Source of the DNA: Spirochaetia bacterium
GTDB lineage: Bacteria > Spirochaetota > Spirochaetia > SZUA-6 > Bin103
DNA length: 64,000 nt
Assembly (NCBI GenBank): GCA_965203905.1
Contig: CBDBDQ010000005.1
Location: 2,016,001 to 2,080,000 of the forward strand
Direction of reading: 5' to 3'
The notes beneath the pieces are model-generated. The model saw nothing but the letters and a program-made list of their open reading frames with translations. It made no database searches and was not told where the DNA came from. The position numbers and the translations under genes are program-made. Positions 1-64,000 of this stretch are shown in pieces (position 1 is the stretch's first letter; every line of letters starts with the position of its first letter).

Positions 1-769
1 CGCCGAGCCGCCGCTGCCGGCCAGCTACCTGGGGGCGTTCTTCGCCTGGCTCAACGACCTGATGACGCCGGACAAGCCGCTGGAGGTGCGCCAGACGGAG
101 CTGCGTTCGAGCAATTCGGAGCCGCTGGCGGAGCGCGAGCGTGACACGTCGCAGCTGATGGGTGACGCGCAGGAACAGTCGGACCTGGCGGCGCGCCTGT
201 TCCAGGCGTTCCTGATTACGGTGCTGATCGCCCTGGGCCTGGGACTGGTCGTGTTCCTGGTGCGGCCGCTGTTCTCGCGCGACCTGGGCGAGATGCTGCG
301 CGGGTTTTCCCTCGCGGGGCTGCTGCGCGGCTTAGCCCGCGGGCTGTCGCAGGCCCTGGACACGGCGCTGGCCGGGTTGCGGCGCATGCTGGCGGCGCCG
401 CGCGACGTGGCGGGGCGGCTCGCCGCCACGGTCACCAGGGCGGCCCGCGAGCGGCGCCGGCAGGCGCGGGCGCGGCGTGCGGTGCGCCACCGCCTGCGCC
501 ACGGCGCGCATGGCGCCGCGGTGCGCGGGTTCGTGCGCCTGATACGCTGGGGCGAGCGCTCGGGGGTCCCGTTTCGGCGCAGCGTGGCGCCCCTCGACTA
601 CGTGCGCGCGCTGGGCGCGCGGTTGCCCGAGCGGCGTGCCGAGCTGGAGGCGGTGGGCGTCCTGTTCGAGGAGCTGGTGTACTCGGCGCACGGCGACGCC
701 GGCGAGCGCAGCACCCGCTTCCAGGGACAGGTACGCGAGTTGCTGCGGCGGCGTTCCGGTACGGCGTGA
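1..769 (+). CDS. DUF4129-like membrane protein, 5'-partial
   Basis: Frame open from base 2 to TGA at 767-769; one TM segment; C-terminal 'SVAPLDYVRAL...LFEELVYS' resembles DUF4129; directly upstream of a MoxR ATPase. Confidence 0.6.
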   Translation, partial: AEPPLPASYLGAFFAWLNDLMTPDKPLEVRQTELRSSNSEPLAERERDTSQLMGDAQEQSDLAARLFQAFLITVLIALGLGLVVFLVRPLFSRDLGEMLRGFSLAGLLRGLARGLSQALDTALAGLRRMLAAPRDVAGRLAATVTRAARERRRQARARRAVRHRLRHGAHGAAVRGFVRLIRWGERSGVPFRRSVAPLDYVRALGARLPERRAELEAVGVLFEELVYSAHGDAGERSTRFQGQVRELLRRRSGTA

Positions 770-800
770 CGATGCGGCGCAGCGGAGGAGATGAAGCAGC

Positions 801-1757
801 GTGACGGTGGCACAGTGGGCGGAACGGGTGATGGACGCGGTACGGGCGGCGTTCTTCGGCAAGGACGAGGTCACGGAGAAGGTCCTGGTCGCACTCCTGT
901 GCCGCGGCCACGTGCTGATCGAGGACGTCCCGGGGGTGGGCAAGACGGTGCTGGCGCGGGCGCTGGCCAACACCGTCGGCGGCATGTTCAAGCAGGTGCA
1001 GTGCACCCCCGACCTGCTGCCCGCGGACGTGCTGGGGGTGTCGATCTACAACCCGCAGAGCGGGGAGTTCGTGTTCCGGGAGGGACCGATCATCACCAAT
1101 ATCCTGCTGGTGGACGAGATCAACCGCGCCACTCCCCGCACCCAGTCGGCGCTGCTGGAGGCGATGGCCGAGGGGCAGGTGAGCGTGGAGGGCAACAGCC
1201 GGCCGCTGCCCAACCCGTTCTTCCTGATCGCCACCGAGAGTCCCGGCGACGCCGAGGGCACGTTTCCGCTGCCGGAAGTGCAGAAGGACCGCTTCTTCAT
1301 GACGGTGTCGATCGGCTACCCCGACCGCGAGGCGGAGCGGGCGGTGATGGGCATAGGCCGCGAAGCGAGCCACCCGCTGACCCGCATCCGGCCGATCGCG
1401 AGCCTCGACACCCTGATCCAGATGCAGCAGCAGGTGTTGCAGGTGCACGTGGACGATTCGCTGCGTGCCTACATCCTGGCGCTGGTGGGCGCCACCCGCA
1501 GCGATCGCCGCCTGGCCCTTGGCGTGTCGCCGCGCGGATCGCTGGCGCTGTACAAGGCAGCGCAGGCCCTTGCCGCGTTGCGCGGCCGCGACTACGTCAC
1601 CCCGGAGGATATCCAGGAGGTCGCCTACCCGGTGCTGCGCAAGCGCATCATCCTCAAGGCGGAGGGTCAGGCGCAGCGGGCCAGCGAGAGCGACTTCATC
1701 GCCGGCATCGTCGACGCCGTCGGGGTGCCGCCCCTGAGCGACGCGCTGAGCGGATAG
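801..1757 (+). CDS. moxR: MoxR-family AAA+ ATPase
   Basis: HVLIEDVPGVGKT, QCTPDLLPAD, LLVDEINRATPRTQSALLEAM, GTFPLPE..DRF, GVSPRG. Confidence 0.95.
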   Translation: MTVAQWAERVMDAVRAAFFGKDEVTEKVLVALLCRGHVLIEDVPGVGKTVLARALANTVGGMFKQVQCTPDLLPADVLGVSIYNPQSGEFVFREGPIITNILLVDEINRATPRTQSALLEAMAEGQVSVEGNSRPLPNPFFLIATESPGDAEGTFPLPEVQKDRFFMTVSIGYPDREAERAVMGIGREASHPLTRIRPIASLDTLIQMQQQVLQVHVDDSLRAYILALVGATRSDRRLALGVSPRGSLALYKAAQALAALRGRDYVTPEDIQEVAYPVLRKRIILKAEGQAQRASESDFIAGIVDAVGVPPLSDALSG

Positions 1758-1760
1758 CCC

Positions 1761-3332
1761 TCAGGACGCCATCCGCTCCAGCCGCACGCGCAGACCGAAC
1801 ACTTCCTGAAACAGATCTGCCTTGCGCTCCAGCGCCAGTATCTTGAGGGCCAGGTTGCCGCCGTAGCTGCAGCGCAGGGTCACCTCATCCTCGGTCTTCT
1901 CCACCTCCAACTCGCGTACCCGAGCCTGGTGGCTGCGATCCAGCGCATCCGCCACCCGCAGCAACGCCGCCAGCTTGTTCACTACGATGCGGTCGGCGCG
2001 GGAGAGGCTCATGTAGGAGACGTGGGAGGGTGACGGCAGGGCGCGGCGGTGATAGCGGACCACGTTGGCGACCACCGTCCGGTCGCGCCCGTCGAGGCCG
2101 AAGATCTCGGAGTTGCTCACGATGTAGTGGCCATGCTTGTGGTGGCCGCTGGCACGGATCACCATGCCGATGTCGTGCAGGATGGCGCTCACCTCCAGCA
2201 GCAGGCGGCTGGACGCGTCGAGACCGTGCTCCTCCTGCAGCGCATCGAACAGGCGGCACGCCAGCAGCGCGACGTGACGTGCGTGCAGTTCGTCGAAGCG
2301 GTAGCGCTTGCCGAGGCTGATGGCGTTGGCGGTCACCTGGGCGCGCAGCTCGTCCGGAGCGCGGGCGCTGGGTGCGGCGCCGTCACGGATCAGCAGTCCT
2401 TCGCGGATGCTCACGCGCGCGACGATCACCTCGTCGGCGGCGGTCAGGTTCAGGAACGAGCGGTACATCAGGAGACTTGGCACCAGCAGCTCGGCGTCGC
2501 TGTAGGAGATCTGCAGGTCGCGCACCACGTCGGCCACCGGCTTGGCGATGGCACCTTCGATGAAGCGGTCGAAGTCGGCGCGGCTGAGGCGGGAGATGGG
2601 ACCGGCGCCGGGGCCGCCGGCGGTCTCGGCGGGGATGCTCACGTCGCTGCCGATGGCGATGAAGGTGCCGACTCGCGCCAACTGCAGGTCCTTCTGCACC
2701 GTGGACAGGGTGGGGCGCATCGACTCTTCGACGATCTCGCGGGGCGGGGCATCCACGCTCGGGGCGAGCTGCAGCGGCCGCCCCATGCGCACGGTGCCCA
2801 CCTTGAGGGTACGCAGCGCCGAGATGTGGCCACGCCGGACCAGGATCAGGGTGGTGTGACCGCCGCCAACCTCCACGATCAGGGAGGTGGCGCGCAGCAA
2901 CGCCGGCAGCTCGGCGCTGACCGCCTGGCGCACCGCCAGGTAGGTGAGCTGGCTCTCCTCCACCTCGCCGACCACGTCGATCCGCAGGCCGGTGCGCAGC
3001 GCTACGCGATCGACGAAGGTGTCGCCGTTGCGTGCCTCGCGCAGGGCGCTGGTGCCGATCACCAGGGTGTCCGCCGGCGCGATGCGCCAGCCGGCGAGCA
3101 GCTCGCAGAAGCCGCCCAGCACCTGCACGCCACGGGTCAGGGTAGCGCGTCCGATGCGACCGGAGGAGAATACGTCGCGGCCCAGCGGAACCGGTTTCAC
3201 CGCCCGGTCCACCACGGCCCACGTGCCATCGGGGTGGCGGTCGACGATCATCAGCCGAAACGAGCTGGAGCCCACGTCCAGCACCGCGGTCAGGCGCCCG
3301 CTGCCTCCGGCCTCGGCCGCCGCCGCCGTCAT
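1761..3332 (-). CDS. ppx: Ppx/GppA exopolyphosphatase with HD domain
   Basis: LDVGSSSFRL, TSALREA.N, EVGGG, VSIREG, ILHDIG...HHKH; ATG at 3332 overlaps the ROK stop (ATGA). Confidence 0.92.
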   Translation of the reverse strand: MTAAAAEAGGSGRLTAVLDVGSSSFRLMIVDRHPDGTWAVVDRAVKPVPLGRDVFSSGRIGRATLTRGVQVLGGFCELLAGWRIAPADTLVIGTSALREARNGDTFVDRVALRTGLRIDVVGEVEESQLTYLAVRQAVSAELPALLRATSLIVEVGGGHTTLILVRRGHISALRTLKVGTVRMGRPLQLAPSVDAPPREIVEESMRPTLSTVQKDLQLARVGTFIAIGSDVSIPAETAGGPGAGPISRLSRADFDRFIEGAIAKPVADVVRDLQISYSDAELLVPSLLMYRSFLNLTAADEVIVARVSIREGLLIRDGAAPSARAPDELRAQVTANAISLGKRYRFDELHARHVALLACRLFDALQEEHGLDASSRLLLEVSAILHDIGMVIRASGHHKHGHYIVSNSEIFGLDGRDRTVVANVVRYHRRALPSPSHVSYMSLSRADRIVVNKLAALLRVADALDRSHQARVRELEVEKTEDEVTLRCSYGGNLALKILALERKADLFQEVFGLRVRLERMAS

Positions 3333-4306
3333 GCGGTCTCTCCCAGCATCTCCCGCAACGCGCCGATGGCGCCGTGGATGGCAGCCGCGTGGCCGAGCTG
3401 CGCAGGCACCGCGTGGACCCCGCGCGCCGGTGCCTCCAGCGCGTGCCGGTGCAGCGAGCGGTCCACCTGCTTCACGAAGCGGCCCCCCAGCTTCTCCACC
3501 AGGCCGCCGCCCAGCACCACCACGTCGGGGCTGAGCAGGTTGACGCAGTTGGCGATGCCGATGCCGAGATAATGGGCCGCCTGGTCCACCACAGCGCACA
3601 CGGCCGGCTCGCCGGCGGCGACGGCGCGCGCAATCACCCCGCTCTTGACCGCCTTCAACCTGGTCCCGGCGGCGGCGCGCACCGTGGGTGCCTGACCGAC
3701 GTTGGCCAGCATCACCAGCTCGCGTGCCATGGCGCTGCGGCTGGCATACGCCTCCAGGCAACCGCGCTGGCCGCAGCCGCACAGCGCGCCGCCGTCATGG
3801 ACGATGATATGGCCGATCTCGCCGGCGGTGCCGTTGGCGCCGCGGAACACCTGCCCGTCCACCACCAGGCCGCCGCCGATGCCGGTGCCGCAGAAGACGC
3901 CCAGCACGTGGTGATGGCCGCGCGCGGCGCCAGCCAGGTATTCGCCGTAGGTACCCATGTTGACGTCGTTGTCGAGGAATACCGGCACCCCCAGGCTATC
4001 CTCGATATACCGGCGCAGCGGGTAGTTGCGCATGCCGAGGTTGGGGGCGAACTGGATTACCCCCGCCTTCCAGTCGAGGGGGCCGGGCGCACCGATGCCG
4101 ACGCCTCGGAGCGCCTTGGCGGTGGTTCCGGCGCTCTTGAGAGCGGCCTGGACGGCGCGCACCAGACTGGCCGCCACCGTGTCACCGCTGGTGCCGGCGC
4201 GCGAGCTGAGGCGGGCCTCGCCGACGGTGCGTCCAGCGCGCGTCAGCACCGCCGCCGCGATCTTGGTCCCGCCCAGGTCCAGTCCCGCGTACAGCTCCCG
4301 TTCCAT
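3329..4306 (-). CDS. ROK-family sugar kinase (glucokinase-like)
   Basis: GLDLGGTK, DNDVN, GTGIGGG, GEIGH, CGCGQRGCLE. Confidence 0.92.
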   Translation of the reverse strand: MERELYAGLDLGGTKIAAAVLTRAGRTVGEARLSSRAGTSGDTVAASLVRAVQAALKSAGTTAKALRGVGIGAPGPLDWKAGVIQFAPNLGMRNYPLRRYIEDSLGVPVFLDNDVNMGTYGEYLAGAARGHHHVLGVFCGTGIGGGLVVDGQVFRGANGTAGEIGHIIVHDGGALCGCGQRGCLEAYASRSAMARELVMLANVGQAPTVRAAAGTRLKAVKSGVIARAVAAGEPAVCAVVDQAAHYLGIGIANCVNLLSPDVVVLGGGLVEKLGGRFVKQVDRSLHRHALEAPARGVHAVPAQLGHAAAIHGAIGALREMLGETA

Positions 4307-4432
4307 CTGCCCTCCTCGCCGGCGGCCGCCTGCCTCGACGAGGCCTGGTCGAGGTCAGGGCATCGTCCGCTTCCGCAATTACATACGCTGCCGCTCAGCG
4401 GGTCAACGCAGCGGCTTCTGGAACCGGTTCGC

Positions 4433-5824
4433 TTACCCGCCGCTCCCGGCTGCATCCGGGGCCGGGCGCTGGCACATTCCCTCGCTGAAGACCGAGCCCT
4501 GCCCGCATTCGGCTCCTGCCGCGCGCAAGGCGGCGATGACCGCCGGATCGTGAGCGAGATCCAATGGAGTACGGCCGCGCAGGTCGGTTGCATTCACCTC
4601 CGCGCCATGCTCCGCCAGGGCCGTGATGATGGCCGGATTCTCGTTGCGTGCAGCCGCGCTGTGCAGCGGAGTCCGCCCCCCCTCATTGCGCGCTTCGAGG
4701 TCGGCGCCGGCCGCCACCAGCGCTGCGATGATGGCCGGATTGTAGTGAATCGCAGCGGCTGTGTGGAGCGGAGTGCCGCCCAGCCGACCACGCGCGTGCA
4801 GATCGGCGCCGGCCGCCACGAGGGCCGTTACGATAGCCGGGTTCTCGGCATAGGCGCCGGCGGTATGCAGTGGCGTAACGCCCACATCGTTGCGTGCTTC
4901 CAGGTCTGCACCGGCTTCCGCCAGGGCGAAGATGATGGCCGGCTCCTGGTTGCGGAACGCCGCCGTGTGCAGCGGAGTACCGCCGAGCACCCGGTGGCGC
5001 GCCTCAAGGTCGGCGCCGGCCGCCACCAGCGCCGCGATGATGGCCGGGTTGTAGTTGAACGTGGCCGCGCTGTGCAACGGGGTAGCGCCGTGATAGTTCG
5101 GGGTCTCGAGGTCCGAGCCGGCCTCGGTGAGGGCCGTGACGATAGCTGGATGGTCACTGTAACGAGCCGCCCAGTGAAGCGGGGTGCCGCCGTAATAGTG
5201 GCGCGCGTAGAGGTCGGCGCCGGCTTCTATGAGTGCCCTGACGATGGCGGGTCGGTCATTGTAGCGAGCCGCCCAGTGGAGGGGAGTCACGCCGTCCTCT
5301 CCATCGATGTGGCGGGCGTCAAGGTTGGCGCCGGCGTCGGCCAGGGCCGTAATGACGGCAGGGCTGTCGCTGTAGCGAGCCGCACTGTGCAGCGGAGTGC
5401 CGCCGTCCCGGTAGCGGGCGTGAAGGTCGGCACCGGCGGCTGCCAGGGCGGTGACGACGGCCGGGTTGTCGTTGTAGCGAGCCGCCCAGTGGAGCGCGGT
5501 GGCGCCTTCCTTCTGGCGCGCGTCGAGGTCGGCGCCGGCCGCCACCAGGGCGTTCACGACGGCAGCGTCATCGGCGTAGCGGGCGGCCCAGTGGAGCGCG
5601 GTATTGCCGTCTTGGTCGCGTGCCCGCACGTCTGCGCCGAGGCGTATGCAGTCGGCCACCCGCCCCGCCCGTGCCGAGGCGAAGAACGCCTGGGTATGCA
5701 ACTCGTCACAATCGCGTTTCGGGGTTGCCAGGGTACAGCCCGCTGCCATCAGGACGACGGCAAGCAGCGAGCCCAGGACTGATCCGTGCGTTGTTCGGGA
5801 CCGGCAACGGGACAGTTTCTGCAT
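4433..5824 (-). CDS. Ankyrin-repeat lipoprotein (~11 repeats)
   Basis: Repeated G.TPLH.AA..N.NPAI..AL..AGADL.AR units; hydrophobic stretch ending in a lipobox-like LMAAGC; promoter elements directly upstream support ATG at 5824. Confidence 0.9.
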   Translation of the reverse strand: MQKLSRCRSRTTHGSVLGSLLAVVLMAAGCTLATPKRDCDELHTQAFFASARAGRVADCIRLGADVRARDQDGNTALHWAARYADDAAVVNALVAAGADLDARQKEGATALHWAARYNDNPAVVTALAAAGADLHARYRDGGTPLHSAARYSDSPAVITALADAGANLDARHIDGEDGVTPLHWAARYNDRPAIVRALIEAGADLYARHYYGGTPLHWAARYSDHPAIVTALTEAGSDLETPNYHGATPLHSAATFNYNPAIIAALVAAGADLEARHRVLGGTPLHTAAFRNQEPAIIFALAEAGADLEARNDVGVTPLHTAGAYAENPAIVTALVAAGADLHARGRLGGTPLHTAAAIHYNPAIIAALVAAGADLEARNEGGRTPLHSAAARNENPAIITALAEHGAEVNATDLRGRTPLDLAHDPAVIAALRAAGAECGQGSVFSEGMCQRPAPDAAGSGG

Positions 5825-5831
5825 TGATTCA

Positions 5832-5860
5832 AGACTACTTGTTTTCAATGTAGTCGTCAA
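5832..5860 (-). promoter_or_regulatory. Sigma-70-like promoter with overlapping palindromic operator
   Basis: Minus strand TTGACG-17 bp-TAGTCT, 7 nt before ATG 5824; inverted repeat GACTAC (5833-5838) / GTAGTC (5850-5855). Confidence 0.65.
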
Positions 5861-5929
5861 GCAACTGCGCCACAGGTGCGGGCAGTTGCCGCGGCCCTCA
5901 GCGCCCATTCGGTCGCCTTGTTCTGCCTC

Positions 5930-7804
5930 CTACAGCGAATCTTCACGTGCCGAATCCGGTGCCGCGGACTGTTCCAGAAACCTCCCGTGGATGCGCGCCA
6001 GCTTCCGATACATGAGAGCAGCTTCGTCCGCCGGCGCCGCGTTCTGGACTCCCGGGTGGCAGCTGCCGTCGGTGAACACCGAGTTCCCGCCGCACACGGC
6101 TCCCGCGGCCCGCAAGGCGGCGATAACGGCGGGGTTCTGTGCGAAGTCGAGCGCAGTACGGTCGATGCTGTCGCGTGCATTCACGTCCATGTTGGTAGCG
6201 ATGAGTGCGGCCACGATCGGCAGGCGTTCGTTGAGCATGGTGGCTCTGTGCAGCGCGCTGCGGCCGTAACTGTCCTGCGCGTCCACGTCGGTTCCTACTG
6301 TCTTCAGGGCGTGCACGATGGCGGCGATCACCGGTGCCGACCGTTCGCCGTATTGGGCGTCGCGGTATTCCGCCGCGCTGTGCAGCGGGGTTCCGCCGTA
6401 GTCGTTGCGCGCGTTCACGTCCGCCCCCGCCTGCGCCAGCGTCACGATGACCGCCGGATTCCGGCTCAGCGCGGCGGCCACGTGGAGCGGCGTGCCGCCA
6501 TAGTTGCTGCGCGCCTCGAGCGCGGCACCGGCATCGACCAGGGCACCGCTGACGGCCGGATTGAAGTTGAACCCGGCTGCGCTGTGGAGTGGCGTAAGGC
6601 CCCCGTTGTTGCGCGCCTCGAGTTCCGCTCCCGCGTTCACCAGCACCAGAATCGTGCCCGGATTAGGGGTGAAGACAGCGGCCGCATGGAGCGGAGTTCC
6701 ACCCTCCTCGTGACGCGCGTCGAGGTCCGCTCCGGCCGCCACGAGGACTGCGACCACGGCCGGGATGCGGTTGAATGCAGCGGCACTGTGGAGGGGAGTG
6801 AACTCCTCGAAATTGAGCGCTTCCAGCTCTGCTCCCGCATCCAACAGGGTCCTGATGACCTCCGGGTTAGGGTTGAACGCGGCCCCGAGATGCAGTGGGG
6901 AACCACCCAGCCGGTGCTTGGCCTGAAGCTCCGATCCGGCCTCCAGGAGGGCTTCGATGACTGCCGGATTTTCGGTATATTGAGCAGCTCGATGCAACGG
7001 GGTCTCACCGAAGTTGTCCCTTGCATGTACCTCTGCCCCGGCCTCCGCAAGCAGGTCGACGATGGCTGGATTGGAATTGTTTCGAGCCGCCCAATGCAGC
7101 GCGGTACGGCGCGAGTGGGTGCGCGCGTGCACGTCCGCGCCCGCGGCCAGCAACGACTCGGTGATCGCCGCGTTGTCATTGTTCGCCGCACCGTGCAGTG
7201 GCTCGGCGCCGTCGACGTTGCGGGCCCGCAGGTCGGCGCCGGCATCCAGCAGGGTGGCGATGACGAGCGGATCGCCGGTGACGGACGCCGCGAAGTGCAG
7301 CGGCGCATTGCGGCGAGCATCGCGCGCATTCGCATCCGCCCCTGCCCACAGGCAGTCGATCACCCGTTCGCGCGTCGCGGTCGCGAAGAAGGCGCCGGTA
7401 TTCCAGTCCTCGCAGTCGGTTACCGGGACCACGATGACGACGGTCAGCGTGGCTCGGTCGCCGTCGACATCCTCCGCCCGGTAGCGAAGGCGGTAGGTGC
7501 CGGGGGTGGTCGCCATACCGCTGAGCGTGCGCGTGTCGGCGGCGAACGCGAGCCCGGGAGGCGGTTGTTCGAGGCTGTAGGTAAGCGGCTCCTCGCCACC
7601 GGAGGCTGCGGGCAGGATGAGGGAGACCGGCTGCCCCACCTTGAAGGTGAACTCCGCGGCCGTTTCCGCAAAGCCGGGCGCGGTGTCGGGCGGCAACGGC
7701 GTCGACCGCCTGCAGCCGACCGTGGCCGTGACGAGTACGGCGCAGAGGCCGTAGAGTAGCAACTTGCCGGGTAGGCTGATAGGCTTCACGATCGATCTTT
7801 TCAT
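5930..7804 (-). CDS. Ankyrin-repeat lipoprotein (~12 repeats) with N-terminal putative Ig (He_PIG-like) domain
   Basis: Signal ending VTATVGC; 'LPAASGGEEPLTYSL..PPGLAF...RTLSG..TTPGTY.LRY...D.DGD' Ig-like domain; ankyrin repeats follow. Confidence 0.9.
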   Translation of the reverse strand: MKRSIVKPISLPGKLLLYGLCAVLVTATVGCRRSTPLPPDTAPGFAETAAEFTFKVGQPVSLILPAASGGEEPLTYSLEQPPPGLAFAADTRTLSGMATTPGTYRLRYRAEDVDGDRATLTVVIVVPVTDCEDWNTGAFFATATRERVIDCLWAGADANARDARRNAPLHFAASVTGDPLVIATLLDAGADLRARNVDGAEPLHGAANNDNAAITESLLAAGADVHARTHSRRTALHWAARNNSNPAIVDLLAEAGAEVHARDNFGETPLHRAAQYTENPAVIEALLEAGSELQAKHRLGGSPLHLGAAFNPNPEVIRTLLDAGAELEALNFEEFTPLHSAAAFNRIPAVVAVLVAAGADLDARHEEGGTPLHAAAVFTPNPGTILVLVNAGAELEARNNGGLTPLHSAAGFNFNPAVSGALVDAGAALEARSNYGGTPLHVAAALSRNPAVIVTLAQAGADVNARNDYGGTPLHSAAEYRDAQYGERSAPVIAAIVHALKTVGTDVDAQDSYGRSALHRATMLNERLPIVAALIATNMDVNARDSIDRTALDFAQNPAVIAALRAAGAVCGGNSVFTDGSCHPGVQNAAPADEAALMYRKLARIHGRFLEQSAAPDSAREDSL

Positions 7805-7885
7805 CAGGCCGTCAGGCTACATGAGACAAACAGGATAGATCAACGCTCCCGCTTCGGTGCGCGTCTTGCGGGGTTGGAGGGACAG

Positions 7886-10033
7886 GTGAACGTGGCGGAT
7901 CGTCCGGGCGGCGCGAACGGGTCCGGTGACAGCACCCTGCTGGACCGGGAGTTGAGCTGGGTGGAGTTCAACCGGCGCGTCCTCGGTCAGGCACTGCGCC
8001 CAGAGGTGCCGCTGCTGGAACGGCTGCGCTTCCTGAGCATCGTCAGCTCCAACTTCGACGAGTTCTTCATGGTGCGGGTGGCGGCGCTCAAACGCGGCAT
8101 GACCGCCGCGGCGGCCGATCGGCAGCGCTTCGCGCGGCTGGCGGCCGCCGCGCACTCGGTGGTCGAGCTGCAGTATCGGACGTTGCGCGCCGAGATCCTG
8201 CCGCAACTGCAGGCTGCCGGCGTCCGCATCGTCCCGGCCGCCGCGCTCGATGCGGAGCAGCAGCGTGCCGCCGCCGCCGACTTTCGCTATCGGATCTTTC
8301 CCGCGCTTGCCTCCACCCGGCTGGCGGACGGGGCGGCGGCCGTGGCTGGTCTGCGCCTGCACCTCGCCTTCCGCCTGGAGCGGGAGCCGGCCGCCGCCGC
8401 GGACCTGGCGGGCGCCCCGGTGCCCCCCGTGGCCCCCGTGTCCCCCGAGGAGGATGAGCCGCCGGTGGCGCAGGTGGCGGTCCCCAGCGGCCTGGAGCGC
8501 CTGCGTCCCATTCCCGGCGCCCGCGGTGAGGAGTGCTTTCTGCTGCTCGAGGAGTCGATCGTCCTGCACCGCGACCAGCTGTTTCCGGGGTACCGGGTGG
8601 CCGACCATGCGCTGTTCCGGGTTACCCGCGATGCCGACCTGGAGGTTGACGAGGCGACCGACGAGGACTTCATCGAGGCGATGGCGGCGGTCCTGGTCGG
8701 GCGCCGTTCCAGCGGCGTGGTACGGCTGGAAGTCGATTCGGCTTCGGCCGCGATGCGTGCACTGCTCGGCACCCGCCTGGGAATGGCCGAAGATGACGTG
8801 TACGCCGTCTCGCCGCTCGACCTCACCGGCCTCAAGGCGTTGCTCGACAGCGGCCGCAAAGAGCTGTGTTATCCGGCCTGGCATCCGCTGCCGGCGCCGG
8901 CGCTGGCAGATGCCGTGCCGTGGGAGGTGCTGTCGCGGCGCGACGTGCTGCTGCACCATCCCTACGAGACCTTCGACCATGTCCTCGGCCTGTTGCAGGC
9001 GGCGGCCCAGGACGAGGCGGTGCTGGCGATCAAGATGACGCTCTACCGCACCTCCGGTGATTCGCCGGTGGTGCGGGCCCTGGAACGGGCGGCGGCCAAC
9101 GGCAAGCAGGTAACCGTGCTGGTGGAGCTCAAGGCGCGCTTCGACGAGCAGCAGAATATCGACTGGGCCACCCGCCTGGAGCGCGCCGGAGCGATCGTCG
9201 TGTTCGGCATCGCGCGCCTCAAGGTGCACGCCAAGGCGTTGCTCATCGTGCGCCGCGAGCCGGCCGGCGTGCGCACCTACGTCCACCTCGGCACCGGCAA
9301 CTACAACGACACCACCGCGCGCCTCTACACCGACCTGGGGCTGCTCACCGCGCGCGAGGAGATCGCGCACGAGGCGACCTTGTTCTTCAACGCCATCACC
9401 GGGTATTCGTCGGAAACGCGCTTCCAGCGCCTGGCGATGGCACCGACCACCCTCAAGCGCACGCTCCTTGCCTACATCGAGCGGGAGGCGGCCCGCTCCG
9501 ACGGCGGCGGTCTGGTCATGGCGAAGCTGAACTCGCTCTCGGACCAGGAGGTGATCGCCGCGCTCTACGCCGCCTCGCGGGCCGGGGTCAGCGTGCTGCT
9601 CAACGTCCGCGGCGTATGCCTGCTGCGGCCCCGGGTTCCGGGCCTCAGCGAGAACATCCGCGTGGTCAGCATCGTCGACCGCTTCCTGGAGCACAGCCGC
9701 ATCATCTACTTCCGCAACGGTGGCGCCGAACAGGTGTACCTGGCCAGCGCCGACTGGATGCCGCGCAACCTGGAGCGCCGGGTGGAACTGATGTTTCCGG
9801 TGGAGCAGCCCGATCTGCGCCGGCGCCTGGTCAAGATCCTGGAGCTGTACTTCGCCGACAACTGTCACTCCTACGAGTTGCAGCCGGATGGTCGGTACCG
9901 GCAGCGGCGGCCGGGGACGCGGGCCGCAGTCCACGCCCAGGAGGCGCTGCAGCGGCAGGCGCGGGCCGCGGAACGGAAACGGGTCGGCCCGGAGGCGCGC
10001 GAGTTCACGGTACGCCGCCGGCCTCCCGCCTAG
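7886..10033 (+). CDS. ppk1: Polyphosphate kinase 1
   Basis: DRELSWVEFNRRVL, SSNFDEFFMVRVA, LLHHPYETF, ELKARFDE, KVHAK, DRFLEHSR, SADWMPRNLERRVE; GGAGG before GTG 7886. Confidence 0.97.
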   Translation: MNVADRPGGANGSGDSTLLDRELSWVEFNRRVLGQALRPEVPLLERLRFLSIVSSNFDEFFMVRVAALKRGMTAAAADRQRFARLAAAAHSVVELQYRTLRAEILPQLQAAGVRIVPAAALDAEQQRAAAADFRYRIFPALASTRLADGAAAVAGLRLHLAFRLEREPAAAADLAGAPVPPVAPVSPEEDEPPVAQVAVPSGLERLRPIPGARGEECFLLLEESIVLHRDQLFPGYRVADHALFRVTRDADLEVDEATDEDFIEAMAAVLVGRRSSGVVRLEVDSASAAMRALLGTRLGMAEDDVYAVSPLDLTGLKALLDSGRKELCYPAWHPLPAPALADAVPWEVLSRRDVLLHHPYETFDHVLGLLQAAAQDEAVLAIKMTLYRTSGDSPVVRALERAAANGKQVTVLVELKARFDEQQNIDWATRLERAGAIVVFGIARLKVHAKALLIVRREPAGVRTYVHLGTGNYNDTTARLYTDLGLLTAREEIAHEATLFFNAITGYSSETRFQRLAMAPTTLKRTLLAYIEREAARSDGGGLVMAKLNSLSDQEVIAALYAASRAGVSVLLNVRGVCLLRPRVPGLSENIRVVSIVDRFLEHSRIIYFRNGGAEQVYLASADWMPRNLERRVELMFPVEQPDLRRRLVKILELYFADNCHSYELQPDGRYRQRRPGTRAAVHAQEALQRQARAAERKRVGPEAREFTVRRRPPA

Positions 10034-10045
10034 TCACGGGAGCCG

Positions 10046-11221
10046 TCAGCCGCTGGTGGTCATGATCCGGTGGTAGATGTCGGCGGCCTGCAGCACCTGG
10101 TCGCAGTCGACCCACTCGACCGCGGCGTGCGCCTGATCGATGCTGCCGGGCCCGAGCACGATCGCGGGGATGCCGGCGGCGCTCAGCTTGGCGGCATCGG
10201 TCCCGTACGGCTCGCCGCCGACGCTCGCACGGCCGGTGGTCGCCCGCACGGCAGCGCTGGCGTTGACCACGATAGCGGCATCGGCCGGCGTCTCCATCGG
10301 CTCGATCGACAGATCCTCGATAATGTCGACGGCGCTTCCAGGATGCGCTGCAGCGACCCGTGCAGCGATGCCGCGGTACGGGTCCAGCACGCTTCCGAAG
10401 TCCTCGCTCGGCAGCACCCGGCGGTCGAGCTCGAAGCGGCAGTGGGCCGGCACGAAGTTCACCTGCAACCCGCCCTGGATGGTACCGATGTTGTGCGTCG
10501 GAGCGCCGGTGACGCCGTCATCGCGGCCGGCGAACCCGCCCGCCACCTCTTCGTCGAAGGCGGTGATCAGCCGTGCCGCGGCGCCGATCGCGTTCACCCC
10601 CAGGTGCGGCTTGGAACTGTGCGCGGCAGTGCCGTGAACCTCGACCACCGCCCGCACCACCCCCTTGTGCGCGCGCACGATGCGCAGCTCGGTCGGCTCT
10701 GCCACCACCGCCCCGACGATCCTGGTGCCGCGGGCGGTCAGCGAATCGGCGAGCGCGGCAGCGCCCCGCATGCGGTACTCCTCGTCCACCACCCCCGCGT
10801 ACATCACGCTGACCGGTGGCGGCTCCCCGGAGCGGACGATGCGCAGCATGGCGTGCAGCATCGCCACCCCGCCGGCCTTGGTGTCGCTGGCGCCGCGGCC
10901 AAACACCTTGCCGTCGCGCAGAGCGGGCTGGAACGGATCTATCGTCATGCCCTCGGCCGTGGCGGTATCCATGTGGCACTCGAACAGGACGGCCCGGCTC
11001 GGATCGCGTCCCGGCAGCGTGGCGACCAGGTTGGGCCGACCCGGCAGCGCCTCCCAGCGCTCGCACGCGATCCCGGCGGCGGCGAAGAACCGGGTCAGGT
11101 ACTCCAGCATGCCACGCTCACCGTCGCTCCCGCCCGGCAGGTCCGGGTTGACGCTCGGGATCGCCACCACCTCCTGAAGCGTCGCAAGGATCGGTTCGGT
11201 GCTGCGTTCGTAAGCGCTCAT
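10046..11221 (-). CDS. M20 family metallopeptidase / acetylornithine deacetylase-like
   Basis: ECHMDT, GRGASDTKAG, DEEY, VAEPT, AAHSS, GPGSIDQAH; ATGA overlap with upstream ATPase. Confidence 0.9.
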   Translation of the reverse strand: MSAYERSTEPILATLQEVVAIPSVNPDLPGGSDGERGMLEYLTRFFAAAGIACERWEALPGRPNLVATLPGRDPSRAVLFECHMDTATAEGMTIDPFQPALRDGKVFGRGASDTKAGGVAMLHAMLRIVRSGEPPPVSVMYAGVVDEEYRMRGAAALADSLTARGTRIVGAVVAEPTELRIVRAHKGVVRAVVEVHGTAAHSSKPHLGVNAIGAAARLITAFDEEVAGGFAGRDDGVTGAPTHNIGTIQGGLQVNFVPAHCRFELDRRVLPSEDFGSVLDPYRGIAARVAAAHPGSAVDIIEDLSIEPMETPADAAIVVNASAAVRATTGRASVGGEPYGTDAAKLSAAGIPAIVLGPGSIDQAHAAVEWVDCDQVLQAADIYHRIMTTSG

Positions 11222-12635
11222 GGCGGGGGATTGTGGCATGCCAGGGCGTGGCCGTCGCGGTCGGTCACCAGCTCCGGCATGGTACGGCTGCAGGCGTCGA
11301 CCCGGTACCGGCAGCGCGGGTGGAAGGGGCAGCCCGACGGTGGGTTGACCGGCGACGGCACGTCGCCCTGGGCACCGCCGCCGGCCAGCGGCAGGTCGGG
11401 ATCCGCCACCGGGACCGAGGCCATCAGGGAGATGGTGTAGGGATGGCGTGGCTGCTCGGTGATATCCTCGGCGTCGCCGAGTTCCACGATCTTGCCGAGG
11501 TACATCACCGCGACGCGGTCGGCGATATAGCGCACCACCGCCAGGTCGTGGGCGATGAACAGGTAGGTCAGACCCAGCTCTTCCTGCAGCTCCAGCAGCA
11601 GGTTGAGGATCTGCGCCTGAATCGAAACGTCGAGCGCGGAGACCGGTTCGTCGGCGATCACCACCGACGGCGCCAGGGCCAGCGCGCGGGCGATGCCGAT
11701 GCGTTGGCGCTGGCCGCCCGAGAACTCGTGCGGGTAGCGCTGGGCCGAGGAGCGCGGCAGCCCGACGCGATCCAGCAGGCGGCGCACGTGGAGCTCCAGG
11801 TCGGGGCCGGCGTGGGTGCCGAACTCGCGCGGTCCCTCGGCGATCAGGTCGTGCACCAGCATGCGCGGGTTGAGCGACGCCCAGGGATCCTGAAACACCA
11901 TCTGCAGTCGCCGCCGCGCCTGCTTGAGTGCCGCCCGCGGCATCGCCAGGAGGTCGGAAGAGGCCGCACGGCGATCGGCCGCCGCCCGCAGACGCTGCTC
12001 GCGGGCGCGCAGCGCACGCAGCTCGCGCCAGCCCGCTCCCGCCCGGGCGGCCCGCTCCCGCACCGTCTCGGCCTGGGCGTCCAGGGTCGTCACGGCCCGC
12101 ACCAGCTCCGGGTTCGGTTCCAGGTACACGCGTCCGCCCTGCGGCTGGTAGAGGCGTAGCAGGGAGCGCCCCAACGTGGTCTTGCCGCACCCCGACTCCC
12201 CCACCAGGCCGAGCGTCTCGCCGCCCCGCAGTTGCAACGACACATCGTCCACGGCGCGCACCATCAGCCGGCGGACGTTGAACGCTCCGGTCTTCACCGG
12301 GAACCAGGTGCGCAGCCGGCGCACGTCCAGCACCGCGGGCGCCGGCTGCCGGGCGCCGCTCCCGGAGTCGCGGCGCCGCTCCTCCCCGGCGCCGGTCGCC
12401 GGCGCCGGCCGACCGGCCTCCGGCCTGCGCTCGCGCTTTTCCGGTCCGCGCCCGGTATCGCGCGGCGGCTGCCCCGGCCGCGGGCGTGCGTCCGGGGCGC
12501 CCTCGGCCCGCGGCCGCCCCCGCCGCCGGCGGCGGCGCCGGCCGCGCCCACCCCCGTCCGGCTTCCTTGCCGGTGGGCCCGCGCCACGGTCCTCTCGCCG
12601 GTTCCGGTTCCCTCGGCGCGCCGCCTCGCCTCCTC

Positions 12636-12639
<4 letters not shown>
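11218..12639 (-). CDS. Oligopeptide/dipeptide ABC transporter ATP-binding subunit (OppF/AppF-like) with Arg-rich N-terminal extension
   Basis: [35 protein letters not shown]; start fixed by ATGA overlap at 12636-12639. Confidence 0.9.
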
Positions 12640-13730
<1,091 letters not shown>

Positions 13731-13789
13731 CTGCGGCGGCAACCGCGACAGCCGGGTTCGCGACTGCCGCACGGCGGGCGCTCGACGTA

Positions 13790-15307
13790 TCAATGCCGAC
13801 TCCTCGGATCGACCGCGTCGCGCACCCCGTCGCCGACGAAGTTCCACGCCATGATGGCGATGAAGATGCAGACGCCGGGTATCAGGATCCAGGGGAAGTC
13901 CTGGACCACCCGGTAGCTGCGCGACGCCGACAGCATCAGCCCCCAGCTCGACTGCGGCTCGGTGATGCCCAGGCCCAGGAAGCTCAACGCCGATTCGCCC
14001 AGGATGAATCCGGGGATGGTCAGGGTCACCTGCACGATCACGAACGAGAACGTGTTGGGCAGCACGTGGCGGCGGATGATCTTGAACGGCCCCAGGCCGA
14101 GAGAGCGCGCGCTCAGCACGTAGTCCTCCGAGCGCAGCGACAGCGTCATGCCGCGCACGATGCGGGCCAGCGATCCCCAGATCACGAACGACACGATCAG
14201 GATGATCAGGAAGTACACCTGCACGCTGTTCAGGGTGGGCGGAAAAGTGCCGCGCAGGACCAGCAGCAGGTAGAACGACGGGAACGAGAGCAACACCTCG
14301 GTGAAGCGCATCAGCAGGTTGTCGGCGGTGCCGCCGAAGTAGCCTGCCGCGCCGCCGATCAGCAGTCCCATCACCAGGGTGATCGCGGCCCCCACCAGGC
14401 CCACGGTCAGCGACACGCGCGCGCCGTGCAGGAGGCGCGAGAGCAGGTCGCGGCCGGTGTGGTCGGTGCCGAGCGGAAAGAAGCCGCCGGTAGGCGAGGC
14501 AAGCAGGTGGATGCGCGCCGTGAACAGCCCCAGGAACCGGTAGGGGACGCCGCGCGCGAACAACCCCACGAAGTTCTTGTTGCCCTTGGCCACGATCAGC
14601 TCCAGGGTCTCCGGCGCAGCGCCGGCCTGGTGCAGCCGCACGCGGCGTTGCAGGTCGCGGCGCGGGTCGCGCTCCACCTCCTCGATCAGCGCCCGCAGTT
14701 CGCCGAGCCGCGGGTCGCTGTCGGCGAGTCGGTAGTGCCGCTGCAGCGCCTGCAGCGACGCGCGGCTGCGCGCCGCAGGGTCCTCCTGCAGCGCAACCGA
14801 ACGCAGCTCGGCGCGCCCGGCGGCCCGTTCCTGGGAGATGACCCGCAGGGTACGCCGCGGTACCCGGCCGTAGGTGCGCAGCGCCTGGTTGACGATGTGC
14901 ATCTCGTACACGAACGGGCGCACCACCAGGCGGCCGCCGTCCAGGTAGCTGAAGCGGATCCCGGTCGGCGGCTGATACGACTTGGTCTTGTCGGTCCACC
15001 GCATGGTGGCCGGTGCCAGCGGGTCGGCCAACAGGGCCAGCGCGTACAGCACGATCAGCACGCTGCCGCCGATGCGGCCCAGGCGGTGCTGCTTGAACCG
15101 CCGCCAGTACACCTCCAGCAGCGACTCGGTGTGCTCGGCCGCCGCCGCAGGGCTCGCCGCCTCGGCTGCGCCCGCCGTGGGCTCACCGCCGTCCCGCTGC
15201 CGTACGTCGGCGGGCCGCCGGCCGCCGGCCCGCCGGCCACCGTCGTGCGCTTCCCGGGCCGCGCCCCGCCCTGCACTCCGGGCAGCGGAGCCGCCGCGCC
15301 TGTTCAT
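13790..15307 (-). CDS. Peptide ABC transporter permease (OppC-like)
   Basis: [35 protein letters not shown]; ATGA overlap with upstream permease. Confidence 0.92.
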
Positions 15308-16284
15308 GTCACCCGGATCCTGGGATCGGTGACTGCCAGCAGGATGTCGGCCAGCAGGTTGCCGATCATCAGCAGCACCACCCCGTACACGACGCTGCCC
15401 GACACCAGGAAGGAGTCCTGGCTGAGCGTTGCCGTCAGAATCAGCTTGCCCAGGCCGGGCCAGCCGGTGACGATCTCCACCAGGGCCGCGCCGCTCAGGA
15501 TCTCGCCGATGTTGAAGCCCAGTATGGTGATCATCGGGTTGACCGCGTTGCGCAGCGCGTGCTTCAGCAGCACCACGCGTTCGGACAGCCCCTTGGCACG
15601 CGCGGTGGTGGTGTACTGCTGGCCCAGGACCTCCAGCATGCTGCCACGCATGATGCGGGTCAGCCCGGCGGTAATGGCGGTGGAGATCACCAGCGCCGGC
15701 ACCACCAGGTGCTTGGCCAGGTCCCAGGTCTTGCCCAACAGGCTCATTTCGGGATGGTCGATCGAGGTCATGCCGCCGATCGGCAGCCAGCTCCCGGTGG
15801 AGGCGATCAGGAACAACAGCAGCGACGCCAGGAAGAAGTTGGGAATCGACAGCCCGAAAAACGCCAACACGGCGATCGACTGGTCCTGCCAGCGGTACTG
15901 GCGGGCGGCGGCGATGATGCCGGCCGGCACCGAGAACCCCCACGCCAGCAGCAGCGCCACCACCGACAGCAGCAGCGTGTTGGCGGCGCGCTGCGAGACC
16001 AGCACGAACACCGGCGCCTTGAAGGTCTGGGAGAAGCCGAAGTCGCCCTGCGCGGCGTTCCACAGGTAGCGTCCGAACTGCACGTACCACGGCTGGTCGA
16101 GGCCGAAGTTGGCACGGAACCGCTCCAGGTCCTCGGCGCGGATGTCCGGGTTGAGCGCGTACTCGGTGTACACGTCGCCGGGCGCGAGCTGGATCAGCCA
16201 GAAGGCGATGGCCAGCGTCACGGCCAGGATCGGCACGACGTTCAGCAGCCGGCGGATGACCAGCCGCAGCAGCGACAGGCTCAT
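15304..16284 (-). CDS. Peptide ABC transporter permease (OppB-like)
   Basis: FGLDQPWYVQF, GDFGFS, TARAKGL, KHALRNA, DPRIR. Confidence 0.95.
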   Translation of the reverse strand: MSLSLLRLVIRRLLNVVPILAVTLAIAFWLIQLAPGDVYTEYALNPDIRAEDLERFRANFGLDQPWYVQFGRYLWNAAQGDFGFSQTFKAPVFVLVSQRAANTLLLSVVALLLAWGFSVPAGIIAAARQYRWQDQSIAVLAFFGLSIPNFFLASLLLFLIASTGSWLPIGGMTSIDHPEMSLLGKTWDLAKHLVVPALVISTAITAGLTRIMRGSMLEVLGQQYTTTARAKGLSERVVLLKHALRNAVNPMITILGFNIGEILSGAALVEIVTGWPGLGKLILTATLSQDSFLVSGSVVYGVVLLMIGNLLADILLAVTDPRIRVT

Positions 16285-16313
16285 GCAGTGCTCAAGAGTC
16301 CGGGAGTGCGCGA

Positions 16314-16341
16314 AGAGTCCGGGAACGCGGTCCCGGACTCT
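16314..16341. terminator. Intercistronic hairpin after the substrate-binding gene
   Basis: 11-bp perfect stem AGAGTCCGGGA / TCCCGGACTCT with 6-nt loop; AAGAGTCCGGGA also directly repeated at 16294-16305. Confidence 0.6.
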
Positions 16342-16357
16342 CCTGCCGTGAGTCGGC

Positions 16358-18145
16358 CTACTTTATGAACAGCCGGTCGGCGAGCCCCCTCATACCGTAG
16401 CCGTGGAGCGGGTGCGGCTTGATGTTGCCGATCGTGTTGCGGACGGCGGTCATCGACGCCGGCGCGAAGGTGTACGCCCACGGCACTTCCTCGATCCACA
16501 GCTCCTGCAGCTTGCGGTAGCCGCGGATGCGCTGCTCCTCGTCGGTGGTCAGGTTGGCCTCGTCCCAGGCAGCGTCCACCGCCGCCTCCCAGTCGCGGCG
16601 CGGCGACTCCTGGTTGGGCTCGATCATGTGCAGGGAGCCGCGCGACGGGTACACGTTGGCGCCGCCCACCGGATCCACCGAGCCGGTCAGGCCGATCAGG
16701 ATCATCTGCCAGTCGTAGGAGGCGACCAGACGGGTGACCAGCTCGTTGAACGCTTCCGGCTTGAAGGTGACGTCGACCCCTACCGCCTTCGCCTCCTGGC
16801 TGAACAGCTCGCCGATCTGCTCGCGCACGTCGTTGCCGGAGTTGGTGTTCAGGATCAGCTCGATCTTGTTGCCGTCCGGGTCCTCGCGCACGCCGTCGCC
16901 GTCGCGGTCGGTGTAGCCGATCGCGTCGAGCAGCTCCTTGGCGCTCTGCGGGTCGTACTTGAAGGCGGCGTCGGCGGCGCCCTCCCAGTAGTAGGGGGAC
17001 ACGGTCCACACGAACGAGTATTGCGGGTAGCCGAAGCCGAAGGCGATGTTGTTGATGATGGTCTGGCGGTCGATCAGGTGCGCCATCGCCTGGCGGAACG
17101 ACTTGTTGGACAGCCAGGTGAGCGCCGGCGGCTCGATCCCGCCGTCCTCCTCGCCCTCGATCGGGTTCTGGTTGAAGGTGATGAACTGGGTGCTGGAGGC
17201 GGGGCCGACGTTGTAGATCAGGAAGTTGTCGGACTCCTGCCTGTCGACCAGGGCGCCGTAGTCCTTGCCGCGCAGCCCGAAGGCGTCGCTCTCACCGGCG
17301 ATGAAGCGGGCCAGGCCGGTTTCGAGATCCTCGACGAACTCGATCACGAACTCGTCCAGGTAGGGAAGCTGCTGCCCCCACTCGTCCTGCTCGTAGTAGT
17401 TGGGGTTGGGCACCATCACCACCCGCTCGCTCGGCACGTACTCGCCGATCAGGAACGGGCCGTTGCCGACGATGGTGCTCACGTCGGTGTCCACGCCCCA
17501 GAACGAGTTGACCGCGGCGGCACCCTCCGCCTCGATCAGCGGCTCGAAGATGTGGCGCGGCATCGGCCCGATCGAGGCGATCTCGAAGATGCCGGCGTAC
17601 ACCGACGGCAGCACGACGCGGTAGGTCAGGTCGTCGATCAGCTCGAACTCCGCGAGCTCGCCGCCGACGTTCAGGGCGTCGCGGGTGCTGGTCTCCACCG
17701 CTTCGTTCTTGTAGATCTCGTTGACGCTCCACACGACCTCGTCCGCGGTGATAGGGTCGCCGTCGGACCACACCAGGCCGCTGCGCAGGTGGAGCGTTAT
17801 CGTCTTCTGGTCCTCGGAGATCTCCCAGCGCTCGGCCAGGCCCGGCTCCCACTCCAGGGTGAGCTGGCTGCGCCGCACCACGCCGGCGAACATGCGATCG
17901 GTGATGTCGGTGGTCGAGGTCTCCTTGGCGACCACCGGGTTGAAGGTCTTGGCGTCGGAGATGTTGTTCACCACGAACCGGCCGCCGTGGCGGCCGCGCT
18001 CCCATGCGGAGTGATCGACCGGCTCCAGCATGTCGATCGGGCTCATCTCCTCCGCTTCGGCCAGCGGTTCGATCTCCACCTCGGGGCCGGCCCAGGCGCC
18101 AATGGCGGCAACGCCGGCAATCAGAACGGCGACGACTTTCTTCAT
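16358..18145 (-). CDS. ABC transporter substrate-binding protein, family 5
   Basis: Signal peptide MKKVVAVLIAGVAAIGAWA, PGLAERW, WSDGDPITADEV, VGNGPF; GGAGG RBS. Confidence 0.95.
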   Translation of the reverse strand: MKKVVAVLIAGVAAIGAWAGPEVEIEPLAEAEEMSPIDMLEPVDHSAWERGRHGGRFVVNNISDAKTFNPVVAKETSTTDITDRMFAGVVRRSQLTLEWEPGLAERWEISEDQKTITLHLRSGLVWSDGDPITADEVVWSVNEIYKNEAVETSTRDALNVGGELAEFELIDDLTYRVVLPSVYAGIFEIASIGPMPRHIFEPLIEAEGAAAVNSFWGVDTDVSTIVGNGPFLIGEYVPSERVVMVPNPNYYEQDEWGQQLPYLDEFVIEFVEDLETGLARFIAGESDAFGLRGKDYGALVDRQESDNFLIYNVGPASSTQFITFNQNPIEGEEDGGIEPPALTWLSNKSFRQAMAHLIDRQTIINNIAFGFGYPQYSFVWTVSPYYWEGAADAAFKYDPQSAKELLDAIGYTDRDGDGVREDPDGNKIELILNTNSGNDVREQIGELFSQEAKAVGVDVTFKPEAFNELVTRLVASYDWQMILIGLTGSVDPVGGANVYPSRGSLHMIEPNQESPRRDWEAAVDAAWDEANLTTDEEQRIRGYRKLQELWIEEVPWAYTFAPASMTAVRNTIGNIKPHPLHGYGMRGLADRLFIK

Positions 18146-18287
18146 GGGAACCTCCAACGAACGTGAGTGTCCCGTAATGGTACCGCATGCCTGTTGCGCT
18201 GTCTTGCTTGTGCGCGCAATCGCGTAATCAGTTCGTTTCGAAACGGCCCGTCATTGACGTACCTGCTGGGGACGGTACCTTCACTCC

Positions 18288-19382
18288 ATGAGCCAGCACG
18301 GTCACTCCGTGACACGGAAGACTACAAGAACCGCGCAAGGAGTACACGGTGGCCGCCATGTTCGGATCAGCACATCGGTCAGGGACCTGATCACCGGCGC
18401 GGTGGCGTGTGTGGTCCTGGTCTATTTCTTTGCCCGTATCGAGCTGGTCGAACTGGTTTTCGACTGGACCCGGCAGCATGAAGACTGGGATCTCGACGAG
18501 ATCCTCGCCGGCGTGCCCGCGCTGGCCGTGGTGGCTGCCTGGTTTGCGGCTCGGCGGCGCCGCGAGGCGCTACGGCTGAGCGTCCACCTGGAGCATAACG
18601 TGGCCCAACTCCAGGAGGAGGTTCGCCGGCGCCGCGAGTTGCAGGAGCAGCTCCGCGAAGCGTACAAGGTTGCCGCCGTGGGCACCGTCGCCGGCGGCCT
18701 CGCGCACGAGCTGAACGACGTCCTGCAACCGATCGTCACGCTGTCGCAACTCCACGCCGAGCGGCCGGAGACTCCCGCAGAGGTGCGTAGCGGCATGCGG
18801 CACATCCAGGACGCTGCCGAACGGGGACGTGAAATCGTCAAGCATTCGCTCTCCTTCACCACCGGCGGAACGCGCGACACCGAGCAGGTGGTCCCCGCCC
18901 GCTGGCTTGCCGGCTTCGTGGCGCGGGCCCGAAAGCAGGCCGGCGAGGTGACGATCGCCACCCGGTTCGGTACCGACGCGGGTTCGGTGCGGGTGAATTC
19001 CGGCGAGCTGGAGCACGTCATGGACAACCTGCTCCGCAATGCCGTCGAGGCGATGCAGCAGCGTGGGACCGTAACCGTCGTCCTCGACACCTGCACCCTG
19101 AACGCCCAAGCCGCGCTCGCGCAGGGGCTGACGGTCGGCGAGTTCTTTCGAATAGACGTGACCGACGAGGGTCCCGGCATGGCCGACGAAGTGCGGCGCC
19201 ACGTATTCGATCCGTTCTTTACCACCAAGGGTGGTGCCACCAAGGGCGGCGGCGACGGAACGGGGCTGGGGCTCGCCGTCGTGTATCGGCTGGTGCGCGG
19301 CTGGGAGGGCAACATCTCCGTGCACTCCGAGCCCGGCGCCGGCGCCACCTTCAGCGTCCTGATTCCCCGGCTTGGCGCGTAG
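18288..19382 (+). CDS. Membrane-bound sensor histidine kinase
   Basis: Two TM segments, AHELND H-box, NLLRNA, DEGPGM, FDPFFTTK, GTGLGL; TTGACG-16-TACCTT 6 nt before the ATG. Confidence 0.92.
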   Translation: MSQHGHSVTRKTTRTAQGVHGGRHVRISTSVRDLITGAVACVVLVYFFARIELVELVFDWTRQHEDWDLDEILAGVPALAVVAAWFAARRRREALRLSVHLEHNVAQLQEEVRRRRELQEQLREAYKVAAVGTVAGGLAHELNDVLQPIVTLSQLHAERPETPAEVRSGMRHIQDAAERGREIVKHSLSFTTGGTRDTEQVVPARWLAGFVARARKQAGEVTIATRFGTDAGSVRVNSGELEHVMDNLLRNAVEAMQQRGTVTVVLDTCTLNAQAALAQGLTVGEFFRIDVTDEGPGMADEVRRHVFDPFFTTKGGATKGGGDGTGLGLAVVYRLVRGWEGNISVHSEPGAGATFSVLIPRLGA

Positions 19383-19387
19383 CAGCC

Positions 19388-19759
19388 GTGGCGACGGTTC
19401 TCGTGGCTGACGATGCGGCCGCGGTACGCTACGCCCTGAGCGCGCTGTTGCGGGGCGCCGGCTACCGGGTGATCGAAGCGGACGGCGGCGTGGCGGCCGT
19501 GCGTGCCGCGGCGACCGCGATGCCGGACCTCGTCGTGGCCGACCTGCACCTGCCGGGCCTGCCGGCCGAACGGCTCATCGAGCAGCTGAAGGCAACGTGT
19601 CCCGGCACCAGGTTCATCGGGCTGTCCGGCGGCGGCATGCACCAGGACCCCGAATCGGCGCTGCGCCTGGCCACCGCCGCCGGCGCCGATGGCGCCCTGC
19701 AGAAACCGGTCTCGAACGACTCCCTGCTGGCCGAGGTGCGAGCCCTGCTGAAACGCTGA
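19388..19759 (+). CDS. Single-domain response regulator (CheY-like)
   Basis: VLVADD, VVADLHLPG, LQKP; adjacent to the kinase. Confidence 0.9.
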   Translation: MATVLVADDAAAVRYALSALLRGAGYRVIEADGGVAAVRAAATAMPDLVVADLHLPGLPAERLIEQLKATCPGTRFIGLSGGGMHQDPESALRLATAAGADGALQKPVSNDSLLAEVRALLKR

Positions 19760-19822
19760 CACGGGCCCCGCGCAGGGGCAGGCCTGCGCCCGGCGGGCCG
19801 CCCGCGGCGGCGTCCCGGCCGC

Positions 19823-21127
19823 TCAGACCAGGTGCATGCGCAGCCAGTCCACCACCTCCGGGCGAGCCGCGGCGAGATTGTGCTCTTCCAACGGGTCGGC
19901 GTCGCGGTCGAACAGGAGCGGCCCGCGGTTCGGGTCGAGCACCAGCTTGTAGCGGCCGTCGGTGGCGAGCCGCCAGCCGGCCAGGCCGGCCACCGCGGCC
20001 GGGCGGTGCCGGTCGCGGCGTGCTGCCAGCAGCGGCCGCAGCGACACGGCGTCCATCGCCGGCAGCGGCTGCGCCGCGGCATAGTCCACGAAGGTGGCGG
20101 CGAGGTCGTGCAGGCTCACCAGGGCGTTCGAGGTCAGACCGCCCGCACAACCCGGGCCGGCGGCGATCAGCGGAATACGCACCGCCGCCTCGTGCCAGGT
20201 GCTCTTGCCCCAGCGGCCATGGTCGCCGAGCATCTCGCCATGGTCGGAGGTGTAAACCACCAGGGTATGCTCCAGCTCGCCGCGCGCCGCCACCGCCTCC
20301 AGCAACCGCCCGCACCAGGTATCGATGTTCTCGATCATGGCTGCGTAGTTCCGGCGCGCCCGCAGCAGGTCGTCGCGATCGCGGTGTTCGTTGGCGTGTG
20401 GCATGGGGAACTCGATTCCCTCCCAGCGGGCGCGCATGTCCGCAGTGACGTCGAACGGGTCGTGCGGGCCAAGGAAGTTCACCTGCAGGAACCAGGGCGT
20501 CGTGCGCGGCAGTTCCGCCAGCACCTGCAGCGCGTTGCCCGCGACCCAGTTGTCGCCGTAGGCATCGTCCGGCAGCGCCGTAGTGTACGCTCCCAGGTGC
20601 TCCCGGCGCGCGGCGTGCTCCTGCAGGTAGCGCCGCGCCAGGCCGCGCTCGTGGAGCATCTTCAGGTAGGGGCCGCGCGGCGCGCCGGCGGCACGGTAGG
20701 AGTTGCTGCCGTCCAGCTTGCCCTCGCTGTCGATGCCGTCGGTGAAGCCCCACTCGTGCAGCAGCCGCGAGCCATCCAGCTCCCACCACAGGTTGGCCGG
20801 GTCGCTGCCGTCCTTGTGCAGGTCGAACTTGCCCACACCCGCCACGCGATAGCCGGCGGCCCGCAGTGCCTGGTAGAAGGTGGGTTGATCAAGTGGATAG
20901 TTGTTGCTGTTGCCCGCCACCCCGCAGTGGGCGTAGTGGCGCCCCGAGGCCAGCGACGCCCGTGACGGCGCGCACAGCGGCGAGGTGCAGTAGGCGCGCT
21001 GAAACGAGACCCCGCGCGCCGCCAGCCGCTGCAGCGTCGGGGTGCGCAACGGCAGGTCGCCGCCGGCCAGCCAGTCGGCACGGTGCTGATCCGGGATCAG
21101 CAGCAACAGGTTGGGCTTCCGCGTCAA
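19823..21127 (-). CDS. Sulfatase (choline-sulfatase-like)
   Basis: PNLLLLIPDQHR, formylglycine motif CAPSR, GPHDPF, SDHGEMLGDHG.WGK. Confidence 0.92.
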   Translation of the reverse strand: MTRKPNLLLLIPDQHRADWLAGGDLPLRTPTLQRLAARGVSFQRAYCTSPLCAPSRASLASGRHYAHCGVAGNSNNYPLDQPTFYQALRAAGYRVAGVGKFDLHKDGSDPANLWWELDGSRLLHEWGFTDGIDSEGKLDGSNSYRAAGAPRGPYLKMLHERGLARRYLQEHAARREHLGAYTTALPDDAYGDNWVAGNALQVLAELPRTTPWFLQVNFLGPHDPFDVTADMRARWEGIEFPMPHANEHRDRDDLLRARRNYAAMIENIDTWCGRLLEAVAARGELEHTLVVYTSDHGEMLGDHGRWGKSTWHEAAVRIPLIAAGPGCAGGLTSNALVSLHDLAATFVDYAAAQPLPAMDAVSLRPLLAARRDRHRPAAVAGLAGWRLATDGRYKLVLDPNRGPLLFDRDADPLEEHNLAAARPEVVDWLRMHLV

Positions 21128-21130
21128 CGG

Positions 21131-21598
21131 TTACTTCTCCTCCGACACGGAGAGCAGCTCCGCCGGCGTCCGCTCCGGGGACGCGAACGGATCGATCACC
21201 CGTACCCTACCGAACATCTGGCCATGCTGGAGATCCTCCGTGAGCAGCACCCGGCAATCGCTGCTCCGGGCAGCCGCGACGATCAGCGCGTCCCACCACG
21301 ACAGCGAGTAGCGATCCTGCAGAGCCCAGGCAGTTTTTATCAGGGTCAGGTCGATGGCGAGCGGGCTCCAGGACGCAAGGAGGTCGACTATGTCGCGTGC
21401 TTCCTGCGGCTCGAGGTTCGGCCGCAACTTGCGGGTAAGCGTGGAGTACAGCTCCTGCAGGACCTGAAAGCTCAGCCGCCCGGCGCGAAGTTCCACGATA
21501 CAGGTAATCCAATCTTCAGCACGTGCCTGCTTGCTGGCGTCCGCGGCATCGTGGCGGTAGACGAGTACGTTGGTGTCAACGAAGACTGGCCCGGTCAT
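21131..21598 (-). CDS. vapC: PIN-domain toxin (VapC-like)
   Basis: VFVDTNVLVY, QVLQE, SWWDALIVAAA, LLTEDL. Confidence 0.9.
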   Translation of the reverse strand: MTGPVFVDTNVLVYRHDAADASKQARAEDWITCIVELRAGRLSFQVLQELYSTLTRKLRPNLEPQEARDIVDLLASWSPLAIDLTLIKTAWALQDRYSLSWWDALIVAAARSSDCRVLLTEDLQHGQMFGRVRVIDPFASPERTPAELLSVSEEK

Positions 21599-21818
21599 GC
21601 AGCTCCTCGCGGGTCGGCTTGCGGCCGTCGACCCACTGAAACCTGCGCGGCTTTATCGCCAGATAGCGTGCCATTGCTGCCTCGTACTCATCATCCTGAC
21701 GCCGTAGGCTCTCGAGAAGGTCGGCCAGCCAGGCAGACACACTGAGATCGGCCTTGGCTGCCTCCACGCGCAGCCATCGAGCGGTGTCTTCGGGCAACGA
21801 AACGGTTACATTCTTCAT
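21576..21818 (-). CDS. Ribbon-helix-helix antitoxin (VapB/CopG-like)
   Basis: MKNVTVSLPEDTARWLRVEAAK..LSVS; overlaps the PIN gene; ends PTREELHDR. Confidence 0.85.
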   Translation of the reverse strand: MKNVTVSLPEDTARWLRVEAAKADLSVSAWLADLLESLRRQDDEYEAAMARYLAIKPRRFQWVDGRKPTREELHDRASLR

Positions 21819-21824
21819 GACGCG

Positions 21825-21853
21825 AAAATAGTGTAGCACGAACATCGTGTCAA
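21825..21853 (-). promoter_or_regulatory. TA-operon promoter with small palindrome
   Basis: TTGACA-17 bp-TATTTT, 6 nt before ATG 21818; CACGA-ACA-TCGTG at 21837-21849. Confidence 0.7.
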
Positions 21854-21892
21854 CGCACCGCGTCGGCTGATCCACGCTATATTGAGTCTGGC

Positions 21893-22171
21893 GTGGCAGC
21901 GAACAATCGGCAGACGGCTCATCCGGTCGTCAATCTCGTGGTATGGCTGACCGCGATCGGGTTGATGGCGACGGTCGCGGCAGTGACCGGCGGGCGCCTG
22001 GTGGCGGTGGTGGGCGCGCTGCTCGCTGCCGACACGCCGCTGGTGGGCCGCATCGCGGTGGCGCTGGGCATGGGCGTGATCGCGCTGCTGCTGCTGTTGT
22101 TCTTCGTCTGGCTGGTCGCGACCCTGGTGCGCAACGCCGCCGCGCACGTGATACGCGGCCGCAAGCCCTGA
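21893..22171 (+). CDS. Small hypothetical membrane protein
   Basis: 92-aa ORF with two hydrophobic segments filling the gap between genes. Confidence 0.55.
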   Translation: MAANNRQTAHPVVNLVVWLTAIGLMATVAAVTGGRLVAVVGALLAADTPLVGRIAVALGMGVIALLLLLFFVWLVATLVRNAAAHVIRGRKP

Positions 22172-22210
22172 GCTGCCCGCACACGGCCGCATCCGCGACG
22201 TTCCCGGCAC

Positions 22211-23476
22211 TCAGGCGGTAGATTCGTCGTCCAGTTCCAGCTTGATCACCAGCACCTCGTCGGTGATCTCGTTCACCGGCAGGTCGCATATCCGCAGACA
22301 GGGGCGCGCCGTCCAGCGCCAGGGGATCACGTCCACCGCCCACGCCAGCTCGCGGCCGTCGTTGAGCAGGGTGACCGAGCGCGGTTCCTCGGCGAACCCG
22401 TTCAGCACCGCGCCGCCGGTCTGCAGGTCGTGCGGGCAGTGCACGTAGATGGTGTTGCCGCGTCGCGTGAGCAGCAGCTCATCGTAACGGAACAGGGTGT
22501 CTCCCGAGGCCCCCGCGGCGGTGCGCTGCACCAGGTAGGTACAGGGCACGGTGCCGTCGAACGCCTCCCGCACCCGGCCGTACCAGGCGCCGATGCGGCG
22601 CAGCGCCGCCACGCACTCGGCGGGGAAGGTGCCGTCCGCCTTCGGTCCCACGTTGAGCAGGTAGTTGCCGCCCATCGCCAGAATCCGGTCCACGCTCTGC
22701 ATCAGGAACTTGTGCGCGTAGTAGTCCTCGCCCTCGCGGTAGCCCCAGCTCTCGCGGCCCAGCGACTGCACCGCCTCGGTGGGACTGGTGAAGGCTGCAC
22801 CCTCCGGCACGTGCCGCTCCGGGGTCGAGTAGTCGCCGGGGGCGGGCCCGCGGTCGTTGATCAAGGCGTCGGGCTGCAATTCGCGGATCATCCGGTTCAG
22901 CTCGGGGGCGTCGAACTCGGCCACGTTGATGTCCCAGAAGAACTCGCCCAGCCTGCCGTAGTTGGTGAGCAGCTCGCGTACCTGGTTGGCCACGAACTCC
23001 AGGTACTTCTCCTCGTCCGGGGCGTCGCCCGGGCGCGGGCCGAGCATTTCGTGGTGGCGGCCCAGGTTGGGATAGTTGGGATGATGCCAGTCGGGCAGCG
23101 AGTAGTAGAAGCCGAGCCCGACGCCGCGGCGGTGGCACGCCTCCGCCACCATGCCGATGATGTCCTTGCCGTAGGGGGTGCGCATCACGTTGTAGTCGGT
23201 GTGGGCGGTGTCCCACAGGCAGAAGCCGTCGTGGTGCTTGGTGGTGATGCACAGGTGCTCCATGCCCGCCTCCTGCAGCACGTCGAGCCAGGCGTCGGGA
23301 TCGAACTGCCGGGGATCGAACTCGTGCACCAGCTTCTCGTAGTCGCGGCGGCGCATGTCGCCGCGCCACAGCACCTGCTCCTGCCACGCCGGGATGGCGT
23401 ACAGCCCCCAATGGATGAACATCCCGAACCGCTTGCGAAAGAACCAGTCGCGGCCGTCGCCGAACGGTTTGATCAC
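22211..23476 (-). CDS. Alpha-L-fucosidase (GH29)
   Basis: WF...RFGMFIHWGLY, TTKHHDGFCLW, YYSLPDWHHP, NYLLNVGP. Confidence 0.93.
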   Translation of the reverse strand: MIKPFGDGRDWFFRKRFGMFIHWGLYAIPAWQEQVLWRGDMRRRDYEKLVHEFDPRQFDPDAWLDVLQEAGMEHLCITTKHHDGFCLWDTAHTDYNVMRTPYGKDIIGMVAEACHRRGVGLGFYYSLPDWHHPNYPNLGRHHEMLGPRPGDAPDEEKYLEFVANQVRELLTNYGRLGEFFWDINVAEFDAPELNRMIRELQPDALINDRGPAPGDYSTPERHVPEGAAFTSPTEAVQSLGRESWGYREGEDYYAHKFLMQSVDRILAMGGNYLLNVGPKADGTFPAECVAALRRIGAWYGRVREAFDGTVPCTYLVQRTAAGASGDTLFRYDELLLTRRGNTIYVHCPHDLQTGGAVLNGFAEEPRSVTLLNDGRELAWAVDVIPWRWTARPCLRICDLPVNEITDEVLVIKLELDDESTA

Positions 23477-24051
23477 GCCTCTCCTCCTTGTGCCTGAACG
23501 GCCGGCGCCGCCGAGAGCCGCTGGTGGACCTCCTGCCAGCGCGCGGCGTGGCTGTCATGGGTCAGTTCCGGCTCGAAGCCGAGCTTCAGATAGGTCCGGA
23601 TCGCCGGCAGGCGCCAGTCGTCGGTGCTGAGCGTGGTCGCCGGCCAGCCTTCCCGGCGAGCGTACCACAGCACGGCGCTGCACACCTGCCGCCCCAGGCC
23701 GCGTCCCTGGTGGGCGGGCGTCACCGCCACCCAGCCCAGCTCGGAGCGCGGCTCGACTGCCGTGGGCGGCACGGTGCAGGCGGTGGCGACGGCGCGTTCG
23801 CCGCACAGAACCAGGTAGGTGCCCGCCGCCAGCACCGGCCGCTCGCCGGTCAGCAGCGTGTGCGCCCGCTGCTCGTCCCAGGTGCCGAGCTGTCCGTTGG
23901 CGGCGAGCACCGCGATCCAATCGGCCGTGTCCCGCTGCGCCAGCGTCGCCAGGGTATGGCCGGACGGCAGCCGCACCGGCGCCAGGGCGGCATAGGCCCG
24001 GAACTGCATGCGGAGCTGCGGCAGCTTCCGCTCGGGAGTCTCAGAAGTCAT
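23473..24051 (-). CDS. GNAT-family N-acetyltransferase
   Basis: WVAVTPAHQGRGLG, AIRTYLKLGF. Confidence 0.85.
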   Translation of the reverse strand: MTSETPERKLPQLRMQFRAYAALAPVRLPSGHTLATLAQRDTADWIAVLAANGQLGTWDEQRAHTLLTGERPVLAAGTYLVLCGERAVATACTVPPTAVEPRSELGWVAVTPAHQGRGLGRQVCSAVLWYARREGWPATTLSTDDWRLPAIRTYLKLGFEPELTHDSHAARWQEVHQRLSAAPAVQAQGGEA

Positions 24052-25063
24052 TGCGGACCCGTACCGGGCGTCCGCTGCGCAGCGACTCCCAGCAGGCCAG
24101 CCCGGTGGCAACCACCCGCGCACCGTCGCGCACCCCGACCCACGGCGTCTGTCCGTGCCGTATGCACTCCGCCATGTGCGCCATCATCACCAGCATCTCC
24201 TGGTGATGGCCCAGCGGCAGCTTGCTGGAGAAGGTCACCTCCGAGGAGCGCGCCGGCAGGTAGCCCGCGCCGTCCACCCGCTTGCGGGCGTTGCGGATGA
24301 CGCCGCGGGTGCCGTACACGGTGAGCTCGTTCATCGCCACCTCGGGCGGCTCCACCACGCCGAGGAAGGCGGCGACGCGACCGATCCTGCCGCTGGCGAA
24401 GCGCACGTTGATGACGAAGTTGTCCTCCTGGGGGTAATCCGGCGCCAGACCGCTGCGCTGCCCGTAGCAGTGCACCTCCTCGATGTCACCCATGAACCAG
24501 CGCAGCAGGTCGATCGGGTGGCAGCCCCCGCCGAGGATCAGGTCCTGCGGCATCTGCAGCCGCCACGGCGAGTAGTCGTACACCGGCCGCAGGTCGTGGA
24601 TGTAGTGCGACTCGGCCAGGTACAGTTCGCCGATCTCGCCGGCGTCGCAGGCGCGCTTGGCTTCCATGAAGTCGAGCCGGGCGCGCATCGACTGGGTCAC
24701 CAGCAGCACCCGGCCGCTGCGGTCAACCGCCGCCACCACCTGCTCCACCTCCTCCATGGTGTAGACCATCGACTTGGTCACCATCACGTGCTTGCCGGCG
24801 TCGATGGCGGCCAGGATCTGAGCCGCGTGCAGCGGTCCTGGGGTGTAGATGCCGATCACGTCCAGCTCCGGACGCGCCACCAACTCGGCAAAGTCGGTGG
24901 TGACGAACGGTACCTCGTAACGCTCCGCGGCCTCCCGCGCCCGCGCTCCGTCGCTGTCGCACACCGCCGTCACGCGCATGGGCAGGTGGCTGCCCGCCGG
25001 CGTGTTGGCCTGCAGCAGGGTAGTGCCGTGGCCGAGACCCGCCACGCCAAGCTTCAATTCCAT
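24041..25063 (-). CDS. Gfo/Idh/MocA oxidoreductase
   Basis: LGVAGLGHG, AGKHVMVTKSM, GCHPIDL. Confidence 0.88.
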   Translation of the reverse strand: MELKLGVAGLGHGTTLLQANTPAGSHLPMRVTAVCDSDGARAREAAERYEVPFVTTDFAELVARPELDVIGIYTPGPLHAAQILAAIDAGKHVMVTKSMVYTMEEVEQVVAAVDRSGRVLLVTQSMRARLDFMEAKRACDAGEIGELYLAESHYIHDLRPVYDYSPWRLQMPQDLILGGGCHPIDLLRWFMGDIEEVHCYGQRSGLAPDYPQEDNFVINVRFASGRIGRVAAFLGVVEPPEVAMNELTVYGTRGVIRNARKRVDGAGYLPARSSEVTFSSKLPLGHHQEMLVMMAHMAECIRHGQTPWVGVRDGARVVATGLACWESLRSGRPVRVRNDF

Positions 25064-25175
25064 GATTCACGATCCTCCCGCGCGTATTGTAGGGGCAGAG
25101 CGGCAACGCACCAACTCACGAAAATGGGCTATGAATAGCGTCCAACGACGCGCAACGGGGCGCGGGGGAGGTCAC

Positions 25176-26138
25176 ATGGGCGGCACGGCGGGCGGCGAAA
25201 CCATACAGCGGGTGGCGGTCATCGGCGCGGGTCTGATGGGCCACGGCATCGCCCTGGAGTTCGCGGTGGCGGGCCGCCGGGTGGCGATTACCGATGCCTC
25301 CGCCGCGTCCCTGGAGCAGGGTCTGGACAACCTGCGTAGCGGCGCGCAGACCCTGGCGCAGCTCGGCCTGGCGCCGCCCGCCGCCTGCGCCACGGCGCCG
25401 GAGCGCGTCACCGCCCACGCCGCGTTGCACGAAGCGGTGGCCGGTGCCGACCTGGTGATCGAGGCGGTAAGCGAGGAGCTGCCGCTGAAGCAGCGCATCT
25501 TCGCCGAGCTGGACGCCGCCTGCGGCGCCGGCGTGGTGCTGGCGAGCAACACCTCCACCTTCATGCCCAGCGCCCTCGCCGCCGGTACCCGCCACCCCCA
25601 GCGGATTCTCGTGGCCCACTACTTCAACCCGCCGCACCTGCTGCCGGTGGTGGAACTGGTGCCCCACGCGGACACCGACCCTGCCGTCATGGCGCGGATG
25701 CGGGATCTGTACCTGGCGCTCGGCAAGCGCCCGGTGGTGCTGCAGCGGGAGATCGCGGGGTTCATCGCCAACCGGCTGCAGCACGCGCTGCTGCGCGAGG
25801 CGGTGGCATTGGTGGAAGCGGGGGTGGCCAGCGCCGCGGAGGTCGACGCGGCGGTGAGCGGCAGCTTCGGCCGGCGGCTGGCGGTGGCGGGACCGTTCGA
25901 GGTCTCCGACCTGGCCGGGCTGGACGTGATCGCCGCCATCGCCCGCGAGCTGTGGCCCGAGCTTGCCGCCGGCACCACCGTGGCCGAGCTGCTGGCGCGT
26001 CCGGCCGCGGCCGGCGACTACGGCGCCAAGAGCGGCCGTGGCTTCGGCGACTGGCCCCGTGCCAAGGTGGATGCGGCGAAACAGCGTATCGCCACCGCCC
26101 TGGCCGCGACCGCCGCACTCCCCCGTGGCGGGCAGTAG
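25176..26138 (+). CDS. 3-hydroxyacyl-CoA dehydrogenase family protein
   Basis: VIGAGLMGHGIA, EAVSE, ASNTS, HYFNPPHL, GFIANRLQ; GGAGG RBS. Confidence 0.92.
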   Translation: MGGTAGGETIQRVAVIGAGLMGHGIALEFAVAGRRVAITDASAASLEQGLDNLRSGAQTLAQLGLAPPAACATAPERVTAHAALHEAVAGADLVIEAVSEELPLKQRIFAELDAACGAGVVLASNTSTFMPSALAAGTRHPQRILVAHYFNPPHLLPVVELVPHADTDPAVMARMRDLYLALGKRPVVLQREIAGFIANRLQHALLREAVALVEAGVASAAEVDAAVSGSFGRRLAVAGPFEVSDLAGLDVIAAIARELWPELAAGTTVAELLARPAAAGDYGAKSGRGFGDWPRAKVDAAKQRIATALAATAALPRGGQ

Positions 26139-26168
26139 GGGTTCGATACCGTCGCGGCCGAGACGCCG

Positions 26169-27014
26169 ATGACCGACCTGCTGCTCTCGGTGGTAGAGCA
26201 CCGTGTCTGTGATCACTACCAGCCAAAGCTACGCGCCGCTCTCGGCTGCGTGGATGCCGGCCTGCTCTGGGATGAATCGGACCCGAACCCTGTCGGTGCC
26301 ATCGTGCTGCACCTGCTGGCCCACCTGCGGGGCGTGACGAGGATGCTGTCGACCGGTAGTGCAAGGTCCGAGCCGCTCGAGGAGTTGTTTCCGGAAACCG
26401 GACAGCCGCCGGACGAACTGGTGGCCGAGCTGACCGCGGCCAGCCGCGACTTCCGAGCCGCGATCATCGCGTGTCGTCAGCGACAGTCGCTACCGGACGA
26501 CGTGACGGTGCAACGGATCCTGCACCTGATGGAGCATCTTGGCTACCACACCGGTCAAGTCGTGTACGCGATCCGAGCCAAGACCGGGCGTGAGTTCCGG
26601 TTCGCGCAGACCGGCCTCGACGAAGCCGCCCAGCGCCGGCTGGTCGAGCACGACCGCCTCATCGCCACTAAGGAAGAACGCTTCGACAAGGTCAAGGAGA
26701 TAGTCCGGGAAGATCTCGAAGGGCACTTTGGCGCCCTGTTTGCATTCGACCCTATCGTTGTCCATCCAGCAGTTGACGAGTTTGGGGATGGCGACGGAGA
26801 GGTCTACCTGCGCATCCTGATCATCTTCGATGGCGACCAGGATCAGCTCGATCCCGATTGGACATCCGGCTTGATCCCGCGCATTCGCCCGAGCTTGTTT
26901 GATGTCGGAGTAGAAGAATACCCGGTCCCGTCGTTCATCAAGAGAACCGAGTGGCAGAGCATGCTACCCAAGTGGCGTCGTTTGCACCCGGAAGTCCCCC
27001 TTGAGACCGGCTGA
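26169..27014 (+). CDS. DinB-superfamily domain fused to an MNT-like (antitoxin-like) domain
   Basis: N-half has N.VGAIVLHL and HLMEHLGYHTGQ; C-half 'FDKVKEIVREDLEGHF...PSFIKRTEW' is a close paralogue of 28965..29258. Confidence 0.75.
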   Translation: MTDLLLSVVEHRVCDHYQPKLRAALGCVDAGLLWDESDPNPVGAIVLHLLAHLRGVTRMLSTGSARSEPLEELFPETGQPPDELVAELTAASRDFRAAIIACRQRQSLPDDVTVQRILHLMEHLGYHTGQVVYAIRAKTGREFRFAQTGLDEAAQRRLVEHDRLIATKEERFDKVKEIVREDLEGHFGALFAFDPIVVHPAVDEFGDGDGEVYLRILIIFDGDQDQLDPDWTSGLIPRIRPSLFDVGVEEYPVPSFIKRTEWQSMLPKWRRLHPEVPLETG

Positions 27015-27210
27015 CTTCATCGCCACGGCGCGCATCATGCAAAAGGAGCGACATGACGCTGACTACGACCCCGATGCTGCCTTCTTCAAGTCCGCGGTGA
27101 TCGCAAGCATCGCCCACGCGGAAGCCGCGATTAAGCGCTTCGCCCTTGCTCCGCTGTAGGATCGGCGCGCATTCGCGGTATACGTGTTGCTGGATCTCAG
27201 ACCCAACTGA
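27001..27210 (+). pseudogene. HEPN-domain gene remnant (internal deletion plus in-frame TAG)
   Basis: Translates MRPADFIATAR|IMQKERHDADYDP...APL*DRRAFAVYVLL; aligns to both ends of 29290..29778 with ~88 codons missing; TAG at 27157-27159. Confidence 0.85.
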
Positions 27211-27283
27211 TAGTTACTCGATGCGGCCGCGCCGGCCGGAGTGCGTCCGGAGCCGGCGTCGTACGGCCGGATACGCTGGGGCG

Positions 27284-28087
27284 CTACAGGCGGTCCTCGG
27301 CGCGGTCGGCGGGTTCGAAGCCCAGCACGGCGCGCGTGTGCTCGGCGTCCAGCCAGCGGTAGCGGTTGCCAGACACGGCATAGAAGATGTCGAAGCGCAT
27401 TTCGGGCGGCGCGTTTACCGCCAGCTCGGCCACGGTCGCGACGTCGCGCTGGCTGCACCAGAGCGCCGAGCCGGCCGCGCCCTGAGGGGCGTCCGCCTTG
27501 TTCACGCCGCCGATGCGCAGGCACAGGCACGACAGGCCGTGGCCGTCGGCGTAGGCACGGCACAGGCCCTCGCCCCACACCTTGCTCGCCGAGTAGGGCT
27601 CGGTGGGGCGTACCGCATCGCGGTGGGTCACTTGGTGGAAGTCGGCGGGCACGGCGTCGAAGCGCGCCTCGCGGATCGCCTTGTAGGGCTCATCGAACTG
27701 GTAGCCCCAGTCGGTCATCACCGTGCTGGCGTAGACGATGCGCCGCACCCCCTGGCTCCGGCACGCCTCCAGCACGTTGTATCCGCCCACCACGTTGCTG
27801 TGCACGATGGCCGCGAACGGCGCCGATGGATCGGGCACCGCACCCATGTGCACCACCACCTCGGCTCCCGCGAACGCCTGCTCCACGGCCGCCAGGTCGC
27901 CCAGGTCGGCGCGCGCGTAGCGCTCCGGCGGGCAACTGAGAGGCTTCTCCGTGGCCACCCGCTCCGACCGCTCGTAACGCCGGCTGCTCCCGGTCACCTC
28001 GTAGCGCTCCGGCTGCGCCGCCAGGTGCGCGTACACCACGTCTCCGATCAACCCGGTCACTCCGGTCACGTGTACCTTCAACGGCAT
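27284..28087 (-). CDS. NAD-dependent epimerase/dehydratase (uronate dehydrogenase-like)
   Basis: VTGVTGLIG, YSASK, LRIG. Confidence 0.88.
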   Translation of the reverse strand: MPLKVHVTGVTGLIGDVVYAHLAAQPERYEVTGSSRRYERSERVATEKPLSCPPERYARADLGDLAAVEQAFAGAEVVVHMGAVPDPSAPFAAIVHSNVVGGYNVLEACRSQGVRRIVYASTVMTDWGYQFDEPYKAIREARFDAVPADFHQVTHRDAVRPTEPYSASKVWGEGLCRAYADGHGLSCLCLRIGGVNKADAPQGAAGSALWCSQRDVATVAELAVNAPPEMRFDIFYAVSGNRYRWLDAEHTRAVLGFEPADRAEDRL

Positions 28088-28226
28088 GCTCGTCGGTCAA
28101 CCTCCTGCACCGTCCGATTATACCCGGGAATGCCCGGAACGGTTGGGGCGCGGCCCAGGCCCGCCAAGCCCGGCGCAGGCGTTGCGGCACTCAGCGAGGC
28201 AGCTCTGCCAGCAATTGCCCAATTTG

Positions 28227-28465
28227 GGTAGTGGGTTTGAATTCCCCGCCTCTTGTGCAGGCCCAGCGGCCCTGGCTTGGGCTTCAGCTATAGATCACCT
28301 CGTAGGCCGTCCAATGCCGGCCGGCAACGCCAGCCGCCACGTCGCCAGCGGTTCGGCGAACTTTTTTCACCCTTTCGGGGTCAGTCGTAGGTGAGAATAA
28401 GAGGTGAGATTGACCTTTTTCCAAAACCTGCCACGATGTGTCGTGATAGTGGCTGACCCACTACC
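28227..28465. mobile_element. MITE (239 bp, non-autonomous)
   Basis: Perfect 10-bp terminal inverted repeats GGTAGTGGGT / ACCCACTACC flanked by 8-bp direct repeat CCAATTTG (28219-28226 and 28466-28473); no transposase. Confidence 0.85.
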
Positions 28466-28477
28466 CCAATTTGCTCG

Positions 28478-28760
28478 TCAGTGGATCTCGTCGTCGGCGC
28501 CGTCGGCTGCTACCGCCACGTCGCCCTGCAGGGTGATGGGCGTGGGGTGGCGGGAAGCACACAGATAGGATAGGCGGTGTCCTGGCCGTCACCATGTGGC
28601 CTATCGCGGTCTCGGCGGCCAAGTACTGCTCTGTCGCGGCGGGCTGCCGGCCCTCGGTCGCGTCGAGCCGCCGCCACCAGCTCCGGGGTGAGCTCGGTGG
28701 GCGGGGAGCCCGGGCACGCAGGTCACGTGTACCTTCCATGGCATGCTGGTCCAAACCTCC
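28478..28760 (-). pseudogene. Chimeric remnant: epimerase 5' end joined to SDR 3' end
   Basis: 28721-28760 matches 28064-28105 (RBS + MP[W/L]KVHVT); 28478-28728 matches 29791-30044 (EQYLAAETAIGHMVTA vs EQDLAAETAIGRMVTA); junction at shared GGTCACGT. Confidence 0.8.
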
Positions 28761-28810
28761 GGATTCGTTGAAGCGTGGCGCCGGTCCCGGCTTCGGTGCT
28801 ATCTTCGGGG

Positions 28811-28921
28811 ATGAGTCAGCACGGTCACACCGTGACACGCGAGACGATGCAGATCGATACACGGGCATCGCCTGCGGGCCCGGTATCCTCGGACCAAGGG
28901 TCACGGTGTCGGCTGCAGTAG
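28811..28921 (+). other. 36-codon ORF carrying the repeated MSQHGH.VT..T module
   Basis: MSQHGHTVTRETMQIDTRASPAGP...; TGnTATCTT 5 nt upstream; similar to the 5' ends of 18288 and 53079. Confidence 0.5.
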
Positions 28922-28964
28922 GGCGTAAGAGTGCGGTTCGCATGAAACGCCCATTGGGGAGACG

Positions 28965-29258
28965 ATGACACAACAGCAGTCATTCGAGAAGGTCAAGGAG
29001 ATCGTAAAGGAAGACCTCGAGGGGCACTTCAAGGACAAATTCGTGTTTGATCCGATCGTCGTAGAGCCTGCGGTGGACGAATTCGGAGATGGTACGGGCG
29101 AGACTTACCTCAATGTCCTGATCGTCTTTGACGGCAATCAAGACGATCTCGATCCGGAGTGGACCTCGGGGTTGATCGGGCGTGTATCCGACAAACTGAT
29201 CGCCGCGGACATCCAGGAATTTCCGTGTCCTTCCTTTATCAAGAAGTCGGAGTGGTAG
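28965..29258 (+). CDS. MNT-like small acidic protein, putative antitoxin partner of HEPN
   Basis: 97 aa, predicted alpha-beta-beta-alpha-beta pattern, GGGGAG RBS, immediately upstream of the HEPN gene; no canonical GS..DxD motif. Confidence 0.65.
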   Translation: MTQQQSFEKVKEIVKEDLEGHFKDKFVFDPIVVEPAVDEFGDGTGETYLNVLIVFDGNQDDLDPEWTSGLIGRVSDKLIAADIQEFPCPSFIKKSEW

Positions 29259-29289
29259 TCCAGAATCGTCTGACCTCGGATATCGAGCG

Positions 29290-29778
29290 TTGACGGCGAC
29301 GGACTACATCGCCACCGCTCGGGACTTGGCAGGTGCCAATAGCGCGGCGAAACCACGGGAAACCAACTTGCGGCGCGCGGTCAGCACCACTTACTACGCG
29401 ATATTTCACTGTATGGCAGCGTTTGGAGCTGATCTGCTCGCGGGAGACTTGACTGCCGATCGCAACAACTCAGCGTGGCGTCAAGCCTACCGAGCGCTGG
29501 ACCACGGAAACGCGAAGACGCGATGCGAGAGTGCCGAGATTGCACGATTCCCCGTGGCCATTCGGAATCTCGCCAAGTCTTTCATCGCCCTGCAGAAGAA
29601 ACGGCATTATGCTGACTACGACCCGGCGACAACTTACAATGGTAAGTCGATTTCCAAATCGGCGGTCATTCAAGACATCCGTAACGCTGAGACTGTCATC
29701 AGGCACGTTGGAAGTGTTTCCAAGAGGGATCTGCGCGCTTTCGCTATCTTCGTGTTACTGAAGCACAGAAAGGACTGA
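29290..29778 (+). CDS. HEPN-domain protein (UPF0332-like)
   Basis: LRRAVSTTYYAIFH, RALDH, LQKKRHYADYDP. Confidence 0.82.
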   Translation: MTATDYIATARDLAGANSAAKPRETNLRRAVSTTYYAIFHCMAAFGADLLAGDLTADRNNSAWRQAYRALDHGNAKTRCESAEIARFPVAIRNLAKSFIALQKKRHYADYDPATTYNGKSISKSAVIQDIRNAETVIRHVGSVSKRDLRAFAIFVLLKHRKD

Positions 29779-29790
29779 TTCGGGCGTGGT

Positions 29791-30594
29791 TTAGTAGCGG
29801 ATCTCGCTGGCGGCGCCGCCGGCGGCTACCACCACGTCACCCTGCAGGGCGACGGAGCGCGGGGAGGCGAGGAAACATACCAGCCAGGCGACATCCTGGG
29901 CGGTCACCATGCGCCCGATCGCGGTTTCCGCGGCCAGGTCCTGCTCGATCTCCGCGTCCGGCCGACTCTCCGCTGCCGCGCGCCGGGCTACCAGTTCCGG
30001 GGTGAGCTCGGTGCGCGTGGAGCCGGGGTGAACGCAGGTCACGTTGATGCCGTAGGGCCCCAGCTCGGTGGCGAGATTCCTCGTGAGCGCCACCACGCCG
30101 GCGTTGCGGATGCTGCCGATGATGGAGCCCGCGCGCCGCGCCGCCAGGCCGGCGACGTTGATGATGCGCCCCCAGCCGCGCTGTCGCATGAACCGGGCGG
30201 CTTCCCGCGCACAGCGCAGGTAGCCCAGCACCTTCACGTCCAGCGCCTGCTCGAACTGGTCGGCGGTCAGGTCCTCCAGCCCCGGGTTGGGCGCCAGCCA
30301 CGCCACCGGGGCCGCGCAGTTGACCAGTATGTCGACGCCGCCCAGCTCCTCCGCGGCGCGCTGCATCAAGGCGCGCACCGAGGCATCGTCGGTGGTGTCC
30401 GCCGGCACCGCTACGACCCTGTGGTGGCGCGAGGCTCCGCCCAATTGCGTCGCGGCCTGCTCCAGCGGCTCGCGCCCGCGCGCGGCGATCACCACCGCCA
30501 CTCCGGCCCCTGCCAACTCGGCAGCCACGGCCCGTCCGATGCCGCGGCTGCCCCCGGTCACCACTGCCGTACGCCCCCGCAATTCCAGATCCAT
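29791..30594 (-). CDS. SDR-family oxidoreductase
   Basis: VTGGSRGIG, DILVNCA, GRIINV, VHPG; GGAGGAG RBS. Confidence 0.92.
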   Translation of the reverse strand: MDLELRGRTAVVTGGSRGIGRAVAAELAGAGVAVVIAARGREPLEQAATQLGGASRHHRVVAVPADTTDDASVRALMQRAAEELGGVDILVNCAAPVAWLAPNPGLEDLTADQFEQALDVKVLGYLRCAREAARFMRQRGWGRIINVAGLAARRAGSIIGSIRNAGVVALTRNLATELGPYGINVTCVHPGSTRTELTPELVARRAAAESRPDAEIEQDLAAETAIGRMVTAQDVAWLVCFLASPRSVALQGDVVVAAGGAASEIRY

Positions 30595-30730
30595 CCCGAC
30601 TCCTCCCGTGCACACGGCCCGTGCCGTGCTCGCCGGGAGGTTACCAGCCGTGGACGGCCATTCGCCACCCGCAGGACCCGTCTGGTGCCGGGGATTTGAG
30701 ACCGGCGCAAAGACGGGTTAGGGTGACGCA

Positions 30731-32257
30731 ATGGCCACACGCAGGCTGCCGCTCGGCATCCAGAACTTCCGCGAGCTGCGCGAGCTGGACTGCTACTACG
30801 TGGACAAGACCGCCTACGTCAAACGGCTGCTGGACCAGGGCAAGTACTACTTCCTGTCGCGCCCGCGGCGGTTCGGGAAGAGCCTGTTCCTGGACACGCT
30901 GAAGGAGCTGTTCGAGGGCAGCGAGGAGCTGTTCGCGGGCTTGTACATCCACGAGCGCTGGACCTGGTCGGATCGGCATCCGGTGGTGCGGCTGAGCTTC
31001 GGCGGCCGCCACTTCGCGGCGCCCGGCGATCTGGGCGCCAACCTGGCGGCGCAGTTGGATGACATCGAAGTCGAGGCGGGCGTGAGTCCCCGCTACCAGA
31101 CTGCGCCGGAGCGGTTCGGATACCTGATCCGGACCCTGCACCGGCAAACCGGGCAGCGGGTGGTGGTGCTGGTCGACGAGTACGACAAGCCGATCCTGGA
31201 CGCGCTGGAGAATCAGGAATTGGCGGGCGCCAACCGCGACTTCCTGCGCGGCCTGTACGGGGTGATCAAGGACAGCGACGCGCACGTGCGGTTCGCGTTC
31301 CTCACCGGCATCAGCAAGTTCTCCAAGGTGAGTCTGACCGACATCACGCTGGACCTGCGCTACTCGTCGATCTGCGGCTACACGGAACATGACCTGGACA
31401 CGGTGTTCGGTCCGGAACTGGCCGGACTGGACAGGGACCAGGTGCGGGAGTGGTACAACGGCTATCGCTGGCGCGGCGACGAGAGGGTGTACAACCCCTA
31501 CGACGTGCTGCTGCTGCTCGACAGCCGCGAATTCGCGGCCCATTGGTTCGAGACCGGGACGCCGGCGTTCCTGGTCAAAAAGCTGTTCGAGCGCCGGGTG
31601 TCGTCGGTGTCACTCGACGAGATGGTGAGCACGGAGAGACTGCTGTCGGCGTTCGACGTGGAGCACGTCGGCACGGAGGCGCTGTTGTTCCAGACCGGCT
31701 ACCTGACGATCACCGGAGAGGAACGGCTGGGAGGCAAGACGCTGTATCGGCTTGGCTATCCGAACCGGGAGGTGCGCGAGAGCCTGAACGAACAACTGCT
31801 GCTGCACCTGGTGCAGGATACCGACCGGCAAACGGCGAACAGCGTGCGCCTGGCGCGGCTGCTGGAGGCGCACGACTGCGCCGGGCTGAAGGAGCTGTTC
31901 CACGCGTTCTACGCGAGCATCCCGTATCAATGGTACACGAACAACGACATTGCCGAGTACGAGGGCTTCTATGCCAGCGTGTTCTACTCCTACTTCGCGG
32001 CGCTGGGGTACGAGATCGCGGTGGAAGAGTCGAGCAGCCACGGGCGGCTGGACATGGCGGTGCGAGCGTACGGCCACGTGTACCTGTTCGAGTTCAAGGT
32101 GGCGGAGATGGCGCCGCCGGGGTCGGCGCTGGCCCAGTTGCAGGAGCGGGAGTACGCGGCGAAGTACCGGGGCCAAGGCGAACCGATCCACCTGGTCGGG
32201 GTCGAGTTCAGCCGCACCACGCGCAACATCACGGCATTCGAGACAGCCGACGCCTGA
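30731..32257 (+). CDS. AAA-ATPase-like / PD-(D/E)XK nuclease fusion
   Basis: LPLGIQNF, YYVDKT, SRPRRFGKS, LVDEYDKP, YNPY, FQTGYLTI, YPNREV, GRLDM....YLFEFK. Confidence 0.92.
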   Translation: MATRRLPLGIQNFRELRELDCYYVDKTAYVKRLLDQGKYYFLSRPRRFGKSLFLDTLKELFEGSEELFAGLYIHERWTWSDRHPVVRLSFGGRHFAAPGDLGANLAAQLDDIEVEAGVSPRYQTAPERFGYLIRTLHRQTGQRVVVLVDEYDKPILDALENQELAGANRDFLRGLYGVIKDSDAHVRFAFLTGISKFSKVSLTDITLDLRYSSICGYTEHDLDTVFGPELAGLDRDQVREWYNGYRWRGDERVYNPYDVLLLLDSREFAAHWFETGTPAFLVKKLFERRVSSVSLDEMVSTERLLSAFDVEHVGTEALLFQTGYLTITGEERLGGKTLYRLGYPNREVRESLNEQLLLHLVQDTDRQTANSVRLARLLEAHDCAGLKELFHAFYASIPYQWYTNNDIAEYEGFYASVFYSYFAALGYEIAVEESSSHGRLDMAVRAYGHVYLFEFKVAEMAPPGSALAQLQEREYAAKYRGQGEPIHLVGVEFSRTTRNITAFETADA

Positions 32258-32361
32258 CCTCGCGACCACCGGCGATCGCAGCGCAGGCATCGCAGGTGCC
32301 GGCGCGGTGCGGTGGTGTTGCGGCAGGTGGCGATTCGCGCCATCCTGTGCCGCGAACCGTC

Positions 32362-33120
32362 ATGACCATGAGTCAGTGTCTGCAGGAGCTGGGCGCCCGG
32401 CCGGAGCTGCTCAGCGACAGCCAGCGTAACGAGCTGTGCGGCAAGGGGTACACGCTGCTGCGTGGAGTGATCGATCCGCCCTGGCTGGCCGCGTTGCGCG
32501 AACGCTTCGAGGAGCTGATCGCAGAGGAAGGGGAGAAGGCCGGCCTCGAGGTACATCAGGAACAGGGCACGCGCCGACTGGCCGACCTGGTCAACAAGGG
32601 CAGTGTGTTCGACCGGGTGTGGTCGCACCCGCTGCTGCTGGCCGCAGTGCACTGCGTGATCGACGCTCCCTTCCACTTCGGCTCGCTGAACGCGCGCGAC
32701 GCCCTGCCCGGCGAAGGGTTGCAGGCACTGCACCAGGACGCCCACGCCGACCCACCCCCCTACGGCTGCAACTCGGTGTGGATGCTCGACGACTTCAGTC
32801 CGGAGAACGGTTGTACCCGCCTGGTGCCGGGCTCCTTTCGCCGCCCGCACCCGAGAGAAGTGCTGGACGACCCCAAGGCGCCGTGCCCGGACGAGGAGTT
32901 GATGGTGGCGCCCGCCGGCAGCGTCGCCGTGTTCAACGCTTACACCTGGCACGGCGGTACCCTGAACCGTACCCGCGACGCGCACCGGCGCGCGCTGCAT
33001 TGTTTCTTCAACCCGCGCGGCGAGGAGCAGCAGACCGACCAGCGCGCCTATCTGCGCCCGGAGACCGAGGCGCGGCTGTCGCCGGCGCAGCGTTTCCTCC
33101 TGGACCTGGATCCGGCATGA
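32362..33120 (+). CDS. Phytanoyl-CoA dioxygenase family (Fe/2OG) protein
   Basis: QALHQD, LDDFSPENGCTRLVPGS, WHGG..N. Confidence 0.88.
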   Translation: MTMSQCLQELGARPELLSDSQRNELCGKGYTLLRGVIDPPWLAALRERFEELIAEEGEKAGLEVHQEQGTRRLADLVNKGSVFDRVWSHPLLLAAVHCVIDAPFHFGSLNARDALPGEGLQALHQDAHADPPPYGCNSVWMLDDFSPENGCTRLVPGSFRRPHPREVLDDPKAPCPDEELMVAPAGSVAVFNAYTWHGGTLNRTRDAHRRALHCFFNPRGEEQQTDQRAYLRPETEARLSPAQRFLLDLDPA

Positions 33121-33488
33121 CGCCGATGAGCGGTTCGGCGCACGCGCAGGTGGTACGGCTGGCCGACCTGCCAGGCGTGGCCTGTCCCTGCGGCACCGCC
33201 CGGCGGGCGTTTGCCGAGGCCGCGGCAGGGCGCGCGTCGCTGCACCTGGTGGAGGTGAAGCAGGACACCGAGCGCCACTACCACCGGCGTCTCACCGAGA
33301 TCTACTACGTCCTCTCGGGCCGTGGACAGATCGAGCTGGACGGCGAGCTTCGTCCGTTGACGGCCGGGGACGCGGTGCTGATTCCCAGCGGGGTGGTGCA
33401 CCGGGCGGTCCCCGGGAGCGCGCCGATGACTCTGCTCAACTTCGTCATGCCGGCGTTCGACCCGGCCGACGAGTGGGTAGTGGCCTGA
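33117..33488 (+). CDS. Cupin-domain protein
   Basis: CPCG, HYHRRLTEIYYVLSGRG, GDAVLIPSGVVH; ATGA overlap. Confidence 0.88.
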   Translation: MTPMSGSAHAQVVRLADLPGVACPCGTARRAFAEAAAGRASLHLVEVKQDTERHYHRRLTEIYYVLSGRGQIELDGELRPLTAGDAVLIPSGVVHRAVPGSAPMTLLNFVMPAFDPADEWVVA

Positions 33489-33498
33489 CGCCGGCGCT

Positions 33499-33915
33499 TC
33501 AATTCCCGAAGCCGATGCCGCGCGGCCGGTCCGGCGGACGTTCCTGCCGCTCGGGCCACAGAGGCGCATAGCTCTCCACGCAGTGCGCCACGTCGCCCAG
33601 CCGTAACCGCACCACCGCCGATGCCAGCCGGGGGTGCAGCGTGGTCGGCTCCTGTAATGGGGCCGCGTCGGCGAGAGCCATGATCTGATCGCGTAGTCCG
33701 TCGAGTTCTTCGTCGGAGAGCCCGCGGAAGTCCCAGATGCGCATCACGGCGGAGCCGGAAGGCTCGTCGTGGCTGGTCAACGAGTGCAGCGAGTAACGGC
33801 TACCGTCGGTGAGCACCACTTCGACGCAAAACGGTGGTACCACGCTGTCGATGCCGGCCAGCCACGCGATCAGCGGATCGTCGTCCCAGTTGGATGCTGC
33901 GGCGTTCACGTGCAT
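33499..33915 (-). CDS. Hypothetical protein
   Basis: ~138-aa ORF with globular-like composition, ending RPRGIGFGN. Confidence 0.6.
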   Translation of the reverse strand: MHVNAAASNWDDDPLIAWLAGIDSVVPPFCVEVVLTDGSRYSLHSLTSHDEPSGSAVMRIWDFRGLSDEELDGLRDQIMALADAAPLQEPTTLHPRLASAVVRLRLGDVAHCVESYAPLWPERQERPPDRPRGIGFGN

Positions 33916-33943
33916 TCCATGGTATCGGGCTGGCCGGCGCAGG

Positions 33944-35482
33944 TCACGCCTCGCCCCCAGCCTGGTGCAGGGCGCGCAGCGTGGCGACGGTGTCGGCCGC
34001 GGCGGCGGGTTTGTCCTCACGGTAGCCCTTGACGCGGGCGAAGCGCAGCGCCATCCCGGAGGGGTAACGCGAGCTGGTCTGGATACCGTCGCAGGCGACC
34101 TCGACTACCTGCTCGGGGCGGACGTATACCACGTGTCCCCGGCGGTGGGTCTCCAGCCCCAGGAATCGCTGCGTCTGCCAGCGCAGCAGGTCGTCGGTCA
34201 GGCCCTTGAAGGTCTTGCCGACCATCGCGAACCCGCCGTGTTCGGCGTCGCGCGCCCCCAGGTGCAGGTTGCTCAAGTGCCCGCGCCGGCGGCCGGAGCC
34301 CCACTCCACCGCCACCACCACCAGGTCGAAGGTGTGGGCCGGCTTGACCTTGAGCCAGCCCGCACCCCGGCGCCCGGCCTCATAGGCACTGTCGAGAGAC
34401 TTGATCATCACTCCCTCGTGACCGGCTGCCCGTGCCTGCGCGGCCTGGCACTGCGCCTGCTCCGGATCCTCCGTCGTGAGGCGCGGTACGCGCAATCCGG
34501 GGGGACAGGCGGCATCCAGGGCCGCCAGCCGCTGGCTCAGGGGGCGGTCGATCAGGTCGGCGCCGTCGAGGTGCAGACAGTCGAAGAAGAAGGGGCTGAG
34601 CGGCAGCGAGCCCACCGCGCGCGCCACCGCCTGGCGGCGGCCGAAGCGGCTCATCGTGACCTGGAACGGCTGCGGGCGGCCGTCCGGACGCAGCGCGATC
34701 ACCTCGCCGTCCAGGATTACCTGTCGCACCGGCAGCCGCGCCACGGCCGCCACCACTTCCGGCAGGTTGGCGGCCAGCTCGCGCAGGTTGCGCGTGTATA
34801 CCGCAACCCGGTCGCCGGCACGGTGCACCTGGATGCGTGCGCCGTCATACTTGATCTCCACCGATGCCGCACCGGTTCGCTGCAGCGCACTACCGACGTC
34901 CGGCGCCGTCTGCGCCAACATCGGCTGCAGCGGCCGGAACAGGGTCAGGTGGAACTGGCCGAGCGCCGACTCGCCGGCGCCGAGCAGCGCTGCGCCGACT
35001 GCCGGCAGCGAGCCCCCTACCAGCAGTGCCCGCCGCACCGCTGCGGCGGCGACTCCGCCGGCAGCGGCCAGAGCCTCCACCATGATGCCCTCCAGGGCGC
35101 CCTGGCGCAGCTCCTGCAGCAACAGCCGGCGCAGGAAGTGCTGCTCCTCGGCGGTCGCGCGCTGCATGAGGTGATGGAGCAGCTCGGTTCGCCGTTGCCG
35201 CGAGCCGGGCCCGCCTGTGGCAGCCAGTTGCTCCAGGCTGTGCGCTACCTCCTGCAGCGTAAGTGAGGCCGCCGCGGCGGCCGGCGAATCGCCTTCGCCA
35301 AGGGAGGCATACCCCACTCCGAGCCGCCCCTGCGGCAGCTCGCCCGACAGCCAGGCGATGGCGGTGCTCCGCTCGTCCTGCTCCAGCCGTCGCAGGCAGG
35401 CCGCCAGGGCCGCGACCTTGGCGCCCCGCGCGCGGGTCTGCGCCACCGCGCGCGAGGTCGCCACCAGTTCCGCCAGCAGCAT
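33944..35482 (-). CDS. ATP-dependent DNA ligase (LigB-type)
   Basis: PMLA, EIKYDGARIQ, LDGE, FFDCL, EGVMIK, WLKVK, LRFAR. Confidence 0.95.
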   Translation of the reverse strand: MLLAELVATSRAVAQTRARGAKVAALAACLRRLEQDERSTAIAWLSGELPQGRLGVGYASLGEGDSPAAAAASLTLQEVAHSLEQLAATGGPGSRQRRTELLHHLMQRATAEEQHFLRRLLLQELRQGALEGIMVEALAAAGGVAAAAVRRALLVGGSLPAVGAALLGAGESALGQFHLTLFRPLQPMLAQTAPDVGSALQRTGAASVEIKYDGARIQVHRAGDRVAVYTRNLRELAANLPEVVAAVARLPVRQVILDGEVIALRPDGRPQPFQVTMSRFGRRQAVARAVGSLPLSPFFFDCLHLDGADLIDRPLSQRLAALDAACPPGLRVPRLTTEDPEQAQCQAAQARAAGHEGVMIKSLDSAYEAGRRGAGWLKVKPAHTFDLVVVAVEWGSGRRRGHLSNLHLGARDAEHGGFAMVGKTFKGLTDDLLRWQTQRFLGLETHRRGHVVYVRPEQVVEVACDGIQTSSRYPSGMALRFARVKGYREDKPAAAADTVATLRALHQAGGEA

Positions 35483-35494
35483 GGCTCGGGGTCC

Positions 35495-36010
35495 TTAACC
35501 GGTGAACTCTCCGCCAGTAGCCGCCGCGCCCACGGCCTGTCGGGCGTACCGCGCCCGCACCGGGTCGCCGGCCGCCAGCTCGCCACCGCGCAGCACGCGG
35601 CAGGTCACCCCGCCGCGCCCGGCCACCGCCAGTGCGGCGCGCAGCCCCGGCCATGCCTCCTCCATCCTGTCGCAGGGTGCGGTCTCACCGGTTACCTCCA
35701 GCTCGACCGTGCCGATGCGCAGCCGGCACCCCTCTGCGGCGGCCTCACCGGCGGCGGCCAGGTCGATGCCCGATAGCAACAGGTTGGCGCGCCGCGTGGT
35801 CCAGGGCAGCTCCGGGCGGCCGGCCTGGGCGCACGCGGCCTGCCAGTCCTCCAGGCTCAGCACGGTAACCTGGCGCCGCCCCGGCCGGCCGCGGAAGTCG
35901 TCCGCCACGCCGCCGCCGGCGGTCACCTCGGCGCGCGGCAACTCCTGCATGGTCCCGCGCGAGCGGTGGCGAATCGCAATTGCCAGCAAGCGCGGCGGAG
36001 TCTTCATCAT
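35495..36010 (-). CDS. MOSC-domain protein
   Basis: RRQVT, RRANLL, LEVTGETAPC.RM, GRGGV. Confidence 0.88.
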   Translation of the reverse strand: MMKTPPRLLAIAIRHRSRGTMQELPRAEVTAGGGVADDFRGRPGRRQVTVLSLEDWQAACAQAGRPELPWTTRRANLLLSGIDLAAAGEAAAEGCRLRIGTVELEVTGETAPCDRMEEAWPGLRAALAVAGRGGVTCRVLRGGELAAGDPVRARYARQAVGAAATGGEFTG

Positions 36011-36099
36011 GGCGGCAACCTACCATGCTGCGCGCCGCCGTCGCCAGCGGATCGCCGTCGCAACGCTCCTTCGCCGGCGAAGCGGGCGGGGGCGGCGCC

Positions 36100-36387
36100 G
36101 CTCGATGGCCGTTCGCGGCCGGCGGCAGCCGGCCCGTCCGGGGGCAGCGCGCAGCCGCCCCACCGGGCGCGCCGATCGCGGTACATTCCGGCACCAGTGC
36201 GGCGCGAGGTGTGGGGCCGCGACGGTGGCTGCTGCAGTTACGTCGATCCGCACAGCGGGCGGCGCTGCGGGTCCCGCTTTCTGCTGGAGCTCGACCACAT
36301 CGTTCCCTTCGCGCTTGGCGGCAGCGCCGAGCCCACCACCGTTTCCGGCATCGGGAGTACGGATCGTCGCCAGACGGGGCCACGTGA
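36100..36387 (+). pseudogene. HNH endonuclease C-terminal remnant
   Basis: RYIPAPVRREVWGRDGGCCSYVD...RCGSRFLLELDHIVPFALGG.AEP, then AHHRFRH in another frame; NLRLxC segment absent; no N-terminus. Confidence 0.8.
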
Positions 36388-36591
36388 TCGGTGCTCGGCA
36401 GGGTGCGGGTTGGGCGTTTGGGGGTCGGTCCAAGGGCGCACGGTCGGATCGGCTTCCGACCGGCGAAGCGTTCGCGCAGGGCGCTGGCCGCCGCAGTAGT
36501 CCTGCGGCTACCTCACCGGGTGTGGCCAGTCGAGCAATGGCGCGGCGCGCGGGTAGGAACTTGCCGGACGCCGCATTAGACTGGCGCGGCG

Positions 36592-36813
36592 ATGAATCGG
36601 CTGGAGGTCAACGCCACCATCAACCTGTTGCGGAGTCGTGGTCTGCTGCCCGCCGACTACGCCGCACCCGTGGCGGTCGATGACCTGATCGCCCACGTCT
36701 ACGACGCGTGCGCACGCAACGGAGTCGGCGCCGGCGCCCTGCGCCGCGAGGTGGAGGCGCTGCTGCGCGAGCGCGTGCCGGACAGCAGGAATCCCTCGGC
36801 GAAGGGCGGATGA
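36592..36813 (+). CDS. Hypothetical protein
   Basis: 73 aa, ATGA-coupled to the next gene. Confidence 0.6.
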   Translation: MNRLEVNATINLLRSRGLLPADYAAPVAVDDLIAHVYDACARNGVGAGALRREVEALLRERVPDSRNPSAKGG

Positions 36814-37496
36814 GCGTACTCTACCTCTGTGATCTCCATGACCGGAACCGCGGCCTGGATCGACTGCTCGCTGGACTGCGGCCCGATCTGGTCCTGGTCG
36901 GAGGCGACATCACCCACAATGGCAGCGGCGACGAGGCGCTGGCCGTGCTGCAGCCGATTCTCGCCTCCGGCGTGACGCTGCTGGCGGTACCCGGCAACAT
37001 GGATCGGCCCGAAGTGGGCAACGCCCTGGACGACCTCGGCGTCAACATTCACGGCCGAGGCCGGGTCGTGGCGCTGCCGGTGGCGTCAGGCGGGCCGGCG
37101 CGCATCGGTGTGCTGGGAGTGGGCGGTTCCACGCCGACCCCGTCGGGAACGCCGTTCGAGCTCAGCGAGTTGGAGGTAACGGCGCTGCTGGAGGCGGCAT
37201 GGCCGGCGGTGCATGACTCGCCCCCGGTGGTGCTGGTGGCCCACTCGCCCCCATTTCGCACCCGGTTGGACCGCGCCGGGACAGTCCACGCGGGGAGCAG
37301 CGCGGTGCGCTCCTTCGTGACCCGGCACCCGGTGGCGGTGAGCCTTTCCGGGCACATCCACGAGTCGGTGGGACGGCAGCGTCTCGCCGGGACGCTGTGC
37401 GTGAACCCGGGAGCGTTTCGGAGCGGTCGCTACGCCACCCTGGAGTGGACCGCGGGCGGCAAGCCTCGAGTGGAGCTGGGCCAGATCGAACCGTAG
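36810..37496 (+). CDS. Metallophosphoesterase (Icc-like)
   Basis: DLH, GGDIT, VPGNMD, AHSPP, SGHIHE, VNPG. Confidence 0.9.
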   Translation: MSVLYLCDLHDRNRGLDRLLAGLRPDLVLVGGDITHNGSGDEALAVLQPILASGVTLLAVPGNMDRPEVGNALDDLGVNIHGRGRVVALPVASGGPARIGVLGVGGSTPTPSGTPFELSELEVTALLEAAWPAVHDSPPVVLVAHSPPFRTRLDRAGTVHAGSSAVRSFVTRHPVAVSLSGHIHESVGRQRLAGTLCVNPGAFRSGRYATLEWTAGGKPRVELGQIEP

Positions 37497-37497
37497 C

Positions 37498-38274
37498 TCA
37501 CGGTTCCGGCATGAAACCCGACTGCAGGAAGCCGCCGTCGATGGGGATGGCGGCACCGTTGATGTAGTTGCCGCCGCTGCCGCACAGAAACGCCACCAGC
37601 TCGGCGATCTCTTCCGGGTCCACCTCGCGCGGGATCGGCATCCGCTTGCGCCGCGTCGCCTGCAGTGCCGGGTCGCGGGCGTAGACCTTGGTGGTCATGG
37701 CCGTGGCCGCCACCCCCGGGCACACGGTGTTGACGTTGATGCCGTAGCGCGCCCACTCCACCGCCAGCATCCCGGCGAGACTGTTGAGGGCGGCCTTGGA
37801 GGGACTGTAGGCACCGCGTTCCGGGATCGGCGCCCAGGCGCCTACCGACGAGATGTAGACGATGCGTCCGCCGCGGCCCCGGGCCACCAGATGCCGGCCC
37901 ACCGCCTGGCTGAACAGGAACGCTCCCGTGAGATGACTGTCGAGCGCCGCGCGCCACTGCTCCGCGCTCAGGTCCAGCGACGGACCCTTGACGTTGTTGC
38001 CGGCGCAGTACACCAGGAAGTCGATCCGCGACAATCCCGCGACCGCGGACTCCACCGCCGCGGCATCGCCGACATCCACTTCCAGGGCGGCGTGCTCTCC
38101 CCCGCCGGGCAGGGCCGCCGCCACCTCCCGCGCGCGCTCCAGGTCCATGTCGGCCACCGTCACCGCGGCGCCACGCTGCGCCAGGGTCCGGCATACGGCG
38201 CTGCCGATACCGCCGGCGCCGCCGGGCACCAGGGCTGCCCGGTGCTCGAACTCGCTGGTGACCGGCTCGGCCAC
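37498..38274 (-). CDS. SDR-family oxidoreductase
   Basis: PGGAGGIG, YSPSK, IPIDGG. Confidence 0.9.
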   Translation of the reverse strand: MAEPVTSEFEHRAALVPGGAGGIGSAVCRTLAQRGAAVTVADMDLERAREVAAALPGGGEHAALEVDVGDAAAVESAVAGLSRIDFLVYCAGNNVKGPSLDLSAEQWRAALDSHLTGAFLFSQAVGRHLVARGRGGRIVYISSVGAWAPIPERGAYSPSKAALNSLAGMLAVEWARYGINVNTVCPGVAATAMTTKVYARDPALQATRRKRMPIPREVDPEEIAELVAFLCGSGGNYINGAAIPIDGGFLQSGFMPEP

Positions 38275-38281
38275 GGTACCC

Positions 38282-39013
38282 TCAATTCCGAGCGGCGAGG
38301 TGCCGGCTCAGAAACTCCAGCGTCAGGGGCCAGGAGTCGGCCGCGGCCTCGGTGTGGTAACGGGTCGCGTTGGTGAAGTCCATGTAGCCGTGACCGGCGC
38401 CGGCAAAACTGTGGAACCGATGCTCCACGCCGTGGCGCGTCAGCTCGGCGTCGATCGCGTCGCGATCTTCAGGGGAAGGATTGGAGTCGCGACCGCCGAA
38501 GAATCCCAACACCGGACACCGAATCTCGCCAAGGCGCTCGAAGGGCGGCTTTCCTTCACCCCAGGCCACGCGGGTGTTGCCGCCGTAGAACGCCACCGCC
38601 GCCTGCAGTCGCGCACTGGCGGCGGCCAGCAGGTAGGCCGTGCGGCCGCCCATGCAGAAGCCCACCACGCCGGCGGGCCTGCCGGCGGCGCCCTCCGCGG
38701 CGCCGAGAAAATCGAGCACGGCTTCGCTATCGGCAATGATCTCCGCGTCGCGCAGCAATCCCATGCGCTCCAACGGCTCATCCGGGGGCGGGTCCTGGCG
38801 GTGGTACAGCTCCGGGGCCGCGGCCATGAACCCCGCCGCTGCCAGGCGCCGCGCCATCCCCTGTACGAACTGGTCCACACCGCCCGCGTGCTGGATCACC
38901 AGGACAGCCGGTGCGCTGTCGGCCGCCGCCGGGTCCGTGGGACGGGCCACGAAGGTACGCATCGCTGCGCCGTCAACCTTCAGGGTCTCCCAGTCACTGC
39001 TGTGGGGAATCAT
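38282..39013 (-). CDS. Dienelactone hydrolase family protein
   Basis: VGFCMGG, FYG, GAGHGY. Confidence 0.92.
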   Translation of the reverse strand: MIPHSSDWETLKVDGAAMRTFVARPTDPAAADSAPAVLVIQHAGGVDQFVQGMARRLAAAGFMAAAPELYHRQDPPPDEPLERMGLLRDAEIIADSEAVLDFLGAAEGAAGRPAGVVGFCMGGRTAYLLAAASARLQAAVAFYGGNTRVAWGEGKPPFERLGEIRCPVLGFFGGRDSNPSPEDRDAIDAELTRHGVEHRFHSFAGAGHGYMDFTNATRYHTEAAADSWPLTLEFLSRHLAARN

Positions 39014-39153
39014 GCTTTCAGCATAGCGGGTTACGCGGTGCCCGCAAAGCGCCGGCCACGCCGGAGTACGCCGGAGCCGCGTCGCGGGCGCGGAAAAAAA
39101 CGCTTGCACGGCGGGCGGGCTTGGAACATATTAAGTACTCCGCTTCACACAAC

Positions 39154-40632
39154 ATGATCGGCATCGGACTCGATTTCGGCACCACCAACACGACGGTGGC
39201 AGTGGCCGATGGCGACCGGATCACGTACCTCACGCTCGATCCTCTCGCCGAGCCTGCCACCGTAATGCCGACGGCACTCTACATTCGGCGTTCCATGGAG
39301 CACACCGTCGGCAGTTCCGCCATCGCCAGCTACCTCGGCGACAACGTCGGCCGGGTAGTGCGCTTGCGCAAGATAGATCTGGGCACCATCGCCATGATGG
39401 TGAATGCCGCCGACGGCGGCAGCGCTCCTGGCCACGCCGAGGGCGACGCGGTCGAGGTCTCCGTACGGGTACGCGGCGACGACGACGCCGAGTTGCCCGG
39501 ACGCCTGTTCCGCGGCCTCAAGAGCTATCTCGGAATCCGCACCCACGAACGGTTCAAGGTGTTCCATCGCCAGTTTCGCACCGTCGCGCTGGTCACCCTG
39601 ATCCTCTCGGAGATCCGCAAGGGCATCGCCGCGGCGGGCCGCGACGTCAGCCGCACCCTGCACATCGGGCGTCCGGTACGCTTCGTCGGCGACGACGACG
39701 CCAACGACATCGCCATGGCGCGCCTGACGGAGGCGTGTCGCCACGCCGGATTCGCCGGCTTCTCGTTCTACCCGGAACCGGTGGCGGCCAGCCTCGGCTA
39801 CCTGCATGCCCGCAGCCAGGCGGCGCCCGAGGAAGCGTTGCCGGCGCGCCGCGGCCTGCTGGCGGCCGCGCGGGAGGCGCAGCGCGACGACACCGAGACA
39901 CTGCTTACCTTCGACTTCGGCGGCGGTACCCTGGATCTGTGTCTGCTGAGGTGCCGCGGCACGCAGTTTCAGGTGTTGGGCACCGAAGGGCTGCCGCTGG
40001 GCGGCAACCGTATCGATCAGCTCATCATCAAGCGGCTGGTGTTCCCGGAGCTGGGCGAGGGCATCCCTATCAAGAGCGCCCGGCATCTGCAGCGTCCGGA
40101 TACGGTGTTTCCGTTCTACCGCTATGCCGACTACCTGCTGAACTGGCAGATGGCCTACATGATGAATCAGCCCGACCTGATGGATACCTTGTTCGCCGGG
40201 CTGCGTTCCGGCCCCGATCAGCAACTCAAGCTGGGCCGGCTGTGGCGGCTGATCCGCGGCAACTACGCCTACGCCCTGCTGAACGCCACCGAGCGTGCCA
40301 AGGCGCGGCTGTCGCAGACCGAGCGAGCCACGATCTACCTGCCGGAGATCGATCTGGAAGTGCCGCTGGATCGTACCAGGCTGGGCCAGATCCTGGAGCC
40401 GGTGGTGGACGAGATCGATGCGGTGGTGGCGGCGCTGCTGGACAAGACCGGCGTGTCCGCCGAGCAGGTCCATCGGGTGGTGTGCACCGGCGGCTCCTCG
40501 CAGCTCCTGCCGGTGCAGGCACGGCTGGAGGAGCTGTTTCCGGGACGTATCGTGCGCTTCGACTTCTATCGCAGCATCGCCGGTGGGCTGGCCCTGGCCA
40601 ACGCCCGCGGCTATCAGCACGCCCTGCCCTGA
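39154..40632 (+). CDS. Hsp70-family protein (YegD-like)
   Basis: GLDFGTTNT, IGRPVRF, PEPVAA, FDFGGGTLD, TGGSS. Confidence 0.88.
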   Translation: MIGIGLDFGTTNTTVAVADGDRITYLTLDPLAEPATVMPTALYIRRSMEHTVGSSAIASYLGDNVGRVVRLRKIDLGTIAMMVNAADGGSAPGHAEGDAVEVSVRVRGDDDAELPGRLFRGLKSYLGIRTHERFKVFHRQFRTVALVTLILSEIRKGIAAAGRDVSRTLHIGRPVRFVGDDDANDIAMARLTEACRHAGFAGFSFYPEPVAASLGYLHARSQAAPEEALPARRGLLAAAREAQRDDTETLLTFDFGGGTLDLCLLRCRGTQFQVLGTEGLPLGGNRIDQLIIKRLVFPELGEGIPIKSARHLQRPDTVFPFYRYADYLLNWQMAYMMNQPDLMDTLFAGLRSGPDQQLKLGRLWRLIRGNYAYALLNATERAKARLSQTERATIYLPEIDLEVPLDRTRLGQILEPVVDEIDAVVAALLDKTGVSAEQVHRVVCTGGSSQLLPVQARLEELFPGRIVRFDFYRSIAGGLALANARGYQHALP

Positions 40633-40639
40633 CCCGCAG

Positions 40640-41398
40640 GTGACGGTCACCGCGATCCGCACCCCGCTGATCCGGCCCGGCAGTGACCTGGCGGGGGAGC
40701 TGGCCACCAGCCTGCCGCTGCCGCTGCCCGACGGCTGCGTGGTGGTGGTCGCCTCCAAGGTGGTAAGCATCGCCGAAGGCCGCCTCACCGGGCGGGCCGG
40801 CGACCGTGCGGCGCTGCATGACCTGGTGCGGCGGGAGGCGGAGTACTACCTGGAGCCGCACGCCTCGCGCTACGACATCATGCTCACCATCAAGCGCAAC
40901 TGGATGTTCGTGAACGCCGGCATCGACCTTTCCAACGCCGCCGGCCAGTTGGCGCCGTGGCCGAGCGACCCGCAGCGCAGCGCCAATGAGTTGTGGCACC
41001 GGCTGCGGGAGCACGCCGCCGGCGAACGCCGCCTGGGCGTGATCATCGCCGACTCGGGCGGCATTCCGCTGAACTGGGGCGTGGTGGGCCGCGGCATCGC
41101 CCACTGTGGTTTCCGCGCGCTACGCGACTACACCGGCACACCCGACCTGCACGGCCGCAAGTTCACCATGGAGAAGACCAACCTGGTGCAGTCGATCGCC
41201 GCCGCGGCGGTGCTGGAAATGGGCGAGGGCGCCGAGCGCACCCCGGCCGCCGTGGTAGAGCACGTAGGCCGCCTGCAATTCCAGGACCGCGAGCCCAGTG
41301 CCGCCGAACTTTCAGCCCTGCGCATCAGCCTCGAGGACGACGCCTACGCCCCCATCCTCCGCTCCGCGCCCTGGCAACGCGGCGGTGGCGGTTCATAA
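40640..41398 (+). CDS. CofE-family gamma-glutamyl ligase (chlamydial FolC2/CT611-like)
   Basis: SKVVSIAEG, NAGIDLSN, GVIIADS, YTGTPDLHGR, MGEGAERTP, EDDAYAPIL. Confidence 0.8.
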   Translation: MTVTAIRTPLIRPGSDLAGELATSLPLPLPDGCVVVVASKVVSIAEGRLTGRAGDRAALHDLVRREAEYYLEPHASRYDIMLTIKRNWMFVNAGIDLSNAAGQLAPWPSDPQRSANELWHRLREHAAGERRLGVIIADSGGIPLNWGVVGRGIAHCGFRALRDYTGTPDLHGRKFTMEKTNLVQSIAAAAVLEMGEGAERTPAAVVEHVGRLQFQDREPSAAELSALRISLEDDAYAPILRSAPWQRGGGGS

Positions 41399-41417
41399 AC
41401 ACCGACGACCGGTCCCG

Positions 41418-41964
41418 TCACGCAGAGTCAGCCCAACGGCCGTATTCCCTACAGGCCCTTATGAGGGAGTCCGGGGCGGGCTGCCGCAGCGTTCTTCTCC
41501 GGCACATGTCGGCAAGAGTATCCACGTGCGGAGCGCAATCTCGTGAACGCGACAGGCGGGGGTAGTTCCGATTCCATTCGTCAACGCTCTCACCGTCAAG
41601 GTAGGCCAACCAGGTCTCGATTCGCCATGTCGGTACGACCAACAGGACTCCGTTTTCCGGGAATCTGACTGGTACTCCTGCCTCACGGCATGCATCCTGA
41701 AGCTCAGCCATGCGTGCGGCAACACCGCGCCGGTCGCCATCGAGCATAACGACCAGCGCTTGCGACACAGGTCTGCGCCGGTGTTCGGCGAGTTCCCTGG
41801 GAAAGCGGTCTCGTACGAAGGCTTGGCCAGCGCCCCCTTCGCGCCGAAGCCGCTCCACCCGCACGATGCGGTCACTCCGTCGCATCGTCCTGAGAAACCG
41901 GCGGATGAAGGTCTCGTGCTGCTCATTCTTCACACAACACAACGAGCTGGACCCTCCTGCTCAA
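41418..41964 (-). pseudogene. TOPRIM-like (DUF4276-like) protein with +1 frameshift
   Basis: TTG 41964 overlaps the ATPase stop; reads MSRRVQLVVLCEE*; removing one A near 41926 gives VLCEDEQHETFIRRF...LDGD...IETW; span is 3n+1. Confidence 0.7.
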
Positions 41965-43115
41965 CGTTCCCAGCCCCTGGCGACCAATTCGGAAAGCTTC
42001 AGACCGACTGTTTCTTCAGTGCTCGTTTTCGATACTTTCTGTGGGTGGCCTACGGTGATGACGCCGGAGGTTTCTCGGTGCAACATCATGCCGTGCTCAG
42101 ATCCGAGATAGTCGATCAACTCGGGGTGATGCGAGCTGACAACAGCTTGCGGAACGGTCTCACCCGTGGCGTCGTTGAGGCACATGAGCCACGGTTGAAT
42201 CTCCCGTAGTGCGACGTAATTCTCAGGCTCGTCAATAAATAAGGTGTATCCTTGATCCCGTACCAAGGTGATCATGCCATACAGTACGATGAGGGCGCGC
42301 TGGCCATCGGAGATCTCGTCAAACCGTAGTTTGTATCCATCCCAAGAATTGCCGTCCTCCTGGTCGTTAAACACGATGGTGAAGGAGCGGGCGTCATATC
42401 CAACCTGTTCCAGCCGGATGCCATGGAACCCGGCACCTAACACATCGATGAGGTCTTTCGTGAGAGCGTCAGTCAGGTCCGGCCGCTCCTGGTGAGTGTG
42501 CCGGTACCAATCAGCGAAGTTGCGGCCGTCTCGTTGCAGCATCGAGACCTCTTCGGTCGAGTCGGTCCGTAGACTTGGGGGGTGGATACTGCACACCAAT
42601 ATCCTGCGCATGTAGTCAAGGAAGCGGGTAAGGCGCCGATTGGCCGGTCCGGGGAATACGCGAGCCAGAGCGGACTCTTTCCAGTCAGCGGTATAGCTCG
42701 GACCCTTGGAGATCCCGCGAATTGGATCGTCGCGAAAGAGTTGCACCTCACTCAACACGAACTCGAACAGAGACTGCCCATCGACCGCCAGTGTCTCATG
42801 GCGGATGCGGACCAAGCGTGTGTCCTGCTCATGCTCCACCTCAAGTCGGTAGGTATAGTGCTCCGACTGCAACAATACGTCAATCTCAAAGACCTGTAGA
42901 TTGCGGCGCTGCCACCGAGTGAGTGTCCGAGTCGGGAATGCGTCATGATCGGTAACTTTCGCTTCGCCCGAGAGCAACTGGCGGAGAGCGTACACAGTGT
43001 CAAGTACAGAGGTCTTACCGACACCGCTTGGGCCAAACAACAGAGACAATTCTTTCAGCGGAAGTTCGAAATTGACGAGGCACTTGTAATTGTCCACGAA
43101 TAATCGTTTAATCAT
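41961..43115 (-). CDS. ABC/AAA_21-family ATPase
   Basis: IKRLFVDNYKCL, GPSGVGKT, ISDGQ, FIDEPEN, SSHHPEL; visibly lower GC than flanks. Confidence 0.9.
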   Translation of the reverse strand: MIKRLFVDNYKCLVNFELPLKELSLLFGPSGVGKTSVLDTVYALRQLLSGEAKVTDHDAFPTRTLTRWQRRNLQVFEIDVLLQSEHYTYRLEVEHEQDTRLVRIRHETLAVDGQSLFEFVLSEVQLFRDDPIRGISKGPSYTADWKESALARVFPGPANRRLTRFLDYMRRILVCSIHPPSLRTDSTEEVSMLQRDGRNFADWYRHTHQERPDLTDALTKDLIDVLGAGFHGIRLEQVGYDARSFTIVFNDQEDGNSWDGYKLRFDEISDGQRALIVLYGMITLVRDQGYTLFIDEPENYVALREIQPWLMCLNDATGETVPQAVVSSHHPELIDYLGSEHGMMLHRETSGVITVGHPQKVSKTSTEETVGLKLSELVARGWER

Positions 43116-43201
43116 TTGCCCCCTCTGTAGCAGCTATTCGTCATCGTCCGAAGTGAATCTGCGGAATCCTGAACAAGGATAGCACAACCCATCGCTCAAC
43201 A

Positions 43202-43744
43202 TCAGCAGGCGTCGTCGGTGTCGTCGGTGTCTGAGGAAGGCAGGCGGCGGCGCAGGTGGTCGGAGAGGGACTCGCCGGCCGCCAGCTCCAGGTCGGTGGG
43301 GGGGACGTAGCGGCGCAGCTCGCCGCGTAACGGCTGAAAGTTCTCGAACTCGGGGGAGATGGTGAGCAGGCGGTCGGCGCTCTCCACGTACACGTAGAGC
43401 AGCTCGTTGCCGTCCGCGGTCCGCACGTGCCCGGCGAAGGTGACCTGCTCCCAGGGGTGGCGGTGCGTCTCCTCGCCATACTCGCAGATGGTCACCCCGC
43501 CCGCGTCGGCGGCGACGTAGCTGGCGAGCTGCTTGCTGACGAAGCGCACCAGGCGGTAGCCGAAGTAGCCCACCAGCACCAGCGCCACCAGCCCCACCAC
43601 AATCTGCACCAGCAGCGCCACCAGCACCGCGCCCGCCGCCAACAGCACCGCCAGGGCGATCGGCACCAGCACGCGCGGGTTGGAGCGCACCGTGATCCGC
43701 GCTCTCACCGGAACCACGATAAGGGGGCCGTTCGGATCGGTCAA
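43202..43744 (-). CDS. Hypothetical membrane protein
   Basis: Two TM helices followed by a small beta-rich domain; start approximate. Confidence 0.65.
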   Translation of the reverse strand: MTDPNGPLIVVPVRARITVRSNPRVLVPIALAVLLAAGAVLVALLVQIVVGLVALVLVGYFGYRLVRFVSKQLASYVAADAGGVTICEYGEETHRHPWEQVTFAGHVRTADGNELLYVYVESADRLLTISPEFENFQPLRGELRRYVPPTDLELAAGESLSDHLRRRLPSSDTDDTDDAC

Positions 43745-43906
43745 TTCATGCTCTTGCCGCAACTTCGTTCGTTGACCGCGGCACGCCACGGCACTACTTT
43801 AGGGCAAACCCACACCCCTGCTGCCATGTTCCTGTTCCGGCGCCTCCCGCGGTGCGTGCAGTGCACGGGAGGGCGGGCAGAGGTGGCGAACCGTTGAGAG
43901 GCACCA

Positions 43907-46192
<2,286 letters not shown>

Positions 46193-46930
46193 CGGTGGCC
46201 GTCAGCAGATAGCCTTCGCCGCGCACCGCGGTGATGGCCACGCCGCTGCCGTCCGCGCCATCGTGGCCAACAGCGTCACCGCCCATGGCGTCATCGTCGC
46301 CAGCGGCGATCCGGCACTTGCGGCGCAGCGCGGCCACGTGCACGTCCACGACGCGGCTGGGAGTCGTCGGCAGCCGGCCCCATAGCCGGTAGAACAGGGC
46401 GTCGCGGCTGGTGACCCGGCCGGCGTTGTCAAGCAGCATATCCAGCAGCCGCGCCTCGGCCGCCGACAGCGCCACCGCCGCACTGGGGCCGTGCAGCGTG
46501 GTGCCTTCCAGCCGCAGGCCGCCGCCGAAGCGGCGCGCCGGCAGCCGAGCCTCAAGCCAGCGGTTCACTCGCAGCTCCAGCTCGGTCAGCGTCCAGGGAT
46601 CGCGCAGGTAGTCGACACAGCCGCGCAGCAGCGACGCTGCCATACCCTGCTCCGGCCCGTAGGCCAGCACCGGCAGCGCAAGGCGGCCGTCAGGCGCCAG
46701 AATCGTGTTGGTGGCGGCTACTGGAAGAATGAACAGGGCGACGTCGCGGCACGGTTCGAACTCTCGGGCCAGCAGCAGGCGAAAGCGGCGGCTCCGGACG
46801 CGCCGCACGCGCGCGTCGAGAAACGGGTCCTGGGACACGAACAGGACGCTCGCAAGCGCCGGGGATTCGGTCATCGCGGCGGTTCAGGGACGGGGACCAT
46901 GCAGTGCCCGGCCGCCTCCGCCGCGAACTC

Positions 46931-47641
46931 CTACGAGCGGGACTCTCCCGGGGCGCTCTTGTCCTCGATCTGCTTCATCTTCGACTTCAGGTCTTCCAGC
47001 AACTGGTCCGCGCTGCCGCCCGCTTCCAGCTCCTTGAACTGCTTCTCCAGGTCGGCGTCGCCGGCATCCAGCTTGGCCAGGTCGTCGGTCGCCTCCGCCT
47101 CCGCCTCCGCCTGCTCCACCTTGGAGGCCATGCGGTCGAAGGCGTCGAAGGCGGACGTGTTGCGGGCGGCGCCGATGGTGGCCTGGATGCGTTGCTGCGC
47201 TTCCGCCCGCTTGGATCGCGCGATGAGCAGGTTCTTCTTGCGGCTGGCCTCTTCGATCTTCTGCTGCAGGTGGCGCAACGAGTCCTTGAGTTGCTCCACC
47301 GAGGCGTGCTGGGCGTCGTACTGCTCCTGGTAGCTGGTGGCGTACTCCGCGTGCTCCTGCTTGCGCACCAGTGCCTGCTTGGCCAGATCGTCCTTGCCGG
47401 CGCGCACCGCATCCATGGCCCGCTGCTCCCAGAGTTCGGTGTTGCGGCGCTGCTCGATAAGCTGGCGCTGCAGCCGCTTCTCATCGGCGATGGCGGACGC
47501 CACGCTCTTCTTGGATTCGATGAGCTGCTCGTTCATCTCGACGATCAACTGGTTGAGCATCTTCTCGGGATTCTCAGCCTTGGTGATCATGTCGTTGATG
47601 TTGGAGCGCACGACGCGCCGGAAGCGGTCAAACAGTCCCAT
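46931..47641 (-). CDS. pspA: PspA/IM30 family protein
   Basis: MGLFDRFRRVVRSNIN...AENPEKMLNQ, DDLAKQAL, AFDRM. Confidence 0.95.
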   Translation of the reverse strand: MGLFDRFRRVVRSNINDMITKAENPEKMLNQLIVEMNEQLIESKKSVASAIADEKRLQRQLIEQRRNTELWEQRAMDAVRAGKDDLAKQALVRKQEHAEYATSYQEQYDAQHASVEQLKDSLRHLQQKIEEASRKKNLLIARSKRAEAQQRIQATIGAARNTSAFDAFDRMASKVEQAEAEAEATDDLAKLDAGDADLEKQFKELEAGGSADQLLEDLKSKMKQIEDKSAPGESRS

Positions 47642-47661
47642 CAGGTGACCTCCTCGCTATA

Positions 47662-48042
47662 TTAACGGTACTTGGCCAGCATCTGGTAGTGCTGTGCCAG
47701 GGCGAGTCCGATCGCATCCAGGGTCGCCTGGAACTCCTCGACATCGAGAGTCTCTCCGACCAGGGTGTTGAGCAGGATCACGTCGTCACCCTCGAGCGCG
47801 TAGGCGCCGTGAATCATGTCTGACTGATTCAGCCGCAGCAGTTGCTCGAAGAACTGCTCCCGTTCCTTGTCGGGAATGGCCATCACCTTGACCCGGATGA
47901 TGACCACCGGGTCGGCCAGGATCACCAGGACGTTCTCCAGGCCTTTCTCGTCATCGTTGATGACCCAGGTCTGGTCACCCACCTCCTCGTAGGTGAGCGA
48001 CAGGGAGAGCAGGTAGCTTTCAATTCTTGCGGAGTCTGCCAT
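47662..48042 (-). CDS. YbjN / CesT-like chaperone-fold protein
   Basis: Acidic 126 aa, FFEQLLRLN..MIHGAYAL; directly upstream of pspA. Confidence 0.75.
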   Translation of the reverse strand: MADSARIESYLLSLSLTYEEVGDQTWVINDDEKGLENVLVILADPVVIIRVKVMAIPDKEREQFFEQLLRLNQSDMIHGAYALEGDDVILLNTLVGETLDVEEFQATLDAIGLALAQHYQMLAKYR

Positions 48043-48085
48043 CGATAAAATCCGCCCCTAATATACTGCCGCCAGGCGGCGCCGG

Positions 48086-49274
48086 TCACCGGCGCGGCGC
48101 GCCAGGGTCGAGGACGATGTCGCGGGCGTCTATCAGCAGGGGCAGCCGGTCGCCGGTCCGGCGCCGAGCCAGCAGCCGGGCGCGTTCCAGCACGTTGCGC
48201 AGCTCGCGCACGTTACCGGGCCAGGTATGATCGGCGAGCCGCTCCAGAGCCGCATCGCTCAACGAAATGCCGGCGCTCGCCACGATCCGCCCGGCACGGC
48301 CGGCAGCCTGGCGCAACAGCGCGTGTGCCAGCAGCGGGATGTCGTCGTGGCGCTCGCGCAGCGGCGGCACGTGAATCAGCAGCACCGCCAGCCGATACCA
48401 GAGATCAGCCCGCATGGTGCCGGCCGCTACCTGCGCCTCGACGTCGCGGTTGGTGGCGCTGACCACGCGTACGTTGACCGCGACCGGATGCCGGCCGCCG
48501 ACCCGAGTCACCTCGTGATTCTCCAGCGCTCGCAGCAACTTGACCTGCGTGTCCAGGGGCATTTCCGCCACTTCGTCGAGAAACAGGGTGCCGCCGTCGG
48601 CGCGCTCGAAGCATCCGGCACGTGACACGGCGCCGGTGAACGCCCCCGCTGCCGAGCCGAACAGCTCACTCTCCACCAGGGTGTCGGGGATCGCGCCGCA
48701 GTTGACGGCGATGAAGGGTGCGGTTGCGCGATGCGACAGTCGATGGATCCCTACGGCGACCAGCTCCTTGCCGGTGCCGCTCTCTCCGGTGACCATGACC
48801 GGAGCATCCGAGTCGGCATACACCTCCATCAGCTCGCGCACCTGCAGCAGAGCGGGCGATTCGCCCACCAGTCCGTCCGCCGGCGGAGTCTGGGCTGTCG
48901 GCGTTGCGCCGCGCGGTGCTGTTCACGAGCGCGGCGTGCAGGGTGGCGAGCAGGGTGCGCAAATCGTACGGCTTGACCAGGTAGTCGCTGGCACCGGCGC
49001 GGATGGCCTCCACCGCCAGGCGCACGTCGCTGTGTCCGGTGAGCATCACTACCGGTGGTCCCAGTGGCGTGGCTCTGACGCGGCGCAGCAACTCCAGGCC
49101 GCTGCCGTCCGGCAGCACGAGGTCCAGGAGCACGAGGTCCACGTCGCCGCGGGTGACGACCCGTTCGCCATCGGCCAGCGTGGTGGCGGACACCAGCTCG
49201 TACTCCTGCGGCAGCACCAGGTCGAGGGTGTCGTGAGCACGTGGGTCGTCGTCGACGAACAACAGCCGAATCAC
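48086..49274 (-). pseudogene. NtrC-family sigma-54 response regulator, frameshifted in the linker, no C-terminal HTH
   Basis: Receiver (FVDDD, LLDLVLPD, LVKP) in one frame; AAA (GESGTGKE, GAFTGA, LFLDEV, WPGNVRELRN) in another; span is 3n+1. Confidence 0.8.
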
Positions 49275-49388
49275 GATCCCGCCACCTTATACGGCCGCCC
49301 CACGGTGGGCAAATGTGCCCTTTGACGTTCGTGACTTCGGGATAGCCTCACGTGCTCAAGTGTAATTCGTTGCAGTTCTGCCGTCGAA

Positions 49389-50165
49389 TTACGATGAGCA
49401 GATGACGTTCGTGCTTCGCGGGTGGTCTGCCGCCAGCAACTGGCCTACCGCTGCCAGGGCTGCTACCGCGGCGGTGTCCACCCGCAGCACCGCGGCCTGT
49501 AGGGCGACGCCGCGAAAGCCGCAGGCCTGGAACAGCTCCCGTTCGGCAGCGGAGAAGCCGCCTTCCGGCCCCACCGCACAGCGCACCTCGAGTAGTGTCC
49601 GCTGCAACGGCAGGTGCCACACCGGCAGCTCTTGCAGCGGCACCGCACCCGGGTGGAACACCAGCTCCAGCGCCGCCGGCGGCCGCTGGTCCAGGTACTG
49701 CCGCAGCTCCAGCGGCGGGTCGATGGATGGCGCCACGGCACCGCTCTGCTGCACCGCCTGGCGCGCGATGCGTTGCCAACGTGCGTGCCTGCGAGCCGCG
49801 GCCGCGGGCTCGGGCCGGCCTTGGGTGCGCGCGGAGACCACCGGCACGATGGCGGCCACTCCCAACTCGGTAGCCTGACGCACGATGCGGTCCATCAGTG
49901 ACCACTTGGGAAGCGCCTGGATCAGCGTGAGCCGGCAGGCCGGCAGACTGGAGGCCGGCGCCACCTGCCGCCGGCCGAGGTTGACGCTCAGGGTTCGGTC
50001 CGTCACCCGGGTCACGGTGGCCCGGTAACGCGCGCCGGCGCCGTCGACCACGGTGAGCGCTGCACCGACAGCCATTCGCCGCACCCGGACCAGGTAGTGG
50101 TAGTCGGCGCCGGCAAGCTCCACCTCGCCGTCGGGGCGTGCGTCGGCGATCAGGAACTGCAGCAT
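49389..50165 (-). CDS. rsmE: 16S rRNA m3U1498 methyltransferase
   Basis: HYLVRVRR, QATELGV, VGPEGGFS..E, VLRVDTA. Confidence 0.9.
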   Translation of the reverse strand: MLQFLIADARPDGEVELAGADYHYLVRVRRMAVGAALTVVDGAGARYRATVTRVTDRTLSVNLGRRQVAPASSLPACRLTLIQALPKWSLMDRIVRQATELGVAAIVPVVSARTQGRPEPAAAARRHARWQRIARQAVQQSGAVAPSIDPPLELRQYLDQRPPAALELVFHPGAVPLQELPVWHLPLQRTLLEVRCAVGPEGGFSAAERELFQACGFRGVALQAAVLRVDTAAVAALAAVGQLLAADHPRSTNVICSS

Positions 50166-50219
50166 CGTTGGAAGCGGCACGCCGCTCCGGGAGCACCGGC
50201 GGCGCACCGCACGGCTGGC

Positions 50220-51680
50220 TCAGGAGGCGGCTGCCGCCGGAGCCAGCAGCTGCTGCGCGTCGTGCGCTGGTACCAGCCCCTGCCGGAGGAGGCTCACCGC
50301 CTCCTGCAGGACCAGGTCGAACTGCAGGTCGTACACCGGAGGCGCCGGCATGCGGCGTACCACCTCGTCGCGCACCAGCCGTCGCAGCAGGCGACCGGGA
50401 AGCTCCACCCCCGACTCCTGCAACTCCTCGATAAAGGTTTCGGTCTGAGCGGGACCGGGACTCGGGTACTGGCGCACGAACGCTCGCAGGCGGCCACTCT
50501 CGAACAGCTCTTCCAGCGCCTCCTTCTCTTCATCCGACTGTTCGGGTTCGGCCAACTCCTGATGCGGCGTCACGCCGACCGCATCGAGGCTGGCGCCACT
50601 GGGCGTAAGATAGTGCGACGTGGTCACCTTTACCGCGCGCTGATCGAAGTGGCGTACCTGCTGCACCGATCCCTTGCCGTAGGTCCGCTCGCCGAGCAGG
50701 TAGGCGCGTCCGCTCTCGCCCAGCGCTGCCGCCAGGATCTCCGAGGCGGACGCCGAGCCGCGGTCGATCAACACCACGATCGGCAGTTCCGCGTCCACCA
50801 GCGTGGTGTGCTGCGAGGCGCGATGGACCTGGTTCTCGGCTTCCACGCGAGACCGGGTGGAGACGATCACCCCCGCGGAGAGAAAGAAGTCAGCCACCTG
50901 CACCACCGCGGAGAGCAGCCCTCCGGGATTGCTGCGCAGATCGACGATCAGGCCCCCGGCGCTGCCCAGATGCCGCAGCGCTTCCGTCACCCGTTCCGGT
51001 GTGAGCCGCGTGAACTGGCTGATGCGCAGGTAACCGATGGCGTCGTCGATGAGCGCGTGACGTACCGTGATGACTTCGATCATGGCGCGTTCGATGGCCA
51101 CCTCGAAGGTGACGGTGTCGTGGCGCCGGAAGGTGATCGACACGGAGCTGCCGGGCGCCCCCCGCAGGCGGGAGATGATGTCGCTGACTTCGAACTCCAG
51201 GGCCGACTCCCCGTCGATGGCCACGATCAGGTCTCCGGCGCGCACTCCCGCTCGATGCGCCGGCAGCCCCTCGATCGGCGAGATCACCTCCACGCCGCCA
51301 TCGCGGTGCGCCGCCACGTACATGCCCACGCCGCCGAATTCGCCCCGCGTCAGGTCGGTGATCTCCGGAACCTCGTCGGGACGGATGTACGATGAGTAGG
51401 GGTCGTCGAGAGCCTCGAACATGCCGTCCAGGGCGCCTTCTATGAGCAGTTCCGGATCGAGCCTGGTCTCGTCGACGTAGTTCTCCAGGACGAATTCGAA
51501 CACCTCCGCAAACATTCCGGCGAGTTGGCGCGCTTCTTCCTCATCCTCCTGGGCCAAGGCCTGCGGCGTCACCGACAACAACAGCAGCAGGACCGCCGAC
51601 AGCAGGGCGGTGCGCGCGCGCCGAGTCCACGGCATGCGCGGCGCAGGGTTCAGGGAAAGAAGCGAGGCGGTCGCTTGCAT
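50220..51680 (-). CDS. S41 carboxyl-terminal protease (CtpA-like)
   Basis: LDDPYS, PDZ (FGGVGM), DLRSNPGG, SASASEI, TYGKGSVQ. Confidence 0.93.
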   Translation of the reverse strand: MQATASLLSLNPAPRMPWTRRARTALLSAVLLLLLSVTPQALAQEDEEEARQLAGMFAEVFEFVLENYVDETRLDPELLIEGALDGMFEALDDPYSSYIRPDEVPEITDLTRGEFGGVGMYVAAHRDGGVEVISPIEGLPAHRAGVRAGDLIVAIDGESALEFEVSDIISRLRGAPGSSVSITFRRHDTVTFEVAIERAMIEVITVRHALIDDAIGYLRISQFTRLTPERVTEALRHLGSAGGLIVDLRSNPGGLLSAVVQVADFFLSAGVIVSTRSRVEAENQVHRASQHTTLVDAELPIVVLIDRGSASASEILAAALGESGRAYLLGERTYGKGSVQQVRHFDQRAVKVTTSHYLTPSGASLDAVGVTPHQELAEPEQSDEEKEALEELFESGRLRAFVRQYPSPGPAQTETFIEELQESGVELPGRLLRRLVRDEVVRRMPAPPVYDLQFDLVLQEAVSLLRQGLVPAHDAQQLLAPAAAAS

Positions 51681-51720
51681 CTCGGTGCCGTAAGGGAAGT
51701 ATAGTGCTTGGCGCGGGACA

Positions 51721-52770
51721 GTGACGATGATTGGTTACGCGGAGTTTCCCACCTGGTTGCGGCCGGAGATCATCCCCGGGTTGCCGATCCGGTGGTATGG
51801 GCTGATGTACCTGGTGGCGTTTGCCATCACCTACCGCCTGTTCGTGCACCTGGCGGTGAACCGTGGCGAGTTGCAGACCGACAAGGACACGGCACTCAGC
51901 CTGTTCTTCTGGGGAATCGTCGGCGTGCTCCTCGGGGGGCGTCTGTTCTCCGTGCTGATTTACGATCCCACCGGGTTCTATGCGCGCAACCCGTTGCAGA
52001 TCGTGTTTCCGTTTCAACGCGTGGACGGCGCCCTGCGCTTCATCGGTCTGCAGGGCATGGCCTATCACGGCGGCCTGGTGGGCGCCGTGGTCGCGGTGGT
52101 GATCTTCTGCCGCGTGAAGCGTCTGCCGGTGTTGCAGGTGGGGGACCTGCTGGCCGCGAGCGCGCCCCTGGGCTACACCTTCGGGCGCCTGGGCAACTTC
52201 ATCAACGGCGAGCTCTACGGGCGCGTTACCAGCTCTCCGATCGGGATGATCTTCCCCGCTGCGCCGGGGTATCCGGCGAGCGAACCCTGGGTCCGCCAGT
52301 TGGCACAGGAGGCCGGCGTGCCGATCGCCGAGGGCGCGGCGCTGGTCAACCTGCCGCGCTACCCTTCTCAGCTCTTCGAGGCATTCTTCGAGGGCGTGTT
52401 CCTGTGGGCGTTGCTGTGGTTCGTGTTCCGCGGGCGGCGCCCGTTCCCCGGGTTCCTGATGTCGTTGTACGTCATCGGCTACGGGGTGGCGCGCTTCGCG
52501 GTCGAGTATCTGCGCGAGCCCGACGAGGGAATGGGATTCCCCCTGTCCTTCGCACCGGTCGCCAACCCGGCGCAGTTCAGCCCGTGGAACTTCACCACCG
52601 GCCAGCTCCTGAGTGCGGCGATGATCATATGTGGCATGGCAATGCTGATGATATTCGCCAGCCAGCCGTCAGCCGCGCAGCGGCGACCGGGACGGCGATC
52701 CGGCAGCGAGGCCGAGCGCAACAACGCGCGGCGCGCGATGCTGCGGCGCATGCGCAAGAAGCTGCGCTGA
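51721..52770 (+). CDS. lgt: Prolipoprotein diacylglyceryl transferase
   Basis: IRWYGLMY, GMAYHGG, GRLGNFINGELYGR, PSQLFE. Confidence 0.96.
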   Translation: MTMIGYAEFPTWLRPEIIPGLPIRWYGLMYLVAFAITYRLFVHLAVNRGELQTDKDTALSLFFWGIVGVLLGGRLFSVLIYDPTGFYARNPLQIVFPFQRVDGALRFIGLQGMAYHGGLVGAVVAVVIFCRVKRLPVLQVGDLLAASAPLGYTFGRLGNFINGELYGRVTSSPIGMIFPAAPGYPASEPWVRQLAQEAGVPIAEGAALVNLPRYPSQLFEAFFEGVFLWALLWFVFRGRRPFPGFLMSLYVIGYGVARFAVEYLREPDEGMGFPLSFAPVANPAQFSPWNFTTGQLLSAAMIICGMAMLMIFASQPSAAQRRPGRRSGSEAERNNARRAMLRRMRKKLR

Positions 52771-52842
52771 TGGGCGATACTGGGATCGAACCAGTGACTT
52801 CTACCGTGTGAAGGTAGCACTCTACCGCTGAGTTAATCGCCC
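52771..52842 (-). tRNA. tRNA-Val(CAC), CCA not encoded
   Basis: GGGCGATTAACTCAGCGGTAGAGTGCTACCTTCACACGGTAGAAGTCACTGGTTCGATCCCAGTATCGCCCA folds as a cloverleaf; anticodon loop TTCACAC. Confidence 0.97.
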
Positions 52843-52860
52843 GCGCCGAACCGGACCAGA

Positions 52861-52889
52861 ACGCTACCGCGCCGCTGCCGGACTGTCAA
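52861..52889 (-). promoter_or_regulatory. tRNA promoter
   Basis: TTGACA-17 bp-TAGCGT on the minus strand. Confidence 0.7.
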
Positions 52890-53078
52890 CTGTCCGCGAT
52901 CCGCTCGAAACCGCTCGCCGCGGGCGTGCGGGAGCCGGCAACCGGGCCCGCCTGCCGGCTCTGTGCCGACTCCGGTTGCGCCAAGGTAATGTGCTGCCGC
53001 GGATAGAGTTATTCTGGGCAACGTCGGTTGACTTCGAGGCCGCTTGGAGACATCATCGAAACAGCCGAACAACAATAT

Positions 53079-53777
53079 ATGATGCGCCACGGTCACTCCA
53101 TTACGGCGAAGACCATGACAACCGATGCACCGGCAGCGCCGGCTGGCCGGCTTTTTCGCGTCACGCACGGCAGGTACGGCGCAACCGAGCCAGCTCGCGG
53201 GACCCGTAGCGCAACCCAGATAGAACTGTTCCGCAAGGCGATCCACATGGCGATCGCCGCGGTGCCCACCATCGCCGCTCTGGATGTGCTGGTGGCCGCG
53301 GGCCTGCTCGGCGTGGGCATAATGATCTACATCGCCGCGGAGCAGGCCCGGCTGACCGGGACCCGCGTGGCCGTGATCTCCGACCTGACCCTGCTGGCGC
53401 TGCGGGAGCGGGATGGCCGGGGATTCGTGCTCGGTCCGGTGACGCTCGGGCTCGGTGCCATGCTGGCCCTGCTGTTGTACCCGGAGCCGGCGGCTTCGGT
53501 GGCCATCTATGCCCTCGCCTTCGGAGACAGCGCCGCCGCCCTCGTGGGAACCGCCTTCGGGCGCATCAAGATCCCGTACACGGGCGGCAAGACCCTGGCC
53601 GGCAGTGCGGCCTGCTGTGCGGTGGTGCTGGCGATCACCCTGCGCATGACCGGCGATGTTGCGGCGTCGCTGGCGGTAGCCGTGGCCGCCGCGTTGCTGG
53701 AGGCCGCACCCACCCGCGACTACGACAATCTCATGCTGCCGGTCGGCGCCGGGCTCGTGGCTCACTACGTGTTGTAG
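53079..53777 (+). CDS. SEC59/DGK1/VTE5-type polyprenol/phytol kinase (CTP-transferase-like) membrane protein
   Basis: ELFRKAIH, LAFGDSAAALVG, GGKTLAGS, YDNL; start could be 53079, 53082 or 53115. Confidence 0.8.
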   Translation: MMRHGHSITAKTMTTDAPAAPAGRLFRVTHGRYGATEPARGTRSATQIELFRKAIHMAIAAVPTIAALDVLVAAGLLGVGIMIYIAAEQARLTGTRVAVISDLTLLALRERDGRGFVLGPVTLGLGAMLALLLYPEPAASVAIYALAFGDSAAALVGTAFGRIKIPYTGGKTLAGSAACCAVVLAITLRMTGDVAASLAVAVAAALLEAAPTRDYDNLMLPVGAGLVAHYVL

Positions 53778-53840
53778 TGCGGCTTCAGCGCGCCTCGTTT
53801 CTCATTGACAGGCGCGGGCGCCCACCGGCAAGGTCACGCC

Positions 53841-55055
53841 ATGGCAGAAATCCGCAACGTCGGCGTTATCACCAGCGGCGGTGATGCCGGCGGATTGAAC
53901 GGCGTCATCCGCGGCGTAGCCGCAATGTGTCAGCACCTGGGGTTCGGCGCGTACGTCATTCCGAACGGTTATGCCGGCCTTTACAATCTGGTGGACCTAC
54001 CCCGCCTGGTGCGGCTGGACCGGGACCGGGTGGACCGTATCGACTCGGCGCGCGCCGGCTCCGAGGCCGGTCACTCCCGCGTCAAGATTTCCAGGATCGA
54101 CGACCCCGACAAGTATGAGCGCATCGGGCGCGGTCTGGCACAGCACGCGATTGATGCATTGGTGATCTCCGGCGGCGACGACACCGGCAGCGTGGTGGTG
54201 GACCTGGTGGCGCACGGGATCCGCTGTGTGCACGCGCCCAAGACGATGGATCTCGACCTGCAGACCTACTCGGTGGGTGGCGATTCGGCGGTCAACCGGA
54301 TCGCACGGATGGTGCAGGACGCCAAGACTACCGGCACTACCCACAATCGCATCATGATCACGGAGGTGTTCGGCCGCTACGCGGGCCACACGGCGCTGCG
54401 CGGCGGGGTGGCGGCGGATGCCGACTGCATCCTGCTGCCGGAGGTGCCCGCCGATCTCGACATCGTCTATCGCCACGCCAAGGAACGCCTGTTCCGCCGC
54501 GTGCGCGGCAGCGACGTACACGCCGGCACCTATACCATCGTCGTTGCCGAGGGGCTGCGCGACGCCGGCGGCGCGGTGATGACCGACACCAGCGCGGGCG
54601 TGGACGCCTTCGGCCACGGCAAGCTGGCCGGTGCCGGCAAGTACGTGCGCTCCGAGCTGGAGCGGCGCATCGCGGCGGACCCCGACACCGGCGCCTACAT
54701 GCGCGCCACCGGCCAGTTCGTCGCCGGCATCTACGAGGCGCCCGAGGTGCGCGAGCTGACACCCAGCCACCTGGTGCGTTCGGGCGGCTCGACCGCGTAC
54801 GACGTCAACTTCGGCAAACAGATCGGCGCCGGTGCGGTAGCGCTGCTGGCGGCCGGCATCTCCGGGGTAACGGCAGCCGGCGGCGACCGCGGCGAGGTGC
54901 GGTACCTGGCCACGGCGGCGGCCATCGAGCAGTGTCACGTGGCCCCGGAGACGGTGGCATTCCATGAGGCGCTCGGCGTGTGCTTCGGCCGTGAGCCGGC
55001 AGACCCCAGCCTGCAGATGCGCGAACTCGGTGCCGTCGAGCAACGCTACCTGTAA
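53841..55055 (+). CDS. pfp: Phosphofructokinase, PPi-dependent signature
   Basis: TSGGDAGGLN, SGGDDT, PKTMD, EVFGR; TTGACA-18-CAAGGT upstream. Confidence 0.88.
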   Translation: MAEIRNVGVITSGGDAGGLNGVIRGVAAMCQHLGFGAYVIPNGYAGLYNLVDLPRLVRLDRDRVDRIDSARAGSEAGHSRVKISRIDDPDKYERIGRGLAQHAIDALVISGGDDTGSVVVDLVAHGIRCVHAPKTMDLDLQTYSVGGDSAVNRIARMVQDAKTTGTTHNRIMITEVFGRYAGHTALRGGVAADADCILLPEVPADLDIVYRHAKERLFRRVRGSDVHAGTYTIVVAEGLRDAGGAVMTDTSAGVDAFGHGKLAGAGKYVRSELERRIAADPDTGAYMRATGQFVAGIYEAPEVRELTPSHLVRSGGSTAYDVNFGKQIGAGAVALLAAGISGVTAAGGDRGEVRYLATAAAIEQCHVAPETVAFHEALGVCFGREPADPSLQMRELGAVEQRYL

Positions 55056-55116
55056 CGGCAGCAGTCGGCCGCACGGCAGGAGTCGGCCGGTGTGCGAGCC
55101 GCGGTGGAACGGCCGG

Positions 55117-55977
55117 TCAGGGGCCGGTGCGGTCGCGGAGGCCGTAGGAGCGCAGGACAAGGGTCTGCGCCAGGCGATCCGGCAGCAGGCGGCGGACGAA
55201 GCGCAGCGCGGGCGCCGCGCTGCCGCAGGCGACGATGGGCGGCGGGCGGCGGGTGGCCAGAACCTGGAGCACGCGCCGCGCCACCGTCTCGGGTGCGGGC
55301 GCGGCGGCCATCTTGCGCGCGCGCGCGCCTTCCACCCGGGCATAGCCGGCGCGGTACGCCGGGCCGGCCGCGCCACTGCGCAGCGGTGTGATGCGGGTGG
55401 CGATGTCGCCCGGCTCCAGCAGCACCACGGCGACGCCATGGTCCCCCAGCTCGCCCCGCAACGCCAGGCTGTAGGCGCGCAGTGCCCCTTTGGAGGCCGC
55501 GTACACGGCGTGGTACGGCACGGGGTACTCGGCGATCAGGGAGCCGATGTTCAGCAGGTGCGCGGGCGCTCCCCCGCGTGCGTGAGTGCGCAATGCCGGC
55601 AGCAGGAATTGGATGAGCCGCACCGCCCCCCACAGGTTGACCTCGAACACCTGCCGCGCGCGCGGCACCGGGAACTCCTCCGCGGGTCCGAGCGCACCCA
55701 CTCCCGCGTTGTTGATCAGCGCCGCCAGGGAGCCGCCGGCGATCTCCACGCAGGCGGCGGCGAAGCGCTCGATGGAACCGCCGTCGGCCAGATCGAGACG
55801 CAGGTAGTGAACCGCGCCGCGCTCCGGGCCGGAGCCGCCCGCGGGCGGCTGGCGCACTCCCGCCAGCACCGTGCAGCCGGCCGCGCACAAGGCGCGTGCG
55901 GTCGCCGCTCCGATGCCGCGGCTGGCGCCGGTGAGTGCCACGAACCGCTGCTGCTGACCCTTGCCGCCGCTGGTCAT
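55117..55977 (-). CDS. SDR-family oxidoreductase
   Basis: TGASRGIG, INNAG, YAASK, EPG. Confidence 0.9.
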   Translation of the reverse strand: MTSGGKGQQQRFVALTGASRGIGAATARALCAAGCTVLAGVRQPPAGGSGPERGAVHYLRLDLADGGSIERFAAACVEIAGGSLAALINNAGVGALGPAEEFPVPRARQVFEVNLWGAVRLIQFLLPALRTHARGGAPAHLLNIGSLIAEYPVPYHAVYAASKGALRAYSLALRGELGDHGVAVVLLEPGDIATRITPLRSGAAGPAYRAGYARVEGARARKMAAAPAPETVARRVLQVLATRRPPPIVACGSAAPALRFVRRLLPDRLAQTLVLRSYGLRDRTGP

Positions 55978-56036
55978 CGCTCGCTGCCCCGGTGGCCAAT
56001 GTACCGCCGCGCGCCCGCCTGTACACGTGGCGCGGG

Positions 56037-56705
56037 ATGGCGTCCCGCAGCATGAGGCGCGGCAAGCGGGACGCCCCGGCGGTGCGGGTCGAGCGCATCC
56101 GTGTCGCGTTGCGCGAGGAGTACCCGGACACGCCCTGCCCGCTCGACCATCGCAACGCCTACGAGCTTCTGGTTGCCACCATCCTGTCGGCGCAATGCAC
56201 CGACGCGCGGGTGAACGTCGTCACGCCGGCGCTGTTTCGCCGCTACCCGGACCCCGCCGCCCTGGCCGGCGCGGACCCCGAGGAACTGCAGCAGTTGATC
56301 CGCAGCACCGGATTCTTCCGCAACAAGTCGCGCAACCTGATTGCCTGCGCGCGTGCCATAGGGGACCTCCATCGTGGCCGCGTACCGCCCGCCCTCGAGG
56401 ACCTGGCGGCGCTGCCCGGAGTCGGGCGCAAGACCGCCAACGTCATGCTGGCGCACTGGTTCGGGGGCCCCGCGGTGGTGGTCGATACCCACTTTCGGCG
56501 CGTTGCGCGCCGCCTCGGACTGGCCACCGCTACCGATCCCGACCGGATCGAGGCCCAGATCCGCGCGCTGGTGCCGGCGCAGCACCAGACCGAGCTCTCG
56601 GCGGTGGTCAACTATCACGGCCGCCGCTGCTGCAGCGCCCGCCGGCCGCAGTGCGAACGCTGCGTGGTAGCACCACTGTGCCCCTACTACACGAGCCTGA
56701 CCTAG
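56037..56705 (+). CDS. nth: Endonuclease III
   Basis: LVATILSAQCTDARVN, LPGVGRKTANV, VDTH, C-x6-C-x2-C-x5-C. Confidence 0.95.
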   Translation: MASRSMRRGKRDAPAVRVERIRVALREEYPDTPCPLDHRNAYELLVATILSAQCTDARVNVVTPALFRRYPDPAALAGADPEELQQLIRSTGFFRNKSRNLIACARAIGDLHRGRVPPALEDLAALPGVGRKTANVMLAHWFGGPAVVVDTHFRRVARRLGLATATDPDRIEAQIRALVPAQHQTELSAVVNYHGRRCCSARRPQCERCVVAPLCPYYTSLT

Positions 56706-56748
56706 CTTGCTAAGGCGCAAGCCAGGCCGCACACTGCGCGCAACGGCA

Positions 56749-57969
56749 ATGCAAGCTACTCACGATCCCGGCCGAGACCCGATCGCCGCCCTGCAGGTGA
56801 GCAACGACCGCCGAATCCTGCTGCTGGTGATGGACGGTCTGGGCGGCCTGCCGCGCGCACCCGGCGGCCCCACCGAGCTGGAGGCGGCGCGCACTCCGAA
56901 CCTCGATGCCCTGGCCCGCGATGCGGAGTGCGGGCTGCACCTCCCCGTCGACTACGGCATCGCGCCCGGCTCGGCGCCCGGGCACCTGGCCCTGTTCGGC
57001 TACGATCCGCTGCAGTACCCGATCGGCCGCGGCATCGTGGCCGCGCTCGGCATCGGCTTCCCGGTGCGCAGCGGGGATGTCGCCGTGCGCCTGAACTTCG
57101 CCACCCGCGACGGTGCCGGGGCGGTAACCGACCGCCGCGCCGGGCGGATCCCCACCGAGCTGTGCGCCGAACTGGCTGCGCGCCTGGACGCGATCGACCT
57201 GCCCGGGGTGGAGGTGGCCGTGCGTCCGGTGCGCGACTACCGCGCCGTGGTGGTGTTGCGCGGCGCCGGGCTCAGCGACGCGGTGGCCGACACCGATCCT
57301 CAGGTCACCGGTGTCCCGGCCCGTGAGCCGAGCGCCACGGCCCCGGAGGGGAAGCACACCGCCGCCGTGACCGCGGCCTTCGTGGCCCGCGCCCGGGAAC
57401 TGCTGGCCGCGGCCGCGCCCGCCAACGAGGTGCTGCTGCGCGGCTTCGCGCAGTTGCCCGAGATACCGAGCCTGCAGCAGCGCTTCGGCCTGCGCCCGGT
57501 GGCGCTCGCGGTCTACCCCGACTACAAGGGCGTCAGCCGCCTGGTGGGGATGGAGGTGATCGACGACCTGGCCGACCTGGCGGCGCAGGGAAGGGCACTG
57601 GCGCAGGCCTGGCCCGACCACGACTACTTCTTCGTGCATCACAAGTACACCGACTCCACCGGTGAGGATGGCGACTTCGACGCCAAGGTGGCGGAAGTCG
57701 AGAAGGTGGACGCAGCTCTGCCCGAGCTGCTCGCCGGCGCTCCCGACGTGGTCATCGTCACCGGCGACCACTCCACGCCGAGCAGCGCCCGTTCGCACAC
57801 GGCACACCCGGTACCGTTCCTGATCCACGCCGCCGGGGCGCGCGCCGACACGGTGCGCGAGTTCGGGGAGCGCACCTGTTCCGGCGGCGCCTGGGGGGTG
57901 GTGCCGGGGCGGGCGTTGCTGGCCATCGCCCTGGGTCACGCCGGCAAGGTGGCGCGCTACGGCGCCTGA
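56749..57969 (+). CDS. apgM: Cofactor-independent phosphoglycerate mutase, archaeal/ApgM type
   Basis: MDGLGG, TELEAARTPNLD, PGSAPGHLALFGYDP, DRRAGRI, TGDHSTP. Confidence 0.9.
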   Translation: MQATHDPGRDPIAALQVSNDRRILLLVMDGLGGLPRAPGGPTELEAARTPNLDALARDAECGLHLPVDYGIAPGSAPGHLALFGYDPLQYPIGRGIVAALGIGFPVRSGDVAVRLNFATRDGAGAVTDRRAGRIPTELCAELAARLDAIDLPGVEVAVRPVRDYRAVVVLRGAGLSDAVADTDPQVTGVPAREPSATAPEGKHTAAVTAAFVARARELLAAAAPANEVLLRGFAQLPEIPSLQQRFGLRPVALAVYPDYKGVSRLVGMEVIDDLADLAAQGRALAQAWPDHDYFFVHHKYTDSTGEDGDFDAKVAEVEKVDAALPELLAGAPDVVIVTGDHSTPSSARSHTAHPVPFLIHAAGARADTVREFGERTCSGGAWGVVPGRALLAIALGHAGKVARYGA

Positions 57970-58000
57970 GGCCGGTGCCGGCGGCGCCAGCGGCGCCCCC

Positions 58001-58627
58001 GTGTCGGTCACCGGTGGACTCGAGAACGATGACCTGCTCGCGGCCTACGAGGCATCGCGCCAGCCACGGTTTCGGGTATACGAGCCGCGGCAGCGGGTAG
58101 TGGTCCTGGGGGCGGCGGGCAGCGCGGCGGCCGACGTGCATCGGGCGGCCGCCCGCGCGGCCGGCGTGCCGATCCGGCGCCGCCGCGGGGGCGGCGGTAC
58201 CGTGCTCCTCACCCCCGGCCAGGTGGTGGTGGCGCTGGTGACCGAGGTCGACCATCCCTACCGCAACCGCGCCTACGCCCGCGCCATCAACGACTGGTTC
58301 ATCGACGCGCTGCGGTGCTGCGGCGTCGGCGGGGTGGAACAGCGCGGGATCTCGGACCTGGCGATCGGCGACCGCAAGATATCGGGCAGCAGCGTGTTCC
58401 GCCGCCGCCGGGTGCTGTTCTTTCAGGCCAGCCTGTTGGTGAACAACGACCCCGCGGAGTTCGAGCGCTACCTTGCCTTTCCGGCACGGGTACCGGACTA
58501 CCGCCGTGGGCGCAGCCATCGCGAGTTCTGCACCACGCTGGCCGCCGCCGGGCATGCGCTCAGCGTGGCGCAGGTGCGCACCGCACTGCAGGCGGTCGTC
58601 GCGGAGCGCCTTCCGGGACTGCGTTGA
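58001..58627 (+). CDS. Short lipoate-protein ligase family protein
   Basis: RRRGGGGTV, SDLAIGDRKISG, PDYRRGRSH. Confidence 0.8.
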   Translation: MSVTGGLENDDLLAAYEASRQPRFRVYEPRQRVVVLGAAGSAAADVHRAAARAAGVPIRRRRGGGGTVLLTPGQVVVALVTEVDHPYRNRAYARAINDWFIDALRCCGVGGVEQRGISDLAIGDRKISGSSVFRRRRVLFFQASLLVNNDPAEFERYLAFPARVPDYRRGRSHREFCTTLAAAGHALSVAQVRTALQAVVAERLPGLR

Positions 58628-60405
58628 TGTGGGCGCGGGCGCTAGGCGGTTTCGGGGCGGTGGTCGTCGCCGCACTGGCCGCCGCCGGCACGGCGTGCAG
58701 TCTGCTGGGCGCGCCCGAGCTGCCGTTCACCACCGCGGACGGGGAGGTGGTGGCGCTGCGCGCCCAGCGCCGGCCGCCCGCGCAGGCCGCCGCGGCACGG
58801 GAGGCGGGGGTGGCCGTCACCGCCATCGCTCCGCAGCATGGCGTCCTGGCAACCGCGCGGTTCAAGCTGGCCACGCCGGTGCTGCTGCGGCCCGGCGACG
58901 CGCTGGCGCTGGAGGTGAGCAGTGAGCTCGAGAGGTTTACCGTCGAGCTGTACGACGCGGCCGACAGCGTGGCGCGCAGCGAACAGGTTCAGGTGGGAGG
59001 CAGCGGCGAGCTGCGCTACCGGTTCGCAATCGAGCGGCCGCTGGAGCTGTGGGGCCTGCAGGTGCGCGTCCCGCCGCGGGCGTCCGCCGGGCGCCTGGAG
59101 TTACGGGCGGCGGGGGTAACGCAGCGCGAAGGGGCGCTGGTGGTGCGGGCGGGCACCCTGGTTGCCGGCAGCGGCTTCGTGCCGCGCGGCGACGCCCGCT
59201 TCGACGGCGCCGCGTTGTGGCCCGTGGACCTGGAGTTGGCGCCGTGGCAGTTCCCGCAGGGCGCCGCGCGGGACGCGAGCGGCGAGCTGCAGTGGCTGTT
59301 GGTGGTGGGGCTGCACAACGCGGCCGCCGCCGACTACCGGGAGCTGCGCGTCGTCCTGGAAGCGCCTGCCGCGCGGCGCACGTTCCTGGTCACGCTGCGC
59401 TCGGGACGACAGTTGCTCCACCTGCACGGAGGCGAGATCGGCTTCCGGCCGCGGCGCCTGTTGCTGCAGCAGGTGGATCCGGGAACGCCCTACACCGGTC
59501 TGATAACGGCCGCCGTGGAGCACCTGCCGCCTGCGCGGCCGGCGCCGGAGCTGGTCGCGCTGCCGGCCGACTTCAGCACGCCATTGCGCCTGGACCGGGC
59601 GCGGTGGCGCCGTCCCGAGTTCGAGCTCTACGCCTGGAACGGCGTCCGGGTGCACCAGGGCGCACTGGTGCTGGTGTTCGATACCGCCGACTACGCCACC
59701 CAGGCCCGCTTCTTTCGCCGGCTCGCGTTCTACGTGGAGAAGCGCGGCTACCGTGGCCGGCTGCTCGGCGACGGCGAGTTGCAGGGACTGCGCGGCTACA
59801 ACGCGCACGACTACGCCGCCGCGGACCTGGCACGGTTCTTCAGCGCGGCGCAGGCGGCCGGAATGGCGCTCACCGACGAGGAGTTGCTGCTGCGCGCGGT
59901 GGCGCTGACCCACGGCATCATCGAGCCCGACCCGGCCGGCGGCTGGCGTGCGGGCGCGGGTGCCATCCTTTCGATTTCGCAATCCTCCGGCGGCGCGCTG
60001 CGCCGCCTGCTGCTGCGGCACGAGGCGCTGCACGGGCTCTATTTCACCCACCCCGGCTACCAGGAGGCGGCGTTGGAGCTGTGGCAGGAGCTGAGTGCCA
60101 ACGAACGGTTGTACTGGCACCTGCTGCTGGACGCCGTAGGCTACGACATCGAATACGAATGGCTGGTGGTGAACGAGTTCCAGGCCTACCTGCTGCAGCA
60201 GGATGTCGCGCGCGTAACCAATCTGCTGGCGCTCTGGGCCGGGCGCCTGCGCGCGCGCCATCCGCAGCACGCGCGCGCCATCGATGCGGTGGCGGCCGAC
60301 GCCGAACGCTGGCGCGCGCTGCACCGGCGCATGGCCGCGGCGCTGGCCACCACCACCGGGGTGCGCAGCGCGGCCCTCACGCTGCTCCGCGTCGCAGGCG
60401 ACTGA
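58627..60405 (+). CDS. Hypothetical lipoprotein with C-terminal HExxH motif
   Basis: Signal ending AAAGTAC; RLAFYVEKRGYRG, NAHDY, RHEALH, NEFQAYL. Confidence 0.7.
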   Translation: MWARALGGFGAVVVAALAAAGTACSLLGAPELPFTTADGEVVALRAQRRPPAQAAAAREAGVAVTAIAPQHGVLATARFKLATPVLLRPGDALALEVSSELERFTVELYDAADSVARSEQVQVGGSGELRYRFAIERPLELWGLQVRVPPRASAGRLELRAAGVTQREGALVVRAGTLVAGSGFVPRGDARFDGAALWPVDLELAPWQFPQGAARDASGELQWLLVVGLHNAAAADYRELRVVLEAPAARRTFLVTLRSGRQLLHLHGGEIGFRPRRLLLQQVDPGTPYTGLITAAVEHLPPARPAPELVALPADFSTPLRLDRARWRRPEFELYAWNGVRVHQGALVLVFDTADYATQARFFRRLAFYVEKRGYRGRLLGDGELQGLRGYNAHDYAAADLARFFSAAQAAGMALTDEELLLRAVALTHGIIEPDPAGGWRAGAGAILSISQSSGGALRRLLLRHEALHGLYFTHPGYQEAALELWQELSANERLYWHLLLDAVGYDIEYEWLVVNEFQAYLLQQDVARVTNLLALWAGRLRARHPQHARAIDAVAADAERWRALHRRMAAALATTTGVRSAALTLLRVAGD

Positions 60406-60784
60406 GCAGCGTGGCACCGCCGGCTCCGGCGGCGACGCCGAGCAGGTTGGCCAGCGCATCCTCCAGTTGCGGCGCCCGTCCGGTAAAGCGCTGCGCCACT
60501 TCGATTCCGGCCCCGTAGCAGGTTCCCAGCAGCAGCGCGGCACCGCACCGCCACCAGACGCCCGGCAGCGGCCGGCCCGACGCGTCGCGTGCCGCCACCC
60601 CCAGGCTCACGGCGAGCAGCGCGCCCAGCAGCAGGTAGGCGAAGAAGTGCGCGGTGCGGTCGTGCGCCGAGGCCCACCCGGGCACCGTCGGGTAGAGCGA
60701 CGCCACCAGCACCAGCAGGGCATACAGCAACAGCAGCGCCCGCAGCGGCTGGCGGCGCCGCGGTTCAGCGCTCGGCGCCGGCAA
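60377..60784 (-). CDS. VanZ-family membrane protein
   Basis: DRTAHFFAY, GIEVAQ..TGR, DALAN. Confidence 0.8.
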   Translation of the reverse strand: MPAPSAEPRRRQPLRALLLLYALLVLVASLYPTVPGWASAHDRTAHFFAYLLLGALLAVSLGVAARDASGRPLPGVWWRCGAALLLGTCYGAGIEVAQRFTGRAPQLEDALANLLGVAAGAGGATLLSRLRRGAA

Positions 60785-61928
60785 CCGTCATCGCGGCCGC
60801 CATTGTGGCCGCACCGTTGGCTTCACCGCCGACCTCCGTAACCGGCACCATCCAGCCGTGGCGGTCCTCCAGGGCGCCGTACTGGACTCCCTTGAGGGTG
60901 CGCAGGAAGGAGCGGCTCACGGGCCCTATCTCGCCGTCGCCGAATACCTTCTCCCGGTCGTCATGGCGCAACGAGCTGAAGTGGGTCACGCCGGCGGCGG
61001 TGCCCGTGCCGAACGCCTCCACGGCGTCGTCGAGCACTTCTTCAACCGACACGGCGCGTTCCTCTACCGCCATACCCTGTTCCTGTGCCAGCTCGATGAT
61101 GGTGCGGCGGGTTATGCCGGGCAGGATCGTGTCGCCCAGCTCCGGGGTAACCAGGCGGCCGTCGCCGAGCACGAAGAACAGGTTGCAAGAAGAACCCTCC
61201 TCGACGTAGCGGTGGTGCTCCGCATCCAGGAACACGCACTCGATGAAGCCGGCCTGCTCCGCCTCCCGCTTGGCCAGGGCGCTGGTCACGTAGTTTGCGC
61301 TGCACTTGATCCAGCCGGTGCCGCCGGGGGTGGCGCGCACCCGCGTGGTGGTGACCGCGGGGGAGGTGTCGCCGGCGGCGAAGTAGGAGCCGACGCGGGT
61401 GCTGATCACGATGAACCAGGGCGCCCGGCTCAGGTTCACGCCGATGCCGCCCTCCGCCAGGGAGAACGGGCGTACGTACACCGAATGGCCGCTGGCGAAG
61501 TCGTCGCGCTCCCAGGCCGGATCGTAGGCGGGCGCGAAGCCGATCGCCTGGTTGCGCGCCACCACCCCCCGCGCCGCGGCCACGAACTGGTCCGCCGGCA
61601 CGCCGGGCATGTACAGCCCCTCCATCGAGCGCTGCATGCGCACGCCGTTCTCGTGCGGGCGGAACAGCTTCAGCGAGCCGTCCGGCTGCGGGAACGCCTT
61701 GAGCCCCTCGAAACAGGCCATCGCGTACTGGGTGCTGTAGTTGACCAGCGGCAGACCCGGGAACTCGTTGCGCTCGCGGTAGAGCTGCTCGCGTTCCGCC
61801 TCCGGCAACGCCTCTTCCTCGGCGGGAGTCAGATGCCGTTTCTCGAGGTAGCGCTGGTCCCACGACTCCCCGTCGAACTTGCTGAGGTAGACCCAAGGGT
61901 AAATGGAAAGACTGAATTCGGCAGCCAT
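60765..61928 (-). CDS. ilvE: Branched-chain amino acid aminotransferase
   Basis: CFEGLKAF, YVRP, KCSANY, EEGSSCNLF, ILPGITR, GTAA. Confidence 0.92.
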   Translation of the reverse strand: MAAEFSLSIYPWVYLSKFDGESWDQRYLEKRHLTPAEEEALPEAEREQLYRERNEFPGLPLVNYSTQYAMACFEGLKAFPQPDGSLKLFRPHENGVRMQRSMEGLYMPGVPADQFVAAARGVVARNQAIGFAPAYDPAWERDDFASGHSVYVRPFSLAEGGIGVNLSRAPWFIVISTRVGSYFAAGDTSPAVTTTRVRATPGGTGWIKCSANYVTSALAKREAEQAGFIECVFLDAEHHRYVEEGSSCNLFFVLGDGRLVTPELGDTILPGITRRTIIELAQEQGMAVEERAVSVEEVLDDAVEAFGTGTAAGVTHFSSLRHDDREKVFGDGEIGPVSRSFLRTLKGVQYGALEDRHGWMVPVTEVGGEANGAATMAAAMTVAGAER

Positions 61929-62151
61929 GCGCCTTCACTCCTGGTAGCTCGGCAGCTTCCGGCATCGACCGGCGGCGCTGCCCGCAGGTGTAGTGGACCG
62001 ATGGTAGCGATCCGCTTCGCCCCCGGTCAACCTGGCATGCCACGCACCCCACCGCGGCTGCGTGGAGCACCGACGCGGCGCTGTTTGGCCGCGGCGCCCT
62101 TCCGATGGCACCGTGGCGTCCCCCGCGCCGCCGCCGTCACGTAGTTGTATT

Positions 62152-62171
62152 TTCCTACAAACATGTAGGAA
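62152..62171. promoter_or_regulatory. Palindrome, candidate upstream activator site
   Basis: TTCCTACA-AACA-TGTAGGAA perfect 8-bp inverted repeat in an AT-rich patch about 130 bp upstream of the predicted sigma-54 start. Confidence 0.6.
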
Positions 62172-62266
62172 TCCTCTGTTTTTGAGGCACCGAAATGTCA
62201 GCTCCATCGGCACTCGGCGTACATGCCTGACGCGATTGCGGTGCCTTCGGGCGCCCCAACGGCGCT

Positions 62267-62282
62267 TGGCACGGGCGTTGCT
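62267..62282 (+). promoter_or_regulatory. Sigma-54 (-24/-12) promoter
   Basis: TGGCACG-GGCG-TTGCT, exact match to the TGGCACG-N4-TTGCW consensus, intergenic. Confidence 0.8.
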
Positions 62283-62754
62283 TTACTGGGTCCATGACGG
62301 CTGTGAAGGCGGGCAGGAGGATTTCTCTCTATCGATGCCACGGTCCGGTGCCGACAATGAGGGAGGATAAGCAGGTCACCGAGGGAAGTACTTGACAGGC
62401 GCGCCGAAGGGCGGGCACTGTTGCGCGGCAGCGTTGCGAGGACGGTCCGCGCAGGCGTGGGATAGCCTGTTCAAATCACGGACTTTGGCTGGTGGAAGGG
62501 CTGGACAAGCCTTTTGGCTGCTGCTACAGTCGCTGCTTCGGACGGTGACGATCCACACCGGCCGCCGACCGTGGCATGTAAGCTACCGCGTGTGCTTGAC
62601 ATGCTACGCAGCTGCCGGTAAATGATCTGAGGGTTACTGCGTATGCCGGCAGGGAGCTTCTGCCTTGCAGGAGCGTCCGATGCGGGTTACGGTGCCGAGA
62701 GGCACATGGACGGTGACGCCCTGAAGGGCTAATCTCGTCCGGCGGTTAACAGTG

Positions 62755-62784
62755 TTGACAACATCCGATTGCGTGGTGCATTAT
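62755..62784 (+). promoter_or_regulatory. Sigma-70-like promoter of the outer-sheath gene
   Basis: TTGACA-18 bp-CATTAT; further TTGACA at 62392 and 62596. Confidence 0.55.
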
Positions 62785-62880
62785 TGCGCCATCGGATAGC
62801 GGGGGCAGGGTTCTGCTAGGCCGTTGGCCAGGCTAAAGGCCCCGTACAAGAGGCCCCGGCAATAAGTGAAGGAGGAAGTG

Positions 62881-64000
62881 ATGAAGAAGATATCACTTCT
62901 GCTAGTGGTGCTACTTGCCGCGGGCTCGGCTAGCCTGTATGGGCAAATGATGATCGGAACGGAGTTTACCGTCTCCGGCGACGCAACTGCGACGGTCGGC
63001 TACGACATCGACACCGAGCAGTTCGGCTTCAAGAACGAGTCGAATTCCAGCATCAAGCTGGAGTTTGTCCCCGAGCAGTCGGTGAACAACGGCGACATGG
63101 TCGACATGTCGGGTTGGCACGGCTACATCGAGCTGAACGACTTCAAGATCGTCATCGACAGCGGGGAAGAGGACTCTCCCGAGTTCCTCACCTCGGCGAC
63201 GCCCGGAATGGACGACATGATGGCGCCTGCCATTACGACCGAAGTGGACCGTTCCGGCTTGGTGGTCACGGCTCCGACGATCGTCGCCAAGCTGAAGAAC
63301 GGCCCCTTGTTCCTCAAGATTTTCGATGCACCCGATCAGGTGGCAGACCTCGTCGCGGCGATCGAGGACGACGAGGACGACGACAACACCGCCGAGAGCG
63401 ACGACCAGCCCAACGATGTTGCGACTGATCTCGACGGTGCCGGTGTGACGCTCGGTTATGACAGCGAGGATCTCGACGTTGCGCTGGGCATCACCTCCGA
63501 TGAGGCCTACGACGACGACACCGACACTCCCGATGACAACAGCTTTTCCATCAGCGCCGACTTGAGCGTGGATGTCGGTCCCGCGAAGCTGCAGCTGCAG
63601 GTGGTGCAGGGCTTGGCTGCCGCCCAGGATATGGACGCCGAGGCCGACGACACCGGGGTTGCGGGCAAGCTGACGACGACCTTCGGCGACGTCGAGCTTT
63701 CCGCCGGCGCGGATCTCGTCATGACCGGCGAGACCAACGTTGCGGAAACCCCCGAAAACGAGGCGCTGAATTTCGAGGTCGGCATGAATGCCGGCGTGAT
63801 GCTGACCGGCAACACGTCGTTCAGCGCGGACTACCTCTACTCGAGCGTGCAGTCGGTCGCCAGTGACGTGGAGGTCGTGCTCGAGGACAAGAGCGGTCTG
63901 GTGGACCGGCTCACCTTGGGCCTGACCTGGGGTCTGTTCGACATCAACAACGGCGACGCCGACGGTCCGGCTACCGAGAACAACTCGATGGACATGCAGG
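62881..64000 (+). CDS. Msp/Tpr-like major outer sheath (beta-barrel) protein, 3'-partial
   Basis: Absent from the ORF track because it runs off the window; AAGGAGG RBS; signal MKKISLLLVVLLAAGSASLYG; 'VSGDATATVGYD...FGFKNE..SSIKLEFV...GWHGYIELNDF' resembles the treponemal MOSP N-terminus; alternating beta-strand pattern with very acidic loops. Confidence 0.75.
   Translation, partial: MKKISLLLVVLLAAGSASLYGQMMIGTEFTVSGDATATVGYDIDTEQFGFKNESNSSIKLEFVPEQSVNNGDMVDMSGWHGYIELNDFKIVIDSGEEDSPEFLTSATPGMDDMMAPAITTEVDRSGLVVTAPTIVAKLKNGPLFLKIFDAPDQVADLVAAIEDDEDDDNTAESDDQPNDVATDLDGAGVTLGYDSEDLDVALGITSDEAYDDDTDTPDDNSFSISADLSVDVGPAKLQLQVVQGLAAAQDMDAEADDTGVAGKLTTTFGDVELSAGADLVMTGETNVAETPENEALNFEVGMNAGVMLTGNTSFSADYLYSSVQSVASDVEVVLEDKSGLVDRLTLGLTWGLFDINNGDADGPATENNSMDMQ

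Follow-up and report, generated by a model that had tools for sequence, protein, structure and literature searches.

The locus at the head of a histidine kinase gene in this spirochaete raises the question of why one short, ATG-led stretch of DNA recurs at the start of separate open reading frames (ORFs). Three such stretches are located on the plus strand of the window, i.e. the whole 64-kb stretch of DNA analysed, at positions 18288, 28811 and 53079, and their letters are those quoted in an earlier, sequence-only reading, in which they were taken for a portable 5′ module of ca. 12 codons. The 12-mer core has three exact occurrences in the window, and when up to one mismatch is allowed there are four matches versus 1.19 expected, a number reached in 3 of 100 shuffles. 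A profile made from the genome-wide copies returned nhmmer E-values of 2e-20, 2e-18 and 3e-19 for copies 1, 2 and 3, respectively, and the similarity is therefore beyond chance. On alignment of the three copies with their flanks, nothing in common was found upstream of the ATG, and the likeness extended far past the proposed 12 codons, running for about 81 nt up to a conserved end in TTTCGGACCAG.

Copy 1 lies within the histidine kinase ORF (18288..19382, plus strand), which includes a HATPase_c domain and is followed on its 3′ side by a response-regulator gene (19388-19759). The kinase has its own upstream region (18254..18287, plus strand), comprising TTGACG (18254-18259), a 16-nt spacer, TACCTT (18276-18281) and 6 nt to the ATG. 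The kinase start codon and the two bases after it form the target pentamer ATGAG (18288..18292, plus strand), with the insertion point directly 3′ as read from the empty alleles of three relatives (genomes G004, G006 and G007). Alignment of the filled site with these three empty sites delimits the unit itself to 78 nt (18293..18370, plus strand), a sub-type A copy with a 3-nt deletion. It sits in frame in codon 2 of the kinase, and the frame stays open into the 364-codon ORF with a positive coding score.

The ATGAG flank of copy 2 (28811..28815, plus strand) is followed by a unit of 83 nt belonging to sub-type B (28816..28898, plus strand). Frame 1 of this copy gives a 36-codon ORF from 28811 with a coding score of −3.0, which is probably no real gene. 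At copy 3 the flank is ATGAT (53079..53083, plus strand), a degenerate equivalent of ATGAG, and the unit of approximately 81 nt (53084..53164, plus strand), again of sub-type B, is older and more diverged; it is in frame with the downstream 232-codon ORF, where frame 1 has a coding score of 88. Pfam gave no match for the 53079 gene, for either gene of the pair downstream of copy 2, or for the 36-codon ORF, which leaves the gene names given earlier, including that of an “MNT-like/HEPN” pair, unconfirmed.

The genome to which the window belongs (G000; 7.99 Mb in 5 contigs, 66% G+C) holds many more copies. A loose version of the core matched 22 places, which on alignment shared ca. 86 nt, from (A)TGAG-TCAGCACGG to TTTCGGACCAG, in flanking DNA that was unrelated on both sides. 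Profile search with nhmmer produced 129 matches at E≤10, 70 of them below 1e-4, and the family comprises about 70 dispersed copies of a repeat of approximately 81 nt. The unit begins with TCAGCACGG and ends with GGACCAG, and typically comprises 27 codons (81 nt); of 40 full copies, 22 measure precisely 81 nt, counted from the initial TCAG to the closing CCAG, the range being 61–83 nt. The copy nearest to the consensus has 98% identity to it, and the two most alike copies share 95%; with no pair above that value, current activity is not indicated. Two sub-types differ in the middle of the unit, copy 1 belonging to A and copies 2 and 3 to B, and the longer likeness between the latter two, correctly seen from the window, is that of a shared sub-type. 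Head-to-tail tandems also occur (e.g. C5:53262-53429, 3948110-3948287 and 6866850-6867007). Single-base insertions and deletions are frequent among the copies, and the indel lengths are not multiples of three. A search for terminal inverted repeats gave no end-to-end inverted pair in six copies, with local or chance pairs only; close to its 5′ end, at a distance of a few bases, the unit has a small hairpin.

The same picture emerged from public contigs of four runs over positions 17900-18800. Their summed depth rises 5–10 fold across 18272-18333, the conserved 5′ box, and many of them diverge just before 18286-18290 into unrelated sequence, where loose ends pile up; those departing after 18322 follow the family consensus and not the kinase copy. 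All these observations fit a multi-copy repeat with its 5′ edge at the ATG. A few contig joints across the region derive from diverged relatives (likeness threshold 85) and were not counted among the empty alleles.

Orthologous sites in relatives lack the repeat, as at the kinase. The orthologues in G004, G006 and G007 have 79–84% protein identity, aligned from query residue 19-21, and their DNA lacks the repeat, reading ATGAG|CACATCGG (M-S-T-S-A-R-D-L...). In the window kinase, the 78 nt of copy 1 stand in frame between ATGAG and the CACATCGG junction of the orthologues, which means that ATG and the following AG are the kinase's own, the repeat having entered the second codon, and that 26 residues are added ahead of the first membrane helix. 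The ATG that had been counted as the beginning of the module is therefore the host gene's, with the next two bases, as the start ATGAG of the three insert-free kinases tells. The upstream region up to ATGAG, with TTGACG...TACC(A/T)T, is likewise conserved in these repeat-free orthologues, and TTGACG-16 nt-TACCTT is accordingly a property of the kinase and not of the module. The “−10-like hexamers” noted earlier lie in flanks that show no conservation, and a scan for consensus promoters found nothing promoter-like ahead of copies 1 and 2. The same scan called two sites near copy 3, and the kinase TTGACG/TACCTT stretch fell below its threshold.

At a 927-codon ORF elsewhere in G000 (C5:3324518), a second clean case, the empty allele in G007 reads ATGAG|ACCGG and is preceded by a Shine-Dalgarno motif. 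The stretch is also absent from the orthologous place of copy 3 in G004 and G006, and a decayed copy is present there in G001. For copy 2 no empty allele was found: four relatives have the neighbours on either side but lack the whole of 28081-32332 between them, and the two-gene pair downstream of it had no DNA match in five relatives.

In the reverse direction, the flanks of 80 loci round copies in the relatives were mapped onto G000, where both flanks lay at most 400 nt apart for 45 of the 80. Altogether 21 sites were compared, namely 17 distinct sites (20 loci read), the kinase and three further G000 sites. The empty allele was GAG at 11 of them (ATGAG four times, CTGAG twice, GTGAG once, AGGAG twice, TGGAG and TCGAG once each), AAG directly after a stop codon at three, ATGAT at one, and too diverged or rearranged for reading at six. 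In the readable empty alleles the unit thus stands immediately 3′ of GAG, most often TGAG, a rule that comes from the 11 clean sites. The 5′ flanks of the filled copies are of the same kind, with GAG in 34 of 47 copies in G000 (TGAG in 23) and in 71 of 78 copies in the relatives (TGAG in 50), where the TGAG pentamers divide into ATGAG (22), GTGAG (17), CTGAG (8) and TTGAG (3). AG is found at both junctions, as GAG in the 5′ flank and CAG at the unit end, and an upstream TGA stop codon is often included in the TGAG flank. Two sites depart from the pattern: the copy at C5:4840403 has the start region TCATG on either side, for which the simple insertion model gives no explanation, and the site at C5:3821858 is rearranged.

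In BLAST queries against 31 genomes of the order, covering the same genus, the sister genus and other genera, the repeat was present at many places each in 7 of the 10 other genomes of the same genus, once in a single one of 8 sister-genus genomes, and in none of the 12 genomes from other genera. An exact 26-mer scan with one genome per species returned nine loci in three records, all metagenome-assembled genomes named “Spirochaetia” or “Spirochaetales bacterium”. Both searches place the repeat in an uncultured, high-G+C spirochaete lineage.

By our own gene calls, which give rough counts only, copies between co-directional genes in G000 are oriented with the genes in 38 cases and opposite to them in 8; a further 19 copies occupy divergent gaps and 5 convergent gaps. 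Many copies are located in transporter operons, often among ABC-transporter genes, with gaps of 3–90 nt to the neighbours. No replication-strand bias was observed (36 of 69 copies, with GC skew giving an origin at ca. 1.5 Mb and a terminus at ca. 5.8 Mb).

Taken together, we consider with a probability of about 0.8 that the stretch in common represents the conserved 5′ half of a selfish mobile repeat, short, non-autonomous and orientation-specific, which has spread through the genus. On the coding strand its target GAG is contained in ATGAG and GTGAG (start codon plus AG), in TGAG (stop codon plus G) and in the Shine-Dalgarno-like AGGAG. Such a strand-specific target distribution, combined with the loss of harmful insertions, would leave copies at gene boundaries and pointing with the genes, preference in insertion and preference in survival being inseparable here. 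The unit end CCAG resembles the target, and a resident copy could in this manner receive the next one, which would yield the head-to-tail arrays. A copy landing after the ATGAG of a gene would keep the start codon and be read through, adding ca. 26–27 residues (MS+QHGHSVTRKT...), since the 27-codon unit has no stops in two of its forward frames; for intragenic copies the second stop-free frame would be used (E-S-A-R-S-L-R-D...). The fixed polarity, the short specific target, the AG that recurs at each junction and the missing inverted ends are suggestive of site-specific or single-strand transposition and not of DDE cut-and-paste. The apparent module would accordingly be a by-product of selfish DNA insertion, with no selected tag, in that roughly the first 30 bases of the repeat happen to spell H-G-H-S-V-T-R-K-T once they follow the ATG-AG of a host gene. 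What had been suspected of being portable is indeed so, in that the genome scan produced many further copies on unrelated genes, but it is a complete DNA repeat of 81 nt that travels, rather than a leader peptide, an N-terminal tag or a structured RNA of the 5′ region.

The coding potential bears on several of the alternative explanations. The consensus is free of stops in frame 1 (M-S-Q-H-G-H-S-V-T-R-K-T-M-K-T...) and in frame 3 (E-S-A-R-S-L-R-D-T-E-D...), with stops in frame 2. In 8–12 of the G000 copies, frame 1 continues without a stop from the flanking start codon into a long ORF whose coding score is positive, and intragenic in-frame copies were found in G007 (L112) and G001 (L118), where frame 3 is used, the ORF is open across the unit, and the G000 orthologues are without a copy. 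In the ATG frame, variability over 40 copies amounts to 0.16 for the first, 0.21 for the second and 0.19 for the third codon position, a flat distribution that carries no coding signature. The frame-1 stop of unfused copies overlaps the start of the next gene in 3 of ca. 25 cases (TAATG at C5:4003855, GTGA at 5251514 and ATGGTGA at 4987019), which is too few for claiming a general coupling device.

A selected N-terminal peptide module, acting as a leader peptide or as a putative metal-binding tag of the ATCUN type, would account for the gene-fused copies that read M-S-Q-H-G-H-S-V-T-R-K-T in frame 1. The ATCUN motif is NH2-X-X-His, i.e. a free N-terminus with histidine at position 3, and S-Q-H after presumed removal of the methionine would formally match it as a pattern of letters. 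However, the M-S comes from the kinase, as the orthologous MSTS... demonstrates, and the Q-H from the repeat; most copies are intergenic or broken in frame, the intragenic ones use a different frame, the third codon position shows no excess of variability, and close kinase orthologues function without the stretch, all of which makes a peptide module highly improbable. Hardly any credence can be given to the capture of a promoter or 5′ end from decayed paralogues of the 53079 gene, which had been offered as the simpler alternative in view of the likeness of copies 2 and 3 past the first 12 codons: that likeness is the sub-type B of a family of ca. 70 members standing beside unrelated genes, the sequences ahead of the ATG are not related to one another, and in G004 and G006 the gene orthologous to the one at 53079 is without the stretch. 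A better case, compatible with the main explanation, can be made for a MIRU-like tolerance device, in which the repeat would bring its own translation signals, namely an internal in-frame ATG after a purine-rich GGAAG. The most conserved block includes GGAAGACC-ATG-AAAA, the copies lie between co-directional genes at the short intervals described above, the three stop/start overlaps are of the kind such a device would use, and one review (PMC12548453) has MIRUs insert at start codons, with an ORF coupled at −4 nt spacing. Nevertheless, the overlap is confined to those few unfused copies, the frame is disrupted by single-base indels in many others, codon-periodic conservation is absent, and conserved ends around a variable middle would suit transposition signals no less, so that we regard this device as unlikely.

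A cis-acting structured RNA in the 5′ UTR or between cistrons, be it riboswitch-like or a site of processing or stability, reused on many transcripts, would agree with copies that are co-oriented with genes and close upstream of their starts, with the possible local 5-bp hairpin CACGG-TCACT-CCGTG in the conserved box, and with the terminator-like pattern that the 3′ part of copy 3 fits. Against it, Rfam returned nothing at E≤1 in 20 copies and, at the gathering threshold, only a tRNA in the window; the RNAalifold consensus of 40 copies was −1.1 kcal/mol on the plus strand and 0.0 kcal/mol on the minus strand; and folding z-scores of nine copies ranged from +0.83 to −1.66, no better than shuffles. 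Three candidate helices, followed through 113 distinct copies from several genomes, had 0–1 compensatory changes and 4–23 broken pairs per position. Tandem arrays, intragenic copies and presence or absence between species suit mobile DNA better, and a functional RNA is in our view quite improbable. We assign a similarly small chance to a REP/REPIN or IS200/IS605-derived palindromic element moved by a Y1 (RAYT/TnpA) transposase. Insertion in one fixed orientation on the 3′ side of a short specific sequence, the missing inverted ends, the head-to-tail arrays and the small hairpin near the 5′ end would all be in keeping with such an origin, but no Y1_Tnp (PF01797) was matched in 11 genomes of the genus while control genomes were positive, and G000 had no match to TnpB-type genes. 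Moreover, neither a bias between lagging and leading strand nor an extended palindrome, in line with the missing end-to-end inverted pairs, was observed.

In its behaviour, the mobile repeat appears closest to mycobacterial MIRUs and Rickettsia RPEs, by analogy. According to a 2025 review (PMC12548453), which credits Supply et al. 1997, MIRUs “insert themselves at start codons”, bring a coupled ORF and do little harm to expression. Like the spirochaete unit, they are short direct repeats of tens of nt without inverted ends, often tandem, and placed between co-directional genes in the same direction. They are, however, mycobacterial, i.e. from another phylum, and apparently have no sequence relation to it; in addition, the spirochaete unit stands two bases past the start codon and gives an in-frame N-terminal extension, whereas a MIRU forms a separate ORF coupled at −4 nt, and the spirochaete unit is also found within genes. 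RPEs are described in a MITE review (PMC10969869) as small selfish repeats located in frame inside protein-coding genes and translated as extra residues. In-frame insertion with the frame kept open is shared with them (the kinase, C5:3324518, L112 and L118), but RPEs are ca. 150 bp and palindromic, while the spirochaete unit of 81 nt has no palindrome or stable fold, clearly targets GAG and lies for the most part between genes.

Bacterial MITEs such as Correia, ERIC/RU and Nezha are, according to PMC2759123 and PMC10969869, non-coding, multi-copy elements of less than 300 bp, mostly intergenic and sometimes fused to ORFs. The spirochaete unit resembles them in being small, non-coding, multi-copy and variably present between relatives, and differs in its lack of terminal inverted repeats, in its strict polarity, and in that no related full-length IS was found; instead of a regular target duplication there appears to be at most the shared 2-nt AG, the TCATG on both sides of one site apart. 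REPs are G+C-rich palindromes of 20–40 bp with a RAYT partner (PMC3733652); abundance in the intercistronic gaps of transporter operons is common to REP/BIME sequences and the spirochaete repeat, which has neither palindrome, stable hairpin nor Y1 gene. Literature searches of limited coverage did not uncover any account of the repeat, or of anything similar, in Spirochaetia.

It is conceivable, and we put it forward tentatively, as rather doubtful, that the family represents a distinct, “translation-compatible” class of mobile repeat, without inverted ends, exactly 27 codons long and free of stops in two frames, homing to GAG at starts, stops and Shine-Dalgarno cores, and moved by a mechanism as yet undescribed for elements of so small a size, say by a single-strand or guide-directed recombinase in trans. 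Should such a class exist, the same 26–27 residues would be written onto unrelated proteins, and gene boundaries as well as coding sequence would be colonised. For annotation, the ca. 70 places of the repeat in G000, and many in its relatives, give rise to false short ORFs, to false or extended starts and to apparent “shared N-terminal motifs”, errors that are avoided when the repeat is recognised. Biologically, the family, with its readable target (GAG, usually TGAG), strict polarity, missing inverted ends and length of 27 codons, illustrates how selfish DNA can persist at start and stop codons and within genes while causing little damage, and it offers a natural series of proteins with and without identical 26–27 extra residues.

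As for the gene that moves the repeat, the search linked no transposase or other mobilising gene to it. G000 contains 10 matches to the IS110 family and 6 to Y2 (IS91-family) transposases. A five-copy IS110-family member was aligned and rejected as the mover, its flanks and ends being unrelated to the repeat, and an IS91-like element with defined ends was rejected likewise, since the nhmmer repeat profile matched nothing there. The presence of neither Y2_Tnp nor IS110 tracks the genomes that carry the repeat. A search for a longer parent element, with the 5′ part of the unit followed by its 3′ part within 8 kb, revealed no element bounded by the repeat ends; the sole candidate was a 0.7-kb, low-G+C insert with two ORFs, located between truncated tandem copies.

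The 4.25 kb segment around repeat copy 2 (window 28081-32332) is missing between the same flanking genes in four relatives of the same genus (G001, G004, G006 and G007), and is a strain-specific island. Besides the repeat copy, it contains a 249-nt stretch (28480-28728) that partially duplicates, at 76% identity, the 3′ portion of an SDR gene located at 29791-30615, and a two-gene pair of lower G+C content (28965-29778). The sequence-only reading had named this pair MNT-like/HEPN, a label that was not confirmed because the pair gave no match in Pfam.

Elsewhere in the same genome (G000, contig C5), two small low-G+C ORFs of together ca. 0.7 kb were identified outside the window at C5:6020741-6021690, flanked by one 3′-truncated and one 5′-truncated repeat copy; the orthologous place in G001 and in another relative, G005, was occupied by plain tandem repeat copies. 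Repeat arrays may serve as landing sites for small gene pairs. Two tandem repeat copies were also found between two ABC-permease genes at no fewer than seven loci (at least L063, L064, L066, L067, L071, L072 and L074) in G001 and G005. The best mapping of all seven was to one single G000 operon, C5:946163-947359, which is without the repeat; the loci represent either paralogous operons, each retaining the array, or the product of gene conversion.

At locus L139 in G000 (C5:4840403), a TCATG start region flanks the repeat on both sides, and the ATG downstream of the repeat does not share the reading frame of the gene, which therefore can start only at the ATG before the repeat or within the repeat. 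A model of simple insertion directly 3′ of GAG gives no account of this arrangement. At locus L140, also in G000 (C5:3821858), the ATGAG preceding a repeat copy provides the start of a Mur-ligase-like gene; in four relatives the corresponding place is occupied by a tRNA gene and the upstream region differs, and G005 has a repeat copy of its own. Comparison of these sequences suggests a rearrangement at the repeat.

Other mobile elements in G000 showed no relation to the repeat. These were an IS110-family element in five identical copies (C5:347637, 2657925, 4980024, 5155462 and 6652926) and four full IS91-like (Y2) elements of ca. 2.6 kb, and both types appear to be active. Approximately 240 nt upstream of repeat copy 3, a tRNA gene (window 52771-52842, minus strand, 66.8 bits) was located, which is kept beside the same gene in the relatives.
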